Assembly: GCA_951406725.2 (NCBI GenBank) | Contig: OX597821.1 | Coordinates: forward strand, 84,816,001-84,880,000 | Direction: 5' to 3' | Origin: Octopus vulgaris | Lineage: Eukaryota | Length of the DNA: 64,000 bases | Part shown: piece after piece, positions 1-64,000 of the stretch | Numbering within the stretch: position 1 is the stretch's first letter | Layout: every line of letters begins with the position of its first letter | Notes under the pieces: model-generated | What the model was told of the DNA's origin: nothing | The model's database searches: none | The model's input: the letters and a program-made list of their open reading frames with translations, nothing else | Position numbers and translations under genes: made by a program

Positions 1-124
1 ATAAACAATCATAGAAACGGCAGTCTGTGTGTTTACTGAAGTCCAAACATTCTCCTGTGATCTCTGAAACATGAAGAAAGCAGAAAAAGTCAATGGTGCT
101 CTGACATAGATTTTCATCGAACAA

Positions 125-850
125 AAGTACCTGAATGAACGGATTATATTGTTGTTATTAACCAGAAGAATTTTATTTATATAATCACATTCTTCATGTT
201 CTTTCTCTGTTCTTTATCCTAATCTAATTTTGTTAATTATCAGTGTTGTAGTCATAATTACATCTAAAAAAAGAACACGTTTTTGTATGTCGATCCGACA
301 CAACTTCATATGCAGTAACCTCTCGCCATATCGTTGTTCACGGATTGCGGTTCACCTATCGCGGTTAACCAATCGCGGTTCACCTATCGCGGTTCACCTA
401 TCGCGGTTCACCTATCATGGTTCACCTATCGCGGTTTATTATTTAAGCTTACGTCGATTCCTCCGTGGTGTTGTTTTGCATTTATGATAAAATAAATAAA
501 TACAAATTATAAAAATAATTTTAAGAAATATACAATACAGCACTTCGTGGATTTCTACCTATCGCAGGGGTTTTGGAACGTAACACCCGCGATAGTCGAG
601 GGATTACTTGTTTTCCCTTCTCCATACGATTTTTCCTTATTAGCAGTTATTTTTCTCGTGTTTGATATTGAAATTGTTTTATTATTAATATTCAGTTTTC
701 TCCGTTTACTATTTATTTATCTTCCTCTCTTGTCTTTCTTGTTATCATAATGTTTTTGTTTACTTCATGAATGAAATTAAGGATCCATAACCTGAAAATA
801 AGATTAATAAGCTGTTAACTTTCAACAGCAATTAGTAATTCTTCTGTTTT
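125..850 (+). pseudogene. ND3: Decayed NUMT: tRNA-Ile remnant, ND3 pseudogene, tRNA-Ser(AGN) remnant
   Basis: In invertebrate mitochondrial code 615-690 reads PFSMRFFL/LAVIFLVFDIEIVLLL and 760-801 reads LLHEWN*GSMTWK*, which are ND3 hallmark motifs. 'gat ccg' (DP of FDP) at ~292. tRNA-like remnants 'aacggattatattgttg' upstream and 'aagctgttaacttt' downstream. Frameshifts and a stop are present. Confidence 0.85.
313..610. mobile_element. Pogo/Tigger-like MITE inserted in the ND3 NUMT
   Basis: Left end cagtaacctctcgccatatcg is an imperfect inverted match to right end cgcgatagtcgagggattacttg. Internal 14-bp tandem repeat gcggttcacctatc at ~347-435. Confidence 0.7.
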
Positions 851-890
851 ATATGAATAATATTTCTCACGGATACTTTTATATTTTTTA

Positions 891-1273
891 CTAGCAGTAT
901 CGCCCGGCGTTGCTCAGATTTGTAAGGGAAATAACTATAAAGCATTTTTAGAGAGTTATAGCCAAAAAATAGCAAAAAAATGGAAAAAAATGATGGTAAA
1001 TTTTTTTGAGAGTTAAAAAAGGTCGAGTTGCGTCCCCTAGACAGTCTGTGGTCTGTGTTTCTGATTCTCGACCCCATGTCGAATTTATCGATTTTTTTCA
1101 GAACTGGGGTAACTTTTCAAAATTTTCGCTGCGTTAGTTTTGAATTATGACATTGGGCTATGTGTGTGTCAAGTTTCATCAGAATCGGTTGAAAGCAGTG
1201 GTCAGGGTGAGGGTACAACCAAACAGACACACAGAAACACACAGAGACAAACTGCCGTTTATATAGAGAGAGA
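891..1273 (-). mobile_element. Non-autonomous Helitron
   Basis: Minus strand starts TC and ends gagcaacgccgggcgatactgCTAG followed by T. The 3' ~130 bp is shared with other copies in the window. Confidence 0.8.
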
Positions 1274-1469
1274 TTAAAGTGATCTCGCATACATATTATC
1301 AAAGGCAATCTAGCCATGACTATCCTGCTTGTTAAAAAGTGCTCCTTTTTCTTGTTTTCACACATTGTCTATAAGAAAAAAATGTCTTCTCTGCAAAAGG
1401 CTTTTCAGCATTTCAGTGTCTGTCTCCGAATATATCCTTTCTATTATATTATGCACAAGTCTTGATATT

Positions 1470-1620
1470 GCATCAACACCAGGGTTCTACTGGAACTTAA
1501 TTTATTCACCGACGAAAGGCAGAATCGACCTCGGTGGAATCTGAACTCAGAACGTAAAGACAGACGAGGTGCCGTCAAGCATTTTGCACGGTGTGCTAAA
1601 GATTCTGCCAACTCATCACC
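1470..1620 (-). mobile_element. SINE family B, decayed partial copy
   Basis: Matches the reverse complement of the 9208-9440 head (ctgagttcagattccaccgaggtcga). Confidence 0.65.
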
Positions 1621-1814
1621 AGGATTCTCCCCGAAGATATGAAATATAATTGTACACAGATTCATTAAAATATATCTTGTTTCGTCCAAAGACACATCAG
1701 AAACTAAATCAATAGCAAGGAACAGCAAACATACATACCTACATACAGACAAAACAATTCTAAATAGATATACTTGCCTGTAAATATGTGAGACCTTCGT
1801 AAGTCAATATTGAT

Positions 1815-1891
<77 letters not shown>

Positions 1892-1973
1892 AATAATAAA
1901 TATTAGGGAATAAATCCAAATTTACAGGGAAAAATCAGATTTAGGATTGAATCCAATTTTATAGTAAAATATA

Positions 1974-2224
1974 ATATAATATTAATTAGAGACAAAACCA
2001 CTATTATGCAAATCAAACAAAGAAAGACTTAATCCAATACATAAAAAATTTTATATAAATTAAATATAATTAAGATATCCACTACGATCGTTTCTTGTCA
2101 CTTCTATGGACATTCATCAGGTGGTTTCAAGACCTTCTATTCAATTTTAAGCTATGAAGTAATTTTTATGTATTGGATTAAGTCTTTCTTTGTTTGATTT
2201 GCATAATAGTGGTTTTGTCTCTAA

Positions 2225-2236
<12 letters not shown>
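1974..2236. repeat. Inverted repeat (~75-bp arms) between (TA)n tracts, PLE-terminus-like
   Basis: 1974-2048 is the reverse complement of 2162-2236. A hammerhead motif lies in the spacer. Confidence 0.85.
2079..2124 (-). ncRNA. Type I hammerhead ribozyme motif (minimal stem III)
   Basis: Minus strand: ccac-CUGAUGA-a-uguc-cauagaagu-gaca-a-GAAA-cgauc-GUA-gugg. Stem I ccac/gugg, stem II uguc/gaca, palindromic stem III cgaucg. Confidence 0.8.
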
Positions 2237-2306
<70 letters not shown>

Positions 2307-2872
2307 ATATCAATTATAATAAAAGCGTAAAATCAATAATAATTTTACCAGGTAGTCAATGTGAAAATACCTGGTGAAATTATCATTGATTTTACCCTTT
2401 TATTTTAATTAATATATGAATAAATTTACTCCATAATCAAAAATGTATTTACTGCGGTCTAGATCTTATCACACTACACGTGGGTAGAAAGGAAATATTT
2501 GAATTATACTTGGTAGTATATTTTTGTGAGCGTAGATGGATACTGGTCATGCGATGTCGCCGATCGCATGCATATTTTGAGATACTCGTATATTTATTCG
2601 ACGGAGTACTGTGCTGATGATAGCAGTAGGTAAAATATTTTTACTTTAAGCTTGAAATTCGATCGTAAACACAGCTAACCAACCTTGTAGAGTCATTATT
2701 TTTCTTTTGCTTGCCTACAATGTAGTGTATTATGCTCGGAGATTTTAAGGTGGCAATAGGAGCTTTAGAGTCTATTTCTTGCAGTGCGTGGCGAGGTGTA
2801 AAGCCGATCTCTTGTTATAATTATGCATATAATTATACAATAAGCGTGTGTGTGAGTGTGTGTATGTGTGTT

Positions 2873-2923
<51 letters not shown>

Positions 2924-3004
2924 CGGATTTGGTAAAATATTATGAGGAAGAAGTGCAGTTATATAAGTCTCCTCTCTCTACGCCGGATATAGCTTTTATT
3001 TATT

Positions 3005-3332
3005 TATTTCATTTCATCTAGTTTCAGCTCACGAGCTGTGGCCATGCTGGGGCACCGCCATTTGGTGTTGCTACATGGTTTTACTTCACGAATGCTTTTT
3101 TAGCAACTGCCATTTGGTGCATGAGAGAGTTCGATGCAGCTGCCCTCATCTGCACCTCCTGCCGTGAAGTTGGTTCATCCGGGACACCTGACAGGAAGAG
3201 ATCCAGTCCTACTTTAAAGACATCCGCATCCACCCCATGCAGGTCCCTCAGGTTCTCCGGGAGGATATTGAAGAGCTGTGGGCCTCTGAAGCCCAGGCTA
3301 TCAAAGTATCTTGTCCTACATCTTGATGGCAA
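3005..3332 (-). mobile_element. CR1-clade LINE, 3' end (ORF2 C-terminus plus 3' UTR)
   Basis: ORF 3081-3332 SLGFRGPQLFNILP...FKVGLDLFLSGVPDEP...NSL is a typical CR1-group ORF2 tail. It is followed by a stem-loop and a (tgaaa)n tail. Confidence 0.8.
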
Positions 3333-3505
3333 ATATAGTTTTTATTCTTTTTTAAAGAAATGCCACCAACGGGAACCAATAGAGCTATGCACCAGAGTAA
3401 TCGATAGCGTTACTATCAGAACACACAGAACTGCAACACATACTGCAGCCCTATCTGGTGCGAACTTCTAACAGCTTCAAGAATCCACTGCCGATGATTG
3501 TAATA

Positions 3506-3639
3506 TTAGGTTGTCCTAAAAGTTCGTAAACACTTGCGAAAATTGAATTTTTACTCGCCAAGTAAAACAACAAAAATTATTCCTCAAAATAAAGACCATT
3601 ATTTTCTAAGACTTTCTACGAACTTTTGGGACAACCTTA
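3506..3639. mobile_element. Mariner-type MITE
   Basis: TIRs ttaggttgtcctaaaagttcgta / tacgaacttttgggacaacctta, flanked by TA. Confidence 0.75.
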
Positions 3640-3717
3640 TATTATTATCGACCCCCACCCGTCCAGAAGATGAAAGGCAAAGTTGAGTATGGTGCTCAAA
3701 GTTGAGTGGAGCTTCAG

Positions 3718-3782
3718 ATGTTTTCGCTCAATAAACACACACAACGCCCGGTGTGGGAATCGAAACCACGATCCTCCGACCT
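3718..3782 (-). mobile_element. SINE family C fragment
   Basis: Matches 47308-47370 and 55191-55255 (tgttttcgctcaataaacac...gggaatcgaaacc). Confidence 0.7.
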
Positions 3783-5192
3783 TTTACTTATTTTATCGAT
3801 CCAGCTTCGGCGGAAATTGACAAATGGGTTGCCACATGATTTGAATGAAAATCAGAAAATGCGCAGATAAGAAATTTGAATAGTTAATAGATAATAGATA
3901 TGTGAATAGTTAATCTCTTTCAAGATACTATGCAGCCCCACATAATTCCCTTGGTCCCATTATTTCTGTAATGAAGTCAATGTTATTGCGTATACAGCGA
4001 GAGTATATTTTTGGCGGTGTAGAACCCAACACGGAAAAGAAAGAAGTGACCTGAGGTTCGTAGATCAAATGCGACAGACTTGAACAGATGCAAAATAAAG
4101 GAAAATCCTGCCATAATAAATGGAAAGGTGAGACATTACGGCCAGAATATTTGAACAGGTTGAAATGAAAGAGCTAAGGAAACATGCAGTGGGTTTAGAA
4201 TGCTAATGCACAAGAGCACCCGAGGACCGATGAGCGAAGGATTTCACGGGGAGAATGATGTGAAAAATGAAGACATTTATGTTATTATCTGCCTCAGATG
4301 TGCTTCCATCATCAACCTTGGGACCGGAGCAACATTGCTGTCGTCTTTTTAGAGGATGCACATGAACATTATTGGAGACTTTTTTTTAGGTAAAAAGCAG
4401 TCATCTCTGAAAGAATATGAATGAGTTTTAAATTCGCTTTAAATTCGGCGGTGATGCACTTAAACAGCAATGAAACGTCATCATTAAGATCGTAACCGAC
4501 ATGAATATATATCCGGTTCTTTATGACTAGGAATGCGGAAAGTGAAAAGACAAAAGGGCCTGCAGAGGCAAAAAGATCCAACCTTCTAAATGGTACTAAT
4601 TACCAGTATGTGTAGTCGGATTTAGAGCAAGTGTACGTGTTGCTAAAACATTTTGCAATAACCACAGAACAATCCTCACCATGAGTTTTCTGGTACGATT
4701 TTACTTGACAAAATATTCCTGTTTGAGAAGTTTACTGAACTTGGAAAAAGCTGTGTGGAATGGGGAAATGAAAGGAAATGCTCGATATATGAAAGACGTG
4801 AAGGGACGTGTAAGGTAAAATTTATGATGGAGATGTACTTCGGCTTCAAGTAAAGTTTCAATGTCGTTGGTTTGTAGGTGTATCCAGAAAGTCCTTCATT
4901 AATAACACTGATGAGAGAATGGAAGAGAAAAACATAAAAGGCTTCATCTTGAATGCATCAGAGGTATGGCAAGACAAAGTTAAATCTTATATAAAATCAT
5001 TCGCCACATTTGAAACAAAATTATTGGATGCATCACTTTCTTGGGTGTTAACGACTACAAGAATATGAAGGAATGCGAAAGGCCATATCAATGAGAAAAT
5101 CGATATCGGTTCTGAGTTGGATACTGTGGAGGAGTGTTGATATCTGATGAAGAGCTGATGCCCCATAAATAAGATATACGCAAACTCTAATA

Positions 5193-5484
<292 letters not shown>

Positions 5485-5492
<8 letters not shown>

Positions 5493-5850
5493 TTTGACTG
5501 TGGCTATGCTGGAGCACCATCTTTTAGTCGAAGAATTCGACTCAGGACTTATTCTTCGTAAGCCTGGCTGGTAATTATTCTAGCGGTCACTTTTTGCCGA
5601 ACCGCTATTGTACGGGGACGTAAACACACCAACGTCGGTTGTCAAGCGATGGTGGCGGGGATCACAAACACAGGCACAAACACACAAATATATACATATA
5701 TATATACACAACGGGCTTCTTTCAGTTCTGTCTACGAAATTCACTCACAATGCTTTGGTCGGCCCGAGACTGTATTGAAACACTCACCCAAGGTGCCACA
5801 CAGTGGAACTGAACTGAGAATTGTGTGGTTGGGAAGCAAACTTCTTAATG
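5485..5850 (-). mobile_element. SINE family A (tRNA head, CORE-like domain), diverged copy
   Basis: Reverse-complement match to the 5963-6370 copy. Confidence 0.8.
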
Positions 5851-5962
5851 TGTGTGTGTATGTTCGTGTGTATGTCTGTGTTTTTGTCTATATCTGTGTG
5901 CATGTATGTGCCTATGTATCTATGTATGTATGTATTTATTCGTATGTATATATATATATATA

Positions 5963-6133
5963 AGCGCAGGAGTGGCTGTGTGGTAAGTAGCTTGCTAACC
6001 AACCACATGGTTCCGGGTTCAGTCCCACTGCGTGGCACCTTGGGCAAGTGTCTTCTGCTATAGCCCCGGGCCGACCAATGCCTTGTGAGTGGATTTGGTA
6101 GACGGAAACTGAAAGAAGCCTGTCGTATATATG

Positions 6134-6164
<31 letters not shown>

Positions 6165-6370
6165 ATATGTTTGTGTGTCTGTGTTTGTCCCCCTAGCATT
6201 GCTTGACAACCGATGCTGGTGTGTTTATGTCCCCGTCACTTAGCTGTTCGGCAAAAAGAGACCGATAGAATAAGTACTGGGCTTACAAAGAATAAGTCCC
6301 GGGGTCGATCTGCTCGACTAAAGGCGGTGCTCCAGCATGGCCGCAGTCAAATGACTGAAACAAGTAAAAA
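5963..6370 (+). mobile_element. SINE family A, full length
   Basis: A box tggctgtgtgg, B box ggttcagtccc, CORE-like accttgggcaagtg, internal TA/TG microsatellite, 3' stem-loop cagtcaaatgactg and A-rich tail. More than 20 copies in the window. Confidence 0.9.
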
Positions 6371-6758
6371 AAAAAAAAAAAAAATATATACATACGTGAA
6401 ATTAATGAGCAAGTGGCTGAGCACTCCACAGACACTATGTGTGTGTATGTGTGTGTGTGTGTGTGTGTGTGTATTTATATATGTAAATTGATAAATACAT
6501 ACACAATCACACTAACCGACTGACCAATACACTAACCTCTTTGGCCGTCTTCTATCATTCCAGGACCCTTGAAGCGACGCCCTTCAGTTATTAATACCAA
6601 TGAAAATAAAAGAACCATGAAAATCTTCAACATGTTTTCTGTTTCTTCCTCTTCAGTTAGATGCCAATGACTTGTGCTGCTATCATTCGGTTATGCTCTC
6701 TTCAAATTCCTCTCTCTAAGTTAGCTTCTTTTGTTTTTCGTTCTCTTTTTATCTACTG

Positions 6759-6844
<86 letters not shown>

Positions 6845-7060
6845 GCATACATACATGCGTACATACATGCATACATACACATATATACACATGTATACAT
6901 ACATACATAGAGAGAGAAAAAGACAGAGAGGCATGTGTGCAAGAATATATCTTTACATGTGTGTATATATACAAATATTTATCTTACACAGACACAGATA
7001 CACATACAGGCATACATAAATGCATACATATATACACATACACACATAAACACACACACA

Positions 7061-7092
<32 letters not shown>

Positions 7093-7575
7093 CTCACATA
7101 CGCAATATTTTCTAATTTGGCAGACTGTAATTTATTTATTTGAAAAATATATGGACAAAAACAAAGTCATAAGTTATGCTATTTGCTGAGTTCTAAAGAA
7201 AAGAGAAGACACATCCATCATGCGATGTTCTGCTCTTTTCAATATCAATCAGGATTCACGCAGTGTTCTTTATAAAAACTCTTTATTCGTTAATGTCTTT
7301 AAGCAGATACAATGTAAATTCATCGCATTGTTTCCCGGTCATTTTGGAGTCAATACATAAATAGTTATCATGTAAAACAATGAATGCCATATTTACTCAT
7401 GCACAACGAACTAAATTTGATGCAAAATATTTTAAACAATTATTCGGTTTCATTCCTTTGATGTAAAACAATACCTATCTTCTTCATCTTCTTTTACTTG
7501 TTCCAGTAATTGGACTGTCGCTGGGCTGAGGTAACACCTTGAAAGTTTTTATTCATAAATTAAAAATAAGATATA

Positions 7576-8625
7576 CAGTGGGGGGAGATAAATATTTGTA
7601 CATGTCAAAATACTTTATTTATTTAATTTCTAATGAACATAAATAGGATATACCAATACTATATTTGCATACAGATGCATAAACTAAGAATATGCGAAAA
7701 AAACTAATAAATTATTGTAACTAAGGAATTTATGTACAATCATAAATATTTAGGGATTAAAAAAGGATTCGTACAGAATAAATTTATGATTTTCTATGCC
7801 ACACAATACTATTGAAATAATTTGTTTTTACTAGAACTTTCTCGCTTGTTCCAATAATCTTATCAGTTGTCATTTTTAAGTGTCAAAACGATAGTTTCTT
7901 CATTCAGCACTGAGACAACATAAAGTAGTATCGTAATAATGGCGAAAAGTAAAGAACTCACAAATACAGTGAAAAACTTAATTATTGAACAATGGAAAGC
8001 AGGTAAAAGTTACAGGAAAATATCAGAGACCCTTTGTATTCCATTTTCTACCATATCTTCATTTATTCAAAGATATAAAAAATCGAGAACTGTTGAAAAC
8101 AGAATAAGATCCAGTGCACCATGCAAGATTTCCCCTAGATCTTTAAGAAAAATGAAGTGAAGAATCGAAAAAAAAACAAACACAATGATCACCAGAAAGG
8201 AGTTGCAAGAAGATTTGTTAGCTTCAGAGACTAGTGTTACACTATGAACAATCAGCAGTGAACTTCATAGGAATGAACTGTAATCACGCTCTCCTAGAAA
8301 AACTCCACTGTTGACTAAAAGGCATAGAGATGCCCGTTTAAAATTTGTTTATGAACATAAAGATAAATCTGATACATTCTGGAAAAACGTTCTATGGACA
8401 GACGAGTCGAAAATTGAATTGTTTGGAAGAATACTTTTTTCACCCCTAAATATTTATGATTGTATATAAATTCCTTAGTTACTATAATTTATTAGTTTCT
8501 TTTGCATATTCTTAGTTTATGCATGTGTATGCAAATATAGTATTGGTGTATCCCATTTATGTTCATTAGAAATCAGATAAAGAATTTTGACATGTACGAA
8601 TACTTATCCCCCCCCCCCGCCACTG
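7576..8625 (+). mobile_element. Internally deleted Tc1 transposon with long (~190 bp) TIRs
   Basis: cagtgggggg...ccactg ends flanked by TA. 7576-~7765 mirrors ~8437-8625. Contains a transposase relic. Confidence 0.9.
7939..8430 (+). pseudogene. Tc1 transposase, N-terminal half (HTH to first catalytic D)
   Basis: MAKSKEL...GKSYRKIS...STISSFIQRYK, then after a stop/frameshift RKTPLLTKRHRDARLKF...FWKNVLWTDESKIELFG. Confidence 0.85.
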
Positions 8626-9207
8626 TACCTCTTACCTTTTATTTATTTCATTCATTAGACCACAGCTATCCTGGAGTACATCATTGAAGTGTTTAGTCGA
8701 ATAATCTGACCCCAGAACATGTTTTCTTTTTTATGTTTGGTACTCATTTTATTTATTTTACCGTCGTGACATACATACATACATACATACATACATACAT
8801 ACATACACATATATATATATACATATATATACACTTGTGTGAATGAATAGATATAAGTGTGTATATATGTGTATATATGTACGTATTGCATGGTGTGATT
8901 CTGTGTGTTGGGTGCGGGTCGCTCATATGTGAATCTCTTACATCATGAGCATTACACAATAATGCACAGATGGTGTTGACGCTGTCTTCGCTGATTTCCG
9001 CCTCCTGCAACTTTCTTACCGCTGCTAGAAGTATATGGCCAACTAGTCAAAAACATCTGCTCATTCACACCATCTCTCTCAACAAGAATCCTTCCAAGAA
9101 CTCTTGTGGTCACATGCTGTAAAGAAAGCCATGCTGGTAATTAGCAGGGAACCCCCTAGCATCTATGGACCCTAGATATACTATTTACGGGACCCAAAGG
9201 TCCCGAA

Positions 9208-9440
9208 AAGGCGGCGAGCTGGCAGAAACGTTAGCACGCTGTGCGAAATGCGTAGCTGTATTTCGTCTGTCGTCACGTTCCGAGTTCAAATTCCGCCGAG
9301 GTCGACTTTGCCTTTCATCCTTTCGGAGTCGATAAATTAAGTACCAGTTACACACTGGGGTCGATATAATCGACTTAATCCGTTTGTCTGTCCTTGTTTG
9401 TCCCTTCTGTGTTTAGCCCCTTGTGGGTAGTAAAGAAATA
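9208..9440 (+). mobile_element. SINE family B, full length with 17-bp TSD
   Basis: Head ggcggcgagctggcagaaacg...gagttcaaattcc, central ttcatcctttcggagtcgataaattaagtaccag. TSD tatttacgggacccaaa at 9182-9198 and 9441-9457. Confidence 0.9.
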
Positions 9441-9829
9441 TATTTACGGGACCCAAACGCGTGCTTGTGTTGTGGCACTTGTCTGCAGATGCTGGCCAGT
9501 TACTTTGTAGAGTTAAATGCTTGAAGAATCCACCAAGAGAGATAAACAAGTTAGGGCGGTTGACTGTGAGATAATTTCTGGTTGGTTGGATTTTAGGTGG
9601 TACCCTGTTTCTGAGAAGATTTAGCACTAATAGTACTGTTGCTGCTGTTGCTGTTGCTGTTGCTTCTGCTGCGAGAACAATAGCAACATGAAGGAAGATA
9701 CATGGACAGATAGATTCATTGATAGACAGACAAACAGACAGACAGACAGGCAGACAGGCAGACAGGCGGACAGGCAGACAGACAAGCAGGCAGGTGTCTA
9801 CGTCAAGCATGGTATCGATAAAACAAAAG

Positions 9830-10985
9830 ACGTCCTAAGAAGAATGAAATGGAAGGCCTATTTTTTTTTTAGATAAAGACCAGTCTTCGTTCGGAGGATA
9901 GTTACGGTTTTAAACCTTACAAAAACCTACCACCTCATAAAATTAGTTTAATGTGTCAAATTCAACCATAGATCTGACAGCTTCCAACACAAATTACAAA
10001 CATAACTTGAATCTTTTTAGAAAATCTCCAAACAGATTTATAAAAGCAGATAAAACAAAAAGTCGTTGATGAGGCAGATAACCACACACATAACAAACTG
10101 CTAGTCAATAACATAACCAAAGCATATAAGAACATGAACCCTACTACTTATAATTCAATCAATGCTGAGGCAAAAAAACTAGTCATGAAAAGTAAAATCG
10201 AAGATAGGGTAGAAGGTATCACCCCACGTAAACATTTTATAACCTTGAAAGATCACAAAGGCAAAACCTTTAAGTAAGACCTTAGCTGTAGATAGACAAA
10301 TCCCACGAAAAGCAAATTATTCTTTATTATCATATCTATATTAGAGATCATACGACACATCAGAGATCCTCAGACCTTACTCAATGGATATGTTCAATAA
10401 AATTTAAGTTAAGACGAAATGGCTCAAGAAAATTGAATGTTTCAATAAAACTGAAGTCCAAATACAAATTTATTGAGTTCGTCATCGTGGAGTTGACTCC
10501 TCGATCTCCAAAACCTGCTTCAAAAGCACATATAACCGTCACTAATCCTGATATAGCCATAATAATGAATGCAAGGAAGTGATTATTTTTCAAATAATTT
10601 CTGTTGTGGAAAAAGAATGGGGACCAGTTATTTGAGGTCCCTAAGAAGAGCTATGATGGTGCAGAGGTACCAAATCAGGTTAGTCTTCACATTCTAGATG
10701 TTCTTTAATTAAAGAGATTTAAAAAACTGACATGGGGGTATATAGGGACGACGGTCTTGGAGTAGCATATAATAAAAATGAACACTATATGGATAAAATA
10801 AGAAAAAAGTCATGCAAAATATTTAGCCAACTAAACCTAAACATCTCAAATAATACTAACCTTAAATAAGTTAATTTTCTCCCTTTCATATGAAAAAATT
10901 TAGACCCTAGCATAAACCAAATGAGGATACTAACGACACACCGTCAGTCATCAAGCAATTATTTAATATCATCAGTAAGTTATTT
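9830..10985 (+). mobile_element. Decayed Penelope-like element RT region (Hydra-clade-like)
   Basis: Fragments LRRMKWKAYFF, KADKT, FITLKDHK, SYDGAEV, GVYRDDGLG and HKPN occur in order across frameshifts. Confidence 0.8.
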
Positions 10986-11013
10986 ATCGAAATTAAAATT
11001 CCTGTTGCAAAAG

Positions 11014-11117
11014 TTTACGTCCCCGTAGCTTAGTGGTTCGGCAAAAGAGACCGATAGAATAAGTACTGGGCTTCCAAAGAATAAGTCCTGGTATTGATTT
11101 GCTCGACTAAAGGCGCT
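11014..11117 (+). mobile_element. SINE family A, 3' fragment
   Basis: gtccccgtagcttagtggttcggcaaaagagaccgatagaataagtac. Confidence 0.8.
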
Positions 11118-11237
11118 TGAGGTTAGCTTATCATTTTTCAGCAGTCATTTGTTTATATTTAAAAATTGACGTTTCAGATCGGAGAATAAATATCATTAAG
11201 ATAATATATTATACAGTTATTATACATTTATATATAT

Positions 11238-11565
11238 AACGAGCAAAACGACCCCCGTCCAATGGACGGTGCTGAGTTGTCAAACATTTAAACCAAATTT
11301 TCTCAAAACAACTTGTCCGACCGTCCCATAGACCTCCCCTTTGGGAAACAGTGATTTAACCTAAATTTGAGACACCAGCAAAAGACGGATTTCGACTGAT
11401 GTACTTGCGCGTAGAAATGCACGTTCCCACAGCTTTATCGATCACATTCTCACCTGGAATCGATTTTTGTAATTCTTTTAAGACTTATACGCGCCCTGAT
11501 ACCACCGGTATGTACATATCAAATCTGAGCGCAATCGGATGGAGGATGCCTGAAATGCTCAGAAG

Positions 11566-11597
<32 letters not shown>

Positions 11598-11620
11598 TGC
11601 GCTTCCTTGCGTGTGTGCGC
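11238..11620 (-). mobile_element. Possible Helitron/Helentron-like non-autonomous element
   Basis: Minus-strand 3' hairpin ccgtccattggacgg followed by gctcgt; internal (TG)n and ccgattgcgctcagatttg. Ends uncertain. Confidence 0.35.
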
Positions 11621-11741
11621 TTGTGTGATCTCTGTATAAGCAATGGCGTGGCTAATAAGGGAGCAAGGGGACCGACCGCTTCTCGTCTCTGAGCACATTT
11701 TGAGCTCAAAATTGTACTTTTCAACATTAAAAAAAAACTTT

Positions 11742-12150
11742 AGGCGCAGGAGTGGCTGTGTGGTAAGTAGCTTGCTTACCAGTCACATGGTTCCGGGTTC
11801 AGTCCCACTGCGTGGCACTCTTGGCAAGTGTCTTCTACTATAGCTTCAGGCCGACCAAAGCTTTGTGAGTGAATTTGGTAGACGGAAACTGAAAGAAGCC
11901 TGTCGTATATATGTATATGTATATGTATATATGTGTGTGTGTGTTTGTGTGCCTGTGTTTATCACTCCAACATCGGTTGACAACCGATGTTGGTGTGTTT
12001 AGGACCCCGTAGCTTAGCGGTTCGGCAACAGTAACCGATAGAATAAGTACTAGGCTTACAAAGAATAAGTCCTGGGGTCAATTTGCTCGACTAAATGCGG
12101 TGCTCCAGCATGGCCGCAGTCAAATGACTAAAACAAGTAACAGAGTAAAG
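11742..12150 (+). mobile_element. SINE family A, full length
   Basis: Same head, core and tail as 5963-6370. Confidence 0.9.
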
Positions 12151-12623
12151 AGAGAGAGAGAGAGAGAGTTTACTTTTGCGATAAAATTTGAATCACTTTG
12201 GAAGAACCTTGGAAGAACTTTCTGGGGTTATTAATTAATTTGACCAACTTGCCGTGTTTTTGAACTGTCTGCTCAATCTACTGTGATGTGTTGGTGACTG
12301 GTGACATTTGAAGAACCAAAACAAACCCTGTCGTCATGAACGTTCGACCCTAGACACAATCCCATGGAGTTTCATCCTTTTCCCGTCACACCTATATCAG
12401 TTGTTTCAAGTTTCGTACATAATGACATTATTACTGAAAAAATGAAGTTAATGAATGTACAATAGAATTACGTGTATTACAATTAATGAAATATTGCGTG
12501 TAATATAAGAGAAATGAGTTAAAGACTGCTTGGTATGTGTCACGGCACCACTTTTTTATGCGCCCGCTCCTCTTAACTCTACAAACTGGTTATGCTTTTG
12601 TGTATATATAAGCTGTGTGTGTA

Positions 12624-12664
<41 letters not shown>

Positions 12665-12666
<2 letters not shown>

Positions 12667-12855
12667 TTGTTTCAGTCATTTGACTGCGGCCATGCTGGAA
12701 CACCGCCTTTAGTCGAGCAAATCGACCCCAGGACTTATTCTTTGTGAGACTAGTACTTATTCTATCGGTCTCTTATGCCGAACTGCTAGCTTACGGGGAC
12801 GTAACCACACCAGCATCGGTTGTCAAGTGATGTTAGGGGAAAAAACACTGACACA

Positions 12856-12915
<60 letters not shown>

Positions 12916-13074
12916 CGGCAGGCTTCTTTCAGTTTCCGTCTACCAAATCCACTCACAAGGCTTTGATCAGTCCGAGGTTATAGTAGAAGACACTTTCCCA
13001 AGGTGCCACGCAGTGGGACTGAACCTGGAACCATGTGGTTGGTAAGCAAGCTACTTACCACACAGCCACTCTTG

Positions 13075-13077
<3 letters not shown>
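12665..13077 (-). mobile_element. SINE family A, full length
   Basis: Reverse-complement copy. Confidence 0.9.
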
Positions 13078-13125
<48 letters not shown>

Positions 13126-13310
13126 TACAAAATTAGAAAATGGAGAAACATACTTAAATCAATCAAACATCAACCATCAGATGATACCCAATCAATACTT
13201 TATTACACCATTACATAACAGCAAAGGCATTATACAAAATATATTGTAAATATAATTAGACAAGGAAATAGAAATATAAAATATAAAATATAATATATAG
13301 TTATATCATA

Positions 13311-13423
13311 TCTGACAGCTGTTTCGGCCGTAAGGACGAGTATGCCTCATTTAACCTATAAGCCATATAAGGCAGGTATAAATGAGACATTAACAAGGAT
13401 GTCCCACGGCCTCTTCAGAGAAT
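13311..13423 (-). ncRNA. Hammerhead ribozyme motif with long stem II
   Basis: Minus strand: ucu-CUGAAGA-ggccgugggac...guccuuacggcc-GAAA-cagcu-GUC-aga. Inner stem ucucauuua/uaaaugagg. Confidence 0.75.
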
Positions 13424-13456
13424 TTAATTTATTATAAGTGTGAAAAAAATTATACA

Positions 13457-13527
<71 letters not shown>

Positions 13528-13542
13528 ACATATATACGTACA

Positions 13543-13619
<77 letters not shown>

Positions 13620-13801
13620 GTTTAAATATTTGTTGTGCAAGATTTTTTATGTGAAGTCGTGTGTTGAAACAGATATTGTTTCTGGCCGAAATAAGATTAA
13701 GATTAATGTAAAAAATAAATAACACTGAAGCAAAATAACACCAAATATATAGTGCGTGTGTTTTTATTGGCTAAACTGGCAATATGACCATTCCGAAATA
13801 T

Positions 13802-13869
<68 letters not shown>

Positions 13870-14045
13870 GTTTATATATTTGTTGTGCAAGATTTTTTAT
13901 GTGAAGTCGTGTGTTGAAACAGATATTGTTATATTTCGGAATGGTCATTTTGCAAGTTTAGCCTATAAAAACATACGCACTATATATTTGGTGTTATTTT
14001 GCTTCAGTGTTATTTATTTTTTACATTAAACTTGATCTTATTTCG

Positions 14046-14090
14046 GCCAGAGTTCTTTCGTCACACTCCTGTGACCGCATCAGTGGTCCT
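14046..14090 (-). ncRNA. Variant hammerhead-like motif in the inverted pseudo-LTR
   Basis: Inverted copy of 15898-15942. Confidence 0.5.
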
Positions 14091-14573
14091 TTGTTTTCTT
14101 CTTTCTTATTTGTGTGTCTCCTTACTAACCGTCAGCCATTTTGTATTTCTATTGTATGTCTTCATTTGCGCATGCTTATATCTCTATGTGCGTCTATGTT
14201 TATTTAGTGTGTGGTGGGGGGATGCCTGTAATATTTGTATCTTCTGTTTATATACGTTCATGTAATTTGTTTTTGTTTATTCTTATTTTGTTCATGTGTT
14301 TACATCCACTTATTATTATCATTACATATGCTTGTATGTATGCATGTATAACAACAATACTAGTAATAATAATAATAAATAAATAAAAACTTATATAGTT
14401 ATTTATTTCTATTTGTTTATTTATCTATGTATTTATTATGTTTTCGGGATCTTCTACTGTCGTATGTTGTGGTGTGTGCTAGTGTTCCATTCTAGTTTCC
14501 TATTCAGGATAGGTTTATTTTCTATTATGTGTGTAGCTTCTGTAATTAGTCTTATTGTTGCATCTGTTTTATG

Positions 14574-15465
14574 GCTAGAAATTGTGAATAATAAAACCCA
14601 AATCCTTCATTCGTACTATGCCAAACCTATGGCCTCAAAATACTTGATCCACCGGAACACAGCCATTGCGGACAATGCCAAATTCAATATTTTGATGGCA
14701 GACCTCGTCAGAATGATGAGAAATGTGTCACGCATGTTCGAGCCTACAGAATTAAAGAGTCACATACAATATTTCATTCACCGCATGCAGTTTTCAGGTT
14801 ACAGCTATAAAGAAAGGATCAGAGTATACAAAGGAGCCATGAAGAAATTTGATAGTATATTATGTAATGATAGGAATGGGATTTGCCCACTCTATAGGAA
14901 CAAGTCATGGAACACTATAGAAAGGACAAAAAAGAAAATAAGGAAGGCCAACTCTTGGTATGATAGCCATAAATACCAGAGTATCATGTTCGCTGACATT
15001 ACCCCTGGAGGTGAACTGGCGTACCGCTTTAGAAGGACCCTAGACAAACTTAAGCTAAGGATTAAGGTTGTTGAAAAGGCAGGCAACCCTATCAAATCTA
15101 TAATTGGTAGAACCTATCCTTTTAGTAGAACCCCCTGTACGGATAAGTACTGTACTGTATGTAGATTTAGCCCACAAACAAACTGTAAAGCCAGAAATGT
15201 AGTCTATAGTATAAGATGTATAGAGGGACGATGCAGTAACAAGACAACGACATACGTAGGAGAAACGGCAAGAAGCATAGGAGAGCGGGTAAATGAACAT
15301 TGAAGAGAACTCAAGGAAGGTAAAAGCTCATCGATTCTGTACCAACACGCCGAACATGAACACGGGGGATCAATCAACAACATAGAAATTAAAATATTGT
15401 CCACACATAAAACAGATGCAACAATCAGACAAATTACAGAAGCTACACACAATAGAAAATAAACC
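14574..15465 (+). pseudogene. PLE ORF C-terminus: RT thumb, Cys linker and GIY-YIG endonuclease
   Basis: YAKPMASKYLIH...RMQFSGY...CTDKYCTVC...CKARNVVYSIRC...C...YVGETARSIGERVNEH*, continuing in frame as RELKEG..ILYQHAEHEH...RQITEA. The first ~54 aa of the ORF-track entry come from the inverted arm. Confidence 0.85.
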
Positions 15466-15897
15466 TAGCCTAAATAGGAAACTAGAATGTAACACTAGCA
15501 CACACCACAACATATGACGGTAGAGGATCCCGAAAACATAATAAATACACAGATAAATAAGCAAATAGAAATAAATAACTATATAAGTTTATTTTTTTTT
15601 GATTTATCATTATTATTACTAGTATTGTTGTTATACATACATACAAGCATATGTAATGATACAAGCATATATAATAAGTGGATGTAAACACATGAACAAA
15701 ATAAGAATAAACAAAAACAAATTACATGAACGTATATAAACAGAAGATACAAATATTATAGGTATCCCACACACACACACTAAATAAACATAGATGCACA
15801 TAGAGATATAAGCATGCGCAAATGAAGACATACAATAGAAATACAAAATGGCCGACGGTTAGTAAGGAGACACACAAATAAGAAAGAAGAAAACAAA

Positions 15898-15942
15898 GGA
15901 CCACTGATGCGGTCACAGGAGTGTGACGAAAGAACTCTGGCC
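15898..15942 (+). ncRNA. Variant hammerhead-like motif in the PLE pseudo-LTR
   Basis: ggacca-CUGAUGC-g-gucac-aggagu-gugac-GAAA-gaa-CUC-uggcc. Core position A9 is C. Confidence 0.55.
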
Positions 15943-16060
15943 GAAATAAGATCAAGTTTAATGTAAAAAATAAATAACACTGAAGCAAAATAATACCAAA
16001 TATATAGTGCGTGTGTTTTTATAGGCTAAACTTGCAAAATGACCATTCCGAAATATAACA

Positions 16061-16139
<79 letters not shown>

Positions 16140-16420
16140 TGTATGTATGTATGTATGTATGTATGTATGTATGTATGTATGTATGTATGTATGTATGTGT
16201 ATATATCTATGTGTGTGTGTGTGTGCGTATGAATGGAACAAAAACGCAATAGAGTACAATAAAACATCCGGACAGATATACGATACAAGGCGGGCAAGAG
16301 AAATAACAATTAGAAGGACAGGCAAAAGAAAAAAAAGACGTGGCCTTCTTTCCTCAGTCAAGTCCAAGAATTCACGACCGTTTCGGGCAGTTATATAAAT
16401 ATATATAAATACATATATAT

Positions 16421-16489
<69 letters not shown>

Positions 16490-16544
16490 TGTATGTATTT
16501 GTATATATATATATATATAGTATCTCTCTCTCTCTCTCTATTTA

Positions 16545-16582
<38 letters not shown>

Positions 16583-16656
16583 TAAGAATGATAGATAGAT
16601 AGATAGATAGATAGACAGACAGACAAACGGACAGACAGACAGACAGACAGACAGAC

Positions 16657-16740
<84 letters not shown>

Positions 16741-16809
16741 GTCTGAGTGGACAAACGAAAGAAAAGAGCACTCAACACATTTAGTAGGAATTACGTGTAT
16801 TATTTAAAA

Positions 16810-16949
16810 AAGTTTGATCAACCACATGGATCTGGGTTCAGTCCCACTACGTGGCACCTTGGGCAAGTGTCTTGTACTGTAGTCTCGGGTCTACCAAAGC
16901 ATTTGATTGGATTTGGTAGACGGAAACTAAAAGAAGCCCGTCGTATATC

Positions 16950-16993
<44 letters not shown>

Positions 16994-17200
16994 CTTGTCT
17001 GTCTGTGTTTTTGTTCCCTCACCATCGCTTGACAACCGATGTTCGTGTGTTTAGGTTCCCGTAACCTAGCGGTTCGACAAAAGAGACCGATAGAATAAGT
17101 ACTAGGCTTACAAAGAATAAGTCCTGGGGTTGATTTGTTCGACTAAAAGCGGTGCTCCAGCATGGCTGCAGTCAAATGACTGAAAGAAATAAAAGAAAAA
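16810..17200 (+). mobile_element. SINE family A, near full length
   Basis: B box, core and tail match the family. Confidence 0.85.
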
Positions 17201-17225
17201 TAACTGTTTTAAATAATATAAATAT

Positions 17226-17391
17226 AGGCGCAGGAGTGGCTGTGTGGTAAGTAGCTTGTTTACCAACCACATAGTTCCAGGTTCAGTCCCACTGCATGAC
17301 ACCTTGGGCAAGTGTCTTCTACTATTGCCTCGGGCCGACCAAAGCCTTGTGAGTGGATTTGGTAGACGGAAACTGAAAGAAGCCCGTCGTA

Positions 17392-17392
<1 letters not shown>
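17226..17392 (+). mobile_element. SINE family A, 5' half (3' half probably at 19693-19876)
   Basis: Head and core end at the internal (TA)n tract, after which a PLE follows. Confidence 0.85.
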
Positions 17393-17466
<74 letters not shown>

Positions 17467-17481
17467 GACGGGCTTCTTTTA

Positions 17482-18644
17482 ATTTAGCGAACAAGGATAA
17501 TTATCGGTCCGGGGGATCTCACACTAACCCAAAACCCGTTATTCATCCGAGAATCACCCACCCGAATGCGAGAGCTGGCGTTCCGACCCATCACATAGAT
17601 AGAAATAAGCATATATGGTTTGTAATTCCCTTTGGTAAGCAGATTAGAACTAACCTCCCCCTCATGTTTCGACAAGCCATCGCCAATAACTTCCCCAGAA
17701 ATTCCAAATATTACTCCACGGTTAACTCGCATAAAGTTAGGATAGCTTTCTCCAACACTAAAAACCTCGCCCAGATAATCGCCTCCCATAATAATAGGCT
17801 GCTTACTAAGACCCTATCACCTTTTTCCGGAGGCACAGCTTCTACCGCTCCCGGTTTAATGCTCAGTAGGAATAATAATAGTAGTAATAATGATATGAGA
17901 GCCAGTACAGTGACTCATAATCTCAGCTCCAACCAGGGATTATATACTAGGGGTATAGTTATAAATAGGGGTGTTGTAATTGACGGTAACAATGGCAGTA
18001 GTGAGGTGAGCGCAGCTCGGCTCGTTAGGGTAGAGAGTCCCAATAGCAACCCCAGCATCGTTTCCGGCAATAGCAGCACCACGGGCACTAGCAATGACAG
18101 CACTCTGATAGATAGTGGAGAATCAGGGGTTATTCCGTTAGTTAATAGTGACGTAGTGGAAAATAAAGTAGTAAGCGGCTGCAGTTCTCGCAACAAATAT
18201 AGTGACAGTAACGCAGTTCTAATTTCAGAAACTAATCCTAGCAGAATAAGATTCACGTCGGCGAACTTCAAGATCAGAAACGCCGTCTACCAATGCAAGG
18301 TTTACACGGACTCAGGTGTCTACGCTTATGTCGGGGCCTCATCGTCAAGATTGGCTTTACGAATCTCCAACCATTACGCAACTTTTCGAGACATGAATAA
18401 ACGCCAGACCACGGGGCTTAGCAAGCTAATATGGCGATTGAAGAATACGAACTCAAGCTACAGGCTGGAATGGTCAATTTTGTCGGTGGCCTTCCCATTT
18501 GATAGGGGCAGAAGGAAGTGCAACCTTTGTGTCTCCGAACTCTTCCATATATTGTTCGCCAGAGACCGGATGGTAAACGGACTTTTACAGTCGGCTTTTC
18601 GATGCCCCCATTGGCGGCGTTATACTTATCTTGCTTATAAATAA
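17482..18644 (+). CDS. PLE ORF C-terminal part with GIY-YIG endonuclease (open, no native start)
   Basis: RNKHIWFVIPF...NLAQIIASHN...NAVYQCKV...YVGASS...RISNH...TGLSKLIWRLK...W.I...CNLCVSE...RCPH. The N-terminal ~80 aa of the 466-aa ORF entry are SINE and microsatellite read-through. Confidence 0.8.
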
Positions 18645-19315
18645 CGCTTATAAATAATACCTGCACCCGGTTACACTACTTATATGAAAATAGCCTTTGG
18701 TAATAAATTCTGAAAAAGCCTTTAAGAGAAATATGATTAACCATTGCAAGGGGAATTACTCCTGTGAGATGAATGGGGCTTTGTTTTTGACGACGGGGGG
18801 TTTCTTTGACAAGGCATGATTAGACGAACACACGCACACATAAAATATTTTTCTGCCGCCCGACGGATTTTACAGCAGTGACCATTGTGTAGAGCTGTTT
18901 ACCAACTGACAGCCGCGCGATCAAACGCACACACGTACATATAAAAGGTTTTCTACCCCTTGACGGATTTCTCAGCAGTGACCGGAATGTAGCGCTTCTT
19001 ACCAACTTGCGCCCGCACACATATATAGAACAGTAAACACACACATGTCTCTAAGTAGATTTTGTCTCGCCCCATATAATACATATAATATTCTTTAAAT
19101 AGTCAGAACTTTACTCTCGGTCACAAAGAACATCTACACACCCCGTGCCCTCACCCACCGGAATGACCGCTGCCTGACCCGTTAAAATCTTCAACGCACC
19201 CACCACCCGTTTTCAACATACACTGATAAACAGTTTGGCCATGGGCTCTTAGGAGCCTAGTTCGATTTGTTTTGCTCCGCCTCTGTTCTGTTTTTGTTTT
19301 TTCCAGCGGATTTCC

Positions 19316-19405
19316 TATTTCTTCCTGAAGAGAAAGACACAATATGGTCTCATTATTCAATCGGAATTTGGTAAATTGTGCCTTTCGAAACACGTGTAGA
19401 ATGAA
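19316..19405 (+). ncRNA. Type I hammerhead ribozyme motif
   Basis: uuc-CUGAAGA-gaaag.cacaau...auugug.cuuuc-GAAA-cacgu-GUA-gaa. Palindromic stem III cacgug. Confidence 0.8.
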
Positions 19406-19610
19406 ATAAAACGATTTCTGTTCAATCTTCGTTCAACTCCATTTCTTCAATTCACTAATAATATTAAAATTCAATTATCCGCACCAACGCACGGTTGCAA
19501 CACCATATGGTTGTACCTCCAACCGTGCTGTCTTCTGCTGTGATTTCTGCTACCAAGGTATCGGTTAAACTTTTGATTAATCTGCAACAAGATTATTCAT
19601 CTTTCTATTT

Positions 19611-19682
<72 letters not shown>

Positions 19683-19692
19683 TGTGTGTGTT

Positions 19693-19876
19693 TGTGTGTC
19701 TGTGTTTGTCTCCCTAGCATTGCCGATGCTGGTGTGTTTACGTCCAATAAGAGACCAATAGAATAAGTACTGGGTTTACAAAAGAATAAGTCCCGGGGTC
19801 GAGTTGCTCGATTAAAGGCGGTGCTCCAGCATGGCCGCAGTCAAATGACTGAAACAAGTAAAGGAGTAAAAGAGTA
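19693..19876 (+). mobile_element. SINE family A, 3' half
   Basis: tgtgtttgtctccctagcattg...cagtcaaatgactgaaacaagtaaag. Confidence 0.85.
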
Positions 19877-20497
19877 TAGATATATCGACCTATGCATGCG
19901 TACATATATGTGTTAGTGAGCGTGTGTGTGCGCGTGTTCCATGCTATATGGAAGCGGCGTTCCGGCATTTCTTTCTCTGCGAGGGCAGAATGGAACTGAA
20001 GTACGATATACACTCGCATACACGTATATTCTTGCACATGTCTGTACTCGTTACGGCTTTAATGTGTTCTACATACTTACGGGTTTCTATTATTACGTCT
20101 GTCGCTATTTTAGTTTGAACAGCACATATCAAAGGGATATGGGGAATACTTACATTCACGCATATATACAGACAGACAGACAGCGAAGCAGACAGGCAGA
20201 AGGACAGACAAGCAGACGGATCGACAGACATTGACATAAATACATGTATGTATATATGTATGTATATATGTATGTATGTGTACTTGTGTGGAAATTTCGA
20301 TTACTCACATACTTGAAGAACAGTTGGTTTCAGCAACAGATGCAAAACATTCTGGGTGGGTGCTGAAGGTTTTCGCACACCCGTCATGTAAAAATAACTT
20401 AGTGTAATACTGGCTCTAATAGTTTATACGTAGCTTACATTTATACGGCTAGTGTCTATGGTATATCTATATGTGTAATATATCTATATGTGTAATA

Positions 20498-20636
<139 letters not shown>

Positions 20637-20781
20637 ATATGTATATGTATATGTATATATATATATATGTATATATATATGTATATGTATATATGTATAT
20701 ACATATATATGTGTGTGTATGTATATATGTATAGATAGATAGATACATACATACATACATATACATACTTGTATGTATATG

Positions 20782-20830
<49 letters not shown>

Positions 20831-20988
20831 GTTGTTTAAAAAAATGTCCATTTCCTCGGTTTTGTGTTTATGTTTTCGTTTCTCATTGTGTTCGACGTTT
20901 TTTTGGTGTCCTGTACCCATATATGCATGTATTTATATACATGTAGAGGTAGGTACGTACATATATGTATGTATATATGCATGTTTTA

Positions 20989-21059
<71 letters not shown>

Positions 21060-21453
21060 GTGTGTATGTATATACATATGTATTTACGTGCTTGTGTATA
21101 TGTTTATATGAATTTATATACATATTTCTATGCAAGTATTTAAGCTCTTTAAGCTCTCTACAGAGATATGTAACCAGCTTATTTCGGTTGCTGTTTAGGC
21201 TTACTCATTCAAGAGACTTAGATTAAGGAGATATTTTTCAGTGTATCTAGGAGTACATTTAACCAGTGTATCACCATCGACCGCAGGTGGATGTTCGCGA
21301 AACCTTGATTTACTACACTTTGTGCGCAAACATGTACGCATGCTAAAGTGTATATGGGTGTACGTACTCACACACACGTACATGTACATACATACATACA
21401 TACATACATCTTACACACACACAAGCACACACACATACACACACTCACACACA

Positions 21454-21494
<41 letters not shown>

Positions 21495-21544
21495 ACGCAC
21501 GCACATGAATATACAAATAGTTAGTTACACAAATATGTTCATAT

Positions 21545-21745
21545 CTTTTATCCTTTACTTGTTTCAGTCATTCGATCTGCTGCCAATCTGGGGCACAGCT
21601 TTGAAAGGTTTTAGTCGAACGAACCGAACCCCGTACGGTACTTGTATTGTTTTAAAAGCTACGTAGTTATTCTATCGATTTCTTTTACGGGAACGTAAAC
21701 AAAACAACAACGGTTGTCAAGCCGTGGTGGGGGACAAACACAAAC
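21545..21745 (-). mobile_element. SINE family A, decayed 3' half
   Basis: ttttacttgtttcagtcatt...ggttgtcaagc...ggggacaaacac. Confidence 0.7.
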
Positions 21746-21761
21746 AGAAAAGAAGAGATAA

Positions 21762-21995
21762 AAAGGCGGCGAGCTGGCAGAAACGTTAGCTCGCCGGGCG
21801 ACATGCTTAGCGGTATTTCGTCTGCCGCTACGTTCTGAGTTCAAATTCCGCCGAAGTAGACTTTGCTTTTCCTCCTTTCGCGGTCGATAAATTAAGTACC
21901 AGTTACGCACTGGGGTCGATATAATCGAATTAATCCGTTTGTCTGTCCTTGTTTGTCCCCTCTATGTTTAGCCCTTTGTGGGTAATAAAGAAATA
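21762..21995 (+). mobile_element. SINE family B, full length
   Basis: Near-identical to 9208-9440. Confidence 0.9.
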
Positions 21996-22037
21996 AGAAA
22001 AGCACAGATACATGTATGCATACACACACACACACAT

Positions 22038-22069
<32 letters not shown>

Positions 22070-22112
22070 GCATATGCACACACACTAGCACACGCACACG
22101 CACTTACAGACA

Positions 22113-22290
22113 CTTGGCTTAGTAGTTAGAGTATACGACTCACGATCGTAGGGTCGTGAGTTCGATACCCGGCACTGTGTTGTGTCTTCAGGCAACACAC
22201 TTTATTTCATGTGGTTCCAGTTAACTCACCTGACAAAAATGAGTAGTACCTGTATTTCCAAGTGTCAGCCTTGTCACATTTTGTGTACGC
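22113..22290 (+). mobile_element. tRNA-derived SINE with CORE-like domain (older family)
   Basis: A box ggcttagtagtt, B box gagttcgatacc, then tgtgtcttcaggcaacacacttta. Confidence 0.6.
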
Positions 22291-22294
22291 ATGT

Positions 22295-23560
22295 CTACGG
22301 TGTACTCTGCCATTTGCAACTTGGATAAAAATGTCGAAGAGTGACGAACTATTCGATGTTTCTATGGGGTCATACGATAGCACAAACATATGCGATCTAG
22401 TGGGCTTATATATATATTGCATACACTACATTATAATTAAGAGGTGTCACATGGCCTAGTGGTTAGAGCAGCGGACTCGCGGTCGAGGGATCGCGAGTTC
22501 GAATCTCAGACCGGGCTCCACGCGGCTCCGGTAGAAGGTAATGGCGAACTTCTGCTAACTCTTTCGCCACAACTTTCTCTCACCCTTTCCTCCTGCATCT
22601 TGCAGCTCGCCTGCGACGGACCGGCGTCTCGTCCAGGTGAGGAACCTATACGCCAAGGAAACCGGGAAACCGGCCCTTATGAGCCAAACATAGCTCGAGA
22701 AAGAACAAACAAAACATTATAATTACCTATCTTATAATGTGGGACTATACCGGGATGATATATTTAGAAAGCGGTTAATTTCTCCTTTTTGTCATTTGGG
22801 GCTAAAAATTACTGTAACTACCTATCATTCTGTAGTTGATTATTTAGATTTGTCATTCGACCTAACTTCTTCCTCTTACAAGTCGTTTCATAAAATTTAT
22901 GGAAAACTTACATACCTAAGTAGTCTTGCCACCCATCGAGCGTACTTAGGAACTTAATAGAGAATATTAGCAAAAATGTGTCAGCTCTCTCGTCTTCTGA
23001 GGAAATTTTTAATAAGGCCACACCATATTACAATAAAGCTTTTTGCTAACAGCGGATTTAGAGAAAAATTAGTTTACAAGTCCCCTTGTAATGATAGTCT
23101 AAACACCAATAGTGATAAAACAAAGAGTAAGAATAGGTCTAGAAATATTATTTGGTTTGTCCCTCCTTTTGCCCTCAAACATTGGCAAGAAATTCCACGT
23201 GCTTTTAGATAAGCACTTCCCGGGTGACCATAAATCCAGGAAATTGTTCAATATGAATTCGGTGGAAAACATTATCACACGAAGCAAATGCCAGAAGAGT
23301 GAAGCTGGCTGTAATTGTCTTGAATCTGAGTCTTGTCCACTTGATAAACTATGTATGACAGAGTCAGTTATATACGCAACTGATGTGATTGTAACCTCCA
23401 ACAACAATAACATAACCGAAAAGACATATATCGGGTTATGCGAAGGAACGTTCAAAAAGCGTTATGCAAATCATTTATCAACATTCCGTTACAGCTTATT
23501 TGGGATACAGCTTATTGAAGGATAGAAATCTACGATATCAAATTGAGTCAATTTGGAAGA
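22295..23560 (+). mobile_element. Decayed Penelope-like element (RT to GIY-YIG), interrupted by a SINE
   Basis: LFDVSMGSYDSTNICDLVGLY, GLYRDD, VDYLDL, RNIIWFVPP, IGKKF..LLDKHFP, CNC..ESCPL..C, TYIGLCEGTFKKRYANH. Confidence 0.85.
22440..22713 (+). mobile_element. SINE family C (tRNA head) with 12-bp TSD
   Basis: Head tggcctagtggttagagcagcggactcgcggtc...gttcgaatc. TSD acattataatta at 22428-22439 and 22714-22725. Confidence 0.85.
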
Positions 23561-24547
23561 TACTACCCGTTCCCAACGGACTGGTCCACAATTGATTTAT
23601 TTATATATTTATATATTTTCTCGTTAGCATATAATTTTATATCACATTTTTATTACTTTTTATTTTATTATATTTAAAATATTTTATATTTCGATATATA
23701 TTTTAATTATTATTTAATTTAATGTTTAAATATTATTATTATATGCATATATTTTAATTATTATTTATTCTAATATTTAAGTATTATTATTATATGCATA
23801 TATATTTCATATTCTCTTTTTATTTACATTTTCTTTATACTTAATGTATTGCAAATTATATTTGCACATGCCCCTCTTTCTCATATTATATCTCATATCA
23901 TACGTTTTGTATATTATTTGTACATAACCCCTTTTTAAATCTGCTCTATCATTCCTTACGTCTTATAAAAAAAAATTCCATCCGATTTTACAACATTCGA
24001 TCGTCGCTTCTCGAGATTTGCAGTCTGCGCAGTTAGTCTAATGGTATCTTCCACATAATCCGTTCGAAGGCATTTCGTCCGGCGTGCTAATGATTCTGCC
24101 AGCTCGTCGCCTCATAAAAGCATAAAATAACAACAGAAATTATATATAAACAAAAACAAACAAACAAAAACATTCATATTCACTTGTTTATTTCTTCAAC
24201 AGGCTGCCATTATGAAGCGTATCAAATAATTCGTTATACGTCTGCGATCCGGTCGATGACACGTTGTACCGCGCTGTACTTACTGAAAACTAAACACGAT
24301 TTTGTGCTCTCACAATGTCATTGTTCTGTCGGTCTATCTGTCACTCTGTCTGCTTGTCTGCTTGTCTGTCTGTCTGTTTGTCTATGTACCTATCGGTCCC
24401 TCTTTCTCAGTGTGTGTGTGTGCGCGCGCATAACACCCTGAACCGTTCTGAAGATTTGTCTGTTAGTTTATTTCTCAGCAGACTTGTATATATATCGGTG
24501 TGCAACATATATATATATATACATATATATATGTATGTATGTATGCA

Positions 24548-24830
24548 TCTTTTATCTTTTACTTGTTTCAGTCGTTTAACTGCGGCCATGCTGGGGCACC
24601 GTCTTGAAGGGTTTTAGTCGAATGAATCGACTCTAGGACTTATTTTTTTAAAGCCTACTATTATTCTATCAGTCTCTTTTGCGGAACCGCAAAGGGAGCA
24701 TAAACACACCACCACCGGTTGTCAAGCAGTGATGGGGGACAAACACAGACACAGAAACACACACTCATAGCTATATACATATATATATATATTTACGTCG
24801 GGCTTCTTTCAGTTTCCGTCTACCATATCC
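24548..24830 (-). mobile_element. SINE family A, partial
   Basis: Reverse-complement tail and part of the core. Confidence 0.8.
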
Positions 24831-24977
24831 CGAGTCTATAGTATAAGATCGCTGGAACACCTTATTTTCCTCTAACATGTTACCCAAGACTCTTTTTAAA
24901 TGCCTATTACTGTCTCTATATTATATCTTCAATTTAAAAAAAAAACGTCTTTCTCTATATTTCACTATTTTTATCGT

Positions 24978-25680
24978 AAAGTATACTAGCCATCTCAATA
25001 TGGCTAACCACTAGGGGTGGGTGTTACTGTAGCTTTTTGGCCCCAGGAGATCATCGTCTCCAGCTGGTTTTAGACACAATTTCTGTGCCCTTATGATATT
25101 TGCAAAGGGAGGTCATCCCCTCTCGTAAACCTAAGTGATACGCACGGACTGCAGTTTAGGGATTATTGTCTCTTGTCAACGCACGGTAATCACCGGTTTT
25201 CGATGAGGAGAGACCTGTTTGCGAATATCTATTTAATGTTTTTCCCAGTAACCACTGTCACTGATTTCGAAAAACGGTCTGAAAGCAATAATAAATCTCT
25301 GAACGAGATGTAAACAGTAAGCGCTTTCAGACCGTTTTTCGAAATCAGTGACAGTGGTTACTGGGAAAAACATTAAATAGATATTCGCAAACAGGTCTCT
25401 CTTATCGAAAACCCGTGATTACCGTGTATTGACAAGAGACAATAATCTCGAAACTGGAGTCCGTGCGTATCACTTAGGTTTACGAGAGGGGATGACCTCC
25501 CTTTGCAAATATCATAAGGGCACAGAAATTGTGTCTAAAGCCAGCTGGATACGATGATCCCCTGGGGCTAAAAAGCTACAGTAACACCCACCCCTAGTGG
25601 TTAGCCATATTGCGATGGCTAGAATACTTTATGTTGTCGAGCGGTTACTGTTTACATCTCGTTCAGAGATTTATTATTAT
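24978..25680. repeat. Inverted pair of a ~355-nt circularly permuted structured monomer
   Basis: 24978-25287 mirrors 25323-25630. 25288-25320 mirrors 25645-25679, which lies at the opposite end of the right arm. A homologous locus is at 45270-46140. Confidence 0.9.
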
Positions 25681-26406
25681 TTTTATCTATATTCTATTAT
25701 TATCATGTTTACATATCTATATATCTATATCTCCATGCTCTCATCAGCAGAACATCTATCTCCTATTACAGTGTAAACGTTTGTGCCTGTTCCAAACAAC
25801 AATATCCAGCCTTTTAGGTTTACGCTTCTCGGAAATGTTTGAACGAGAATGTTCCACCAATATTCCTTGTGTTGATGTTTGTGTATGAATTCAATAACAT
25901 AGTATTCTCTACATTTCTTCCAGAACTGACTTTTTTCTTGTAACGTCGTATCGTAAAGGGACGTAGTACTTAGTTGATATTTCTGGGCAGCTGTTAATCA
26001 TGTGTAACGTCTTCCACAGAAATATGACCGTATCCACAAAATCACACCTAATCTGTGTATGTATGTATGTATGTATGTACGTACGTATGTATGTATGTAT
26101 GTATGTATGTATGTATGTATGTATGTATGTATGTATGTATGTATGTATGTATGTATGTATGTATGTATGTATGCATATATGTATGTATGTACGTATGTAT
26201 GTGTGCATATGCATGTGTGTGCATGTGTATGCCACCGTTTGGCTGTCAATCTTGGAGAGTTGAAGTTCTAGTAACTTAGCAGTTGCGATAAAAAGAACGA
26301 TAGATAAAAAGAACATATTAATACTGGAGACGTTTCGCTTGATCAAATCCCTCAAAGTTGTGATTGTACAACACATGGCTGTGCAATGACTGAAACAAAT
26401 AGAAGA

Positions 26407-26444
<38 letters not shown>

Positions 26445-27591
26445 TACATTTCTCAAGGGCATGAGAGACTCAGATATACGAAGATGAACCAAAAGAAAGG
26501 CAGGAAGTGGAAGCCCTCGGAAAGAAGATGGGGCATACGGTAAACACTAGGAAATTGTTGGCATGGTCTGTGGTGGACAGTTAAAATTTGGCAACCACTA
26601 CATCGAGAGGTGAAGCAATGCCAATGCCAGGGGCAAGAGAAGGCTCATAGTACGGACAGCCTGAACAAGAGAAGATCACTACGTAAAAGTCATGGAGTTT
26701 GTTTGCCAGGGACAGTGGGATACAGTGGGACCAAACATTAGAGCAACCACTACACTGAAGAGAACATTCGGATACTGACTAAGAAAAGCTGTAACTAACC
26801 TCTTGTTAACTCCCAAATGACCTTAAAATCTAGGGAAAGCAAAACCCTTTCTTACAAGCAGTGCCAAACATAATTTTGTACTCTGAAACATATTCTGGCC
26901 GGATGTCCTAGCGCTTTGGAAGAAAACTGATACAAGTAGAGGTACTATAAAGTCCGTATGGAAATTGCCAAGTGAACGAGTCAGCAGTGAGTTAAGGTCA
27001 ACAAAAAAACAGACATCACAACCCAAAATTACCACATTCCTAAAGGAAGGTGATACGGCGCCTAAGGGAAGGTGATAGAAGCGCTTCTACGACTTTTACA
27101 TGTATAATCTTTCTCTCTTAATTTAAATTGTCTATGTTATTCCTGGAATCTTAGGATACGTCGGTGTTGTTGTTGTAAACAGTGTTGAAACAAGTATTTA
27201 TTTCCATATTCTTGCCATTTCTTTATTGAATATGTCAGTAATACGTTTAATTTATAAGGTCTGAGTAGTTTTAATTTTTGTTTTTTCAGCTATGTTCGCC
27301 TGACTTTTTGCGTATTTCAGCAAAAGAATATCATTTATTTATTTATTATTTTCTGAAAAAAATTTCAACAATTTTTTCTTACGTTGAAATATATCTTAAA
27401 GCTCACACTTCATTAGTTCAAATGAACATCTGTTTCTTTCATCCCCCCCACCCCCACCCCGTTTGGAATTGATTACATTTAAACACCGTTTACAGTTTGA
27501 TGCTGAGGTTAGCCTTTTATTCTTTTACGTGTCTACTCGTTTCAGTCAATGCAATACAGCCATACTGAGGCAACGCCTTAAAAAGAAACTC

Positions 27592-27637
<46 letters not shown>

Positions 27638-27724
27638 CACACACACGCACACGCACACACACACAGACAAGTAGCAAAGTGCAAGGCATATGATTTTCAA
27701 AACTTATTTCATGATATGAAAGCA

Positions 27725-29533
27725 TTTTAAAAGACATATACCATTCCATGCCGCAGGCGTGGCTGTATGGTAAGAAGTCTACTTCACAACCACATTGTTC
27801 GGAATTCATTTCCACAGCGTGGGATCAAAACCTTGCGAGTGGATTTGGTATACGGAAACTGAAAGAAGTCCGTCGCATATATCTGTGCGTGTTTTTGAGT
27901 CTCTGTTCGCCCCCACCACCGCTGCTAGACAACCGGTGTTAGAGTGTTTACCTCCTCGTAATTTAGCGGTTCGGCATAAGAGATCCGATAGAATAACTAC
28001 CAAGTTTTTTAAAAATAAGTACCATCCTGGATTGGTACTTCTTTCTTTATTTTTTTTTACCATTCCTGAAAGGATGAAAGGCAAAATTATTGGAACTCAA
28101 AGCACTGTGTGTCAGAAAGAAATACCTTGAGACCTTCTAACTGATGCTCTGATGACACTGTCAATTCGCTGCCCGAATTCTTGTCGGGTTTTTGTAAAAA
28201 GTCGAAAATTTTGGATCGGTTCAGAGTTGTTTTAATTACTGTTCTTTCATTACAAAATTCAACCATATTTAAATGTAATTTCTCATTTAGATCTAAAACT
28301 CCAAAATACTCCAGCAAACATGTTTGTATTTTCGTAAGGAATTGTCTAAAAAAGGTGTTGAATTTCTGTCAAAGTCGAATAATTCTTCCAGATATTGAGA
28401 CTCAGAATTATGAAGCAATTTGAATAATCTTCAATAAGCTCGTTAATCTATTTAGCATCTAATTTTTTTAACGTTGGTAACTTGATAGCCAAACAACAAA
28501 AACAACAACAACAACAATAATAATAATAGTAAATAAAATGAAATGAAATAAAATAAAATAAAATTCATGTCAAACTTTATATTTATTTTTATTTTTTAAA
28601 TAAGACAAAATATTGGAGACAACTGCGGCAGAAGTTTAATTATGTTTTCTGTTTTAAACAACTAATTTCAGTTCTGCAACAACTAATACGTTTCAAAAAC
28701 TTCTGATAGTTCTATGGAATATTCTTCAGGTGAAACAAGCTTGAATAATTGAAAGAACCAGCAGTTGGTTTGATTAAGAAATAAGTTCTTTAGTATTTGT
28801 GGGAATGCGATATATTATTTCAATACAAGGGTGTATATGACGAATAATTTCTTTAAAATCGAACTAAGAATACAGGACACACCAAACAACCGAGAACAAA
28901 TATTGGTTTCAAATTTTGGCACTAGGCCAGCAATTTAGGGGAGGGATTAAGTGGATTACATCGACCCCAGTGTTGAAACTGGTACTTATTTTACTGTCCT
29001 TGAAAGGATGAAAGGCAAAATCGACCTCGGGGAATTTGAACTCAGAACGTGAAGACGGACGAAATGCTGCTAAGCATTTTACTTGGAGTACTAACACTTC
29101 TGCCAGCTCGCCGCCTTACCGAGAGCAAGGTGTTACACAAGAAAAACAAAGACACTAAGCAGAAAAACAATAATTTTGCCTTTCATCCTTTCAGGAATGG
29201 TAAAAAAATAAAGAAAGAAGTACCAATCCATTATGGTACTTATTTTTTAAAAACTTGGTAGTTATTCTATCGGATCTCTTATGCCGAACTGCTAAATTAC
29301 GAGGAGGTAAACACTCTAACACCGGTTGTCTAGCAGCGGTGGTGGGGGCGAACAGAGACTCAAAAACACGCACAGATATATGCGACGGGCTTCTTTCAGT
29401 TTCCGTATACCAAATCCACTCGCAAGGTTTTGATCCCACGCAGTGGGAATGAATTCCGAACAATGTGGTTGTGAAGTAGACTTCTTACCATACAGCCACG
29501 CCTGCGGCATGGAATGGCATATGTCTTTTAAAA
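27725..29533. repeat. Local inverted duplication (~365-bp arms, ~1.07-kb spacer)
   Basis: 27725-28092 is a near-identical reverse complement of 29168-29533. The unit is a decayed SINE A plus a SINE B fragment plus flank. Confidence 0.9.
28900..29117 (-). mobile_element. SINE family B-related copy with a different tail
   Basis: Reverse complement of the head ggcggcgagctggcagaa and the central ttcatcctttc motif. Confidence 0.75.
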
Positions 29534-29639
29534 CCACAACAATGGTTCACATATTCAAAAGAAACACCAAAGAAGCACGTTGTTCAACAAAACTGCTCTC
29601 AGCCCAGCAATGGAAAATGTGTTTTTGGAAGTAGAGATA

Positions 29640-30260
29640 CGCTAAGGTCTGTGAGGCTGGGGATGTGGAAAGAGGTTAGACACTATAAGCAACGCTCCCT
29701 TGAGCTGAAAAGTCGGACGTAAGTCGCTCGTTTCTTCATTTATCATCATTACCCTCGGCTCTAATGATGCCTCTGATGTGGCAACTGAAGATTAGCATGT
29801 CAAGATTAGTTGGGCTCCACTAAACCACTCCACTCCCCACGCCCACCATGTCACTACCCCCAATGAGTTTTGGAATCGTAGAACCACCCCACTCTCAACG
29901 ACATTCCAGACGCAGCAGTCCAATGCAAGGGTTTCGAATCACGGAAAGTAAAAAGTCACATCACATGATATTCAGACCTCCACCATCACAATTCTCATTG
30001 ATTTTGTCAGACACAAACTGTTCTCTCCTCATCTCAGTGAATTTGTGCGTACATGCACCACACTTCCGATAGTAGACTTCGCTCCTTTGACTTGCACGGC
30101 GATAGTTCTTATCATTGATAATGACCAAGACCTAGAGAAACTTGACCATCCTAAAGACGTCTCTGACCACTGAAAATCTTTTTTCCCTTGACCACGGTGG
30201 ACCCATCATCGCTAGAGGCTTCCAGCTTTTTCCAAGCCCTGAAAATACCGGGACACGTTC
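29640..30260 (-). mobile_element. Possible heavily decayed RTE-type LINE fragment
   Basis: Only short peptide hints (AWKKL-like, RSLLSEV) and higher GC content. Confidence 0.3.
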
Positions 30261-30702
30261 AAGAAACTGGTTATTTATGAGTCGCCGCTATTAGCTGACT
30301 AAAAACTGCCTTGTTGGTACAATCGAAACATTAGAAAATGAATAGAGACAGTTACAATTCGTAGCGTACTGCAAAACTCTGTGTTGGGCTGTCTTCCATT
30401 TACAGCCTGATAAGTGTTGTTCACCAATATTCGGTACAGATTCTCTAAAAGTATAACCTTTGATATTTTCGCGTCTTTTTGCTGACACAGAAAAGTAACC
30501 ATATATTTATAAATTGATGCAATTCAACTCTATTGGGAACTGTACTTAGCATCACGCAGTTTACCAAGTGTAATGTTAACAGTATATCTCGTTCAGCAAA
30601 TATTTTCAAATACGTTGTTATTATTATAAAAAAGAAATTTAATCATTAAAAAGATAAATTTGGAATAAAATTTTATCAGAAAAGAAAACATAGCTTCCTA
30701 TT

Positions 30703-30931
<229 letters not shown>

Positions 30932-31136
30932 AACGAATCTAACTCTTACTTTCTTCTATTTATCTTTCCTTCTTCTATATGATTAGTTATATTGGTATCT
31001 ATTAGCTATTTACCTGGCTACTAGTTATCTCATTAGCTAGAAGTACAGGTAACAAATGAGTACGATATTATATTGCTAAGCACTTGTGTGTGTGTGTGAG
31101 TATGTGTTTGTGTGAAGAGAAAGTAAACAGAGAGTG

Positions 31137-31180
<44 letters not shown>

Positions 31181-31184
31181 AGAC

Positions 31185-31249
<65 letters not shown>

Positions 31250-31250
<1 letters not shown>

Positions 31251-32888
31251 CTTTTTATTGTAGCCACACAGAGCTAAACACAGAATAAAAATGGACGAAA
31301 TACAATGTAGAATTTTTTCTTTTCGAGGTGGGATGGGTGGGGCACAAAAAAAAAACAAAAATAAAACGTTTGATCAATAGGGATCTGAGGGTTGTGTGGT
31401 GTATAAAAAAGCAATATATATATATAAAGTTCACAGTTTAGGTGTAGCCTTGGAAAGAAAAACCTACAAAAAAGACCAAGGTCACCTCAGACAGTTCGAA
31501 AAAGAACACATGAGTAAGTCGCCTTACTTCTCGTTGTCTCTTTTGCTTACAGATTTATGCTTAAAATAGTGTCGTCTTTTATACTGACCATTTTTGCCAC
31601 TTTTACCCACTTTTTATTAAAACATTCGTTCGACAAAGCCTTCCTCTCTATTCTCATCCTCCTTTTCAAGTGGTACTTGAAAAAGTTGACGAGAGACTGA
31701 CCAGAGAGGAAGGTGTTTGTTTGCAGTCCTTTCAAACGCGTCCACCACACACATTCTTTCGCCATAGCCATCAGCGTAACGAAAACCGTTTTCCCTTCCC
31801 GTTTAAAGGAAGGTGGTGGAACAATATTCACGATAGACTCGGCCGATAGGCGGGCCCGACCTACACGTGACAACAGCTGTTCGACGAAGGTCCACAGCTC
31901 TGAAATATCTGGACACTGCACGAGTGCGTGCAGAACGGTTTCGTCGCTCTGACCGCATCTCGGGCAGGTCGGCCGGTGATGGTTTTTGAACCGTGTCTGT
32001 AGCTCTTCTCTCGAACAGGTAGTGCGTCTCGATAGCACTGCCAAGCCAGGGATTTCTGGAAGTTATCCATAGGCCCCGGCCCGAACGTCGTCCTGAACAG
32101 GCGGGTTAGGAATTTCTCGTCGACGCCCAGGTTTGCCCCGAGTGTGTCGTCGGACCTCCCCTCCACTAGTCCTCTATAGAACGCTTTAGTCGTTTGTAAG
32201 TTGCACAAGTTTGACCCCGGTCGGCAGAGCTGCTGTAGAGCTTGGCGACACTCTCGGTGCCAATCGCCCAGTTTCGGTCTCTTCTTGATCCACGATTGCA
32301 GTTCGATCAGTGAGACGAGCTGCGGGAAGGCGCACCTCACAAACGGCACCCACATCTGTTCACCGTCGTCGATGAAGTTCCAGAGATGCCGCAGTCTCAG
32401 CGCATGCCTGCGCATCATCAACCACGGCATGCCCAGTCCTCCATTCAACGGATGTTGACAGCAAATGGTGGCGTCGGGACAAGGTACGACGGTCAGGCGG
32501 TAATCGATGACGGATGCGATGTACGCGTTCGCCACCTCCACCCGGCCTTTTAGAGACAGCTTTCTCTCGGCCCATGTTTGGCTGAGAGCGACCACTCTAC
32601 TCGTGATCTCGTCCCAGTTCTTATCCATTTGGAGGTCCGGACTGAACCAGACCCCGAGCAATTTAACCGGTCCGTCCGTCCAGCGTCCCACTACTGAGCC
32701 ACAGTTGGACGGCATGGGCTTGCTTCTCCAGGTGCCGAGTAGCAAACCCACTGACTTTTCCGGGTTAATCTTCGCTCCCGTCACCGTTTCGTATTTTCTT
32801 AGTGTCTCGCCTATCAGCTGGATGTGTTTGTCGCTCGACACTATGACGGTGACATCGTCCGCATATGCGACACGCCCGTCCCGCATCC
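31250..32888 (-). mobile_element. Tx1/L1-clade LINE, 5'-truncated 3' part
   Basis: ORF 31861-32886 has YADDVT, GAKINPEKS, KLLGVWF, LSLKGR and GGLG. The frameshifted ORF 31547-32044 has the CPRCGQSDETVLHALVQC zinc knuckle. The 3' UTR ends at aataaaaag next to (TATC)n. Confidence 0.9.
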
Positions 32889-32911
32889 CAGTTCCCGTGT
32901 ATGTATGTCAT

Positions 32912-33247
32912 TCTCTTTTACTCTTTTACTTGTTTCAGTCATGTGACTGCGGCCATACTGGAGCTAATCGACACCAGGACTTATTCTTTGTAAGCCTAGT
33001 ACTTATTCTATCGGTTTCTTAAGCCGAACCGCTAAGTTACGGGATTGTAAACACACCAGCATCAGTTGTCAAGTGGATGTTAGGGGGACAAACACAGACA
33101 CAAGCACACACACACACAAATATATATACATATATACGACGGGTTTCTTTCAGTTTCCGTCTACCAAATCCACTCACAAAGCTTTGCTCGGCCCGGGGCT
33201 ATAGTAGAAGACACTTCCCTAAGGTACCACGCAGTGGGACTGAACTC
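32912..33247 (-). mobile_element. SINE family A, 5'-truncated
   Basis: Reverse-complement copy. Confidence 0.85.
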
Positions 33248-33325
33248 ATTGTTCAGTTTTATTTCAAGATTTCATGCCAATAGATAAAGAATCGGTTTCT
33301 AATCATGATTCAAGGCTCTTTCATT

Positions 33326-33886
33326 GTGTGTATGTATGTATGTATGTATGTATGTATGTATGTATGTATGTATGTATGTATGTATGTATGTATGTATGTA
33401 TGTATGTATGTATGTATGTATGTATGTATGTATGTATGTATGTATGTATGTATGTATGTATGTATGAATGTACGTATGTATGTATGTATGCATGTATGTA
33501 TGTATGTTTGTATGTGTGTATGGTGTATGTATGTATGTATGTGTGTATGGTGTATGTATGTATGTATGTATGTATGTATGTATGTATGTATGTATGTATG
33601 TATGTATGTACGTATGTATGTATGTATGTATGTATGTGTGTATGTATGTATGTATGTATGTGTGTATGTATGTATGTATGTATGTATGTATGGTGTATGT
33701 ATGTATGTATGTATGCATGTACGTATGTATGTATGTATGTATGTAAGTATGTATGTAAGTATGTATGTATGTATGTATGTATGCATGTATGTATGTATGT
33801 ATGTGTGTGTATCTGTCTGTCTGTCTGCCTGTCTGTCTGTCTGTATGTATGTATGTGTGTATGTATGTATGTATGTATGTATGTAT

Positions 33887-33927
<41 letters not shown>

Positions 33928-34040
33928 ATGTATGTATGTAATGTATGTATGTATGTGTGTATGTGTGTATGTGTGTATGTATGTATGTATGTATGTATGT
34001 ATGTATGTATGTATGTATGTATGTATGTATGTGTGTATGC
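33326..34040. repeat. Long imperfect (TATG)n/(TCTG)n microsatellite
   Basis: About 700 bp. Confidence 0.95.
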
Positions 34041-34433
34041 TTGTGTGTTTGCTTCTGTGGAGAATTAGGTTTCTGTAAGCTTCCCCATCACAAGCCAAGA
34101 AATAGATTTCATGACTTGATGCAAAGCAGCCGACCGGCCTTAATCATCAGCAACGCTCATTGAGAACAACCCGCGCTGAACAGATGCGAACGGCGGCCTA
34201 CAACTAGGAAGATTAGGCTACAGATAGAGAACATTAGAACTACTCATCATATAGAGGTCACGTTCTGGAACGCTTTTGATCATAGTTTTTCTGATCAACG
34301 TTGCTCTTTGACTAAACAACAACCGGTGGCCATTTTTATAGAGTCCTGAAGGTATAGATGGCAAATTCGACTTGGGTAGGATTTGACTCTGTCTTCCAAA
34401 CACTTCAGTCATTTCACCGCGCCTTGTAGGCTC

Positions 34434-34463
34434 TGTGTGTGTGCGTGTGTGTGTGTGCGTGTG

Positions 34464-34515
<52 letters not shown>

Positions 34516-34554
34516 CGTGTGTGTGTGTGTGTGTGTGTGTGCGCGTGTGTGCGT

Positions 34555-34606
<52 letters not shown>

Positions 34607-34616
34607 GTTTGTGTGT

Positions 34617-34690
<74 letters not shown>
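34434..34690. repeat. (TG)n microsatellite with CG interruptions
   Basis: Direct reading. Confidence 0.95.
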
Positions 34691-34693
<3 letters not shown>

Positions 34694-34789
34694 AAGTATA
34701 AAGATTTTGCGAGAAGCAACTCTTCTATTATAATTCCATTCGCATCTAGACTGTGTCATAAAGAATATTAGCTCGATTCCAGAACTTGG

Positions 34790-34930
34790 CTGTTACTTTA
34801 TATCATCAACCTTGAAAAGATGAAAGCCGACATTAATCAGGGCAGAATTTGAACTCAGAATGTAAAGGATGTCAACTATACACCGATGCAAAGCATTTTG
34901 TCAGACGATCTAAACGATTCTGCCAACCTA
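34790..34930 (-). mobile_element. SINE family B, decayed
   Basis: gatgaaag...gaatttgaactcagaa...gattctgcca. Confidence 0.55.
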
Positions 34931-35302
34931 CTGCTTTCACGTGGTTCTACGTACAAAAAAGTGCCGGTGTTTTCTGGAAGAATAATAGAACATGGACGTC
35001 TGCCAAAGAGGTTTTTCGAGCTATTGCAAGTTCACCAGCAATGGAACCGTTGGCACGTGTATAAGATAGTAGCAGCTTCGGCAGAGATTCCGTCTTCTAT
35101 TGCATCCGTTCTCTTTTATTACGTAATTCTAAGGTTTAGTCGACCTGAAGGTAAAATCCTCTGTCTGTCCCTCCACCCCCACCAAACCATATCCAAAAGA
35201 AAAAATGAAAAATGGATAAATAAATAAATAAATAAACACATGAAAAGAAATGTGATCTAAACTTGTTAAAGAAATAGTGGACGAGGATGGAAACGGGGAT
35301 AA

Positions 35303-35662
35303 GTCATCATTATCATCGTCGTCGTCGTCGTCGTCGTTATCGGTATCTTCATCATTACCACCACCACCACCACCACCACCACCACCACCACTACCACCAC
35401 CAGCCCCACCAGCACCAGCACCAGCACCAGCACCAGCACCAGCACCACCACCAGCACCACCGCCACCACCGCCACCACCACCACCACCACCACCACCACC
35501 ACCACCACCACCAACACAACCACCACCGCCGCAGCCGCTTCCACCATCGCCTCCACCACTGCCATCACCAGCAGCGTCACCACCAGCGCTACCGCCGCCG
35601 TCCCTGAAAGACTCTCTCCCGCCGCCGCGCCTCAAAGCATCTGCCCCCCCCGCCGCCGCCGC
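35303..35662. repeat. GC-rich trinucleotide/hexanucleotide repeat (TCG)(CCA)(CCAGCA)(CCG)
   Basis: Direct reading. Gives Pro-, His-, Thr- and Gly-rich frames. Confidence 0.9.
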
Positions 35663-35916
35663 AATCGACAGCCAATAGGAAGAGCGAACATTGTGGTTGG
35701 CAAAAGCCCAAAAGATATCCTTCAGGTAATAAGGAAAGAAGAGGATAAAAGTAAAGGAAAAAAATAAAGAAAAAAGAAGAAAAGGAAGAAGGTGAATACG
35801 TTATAAATAACCAGACGAACTTAGATGCAGTGGGAAGGCCTGTGAGCAATCTCTATGTCATCTGCATAGGTGTGTGTGTGTGTATTCTAAATACTATATA
35901 TATAATATGATATAAT

Positions 35917-35991
<75 letters not shown>

Positions 35992-36600
35992 CACGAGGGG
36001 GTGCTCAAAAGTTCGTGGATTTTAAAAGTGTCGCGAAAGGCCTGGTTGGAGGCCCACACTTTCGAGTTCTTTTAGAAAAACTGCAGGACCGCTGCAACAA
36101 GTGTATGGCTCTGAGAGGGAAAAATCTTTATATATAAAAGTGAAGTTGTGTGTCTGTCTCCTACGATTTAGATTCCTAACTACTCCCACATTTTGCGGTG
36201 CAGTTTAACCAAAACCGGGTATCTTATAGACGTGATTCATATCGAGCCCTTCTGGGTATTAGCGCGCGTCTACGATGAGTCTACGATTTAAAAAAAAATT
36301 ACCATCATTTTTTCCATTTTAATGCATTTTTTCGCTATTATATAAGGGAAGTAACTCTCTAAAAATGTCTACGATGAGTCAACGATTTAAAAAAATTTAC
36401 CATAATTTTTTTTCCATTTTTAATGCATTTTTTTGCTATTTTTTGCTATAACTCTCTAAAAATGCTTATATAGTTATTTCCCTTACAAACCCAAGCAACG
36501 CCGGGCGATACTGCTAGTATTGAATAAAATCATAATTAACTGATCCTCCTCTATTTTCTTTTACCTAAAGACAGAAGCTTTTCAGCACCCCAACCTCGTG
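35992..36600. mobile_element. Mariner-type MITE carrying a nested Helitron
   Basis: TIRs cacgagggggtgctcaaaagtt / agcttttcagcaccccaacctcgtg, with TA on both sides. Confidence 0.8.
36125..36517 (+). mobile_element. Non-autonomous Helitron
   Basis: A|TC start, subterminal hairpin, CTAG|T end, no TSD. Near-identical to 58832-59229. Confidence 0.9.
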
Positions 36601-36609
36601 TATAATATA

Positions 36610-36824
36610 CTCTTTACTCTATCTTTTACTTGTTCCAGTCATTTGACAGTGGCCATGGTGGAGCACCGCCTTTGGTCGAGCAAATCGACCCCAGGACTTA
36701 TTCTTTGTAAGCCTAGTACTTATTCTATCGGTCTCTTTTGCCGAACCGCTAAGTTACGGGGTTGTAAACACAGCAGCATCGGTTGTCAAGCGATGTTGGG
36801 GTGACAACCACAGACACACACCCA

Positions 36825-36894
<70 letters not shown>

Positions 36895-37075
36895 CATACA
36901 TACATATATACGACGGGCTTCTTTCAGTTTCCGCCTACCAAATCCATTCACAAGGCTTCGGTCGGCCTGAGGCTATAGTAGAAGACACTTGCCCAAGGTG
37001 CCACGCAGTGGGGCTGAACCCGGAATCATGTGGTTCATAAGCAAGCTACTTACCACACAGCCACTCCTACGCCTA
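36610..37075 (-). mobile_element. SINE family A, full length
   Basis: Reverse-complement copy. Confidence 0.9.
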
Positions 37076-37091
37076 TACATACATACATACA

Positions 37092-37163
<72 letters not shown>

Positions 37164-37167
<4 letters not shown>

Positions 37168-38013
37168 GTTGAAAAATTGGCAATAAAGCTTAGTTCAAAC
37201 CACACAACTGTTCATAGTCATCTTCAACAACTTGGAAAGGCTCCTAACTTGGAAAATGGGTGCCCCATGAATTGTCCGAAAGCAACAGCAAATCCCGAAT
37301 TGACATCTGTTCTTCTCTCCATTCTCGCAAACTCATTTCACACTTTTTGGATAGACTTGTGACTGGTGACGAAAATGGATCTTCTATTGAAATGTTAAAC
37401 GTCGTAAACAGTGGCTTGGTAAAAGGGAAAAAGCTCAACCAGAACCGCGAAGGGAACTTCATGAGAAAGAGGTTCTTCTCTCTATCTGGTGGGATTGCAA
37501 AGAAGTAATTCACTTTGAATTGTTACCACCTACTGCAACAAGCAATGCTCAAGTCTACTGTCAGCAATTAGAGCGTTTGAGCCAAGCTTTGAAGAAAAAA
37601 AAATCCCTTTAGTGAATCGAAAATGAGAGATGGTTCACCAGGACAATGTGCGACCTCACACTGCAAAGATCACATCACAGAAGATCGAAGAGCTTGGTTG
37701 GGAAAAAATTCCTCATCCACCTTATTCTCCCGACCTTGCTCCTTCAGACTACCATTTATTTCGTAGTTTACAGAATCATTTTGGGGACATAACTTTCGCA
37801 AGCCAAGAGGAGGTCGAAACTGACATATCAGAGTTTTTCGCGTTGAAACCAAAAGAGTTTTACATTGATGGGATTAAAAAGCTTGTAAATAGATGGAAGG
37901 CAGTCATAGATAATCAAGGAAAGTACATTGATGATTAAATTTCAATTAAATATAACATTTGATCTCTTGTTTTCTTTATTCAAAATTCGGACAGAACTTA
38001 TGGGATGACCTGA
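37164..38013 (+). mobile_element. Mariner transposon, 5'-truncated, frameshifted transposase
   Basis: [23 protein letters not shown]...[16 protein letters not shown] (DD34D motifs). Right TIR cagaacttatgggatgacctga plus TA. Confidence 0.92.
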
Positions 38014-38199
38014 TAGATCCATGTAAGTTTTGATTTTACTAGCGCACTTGTCATCAACTGCCGCAGTTAACTGACGGGTTCATTCTTTAATTGCCCAAGG
38101 AAATAAATAACATCTTTACTAAAACAAAAAGTATCTCAACGCAAGAAGTTATGCTGTACATAATTACGTGACACTGTATAAAACGGATTTAGATATTTT

Positions 38200-38600
38200 T
38201 AAAGAAGTATCACGAATACAAGCGGCCGAAAACTCCAGAAATCCTCCGAAGGATTTGTGGAGTAACGCTATTCGACAGGGTGCGTAGCTCTGAGATCAGG
38301 GCGTCTCTTTCGGTCGAGCCGTTAATTCTTCGCATTGAGAGTCACAACTCTGGACCTATAGATATGCGATTAGAATGTCGTTAGAAAGAATCGCAAGAGG
38401 CTTTCTTCAAGTCGAGCCAATCAGCAGGGGACCTAGTGGCAGATCAAGAACGAGATGTTTGAATAATATCCATAGTCACAGTTGGTTATGCTTGGGAATC
38501 CAACCGGAAGTTACTTTTGATACGACTCTATGGAGAAGGTACCTGAGAACTCTACCTCTCCACCTCGACCCTCCCACGAATAGTAGGCGGAGAAGATGAA
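38200..38600 (+). mobile_element. RTE-clade LINE, 3' fragment, decayed
   Basis: LRRICGVTLFDRVRSSEIRASLSVEPLILRIE...RM..ERIA...RGPSGRSRTR. Confidence 0.75.
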
Positions 38601-39546
38601 TGGAACAAAAGAATCAGTAACTCAGTCAATGTTTCTGGTAGGAAGCATTATTAGACATGTTCCGAAATAGTCTTAAACAGTATAAATTCATTCTAGAATG
38701 GTTTGGTAAATACTAGCTTTTGATAAGGCTCCGATTCTTTTAGATAACTTCTTTAATTAACACTGGCACGTGGCTGAAGCTTTTAGACTCACTTGGGATG
38801 CATCCGAACAAATAGATTTTGTTAAATCTTTCCAGGATTACTTTAATTACAACCAGGTACAAAGAAAGATTTTCGACTCTTTTAGAATATGAAGAACCCA
38901 TTTTCCAGTGAAAGCTGTCCCCTAATTTCAATGAGAGAGCTTTTACATGGACTTTCGATATGTTAGGAAGAACAAACAATTTTCGTCAAATTACACCCTA
39001 CTTTTTCGGAAATGAATTGACAGCTTTAGATGCATAATGCTTGAGATGATAGTAGCGTCATAACTGCGAGGTCTTTTGGTTATAGTTCTGCTCGGTCAGG
39101 GCTGACCCGGGGGTTAAGCTACAACAACAAGAACAGGAGATTTAGGTCAATGGAAGGTATTTGATATCACATGTAGCCATTATCCGGTGACTTGTCGTCA
39201 AAACAACTTCATTAACGTTTCCCCACTTTCTATCACAATACATATGGTAACATCTTTTATTATCTCTTCGCATCAGATGAGGATGGACTGCAACCATTTA
39301 ATTTTCTAACCAATATTTTTAGAAATTTCTAGTGACAGTATCTTGGCAGAATTGCTGGACAATCGAACATAAAATACCTTTCGTTATCTTGTCACGATTG
39401 GTATTCAGATTTCATATTATATTAAAGTCAGTTTATTTCTTTCATTCAGCCAAGATCGAAGAGGAGAGTTAATTTCATTGATTATACCCTTTCCTTAAAA
39501 TCTTGTGACGTTGTACCCATGTTAGAAATCAATATCCCAGAAGATA

Positions 39547-39770
39547 AGGGCGGCGAGGTGGCAGAATCGTTAGCATGCCAGGCAAAATGCTTAGCGGCAT
39601 TTCGTCCGTCTAAAGGTTCTGAGTTCAAAAGCTGCCGAGGTCGACTATGCTTTTCATACTTTCGAGATTAATAAAATAAGTGCCAGTAGAACAAAGGGGG
39701 TCGACGTAATCGACTTACGCCCATCCCCCATCAAACTTACTTGCCTTGTGACAAAATTTGAAACCAATAT
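39547..39770 (+). mobile_element. SINE family B-related copy
   Basis: ggcggcgaggtggcagaatcg...gagttcaaa...gaggtcgac. Confidence 0.75.
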
Positions 39771-39914
39771 TTCAGAAGCTAGAAGAATGGATAAAACAAA
39801 ACAAAATAAAACAAAAACGATGAAATGTCAGGTTCAATGTGTTATTGTAGGTAGTTTCATCGACTAACCGAGTTCAAGTCCTGCCCGTTTAAAGTATATT
39901 AGCTTTCTGAAGTC

Positions 39915-39975
<61 letters not shown>

Positions 39976-40139
39976 CTGCCTGCTGCTAGCCATTGTCCAC
40001 CATACACACACATACACACACACGCACAAACTCACACACACACCCTTGTCATCTCGCACACCTTTTTTTACCATTCCTTCTTTGATTCAGCTCTCCTGTT
40101 TTTAAAAAACATTTTCCTCCTTTTTTACCACTTCCGTCT

Positions 40140-40750
40140 TTTTAGTATGTGACCTCGTGAAGACTACCTGCAATTTTTTTTCCTCTGTCCTCCCGTCTCG
40201 GGATCTTTCCTTCTCCTATGTTTCCGACGAAACGTTAAACCCTCCTTCTTCCCTTCTTTCCTGAGCGTCCAATAATACTTTATTTGTTCCACATCCTCGC
40301 GTTGTTGTATTTTTGTTTTCTTGTTTGGATTAACTTTATATATATATATATATTTGAAAATGTAACTGTGTGTGTATTGTTAGTGATTTTCTTCCTCCGT
40401 CTTCCCTTCCTTTGGACTTTCCTCTATTTCTGAAGAAGAGCAAGGCTCGAAACGTTAAATCCTCTTTCCTTCCTTTCCTGCGCGTCTGATGATACAGTAC
40501 TTGTACCGCGTCCCTGCGTTATTGCTTTTTGTTGTTTGTTCTTCTTTGTTTAGATTCACTACACACACACATAGTTTGAATTTACAAAAAAAAAAAACGA
40601 AGACAGGTGTAAACAACAAACAGGTGTATTAGTTTAACACTCGGGAAGGTAAGAAAGCCTTTTACGTTTCGAGCCTACGCTCTTCAACAGAAAAGAACAC
40701 GAGAAAATAAACAGAGAGAATTAAAAAAATCCTTTAGTGGCTAGCGGTCA
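40140..40750. mobile_element. Cluster of three short PLE-terminus-like elements with minimal hammerhead motifs
   Basis: 40200-40340 is a reverse match to 56041-56200. Motifs ctgaagaagagcaaggctcgaaacgtta (40430-40457, +) and ctgttgaagagcgtaggctcgaaacgta (40663-40690, -). Confidence 0.65.
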
Positions 40751-40789
40751 ATCATGGTGATGGCCGGACAGAGGTATATGTGTGTGCGT

Positions 40790-40851
<62 letters not shown>

Positions 40852-40853
<2 letters not shown>

Positions 40854-41230
40854 GCCCAGGCGTGGCAGTGTGTAAGAAGTTTGTTTCCCAACCACATGGT
40901 TCGGGGTTCAGTCCCCCTGCATGGCACCTTGGACTAGTGACCTCTACAATAGCCTCGGGCCGACCAAAGCTTTGCGAGTGGATTTGGTTGACGGAAACTG
41001 AAAGAAGCCAGTCGTATATATCTGTCTGTGTTTGTCCCCCAACGCCGTTTAACAACCCGTGTTGGTGTATTTATGCCTCCGTAACTTAGCTGTTCGGCAA
41101 AATAGGCGTATAGAATAAATACAAAGCTAAAAGAAAAAAGGTACTGGATGCAATTCATTCGACTAAAATTTCTTTAAGGCGGTGCTCCAACAGGCCACAG
41201 TCTAATAACTGAATCAAATAAAAGAATAGA
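40852..41230 (+). mobile_element. SINE family A, diverged full-length copy
   Basis: Head, core and tail are recognisable. Confidence 0.8.
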
Positions 41231-41743
41231 AAAAAAAAGATATTCATTCATAAGCTAGCAATCGATTCAGTCTTTTATATGAATTCATGACATTGTACAA
41301 ATGTGAAATAGCATTATTTTAGAAGCAAAACCTTTTGATAATAAATCATTATTTCAAAAGTCACAACTAACTCATACTGCGTGAATTTATTTCAGCAGGC
41401 GTCATCCTCTTCATGGTAACGACCGCATCGGAAATTAGGTTGCTGCATAGCAAAAACTAAAAATACAAAATGAAAACGAGAGCGCACATCAACCGTGACG
41501 GCTTGGTGGTTTTTATGTAACCGACTTACCAGTTGTACTACAGAGCTGCGTTTCTCAGCCGGAGTTCTATGGATCCCTAGGGTTCCGCAAAAGGATTCTA
41601 GGGGTTCCGCGAGAAAGAGTGAGATGAGCTAATGCCAACTTCATGATCGTAATATTACTAAACATGCACAACATATTGTAATATTGTAATATAGACATCA
41701 TCCTATCTAACCTATTATGTTATCGAAAATTATAAAATTATAA

Positions 41744-42250
<507 letters not shown>

Positions 42251-42341
42251 TTATATATATAGTTTCTGACTATTTTCTCTTTCTCACTAGACCGCTGGTG
42301 GCGAAAAAATTTCTATTGAATTTTTTGCTACCCTATATTGA

Positions 42342-42411
<70 letters not shown>

Positions 42412-43209
42412 ATATTTACCACGTGAACTACGATGAAAAGATATGAGAAAGATATAGTATATAATTCTTTTGTGCAGGGGTTACTTGAGAAATGTAATTT
42501 ATTTTAAGGGTTACGCAACGGTAAAATGTCGAGAAACACTTCTTCAGAGCCTCTGCTAATCAGAGTAGAGCCTACTGCTAATCAATAGGAGAACCTCTTC
42601 TTACCAATAAGGCAGGCTTCTTCGTGGCCGTTCAGCTTTGAAGAAATGGTAGCTATATATCCCTCGGCCACAGTCATAACAAGGAAGGGCATACTAGTTT
42701 ACGTAATCCTAGAATCTCGTTAAAAATGCAGGATGGACACTACGGGAGAAGGCTTTTAATTATGGCTTATTTAATTAGCGTTCACGTGAGACTAAAGAAC
42801 AACAAGTCCGATGTCTGGCACGTGATATTTGAATTAGTAACATCTTTTTTCTTTTCTGTTTTTTTTTGTTTGTTTGACCCTCCTAATCTGTAAAAATAGT
42901 TTGGATAATTTGCCCTGGTTCTCATTTGAGGTTTAATGAATAAGAACTGGGACGATGTAACAGTTACAGAGAATTATGATAGCTATCGGAATTGTTAGAC
43001 TATTGTTAGTTTGTAAGGGTTATTGGGTATAAAACTAATCGAAGAACAACAATATACAGACTTTATTAACAGACAGACCGGTTAAAGTCTATAAAGAATC
43101 TATAAAGAAGTCTTTTGAGTAAGCAGTGTAGAGATGAGGAACAAAGACAATAAATAAATACCAGTGTATTACTGGAGTCGATTCTGGGCGTGTGTGTGTG
43201 TGTGACATT

Positions 43210-43256
<47 letters not shown>

Positions 43257-43391
43257 CGACAGACAGTGTGTACTCAATATATGAGTATATATGCATTTAT
43301 ACGTATATACATCATCCATATATCTATTAATCTTCAGAATACTGCAAAAATTACTCAAAGCCGAGCGAGTCGGGCCTTGAGTCACTTTTGT

Positions 43392-43607
43392 TACTTTCAG
43401 TCATTTGACTGCAACCATGCTGGAGCACCGCCTTTAGTCGAACAAATCAACCGAAGAACTTATTCTTTGTAAGCCTGGTAGTTATTCTATCGGTTTCTTT
43501 TGCCGAACCGCTAAGTTACGGGGACATAAACACACCAGCATCGGTTGTCAAGCAATGTTGGGGGGACAAACACAGACACACAAATACACAGACACACACA
43601 CACACAG

Positions 43608-43674
<67 letters not shown>

Positions 43675-43844
43675 CATATATACGACGAGCTTCTTTCAGT
43701 TTCCGTCTACCAAATCCACTCACAAGACTATGGTCGGCCCGAGGTTATAGAACAAGACACTTGCCCAAGATGCCACGCCGTGGAACTGAACCCGGAACCA
43801 TGTGGTTGGTTAGCAAGCTACTTACCACACAGCCACTCCTGCGC

Positions 43845-43846
<2 letters not shown>
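43392..43846 (-). mobile_element. SINE family A, full length
   Basis: Reverse-complement copy. Confidence 0.9.
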
Positions 43847-43909
<63 letters not shown>

Positions 43910-45012
43910 CAGACAGACAGATTGATAGATATGGAAAATTAATATAGACAGCGGTATGCAATGTTTACCCAAAAGGAAAACCATAATTATCACTATGACT
44001 AGGGTGGTGTGTGTGTCTGTCTGTGTTTGTGTGTGTGTATGTATGTGTGTATGTATGTATGCATGTATGTATGTATGTATGTATGTATGTATGTATGTGT
44101 GTATGTATGTATGTATGTATGTATGTATGTATATATGTGTGTATGTATGTATGCATGTATGTATGTATGTGTGTATGTATGTGTGTATGTATGTATGTAT
44201 GTATGTATGTAAGTATTTATGTATGTATGTATGTATGTATGTACGCATGTATGTAAGTTTGTGTATATATGTGTGTATACATACACACACACATAAATAT
44301 ATACACACACATGCGCACGATTTTTGAATCCATGTTTGTGTGTGTGTGTATGTATGTATGTATTTATGTATAGGTGAGTGTGTGTGCTCGTGTGCGCGTG
44401 AGCAAACAAGAGAGTGTGAATGTGGATGTGTGTGTGTGTATGTACGGGTGTATACGTGTGTGTGCGTAATTAATACATGAAACGCAGCATGAACATTTAA
44501 ACATCATTTCTTACACTAATGAATATTTACGTATTCAAAGCATATGTCGACTTGCGTAGAATGAAAACTCTACAGCACAGTGAGAGCATTGAAGTGATGA
44601 AGCAATTTCTACTTTCTTGAATCCTCTGCACAATTTGTTTAATCTGCCAGCATGGCACCGAAAAGAAACAGCTGATGCAGTCTGATAGAAAATGCAACCG
44701 AATTCACATAGATTATGAGAATTTTCATACGAGTCTTAGTTTAAGAACCGCTAAGAAATTGCTAATATCTTAACAAAGCATGAAAAGTTACCAGTTTTTA
44801 AAGTTGAAGGAAAACCGCGTTTAATTGCATATTTATGAATATACTTATATATTCATATGCACTTTGTGTGAGTACGTATATATATATACACGCTCACATA
44901 TTTATATATGTGTGCATGTATGTATGCATCTACATCTATATATATATATATTGTGTGTATGCGTATATACATACATACATACATACATACATACATACAT
45001 ACATACATACAT

Positions 45013-45059
<47 letters not shown>

Positions 45060-45062
<3 letters not shown>

Positions 45063-45268
45063 CGGGAAGCTTTATGAAAATAGACAAAAGACGAAGGCAG
45101 GTGGAAAACAAACGAACAATTGTATTAGTATGGCGCTCAGGAAATATAAATAAAACAAGACTTTAACGTTTCGAGCCTACGCTCTTCAACAGAAAGATAC
45201 ACAGAGAGAAAAAAAACACAGAAAGAAGGAGAGAAAAAAAATGCGTGCAGTAGCTAACGAATCAACAT
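45060..45268 (-). mobile_element. Short PLE-terminus-like element with minimal hammerhead-like motif
   Basis: Same family as 40575-40750 and 49361-49520. Minus strand ctgttgaagagcgtaggctcgaaacgtta. Confidence 0.6.
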
Positions 45269-45269
45269 G

Positions 45270-45574
45270 GCGTAAGGGGTATTAGCCATCTGAATGTGGC
45301 TAGCCACTGGGGGGGGGGGGGGGTTACTGATGCTTTTAGCCCCAGGCGATCAACGTCACCAGAAGGACTTTAGACACTATCTCAGTGCCCTTGTGTTATA
45401 TATATATATATTTAAAGAACTTAGGAAATAATAAGTATTCCAGATTAGCAGGACATTTACTATTTTACATTTTACTAATGCAATGTAAACAGTATCATTT
45501 ATAATGTTATTACAAATTTGGGATTTTACCAATAGAACCGCAACTCCTATTTCAGGCCAAATCCAAATTTGTAA

Positions 45575-45611
<37 letters not shown>

Positions 45612-46134
45612 CGTAAGGGGTATTAGCCATCTGAATGTGGCTAGCCACTGGGGGGGGGGGGGTACTGATGCTTTTATCCTCAGGCGATCAACGTCACCAG
45701 AAGGACTTTAGACACTATCTCAGTGCCCTTGTGTTATTTGCAAAGGGAGGTCATCCTCCCTCGAAGACCCGAGTACTACATACGGTCTATAGTTTCAAGG
45801 TAATTGCCTCTCGTCAACGCATGGTAAGCACCGGTCTTCGATGAAGGAGTCCCCTTGCAAATAATATATAACGTTTTTCACAGTAACCACTGTCACTGAT
45901 GTAGAAAAACTGTCTGAAAACAATAATAAATCTCTGAACGAGGGTCTTCGAGGGAGGATGACTTCCCTTTGCAAATAACACAAGGGCACTGAGATAGTGT
46001 CTAAAGTCCTTCTGGTGACGTTGATCGCCTGGGGCTAAAAGCATCAGTAACCCCCCCCCCCAGTGGATAGCCACATTCAGATGGCTAATACCCCTTACGT
46101 TGTCGAGCGGTTACTGTTTATATCTCGTTCAGAG

Positions 46135-46140
<6 letters not shown>
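45270..46140. repeat. Second locus of the ~355-nt structured monomer family (partial, full and inverted partial copies)
   Basis: 45270-45398 partial (+), 45611-45942 (+), 45942-46140 (-). Clear homology to 24978-25680. Confidence 0.9.
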
Positions 46141-46159
<19 letters not shown>

Positions 46160-46171
<12 letters not shown>

Positions 46172-46187
46172 TGAAGTTATGTGAGTG

Positions 46188-46256
<69 letters not shown>

Positions 46257-46625
46257 AGTTATGTGAGTGTCTGTCTCCTACGATTTAGATTCTTAACTTC
46301 TCCCACATTTTGTTTAACCAAAACCGGGTATCTTATAGTCGTGATTCATATCGAGCCCTTCTGGGTATTAGCGCGCATCTACGATGAGTCTACGATTTCA
46401 AAAATAATTTACCATAATTTTTTTCCATTTTAAAGCATATTTTTTAAATAAAGGGAAGTAACTCTCTGAAAATGTCTACGATGAGTCAACGATTTTAAAA
46501 AATATTTACCATAATTTTTTTTCCATTTTTAATGTATTTTTTGCTGTTTTTTTGGCTATAACTCTCTAAAAATGCTTTATAGTTATTACACTTACAAACC
46601 CGAGCAACGCCGGGCGATACTGCTA

Positions 46626-46626
<1 letters not shown>
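46160..46626 (+). mobile_element. Non-autonomous Helitron with 5' end duplicated around (TA)n
   Basis: Same body as 36125-36517. Ends CTAG|T. Confidence 0.85.
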
Positions 46627-46661
<35 letters not shown>

Positions 46662-46964
46662 AGAATAAGAATGGAGAAAATTACATATTTAATTGGTGAT
46701 TACACCAGATATCAGCGGCGATCTTTTCTATTATTCCAGCATATTTAGAAACAGAAGATATGAAATACCAGTCCGAAAATATATGCTAACACAAAGTCAA
46801 CTAGGCCATCCAATATATTCTAAGGAAAGCCAGTTTAGTATTTAATTTTTGATGACGTCAGTAGATAAGGGAAAAATAAAAATAGCCTACAATTAGAAAC
46901 AGAAATTTCACGTCATGATAATTAGTTATCCGTCTATGCTAAAAATCTTTTTTTACAAAAATTA

Positions 46965-47095
46965 AGCAGGAGTGTCTGTGTGGTAAGTAACTTGCTTAAC
47001 AGCCACATGGTTCCGAGTGTCTTCTACGATAGCCTCGGACCGACCAAAGCCTTGTGAGTGGATTTGGTAGACGGAAACTGAAAGAAGCCCAACGT
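46965..47095 (+). mobile_element. SINE family A, 5' half (3' half probably at 48601-48810)
   Basis: Head and core end in (TA)n. Confidence 0.8.
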
Positions 47096-47109
47096 ATATA
47101 TATATATAT

Positions 47110-47407
47110 CACCGTGTCCGACCAGGCTATCAGATGCTGCTACACATCGCTGGTCATAATGCGTTTCGCATTGTTTTAGCCTTCAAATGACGCCACCCCG
47201 CTGGCTAAGCGAGCAGGCCAACAGAAGAAAGAGTGAGAGAAAGTTGTGTCGAAAGAGTACAGCAGGGATCGCCACCACCTCCTGCCGGAGCCGCGTAGAG
47301 CTTTAGGTGTTTTCGCTCAATAAACACTCACAACGCCCGGTCTGGGAATCGAAACCGCGATCCTACAACCGCGAGTCCGCTGCCCTAACCACTGGGCCAT
47401 TGCGCCT

Positions 47408-47411
<4 letters not shown>
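47110..47411 (-). mobile_element. SINE family C, tail variant 2
   Basis: Minus-strand head gtggaggcgcaatggcccagtggttagggcagcggactcgcgg...ttcgattccc. Confidence 0.85.
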
Positions 47412-47471
<60 letters not shown>

Positions 47472-47578
47472 TGATAAAACGGTAAGATAACAAAAGAAAG
47501 AAAGAGACCTCAATATTATGTAAATAGAGGAAATTTATCTATACAATATGTTTTTTACTTTTTACTTTTATATATATA

Positions 47579-47965
47579 CTAGCAGTATCGCCCGGCGTTG
47601 CTCAGGTTGTTTCGACCCTTTAGAATTGGAAATTTTGAAAAGTAAAAATTTTGCATTATGTAGCTTGATATTCTTTTTAAGTGAACATTTTTCTGGTTGA
47701 AATACACCGAAAAATGGTGACACAGTAGTAAAAAAATTGTAAAAAATGGGGATTTTCATAGAAAAAAAGCACCTTTTTGATGTAAATAATTTTTGGTGTT
47801 AACACGGTCCGATTTGAATTTTTTCTTCTACGGAATGAAGAGCAAGCCGTCTTCTATCATACTCTCAATTTTGGTCAACTTGTGCCGCAGGGTCTCGGAG
47901 GAGATAGTGTTTGTTGAAGGCTACCAAACCTGCAACACACAGACAACTTCAGCTTTATATATATA
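47579..47965 (-). mobile_element. Non-autonomous Helitron with a different internal sequence
   Basis: Shares the 3' end gagcaacgccgggcgatactgCTAG and a similar 5' tatataaagctgaagttgtc. Confidence 0.8.
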
Positions 47966-48470
47966 CTAGCAGTATCGCCCGGCGTTGCTCGGGTTTGTAA
48001 GGGAAATAACTATATAAGCATTTTTAGAGAGTTACTTCCCTTATAAATTCGGGCTTTCTTAGCCATTTTGTTTTGGTGTCTTCAAGCCATGAAGTCGTTG
48101 TTCTAAAAGAACGCTGGTTTCCTTCACAACGCATTACGACGTTGATTTCTTTACACTCCCTTCCCCACAGCTTCACGAGGGAGGGAAGGGGGAGAAGCAA
48201 ACAGGTGCAGCTGTGAGCGTGGACGCCAACTCCGCCGCCATCGACATACGATGCATTTTATGCATTAAAATGGAATAAAAAATGATGTTAAATTATTTTT
48301 AAAATCGTAGACTCATCGTTGACGCGCGCTAATAGTCAGACGGGCTCGATATGAATCACGACTATAAGATACCCGAATTTGGTTAAACTGCACCGCAAAA
48401 TGTGGGAGGAGTTAGGAATCTAAATCGAAGGGGACAGACACTCACACAACTAGAGTTTTATATATATAGA
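47966..48470 (-). mobile_element. Non-autonomous Helitron with a GC-rich internal segment
   Basis: TC start at 48470, family body, ~200-bp extra segment (~48050-48250), CTAG end abutting the previous Helitron. Confidence 0.85.
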
Positions 48471-48495
48471 TATACATATATATATATATATATAT

Positions 48496-48548
<53 letters not shown>

Positions 48549-48573
48549 GAGTGTGTGTGTGAGTGTGTGTATT

Positions 48574-48600
<27 letters not shown>

Positions 48601-48604
<4 letters not shown>

Positions 48605-48810
48605 TTGTGTGTCTGTGTTAGTCCCCCCATCATCGCTTGACAACCGATGCTGGTGTGTTTACGTCCCCGTTACTTAGCGGTTCGGCAAAATAGAACGATA
48701 GAATAAATACTAGGCTTACAAAGTCCTGGGGTCAATTTGCTCGACTAAAGGCGGTGCTCCAGCATGGCCGCAGTCAAATGACTGAAACAAATAAAAGAGT
48801 AAAGAGTATA
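48601..48810 (+). mobile_element. SINE family A, 3' half
   Basis: Tail matches the family. Confidence 0.85.
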
Positions 48811-49109
48811 TTAGAATATGTAAAAAGCGATTATAATTAATGGGTTATTCAGTATTGAAATATTTAAATGTTCTATATTTGTGAGATCATTGAAATGTAA
48901 AATTACAATTCAATAATACAAATTTAGAAATAATTGTGTAATGCATTTCCTCAAGGCAAAGATTACATTTTAAATATCAGTATTCTATGTACTATCATAC
49001 ATCTTGTACTTAACATGCCGGGTTTTTTTTTAGAACCGCTAGGTTATGGTGACGAAAACAAACTGACACCGACTATCAAACGATAGAGGGTTACAAGCAC
49101 AAGAACACA

Positions 49110-49194
<85 letters not shown>

Positions 49195-49345
49195 CCGTAA
49201 CTTAGCGGTTCGGCAAAAGAGACCGATAGAATAAGTACTAGGCTTATAAATAATAAGTCCTGGGGGTCGATTCGCTCGACTAAAGGCGGTGCTCCAGCAT
49301 GGCCACAGTTAAATGACTGAAACAAGTAAAAGAGTAAAAGAGAGT
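49195..49345 (+). mobile_element. SINE family A, 3' fragment
   Basis: Tail matches the family. Confidence 0.85.
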
Positions 49346-49360
49346 ATATATATATATATA

Positions 49361-49520
49361 GGGAGAGTTTACGAAAAAAACAGGTGGTGTACAAAACAAA
49401 CAGATGTATTAGTATAACGCTCAGGAATAGAAAAAGTCTTTTACGTTTCGAGCCTACGCTCTTCTACAAAAAGGGACACAGAAAAAACGAGGAGAGAAAA
49501 AAATGTGTGTATTGGCTAGT
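49361..49520 (-). mobile_element. Short PLE-terminus-like element with degenerate hammerhead-like motif
   Basis: Homologous to 45060-45268. Minus strand ttgtagaagagcgtaggctcgaaacgta. Confidence 0.55.
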
Positions 49521-49791
49521 GTGTTTATGTGTATGTGTGCGTGCGTGTGTATGACGGACTTCTATAAGTCTCCGTCTATCAAATTCACTCACAAGGCATT
49601 GGGATTGACTCGAAGCGATAGTACAAAACACTTGCTCAAGTGCTGCGCAATGGGACTGAACCAGAAACTGCGTGATTGGAAAACGAACTTCTTAACCACA
49701 CAACTGAAGACTTTCCCTTAATCTTTTTATCAAAAAGGAAAGCAATGCCCATGACCCGTTAAAGTGCCTTTGAGAGAGAGAGAGAGAGAGA

Positions 49792-49822
<31 letters not shown>

Positions 49823-50409
49823 TTCTCCCCAAGCCAGAGACCCAGTTTGAATTCTTGCCATGGAGTGTTCTAGATTAAAGAGAATAGATGTCAGGCGGTG
49901 GTGTCATACAGGTGGCAGCTTAAGTCTACAAGTGAAGTAGGCCATGTCGGGATTTGAACTCTGAGCGGAAGACATCCAGCCCGAAATTCATGTAATTACT
50001 CCGATACATTGTTGTGGTCCGCTGGCATAACTCTCAGGTCATTCAGGCGCACATACCACGACGCTGAACAATAACTGGACCTTGTGATGGTTAGTCCATG
50101 ATAGATCTAATATATTATCTACAAAACAACGTTATTCCATTGTTATTGCTTCTGGGCAAAGACCATTACATTCAATATGCTTGTGTACCGATTTGCTTCT
50201 CTCACTATGTCTTATAGACACGCTATGAATGTTCTGGAAGTACTGTATGTAATGCCTGGCAGTTTTGTCTTTGTATGTGAATGTGTATGTGTTTGAGTGT
50301 GTGTATGTGTGTATGTGTGCTTGTGTGTGTGTGTGTGTGTGTGTGCGTAAGTGTGTGTTGTGTGTTTATGCTTTTGAGTGTGGTGACTAGTTGCATTTAC
50401 TTTAATGTT

Positions 50410-50600
50410 GGCTTCGAATTTTGGCACAAGGCCAGCAATAGAAATTACATCGACTCTATTACTCAACTGGTACTTACTTTATCGACTCCGAAAGAAAGAA
50501 AGGCAAAGTCGACTTTGGCGGCATTTGAACTTAGAAAGTCGGAAGAAATGCCGCGAAGCATTTTGTCCAACGCAGTAACAATTCTGCCAGCTCACCGCCT
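50410..50600 (-). mobile_element. SINE family B-related copy, decayed
   Basis: aaggcaaagtcgac...atttgaact...ctgccagctcaccgcc. Confidence 0.7.
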
Positions 50601-50649
50601 TTGTATTTCCTCTAAAGTTGTTGGAAAGAAGCGAATAACTGAAGTATTA

Positions 50650-52430
50650 GTGCTACTTTGTGTCTATCGATGTAGAGCAGGTTTCTAAGTGATTTATGTA
50701 GGTTTGAAGGAACTGTGCAACAGCCCCAGGTGGATAGTTGAAGAATGTGTGATGTCATCTGCGCAGGAAGCTGTCTGCATGTCTTGTGTTGGTGTGAAAA
50801 GTTTATGTAAGTATACATTGAATAAGAATGGGTAAGAGGACAGATCTGTGTAGTACACTATTTGAAAAATGCAGTTTCCGGAAGGGTTGTTCTTATTCAC
50901 TACACAAGCCTGGCAAGTTTGGTAGCTAACATTTTTGATGATTTTCTTGAGGTGAAGCTGAATAATTTTGCTATAAAAGGATAGCAGGAAAATAGTCGAA
51001 AGTTTTGCTAATATCGATGCTAATTAGAATGGTACGAGTGGAAACATTGTTAAAGCTTTTGCATATTTTCTGTATTAGTGTTGTCAAGTATTATGGTAGA
51101 ATGAAGTGGTCTGGATCTGAGCGGAAATAAAAATGGGGTTAATGATTAGCCGGTCTAGAAATTTCTAGTATGAATATAGGAAGGGATTGGCATAATAATT
51201 TACTTGAGTTTTAGATACACTTTAAAATAGCTATAATTGTCTCTCGTTTCCAAATTTTGGAATTTCGAGTGTTGGTACTAGTAGTTGTAAATATTGCTGG
51301 GTGAAGTGATTTCTTGAGAGCCTGTATGATTTAAATGTTATGTTAGTGATTTTATTGGGCCTGTGGTTTTAGAGGTTTTAAATTTCTCTATTGCCTTTTA
51401 AGCGCCTGATGAACGGAAGGGCTTTAAAATCGTGCGTATTTTTCGTTCTGTGCCACCGTTTCCTTTTGATTCTTAGTCGTTGATTTTCGTCAAATGCCTG
51501 ATAAGTGAAATTGCCTAATGGTGCAGTGTGGCTATATTATTTGAAGTTTCTTACTGTGACTTAGGATGTGGTATCACTGCTGTGTTTGTTGTGGGTGATG
51601 CTAATTACTCTACTTTGCATATATTGGATACAAATGTTTTCCAGTTTTCTTTTATTTTTTTTTGCGCGTGGTTAATTTTATATTATTCTATTCTTTAGTT
51701 GTTTGATGCTGAGATTTATTTTTGCTGTGTGTGTGTTTTCGGCGAATAGTGTTTGATGCTGTCTCTTATTTTCATGAGGTTGCCTATTTCTGGTGCGTCA
51801 TTGAGGTTATAGGTTTTTATGTTGCTTCATAGAATGTAATTTCTGAATGCGTCCACAATTATTTTGTTGCATATATATCTTGCTGTGTCTATGCTGGTGA
51901 TTCTGGAGTTGTTAGATTCTGATAACCTCGATTCTCTTTCTTGGTGGAGTTCATTGTAATGATAAGTAGTAGGTGGTCCGGGAAAGTTGAGTGATTGCTT
52001 GTCATGTGGTTCTCGTAGTTAGGGCGTGCGGAGCAGAGACTGATGTCTGTGAAAGATTTATTGCTGATGACTGGTGAGATGTATGTTTGTTTGCGTGTAA
52101 TGTTTAGGGCAGACAATTTTCGAGAAGAGGGCCGCATGAGACATAGCTTATCATCAGGCGGGGCCGCATCACTACAAAAAATATTCAAGGTAATTTTTCG
52201 TTAGGCATGCCTCTCAGAAAGTCCCACGGGCCGCTGTTTGCTCATGGCTGGTTTAGTGTGTAAAAGAAAAAAGTTTTGCTGTGGGGCTATTAAGCTACCT
52301 TTTTGCTATCTAAAGTATTTGAAAACCGTGAGTTGAGTGCATCGAATTCTCTCCTTATGATGGTGTTTGTAAGAGTGTTAAAATGCTATAGCTGGAGTGT
52401 GTAGTCTGTGAACCGTTGGTCACAGTACAC
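50650..52430 (-). mobile_element. Decayed APE-RT LINE (Jockey/I-group-like)
   Basis: In minus-strand order: TDISLCS and PDHLLLII (endonuclease end), TGPNKI, LISIDISKT, PFLFNVYL, ADDIT. Confidence 0.7.
52105..52250. mobile_element. Short hAT-type MITE inserted in the LINE relic
   Basis: Repeated gggccgc subterminal motifs, right end gtttgctcatggctg, gtttag on both flanks. Confidence 0.5.
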
Positions 52431-53460
52431 ACACTCTAGTGGTGTATATATATATGTTTATATACATACATGTGTGTGCATGTTCATTATTTTAGTGCGC
52501 ATCATGTACTGGTTCTTATTTCGAAAGCCTTCATTTATTGAGCAATTTTATTTCTTGAATAACTGTGAATACTATTTCTGATATCTTTGTTTTGAATATA
52601 TTGAATGCTTCATTTTTATGTATGCTATAAGACCACTTCTATTGTATAAAGATCCGTCAAGTCTGAGTTGAGTATAATTTAAAATGCTGGTTTTCTATAT
52701 CCTAATAAAATATTTTTAAAAAATCTTTCCTGATTTATTGTTATGTGAATGGTACGTGCGATGATAAACTCTTTAAGCTCCATAAAGTAGTTTTTAATGG
52801 CATTGAATGCTGTACTGCAAAATGTAGAATTTGTTTACGTGCCACATTAATACGGTATTTTTTGTGAATGAAGCGTCTATCTGTAAACATATTCGGTGCC
52901 AGCCTGTGACGTTGGGAAGAAAGATAGCAGTATTTCCCGGTTTTATTGTCGTGGTTGCTGTCATTATCATTGGACATATTGTTATTGTACAAAATGTCAT
53001 TGTTAGTGTGGATATAAACGTAGCTTATATTAGTGGAACTTCGTTGAACCTTTGTTGGAATATCTCGGTGAACTTATATGGAGTGACAACGTATCATACA
53101 ATTTCTATTCTTAGGTAAAATTAACCAAAAAAAAAAAAAGTTACTCATTGATAAATCTGTCTTCTTAAAGTAGGATCAATGACTACACCCGCCGAAAACA
53201 GTTGAAACCATACTTATAAATTTAAAAGTTCTGAGTAATTTAACAAGTAAATTACCAGTAGAAAAATCCAACTTTACATTGCGCGTTGACACCTCTAAAT
53301 ATTATGAGGTAAGAGAACCATTTAAAAAGACATCATCGCTCGATAATGAAATTGTTATATTAACGTTTTAGAGGCAGAAAGATATACTGAAAAATATGAT
53401 CCTAGACATTCTCCCTGAATACAAGACAGGAACAACTTGAAAGCTCAGACTTGACCTGAG

Positions 53461-54009
53461 GTTAGTTAGTTAATTTTTTGGCTCAAAAAGCAAAAGCAAG
53501 GCCATGTAGGGGGACATGGAGTTATGTACAGGGTGGTGTTCATGTAAAGAGTTCAGGCCACTTGTGGTCAAGGGAGACTTTGAACCGAGCGATCGTCGGC
53601 ATCTTCACCATCTCGTCCGGCAGCTTATTCCACGGATCCGCAACCCAGACGGAGAAAGCCCCTCTCCTTCGATTGAGATGAAATCGTCGCAGACAGAGCT
53701 TTTCGGAATGACCCCGCAGCCGACGCTCTGGAGCAGGAGTGAAGAACAGCTCTTTCGAGAGGTTACACTTTCCGCTTATGATGTTGTGAGCAAGAATGAG
53801 ATCACCACGGCGTCGTCGTTTTTCAAGAGAATAAAGGTCGAGCTTCTTCAGCCTTTCTTCATAAGACAAATTCTTGAGACCAAGAACCATGCGGGTAGCC
53901 AGCTTCTGGACTCTTTCGAGATGCTGTATGTCTTTGAGGAGATAAGGAGAAGAGGCTTGAATCCCGTACTCCAATATGGGTCTCACCAGCGTGACATAGA
54001 GGTTAAACA
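53461..54009 (-). mobile_element. CR1-clade LINE, 3' end
   Basis: LYVTLVRPILEYG...LERVQKLATRMV..L..LSYEERLKKL.LYSLEKRRRRGDLI...LRGH...WNKLP. Ends in a (ctaa)n tail. Confidence 0.92.
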
Positions 54010-54285
54010 ACTACAGCAACCATTTAGTAAAGATGAACATTGTACATTTGAAGCACATTTAAATAACTGAATTAATAAAAAAAAAACTTGAAAATAAGCG
54101 CAAACAACGTTGGAAACATCGGAAAATACACGTGTGTGGAAAATTTCTATGATGACAATCCACCGACAACAAATTCACTGACCAACAATAAGCCTTCTTT
54201 AGAGACGCAAATATCACGATTGTGTTAAAGTAGCAAAAAAAGAAACTTATTAGAACTACAAACTTTACGAGTCTGTTGTTATATA

Positions 54286-54678
54286 CTCTACTCTTTTACT
54301 TGTTTCAGTCATTTGACTGCGGCCATGCTGGAGCACCACCTTTAATCGAGCAACTCGACACCGGGACTTATTCTTTGTAAGCCCAGTACTTATTCTATCG
54401 GTCTCTTTTGCCGAACCGCTAAGTAACGGGGACATAAACACACCAGCATCGGTTGTCAAGTGATGTTGGGGGGACAAACACAGACACACAAACACACGCA
54501 CATATATATATACATATATACGACGGGCTTCTTTCAGTTTCCGTCTACCAAATCCACTCACAAGGCATTGGTCGGCCCGGGGCTATAGCAGAAGACACTT
54601 GCCCAAGGTGCCACGCAGTGGGACTGAACCCGGAACCATGTGGTTGGTAAGCAAGCTACTTACCACACAGCCACTCCA
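54286..54678 (-). mobile_element. SINE family A, full length
   Basis: Reverse-complement copy. Confidence 0.9.
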
Positions 54679-54907
54679 TATATTTACGCAGTTAGAAATT
54701 CCTTCTAAAGCTAGTTTTCATATTATTTAAAATACTTTGGAAATTACAGTATTTACATCTTGAGTTTTTAATGAAATCATGAATTAATAATTTACTATAT
54801 GTTAATATCTTAATCTGCAATTACTTGTAGGTTGATTTCCTTATTAGTGATTCTTTAGGTAGTAAATTACATTACGACCTTGAGGGATGTAAATAGATAC
54901 CAAAATA

Positions 54908-55295
54908 AATGGAAGCACTCCGTCGGTTACGACGACGAGGGTTCCGGTTGATCCGAATCAACGGAACAGCCTGCTCGTGAAATTAGCGTGTAAGTGGCTG
55001 AGCACTCCACAGACACGTGTACCCTTAACGTAGTTCTCGGGGATATTCAGCGTGACACAGAGAGTGACATGGCCGGCCCTTTGAAATACAGGTACAACAG
55101 AAACAGGAAGAAAGAGTGAGAGTAAGTTGTGGTGAAAGAGTACAGCAGGGATCACCACCATCCCTGCCGGAGCCTCGTGAAGCTTTTTAGGTGTTTTCGC
55201 TCAATAAACACTCACAACGCCCAGTCTGGGAATCGAAACCGCGATCCCACGACCGCGAGTCCGCTGCCCTAACCACTGGGCCATTGCGCCTCCAC
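54908..55295 (-). mobile_element. SINE family C, tail variant 3
   Basis: Same head as 47110-47411 with a different 3' ~190 bp. A tail fragment also occurs at 6394-6435. Confidence 0.85.
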
Positions 55296-55879
55296 ATCAA
55301 AATAAATACCAATCTATTGATTGTAGACATCGATACAAAGCAGCAAATGTGGTCTCGGGGTGAATTACTGTTGGTGATGGATTTTCCTGTTGGAAACCTC
55401 GGTAGTCCAATGATCGGTTGGCTTTTACGCATGAATAAGAATATAAGGGTACCGGAATCTTTCAATATTTGACTAATTAACTGGAAGAGAGTCGTTGTTT
55501 CTTCCCCATAGGCATTAAATTACTAGTACCTGATAAAAAGTAAAAAAATGTAAAATACTTATCACCAAATAACATAGAATGGAGACAGGGTAATAAATTG
55601 AGAGGAGCCTGAGGTGGATAATTTATATCACCCGCGTTCACAAGATCTTAATTGTATATCTTCCAACATAAAATCTGATAGAAACGATTAAAGCTTTGGA
55701 AAGAATGATTTAGTACTCAACAGGTTTGTACATTTGGTTTACTAATCGATCAGCCTGTGGATCGAACCTCAATGTACAGCGGATGCAACTTGTCGATCCA
55801 TCTGAAACGCGAGTAATTGAATTAAATATCAAATAATGAAAATGCTGCTTCATTCTTTATTTCTTCACTATACGTGCAT

Positions 55880-55945
<66 letters not shown>

Positions 55946-55960
55946 GCACACACACACACG

Positions 55961-56040
<80 letters not shown>

Positions 56041-56046
<6 letters not shown>

Positions 56047-56230
56047 TAATCCAAACAAAAAAACACAAAGAGAAAACACAACAACGCGAGGACGTGGAAC
56101 AAATATAGTGTTATTAGACGCTCAGGAAAGAAGGAAAGAAGGAGGGTTTAACGTTTCGAGCGGAGCTCTTCGTCGGAAACATAGGAGAAGGAAAGATCCA
56201 GAAAAGGGAAGACAGAGGGAAAAAAATCAC
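56041..56230 (-). mobile_element. Short PLE-terminus-like element with hammerhead-like motif
   Basis: Minus strand ttt-ccgacga-agagctccgctc-gaaa-cgtta-aa. Homologous to 40200-40340. Confidence 0.6.
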
Positions 56231-56361
56231 CAACGGTACACACAATCGCGCGCACACTTAATACACGTACACAGAGACACACATATACAGTCGTCTCTTC
56301 CACATGTATTGAATAGTTTAAGTGCGTAGTTAATGCACACATTTATTAATATATTGTAACA

Positions 56362-56787
56362 TGCGTAGGAGTGGCTGTGTGGTAAGTAGCTTGTTTACCA
56401 ACCACATGGTTCTGGGTTCAGTCCTACTGCGTGGCACCTTGGGGAAATGTCTTCTACTATAGCCTCGGGCCGAACAAAGCCTTGTGAGTGGATTTTGTAG
56501 ACGGAAACTGAAAGAAGCCCGTCGTATATATGTATATATATATATATGCGTGTGTGTGTTTGTGAGTCTGTGTTTGTCCCCCTAGTATTGCTTGACAACC
56601 GATGCTGGTGTGTTTATGTCCCCGTTACTTAGCGGTTCGGCAAAAGAGACCCATAGAATAAGTAATGGGCTTACAAAAGTATAAGTCCCGGGGTCGAGTT
56701 GCTCGATTAAAGGCGGTGCTCCAGCATGGTCGCAGTCAAATGACTGAAACAAGTAAAAGAGTAAAAAGAGTAAAAGAGTAAAGAGTA
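56362..56787 (+). mobile_element. SINE family A, full length
   Basis: Head, core and (agtaaaag)n tail. Confidence 0.9.
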
Positions 56788-57183
56788 TGCACAATATTGC
56801 ATACTAAACATTTTTATAGTGTACGTTGTATATTTGTTAACATAATTTACATTGTCTGAAACAAAGAAAATAGGCAGTATTTTTTGGAAAGCGCATTTTT
56901 GAAGTTTGTTATTGAACTATTTTTATTATGTATTGCATATTTAGTAACGTAACTTTCATTGTTTGAAACAACGAAAAGTACTGCATTTTTTGGAATCTCT
57001 CTTGTTGCAGTTTATACTGTATGTATACTCAGCGAAAAGTTCTGTTATTGTTGTCGTCGCCGTCTCTGCCCTCCCCTGACAGCTGAGCCTGTATAAATTT
57101 AAACAGCCTTATATAATTTATACCTTATCCTTGTAGGTATTTGTATACACATATAATTGGTATATCTAAAGAAAACTCAATTG

Positions 57184-57572
57184 CAGGGCCGGATTAAGAC
57201 CCATAGATGCTCTAAGCACTTAAAAGATTTGGTGTCCCTATATATATGTAATTCAAAATATAAACAATAATAAACTATAAAATAAATTCTTATTTTTCAA
57301 AACGAAACGAAACTATTTGTAAGATGGAAAATAACATTTATTTTTGTATTCTTCCCCTTTATATTTATCTTTGAAAAGTTTTCTACTTGTTTATTTGCAG
57401 AAAACACTTCGAAATTATATTTCCGATCATATAAGCCACTTCGAATATTATTTTAACAAGTTTAAAGAGAATTTTTGTGCCGTAAACGATTTACCATTTC
57501 TGTTGTGTTCTCTTTCCTTCCCTTGTTGCCCTAAGCACGTGCTTATTTTGCTTAATGGTGAATCCAGAGCTG
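57184..57572. mobile_element. hAT-type MITE
   Basis: TIRs cagggccggatt / aatccagagctg. Imperfect 8-bp TSD ctcaattg / ctgagttg. Confidence 0.65.
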
Positions 57573-57707
57573 CTGAGTTGCGATATATAAATATCAAAAA
57601 TAGTATTCATTTCTTCGTAGAGCGTAGTTTTGATTAACGGACTTCTAAGTTAGGAAGGTCCGGCATGCTTCCACTGCGCCATTTGGTTCAACGAATGATT
57701 GAGCTAA

Positions 57708-58011
57708 TCTTTATATATAAAAGTGAAGTTGTGTGAGTGTCTGTCTCCTACGATTTAGATTCCTAACTACTCCCACATTTTGCGGTGCAGTTTAACTAAA
57801 ACCGGGTATCTTATAGTCGTGTTCATATCGAGCCCTTCTGGGTATTAGCGCGCGTCTACGATGAGTCTACGATTTAAAAAAAAATTACCATAATTTTTTC
57901 CCATTTATAATGCATTTTTTTTTTGCTATTATATAAGTGAAGTAACTCTCTAAAAATGCTTATATAGTTATTTCCCTTACAAACCCGAGCAACGCCGGGC
58001 GATACTGCTAG
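57708..58011 (+). mobile_element. Non-autonomous Helitron, short variant
   Basis: A|TC ... CTAG|T. Lacks one internal ~95-bp repeat unit. Confidence 0.9.
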
Positions 58012-58831
58012 TAAGTAATGTATTATTTCTTATATTGTCTGTTCTGGGATACATTACTTCTATTATATCATCCTTCATATTTTACTTATGTATTATTTAT
58101 TTAAAAGCATTGGATCGTGTCAAAAGGTATGAGATAGAGTAACTACAAAGTACTGATATGCAACTTTTCGGTCTGTCGACACTCTGACAGTCACATTTAA
58201 CAGACCACATGCATAGATCTACGCGTTGCAAATTTTCTGGGAGTCTCTTTATTTGCTATTTTCAGATAAGCCAGAATCAAATTAATTCCATATATGTTTT
58301 CCCAGAGGCTTGCTTACTATTTATTGAACAAAATTGTTAATATATTCAAGAGCCACAACGATCGTAAGTATATCCTAGAACCTGGAATCTTTGAATATTT
58401 CTTCATACACTTACACATAAACATTGTCATCTGTTCCATAAATAAGTAACTCGTATGTATATACTCGCATAGTTCCTGACCTCTGTCCACAAGAACAATG
58501 AAAGCTCTGTTTAGAGAGGTATTTACTAGGACATTCCACAAATATTCTTTATTTTTATAAAAACATATTCACTTTATTGTAACGGCGATGAAAAAAAAGA
58601 AGAAAATGTTAATTTATTTATCTTTACTGCGCATGTCATTGTATAGTATTACTTCTGTTAACAGCCTGTCTCATCTTGCTGACATTTTCGAACTATAATG
58701 GTTTCCAATAAATCTTGTCTCGTTTGAGTGTTTAGCGGTAACTTATCACCGACGTTATTCAGTTATTTGATGAGAGAACATTATAAGGAAAAACCGAGAA
58801 ATCCTACGATCTCATTTCGATTCGCAGTTAA

Positions 58832-59229
58832 TCTTTATATATAAAAGTGAAGTTGTGTGTCTGTCTCCTACGATTTAGATTCCTAACTACTCCCACATTT
58901 TGCGGTGCAGTTTAACCAAAACCGGGTATCTTATAGTTGTGATTCATATCGAGCCCTTCTGGGTATTAGCGCGCGTCTACGATGAGTCTACGATTTTAAA
59001 AATAATTTACCATAATTTTTTTCCATTTTAATGCATTTTTTCGCTATTATATAAGGGAAGTAACTCTCTAAAAATGTCTACGATGAGTCAACGATTAAAA
59101 AAAAAATTTACCATAATTTTTTTTTCCATTTTTAATGCTTTTTTTGCTATTTTTTGGCTATAACTCTCTAAAAATGCTTATATAGTTATTTCCCTTACAA
59201 ACCCGAGCAACGCCGGGCGATACTGCTAG
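58832..59229 (+). mobile_element. Non-autonomous Helitron
   Basis: A|TC ... hairpin ... CTAG|T. Confidence 0.9.
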
Positions 59230-59463
59230 TATTATTTATTTAACAAAGTAAATGTTTTTCTAGATATTGATACTATTAACTCATGTTAAATAGTTCCAAT
59301 TACATGTCTATATTAAATGGCAAATATTGAAATATATTGTAATTTTCAACTCTTGGTCTGACTGCCCTTGTTTGTTTGTTTGTCTTGTTTATTTGTTTGT
59401 GTGCGCGTGTGCGCGCGTGCATATGTGTGTGTGTGTGTGTGTCCACGTTCTCGTTCATACAAC

Positions 59464-59886
59464 TCTCTTTACTCTTTTACTCTTTTACTTGTTTCAGTCA
59501 TTTGACAGCGGCCATGCTGGAGCACCGCCTTTAGTCGAGCAATTCGACCCCGGGACTTATTCTTTGTAAGCCCAGTACTTATTCTATCGGTCTCTTTTGC
59601 CGAACCGCTAAGTGACGGGGACATAAACACACCAGCATCGGTTGTCAAGCAATGCTAAGAGGACAAACACACACACAAATACACACACATACACACATAT
59701 ATATATATATATACATATATACGACAGGCTTCTTTCAGTTTCCGTCTACCAAATCCACTCACAAGGCATTGGTCGGTCCGGGGCTATAGCAGAAGACACT
59801 TGCCTAAGATGCCACGCAGTGGGACTGAACCCGGAACCATGTGGTTGGTTAGCAAGCTACTTACCACACAGCCACTCCTGCGCCTA
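59464..59886 (-). mobile_element. SINE family A, full length
   Basis: Reverse-complement copy. Confidence 0.9.
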
Positions 59887-59902
59887 TAACTGTTCCAATA
59901 TA

Positions 59903-60136
59903 TATTTCTTTATTGCCCACAAGGGGCTAAACATAGAGGGGACAAACAAGGACAGACAAACGGATTAAGTCGATTACATTGACCCCAGTGTGTGAAACTG
60001 GTACTTTATTTATCGACCCCTAAAGGATGAAAGGCAAAGTCAACCTCGGCGCAATTTGAACTCAGAACGTAACGACAGACGAAATACTGCTAAGCATTTC
60101 GCTCGGCGCGCTAACGTATCTGCCAGCTCGACGCCT
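59903..60136 (-). mobile_element. SINE family B, full length with TSD
   Basis: TSD ctgttccaatata at 59890-59902 and 60140-60152. Confidence 0.9.
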
Positions 60137-60495
60137 AACCTGTTCCAATATAGCTTGTTCTATTTGTATGTAATCGTCAGCAGTAGACTGTCAATTAGAA
60201 ATCAAATATCTTTGTACCTCGTTCCTCTCCTAATGGTCTCGTCTTGAATCACATTTATTTCATGTCTGTATCTTCATTTTCTGTTCTGCATATTTGTTTA
60301 TTTAAATTGTTTGTTCTCCATCGTAATGTTTGGACTTTTGTTCGTTGCCTCACCATTTCCCGGCGGCTTCTTGCTGCCGGTGCAACCAGAGGGGAGTAAT
60401 ATTATCGTTGAAGGTGCAAAATTGCGTTTGATCCTCTGGCCGATAACTGATAAGGACATGGCGATCTTCTGTGTCTGTTTTCCGTTTTTTTGTGC

Positions 60496-60582
<87 letters not shown>

Positions 60583-60603
60583 CATACATACCTACATACA
60601 TAG

Positions 60604-60645
<42 letters not shown>

Positions 60646-60736
60646 ATACATACATACATATAAATAATATATATATGCATAGATACATAGATATATGTAC
60701 AAATTTACATCTATATGTGTATATATATATATAAAA

Positions 60737-60799
<63 letters not shown>

Positions 60800-60803
60800 T
60801 AGG

Positions 60804-60879
<76 letters not shown>

Positions 60880-61082
60880 CAGAGAGAGAGCTTTATTTCT
60901 TAATTTATTAATCTTAAAAAAGAATGGTGTCGGGCGTTGGCTTCAGCTGGCCGAAACTTCAAAGCCATTGTCAACAACATTCTTGTTTGAGAATAATAAA
61001 TTTGTCCTCTAAAGTAGTATAGAGTAACCCAGCATATTAATGTAAAATTCTTTTCATTACAACTGAACATTAAAAAAAACAC

Positions 61083-61128
<46 letters not shown>

Positions 61129-61135
61129 TGTGAGT

Positions 61136-61184
<49 letters not shown>

Positions 61185-61188
61185 CACC

Positions 61189-61237
<49 letters not shown>

Positions 61238-61337
61238 TTTTCTCTGTAAATATGCTGCGTTAGATTTCTGATGTATGTCTGATTTTAAACTTGCCGGTTT
61301 AAAAATATTGCTATACTTTTGCACATATACTGCCTCA

Positions 61338-61368
61338 TGAGATTTTATTTTCTCTGTACATACATACA

Positions 61369-61401
<33 letters not shown>

Positions 61402-61613
61402 GCATACATGCATACATACACACACATACATACATACATACATACATACATACATACATACATACATACATACATACATACATGCATGCATGCATACATA
61501 CATACATACATACATACATACATACATACATACATACATACATGCATGCATGCATACATACATACATACATACATACATACATACATACATACATACATA
61601 CATACATACATAC
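61338..61613. repeat. (TACA)n microsatellite
   Basis: Direct reading. Confidence 0.95.
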
Positions 61614-61859
61614 AATTCTAATATACTTTTAAGATGTTTATTTTAAGAGAAAAGAAAAATTATATCTAGATATGTATAAAGCATATTAAAACGTAAATTA
61701 TACTTAAAACAATTATCAATACAAGTAATAAATTAAAAAAGAAACAAGTCAGTGTTTATTGAAATGAATCATTTCAACTATAAGGAACTTTAAAAGAAAT
61801 TCTAATTTTGATTCTAATTCTAAATAAGGAACTTGTTTGCACCTAATCTGGTTATTTTT

Positions 61860-62950
61860 GAGAATAATTATCAACTTCAATTTAAAACTGTATTCAACGA
61901 TGCAGACACATTAATAATATCCCAAATTTGTGTTTTCAATATCCTCACGTTCAATGCTGAGTAAGTGCAAAAGCCGACAGTTTTATCTCAGCAACGCTTT
62001 CAAATATGATAAGATCAATTTCAACTTGCTGAAAGATCGCTCACAGTTGACTATTAAAACTGCAATAGTAAGCATTATTTGAATAGCTACTCTCAGATTT
62101 GGAGAAAAAAAAGTCTTTTCGTCTCTATACTGAATAAATAAACTTTAAGAATTCCTTTATCTTAAAAGTCTGAATCTTTAGGCGATTTTCCAGAAGCATC
62201 TTAGCAACTAAGATTTCTTTATGAAGCTCAAATCCATCTATATCAGGTGTTATGAAACTCTACAAAGTTGAGATAACCTGTCTTTCAAATCTATATTTCA
62301 TAAATGCTGTTACTCTTATTTGAATCAAATGGTAATCCTCTAATATCTATAAAAAAATATTCCTTGTTATATTTAAAATAAAAGCAGTAAAGCATATATT
62401 TCAGAAATGGTTTCTACTTTAATGGTGCTCAACAACTGTTTCAATAACATAAGACATCATTATTCATATAATTACGTAACTAAAATATACAATTAATTAA
62501 TTTAAAAGTGATGTGTTACTCATTTCATCAGGAGAAACAATGGTAATCTGGAAACCGTTATTGATATAAATCAAACGAGCGAGAGAAAGAAAGAAAGGAA
62601 AAAAAAACTGAGACGGAAATATCTTTCTTCCATTTCATTGTGGAACTTATCAATCGTTTCTTACATGATTCTCATCATTTGCTCTTTCGTTGTTAACCCC
62701 ATATTCTTGGCCTTTTCAAACATTCCTTCTTTTTTTTTTTCTAGAGTCAAAATCTCCTTCTTCCAGTATTCGGGATTGTTTGTGAACATGCAATATAATG
62801 TTCTTAGTTGCTAAAAATGTTACAGAATTTAGGATTCTATAGAGAACAGCTCACCGTTTTCCTTTTCTCTATTTATGAAATTTGAATTTCGAACGCCGAA
62901 AGAGCCAATGATTCTTCCGTTTTCTAAAAACTTCATTGGGTGAAACAACA
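61860..62950 (-). pseudogene. Decayed hAT transposase, C-terminal region
   Basis: Minus strand ~62063-61945 reads AVLIVNCERSFSKLKLILSYLK...LLSIERE, the hAT dimerisation-domain motif. Upstream extent uncertain. Confidence 0.7.
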
Positions 62951-63199
62951 TCAGTTACGATTCTTGGTCTTTTCATGAGTGCTAACACTTCCTGATGTCT
63001 TCTAATGACAAAATCCATATCTTCTAATGATAAAATCCATTTTAAAAATTTTAATGAATACTGATTGGCTTTTCGTGAAAATAGAAAACAATGAAAGCCA
63101 ACTACTGCTTTGTTCTCAAGAAAATAAACAAACTATGAGATTCAAATTCTCGATTCCCATTTCCCGGCGTTTTTGTAAACCGTCTTTCATTCATTGTTT

Positions 63200-63900
63200 G
63201 GTTCTCTTTCGGAAATGTCCCTTTACTTCGAACCCACTGTATTTAATTTTGTTTGTAGGGCTTCTTATAAAATTACATTAGTCGAGATTTTATCAAATTC
63301 AAAGAACATCATGTAGCTGAATCGCGACTAGTATGGGCTATGCTGTACATTGTATATTTTTGAAAAGTTCTAACGCCCTATAAAACTTTCAGACAAATCC
63401 CTTTTTCTACATTTCCTTCCTTAGAGCTGCTATTTCCACTCTACGACAAGACCATTTTATTCCTATTTTCACAAAAGTTCAATTTTAGTGCGGGTCTATT
63501 TTGTAGGTTTTCCGCTAATTTTCTCCAGTTCTTCCGTTGTAAAATTAACAATGAATATTGGTTTTATTCCGCGGATTTCTTTATCTAGTAATTCATCAGT
63601 GGTGGAAAGTCTAAATGCTCTTCTAAGAAGGTATTTTATCACTGATATTTTGGCTCTGTAAAGACATGCTCTGTCTCCAAATAAATATATGTATTTAGCT
63701 GTGTCTTTGGTGTAGACAGACATGATATATCTTTCTTTTCTATTCGAATATTTATTCCAACTGAGAATTTGAAATATTTCGCTAATTTCCCTTTAATTAC
63801 TCCCTTCAATAGAATTTATATTCCTCTCACCCTAATGTTACTTTTTGTACTGAGTCTCCTCATAAATAAATGTTCTGTTGTTTCCCTTAAACAAGCTTTA
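63200..63900 (-). mobile_element. Decayed Penelope-like element (RT thumb to endonuclease end)
   Basis: SVYTKDT...KISVIKYLLRRAFRLST..LLDKEI..IK.IF..N, and IL*EAL..KLN near 63270-63240. Confidence 0.65.
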
Positions 63901-64000
63901 AAACAAAGAACTCTAAATTAACATGCACACGCACACATACACACACATGCACGCACCTAGGTGTGTGTGTGTGTGTATACATATAAATATATGAGAGTGT

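Follow-up and report, generated by a model that had tools for sequence, protein, structure and literature searches.

Animal non-LTR retrozymes and Penelope-like elements (PLEs) are the closest described systems to the repeat reported here. PLE insertions are marked by an inverted 5'-truncated copy and a one-sided tail of 30–40 bp (PMC8557442; PMC2377424), and in vitro the tail has been shown to equal the distance between two internal start sites of the reverse transcriptase (RT) (PMC11167929). As set out in PMC4209133, a palindromic loop 3 lets PLE hammerheads act as dimers, hammerheads of this type are frequently weak in vitro, and a U3-A8 covariant of the C3-G8 pair is found in Schistosoma PLEs, with about 1,300 hits. 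For the Poseidon PLE in vitro, hammerhead cleavage was described as not needed, and unprocessed RNA was used (PMC11167929). The case for mobilization of animal retrozymes by PLEs has been built on their common hammerheads, their co-occurrence and the relatedness of their sequences (PMC7229834; 10.64898/2026.07.22.740005). A 2026 preprint argues that retrozymes are non-autonomous PLEs and lists nine Xenopus retrozyme dimers, one of which was cleaved and eight of which were not (10.64898/2026.07.22.740005).

The window analyzed in this study, a stretch of 64,000 nucleotides from Octopus vulgaris, contains at 24977–25678 an inverted pair of an abundant non-coding 356-nt repeat unit. The family combines a closed unit, a hammerhead anatomy, two ends that lie 47 nt apart, inverted pairs with AT-rich or (TA)n flanks, and many copies; we consider it very likely that the element is a hammerhead-bearing non-autonomous PLE. 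The fuller reading, in which two inverted 356-nt units with U3:A8 hammerheads were inserted by a PLE RT-endonuclease from a predicted small circular RNA, has in our judgment an even chance of being correct. Feature coordinates are collected in Table 1.

The left arm is the reverse complement of the right arm but starts 47 nt into the unit. In sense numbering it comprises unit positions 318–356 followed by 1–309, a circular permutation minus 8 nt, and it crosses the tail-to-body junction at 25287/25286, where the two ends of the right arm read as one junction. The coordinates thereby confirm an initial annotation of this DNA, which had described an inverted pair of a permuted unit and a left arm reading continuously through both ends of the right arm. 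Because the arms are separated by 13 substitutions and 1 indel across 310 nt (~4.5%), the pair is not a copied assembly error. The unit has a GC content of 0.42 and no LTR/PBS/PPT layout (PBS and PPT judged by eye). The longest stop-to-stop frame entirely within the pair encodes 79 amino acids and the pair has no RT or GIY-YIG ORF, so it is not an autonomous PLE; the lack of a coding motif stated in the annotation is borne out, as is that of pol III A and B boxes, none of which was found in the pair by a pattern search. The annotation had also stated that there was no target-site duplication, but an exact 10-bp direct repeat abuts both ends of the pair. A repeat of this length was reached by 1.6% of 3406 AT-rich control pairs subjected to the same lenient search as the pair ends, and it is a probable target-site duplication. 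If transcribed, residues 24977–25631 would form a near-perfect hairpin of ~310 bp with 93% of the bases paired, a possible ADAR or Dicer substrate that would block hammerhead folding. A-to-I editing of this hairpin was considered; A>G and T>C places were about as numerous in sequencing runs guessed to be RNA as in DNA runs.

Table 1. Positions of the repeat unit, its parts and its other copies in the window
Feature	Position	Strand	Description
Left copy of probable target-site duplication	24966–24975	+	10 bp; exact repeat of 25678–25687
Left arm	24977–25325	−	348–349 nt of the 356-nt unit; sense strand −; outer end is the short end, without tail
Left-arm hammerhead	25147–25179	−	Core 25179–25173; predicted cut 25147/25146; palindromic loop 3
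Right arm	25323–25678	+	Exactly one 356-nt unit; sense strand +; outer end is the long end, with tail
Long predicted rod	25380–25513	+	Extension of hammerhead stem I; RNAfold, RNAalifold
Right-arm minimal type I hammerhead	25429–25461	+	U3:A8 core, 4-bp stem II, GAAA, 2-bp stem III, GUC
Penelope-type tail	25632–25678	+	47 nt; separates the two preferred outer ends, seen at arm ends in both copies and in piles of loose ends
Right copy of probable target-site duplication	25678–25687	+	10 bp; exact repeat of 24966–24975
Third, 5'-truncated fragment	45273–45399	−	Ends near the short end
Second, independent inverted pair	45611–46140		78–83% identical; same layout; (TA)n on both sides

The sense strand of the unit is the plus strand in the right arm, which holds the ribozyme motif and folds better than the opposite strand (z −3.25 vs −1.73). 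The outward-facing 3' ends of a coding PLE at 13868–16061, described below, lead to the same assignment. The strand quoted in the initial annotation is accordingly the antisense strand. Among the helices listed there, gatatttgcaa/ttgcgaatatc, gtgat/atcac, tagccat/atggcta and gttactg/cagtaac are present in the predicted folds, whereas ccctt/aaggg does not form as such, despite being complementary on inspection. A SECIS-like AUGA..AA..GA pattern near 25491–25530 was rejected, as its spacing is short, it accompanies no ORF and it is paired within the conserved rod.

The motif in the right arm is a variant minimal type I hammerhead, for which self-cleavage is a prediction from the sequence. The UUGACAA core (25429–25435) is followed by stem II (25436–25439/25446–25449), which opens with a G-C pair, by GAAA (25450–25453), by the 2-bp stem III with a tetraloop, and by GUC, with the predicted cut at 25461/25462. 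The defining parts of a hammerhead are all present: the N3-UGA-N7-N8-A9 core with its 3:8 pair, GAAA, NUH, helices I–III and G10.1-C11.1. The base of stem I and the loop palindrome are mutated in the right arm, the left-arm hammerhead has private mutations at G12 and in stem II, and a fully intact ribozyme is missing from every arm in the window. A palindromic loop 3 is found, with differing letters, in the left arms of both pairs; the palindrome is broken in the right arm of the first pair. CUGANGA is absent from both strands of the right arm and from the sense strand of the left arm, in agreement with the initial annotation, which had concluded from the lack of this core that there was no hammerhead; a CUGANGA search is blind to the U3:A8 core, and the hammerhead was overlooked. 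In place of the novel cleavage or processing motif that had been proposed, the unit has a published hammerhead variant. An antisense-strand candidate (CUGAACGAG, the reverse complement of the tail) was discarded because its core spacing is wrong and no stem I was seen by eye.

Comparison with the Rfam ribozyme models, which the annotation had recommended, gave no ribozyme family among 12 matches to the pair at E values up to 10, these being inverted-repeat hairpin artifacts, and gave no matches in the whole window at gathering scores. Since a canonical motif at 19325 is missed as well, the hammerhead models are insensitive here. The hammerhead is the only match in the unit to a descriptor that allows five core variants on both strands and was written after the motif had been seen; any match occurred in 7 of 5000 dinucleotide shuffles. 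The same five-variant descriptor found one chance-looking locus in the rest of the window. When three arms are aligned, pairing is kept in 53 of 57 cells (93%), and both sides are changed in 3 of 19 pairs, as compared with 19–53% of cells paired and no double changes in slid controls. The observed score was reached by 22 of 500 shuffles, an overlap that is expected with so few sequences (three arms from two insertions).

A profile search of the window gave six matches that comprise five arms and a weak antisense self-match of the rod. In the second inverted pair, the left arm (about 332 nt) runs through the same tail-to-body junction and has a hammerhead with its core at 45817 (minus strand), in which the 3:8 pair is U3:G8 and U16.1 is changed to A. 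The right arm of this pair, about 200 nt, starts 16 nt after the cut site. No direct tandem dimer of the 356-nt unit was found in the window. The copies in the window have decayed since their insertion and are probably inactive. Two other types of repeat were observed nearby. A repeat at 46280–46628 has internal direct repeats and terminates in a short hairpin and CTAGT, with (AT)n beyond, an arrangement that we take to resemble a Helitron 3' end. A SINE-like repeat forms a 332-nt inverted pair (27725–28056 and 29202–29533) with its members 1.1 kb apart and 98% identical, unusually alike for two separate insertions.

In both inverted pairs, one arm ends at the short end and the other extends ~47 nt further. 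The marks of Penelope insertion are all found: an inverted 5'-truncated partner, a one-sided tail, and an AT-rich or (TA)n target. The length of the tail, 47 nt as compared with the usual 30–40, is a point against this assignment; the tail of the coding PLE in the window is about 55 nt. The junction quoted in the initial annotation is best taken to be the tail end, that is, the long RT start site, and not as a ligation point, which in a circle would be the hammerhead cut at 25461/25462. Because a ligated circle would read like genomic DNA at the quoted junction, back-splice reads would be non-discriminating. Two broader proposals of the annotation gain support: a retrozyme-like parasite put in by Penelope-like machinery, and a template that was circular or head-to-tail.

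The 3' fragment of a coding PLE at 13868–16061 serves as an internal example of PLE insertion in this genome. It has inverted pLTRs with their 3' ends outward, a one-armed tail of ~55 nt and (TA)n flanks. Residues 14575–15300 have 90% identity with a protein named as an RT-domain protein of Octopus vulgaris (three matches among 288 candidates); the GIY-YIG match is weak (E 0.022), and the homologue has RT motifs ahead of it, as judged by eye. Near 15904–15955 there is an unusual motif resembling a hammerhead, in which the core reads CUGAUGC and an additional hairpin is flanked by two GAAA boxes, and a small piece at 13620–13806 is related to this PLE. Another PLE 3' fragment (17466–19613), presumably Neptune-like, has a GIY-YIG-like C terminus by eye with no Pfam match. 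It includes, at 19325–19398, a canonical CUGAAGA hammerhead with a very long stem II and a palindromic loop 3; the cut lies 215 nt from the 3' end of the fragment, as compared with 217 nt in the 356-nt unit. A degenerate fragment with RT and endonuclease (22745–23750, by eye) is located ~1.2 kb to the left of the pair. No significant DNA similarity was found between the unit and the three coding PLE fragments in the window; the best E value, 0.07, belongs to a 23-nt likeness to the neighboring RT fragment, which was taken as chance. A Naiad origin of the unit was abandoned when the hammerhead was found.

Contigs from 4 of 24 listed sequencing runs (X1, X4, X12 and X16) were compared with the left arm as reference. 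None of the listed runs is recorded as RNA. Runs X12 and X16 are RNA by guess and are represented by contigs only; they have no bearing on expression level, strand or ends. In the DNA runs, 3445 and 3734 contigs match the left arm, with a summed depth that is not a copy number. In these two runs, positions 25158 and 25160 are intact in 98–99% of the depth; the hammerhead core is kept by the family majority, which also restores G12 and the stem II A-U pair, both lost in the left arm. At least seven variants fall within the ribozyme span, comprising two restorations, one change at the free N7 position and four exchanges among G-C, G-U and A-U pairs, and among the variants listed none hits the invariant core. 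The stem II variants at 25162 and 25169 are read position by position, without phase. Eight X4 contigs leave the reference at A13 and give a consensus with a canonical CUGAUGA core in the same register (0.7 agreement, with C opposed to A at the base of stem II). From these contigs, cores of the C3:G8 and the U3:A8 type appear to coexist in the octopus family, in sister lineages.

The contigs also bear on the ends of the unit. Among the rows listed, loose ends with mixed AT-rich flanks occur at the short end in 49 contigs of X1 and 42 of X4, and at the long end in 59 contigs of X4. Four of ten joint rows are opposite-strand joints at other breakpoints, found in one contig each and in three of the four runs, and 24 X4 contigs turn into an inverted tail at 25038. 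Contigs with at least 31 letters on each side of 25288 span the tail-to-body junction in three of the four runs; record 23 of X16 crosses it by 39 letters, and records 7 and 31, which cross by only 4 and 9 letters, were excluded from this support. The depth is 30–60 times higher at the 3' end of the unit than in mid-body, and many contigs diverge upstream. The excess depth near the junction and the 3' end indicates that these parts are common to sister subfamilies or to a coding partner. Across the cut site the depth changes by 4.3-, 5.0-, 4.1- and 2.5-fold in the four runs, with no end pile listed; this step could reflect 5' ends at the cut or, equally, divergence of sister subfamilies within stem II. 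Some of the contigs with loose ends before 24976, in each of the four runs, share one alternative sequence past the short end, which suggests a sister subfamily with a different tail. A metagenome scan with the tail pattern gave no matches.

The following route would account for a hammerhead-bearing non-autonomous PLE of this form. RNA would be made through head-to-tail copies elsewhere in the genome, and adjacent hammerheads would pair by their palindromic loop 3, cut after GUC and free monomers. A host ligase would then circularize the monomers; in the circle, the lone hammerhead with its 2-bp stem III would be mostly inactive. The PLE protein would introduce nicks ~10 bp apart in the two strands of AT-rich DNA and prime reverse transcription internally, from sites that lie 170 and 217 nt downstream of the cut, the two start sites giving one arm with a tail and one without. 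Finally, two cDNAs, usually 5'-truncated and here no longer than one unit, would be joined head to head.

The form of the template is reflected in the lengths of the arms, 356, 348, about 332 and about 200 nt. None exceeds one unit, their starting points differ, and three of the four represent 93–100% of a unit; in the first pair, the arms begin at different points and each ends within 8 nt of a complete round. This argument is post hoc and is drawn from four arms. Three arms continue across the cut site, which means that the template was uncut, was re-ligated or was jumped. The absence of any arm longer than one unit, combined with the differing starts, suits a circle that was copied once. 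A circular template is only hinted at by these sequences, and we regard the question of whether it was specifically a circle as evenly balanced. That the insertions are a direct genomic record of a PLE RT copying a retrozyme RNA circle exactly once from two internal starts is a tentative proposal, and on balance an unlikely one. Were it true, once-round copying would provide the missing mechanism that connects animal retrozymes with Penelope-like elements, and the unit would be a miniature 356-nt cis-substrate for PLE insertion.

The same non-autonomous PLE with its hammerhead could instead have been copied from a linear, uncut, head-to-tail transcript of a tandem master locus, a plausible account to which we give clearly less than an even chance. 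It explains the permuted junction equally well, and the passage of three arms straight across the cut site is in its favor. In vitro, moreover, hammerhead mutants had no effect on PAc insertion and unprocessed RNA was the main substrate (PMC11167929). A linear multimer, however, offers no reason for the arms of the first pair to end within 8 nt of one unit from differing starts, and circles are described as the main RNA form of the similar-sized mussel retrozymes (PMC7229834). A further account treats the arms as only the 3' pseudo-LTR that 5' truncation has left of a full-length coding PLE. The greater depth at the 3' end and the upstream divergence of many contigs are consistent with it, opposite-strand minimal hammerheads 100–700 bp apart have been read as truncated PLEs (PMC4209133), and it was in a coding family of PLEs that the U3:A8 core was first seen. 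The tail of a coding PLE, however, runs into the end of the ORF of the next unit, whereas the octopus tail returns to the beginning of the same 356 nt, which makes the unit closed and non-coding. This closed junction, shared by two copies with ~20% divergence and by contigs of other runs, already weakens the pseudo-LTR account, against which the short maximum frame also counts, and we consider it improbable.

The version given in the initial annotation, a circular RNA parasite that lacks a ribozyme and uses an unknown motif, would make the hammerhead likeness chance or a dead relic. Although there is no canonical core or Rfam match and the motif is mutated in every local arm, the family majority restores the motif, its variants respect the pairs, sister contigs have the canonical core in register, and U3:A8 is a published natural variant (PMC4209133); this version is very improbable. 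Misassembly or template switching can create long inverted repeats, and the pair might also be a DNA-level fold-back element or MITE. The ~4.5% divergence of the arms, their unequal permuted ends, the flanking duplication, the recurrence of the layout at 45611–46140 and the opposite-strand joints at other breakpoints in independent runs all stand against an origin of this kind, which we find scarcely credible.

The hammerhead-bearing non-autonomous PLE is a parasite of a type that is itself already known, and its U3:A8 variant is already described in Schistosoma PLEs. A retrozyme-sized unit with a PLE-specific tail and inversion is a mechanistic footprint of PLE mobilization, and the choice between circle and multimer becomes testable by arm lengths across an octopus genome. 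Scans limited to CUGANGA will miss whole families. A search of the literature, with repeat libraries and most subscription papers outside its scope, found no description of a cephalopod retrozyme or of this 356-nt family; the family may already be in repeat libraries under an uninformative name.

As compared with animal non-LTR retrozymes, and especially the 350–390-bp mussel repeats, the octopus element has a similar unit size and a GC content of 42% and is likewise non-coding (PMC7229834; 10.64898/2026.07.22.740005). It shares with the mussel type a type I hammerhead, a weak palindromic helix III, a duplication longer than 4 bp, a mollusc host and the presence of coding PLEs alongside. Its unit falls within the 150–450 bp given for non-LTR retrozymes, which are non-coding, have a GC content under 50% and have a type I hammerhead. 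In contrast to these elements as described, it occurs in the window in inverted pairs that are dispersed and have PLE tails, not in direct tandem arrays, and it has a U3:A8 core. Retrozymes are further defined by direct tandem arrays of at least two units with hammerheads and by expression as linear and circular RNA monomers, and the octopus element is therefore filed as a non-autonomous PLE of the retrozyme type and not as a proven retrozyme. The EN+ PLEs that have minimal hammerheads in their pLTRs (PMC4209133, PMC8557442, PMC11167929) show the same inverted 5'-truncated partner, one-sided tail, AT-rich or (TA)n targets and minimal hammerhead upstream of the tail. The core covariation is the same as in the U3-A8 variant of Schistosoma Cercyon (PMC4209133). 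The octopus unit differs from EN+ PLEs in having no RT/EN ORF, in closing on itself at 356 nt, in its 47-nt tail, and in a stem II of 4 bp as compared with 7–8 bp. Chlamys PLEs such as MRC1 are likewise non-autonomous and non-coding, with pLTR-like and head-to-tail insertions, but they are algal, most are described as lacking canonical hammerheads, and they have 3' ends in common with identified autonomous partners, whereas the three coding PLE fragments in the octopus window have no significant DNA similarity to the unit (PMC8557442 for the Chlamys elements). Naiad PLEs also have (TA)n targets and tandem or inverted insertions and, as described in the same source, no canonical hammerhead core; in cephalopods they are reported to be long-dead remnants, whereas the octopus unit has the full hammerhead anatomy and no ORF. 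By analogy with these systems, the element would work like an animal non-LTR retrozyme and insert like a PLE, in agreement with the view put forward in the 2026 preprint.
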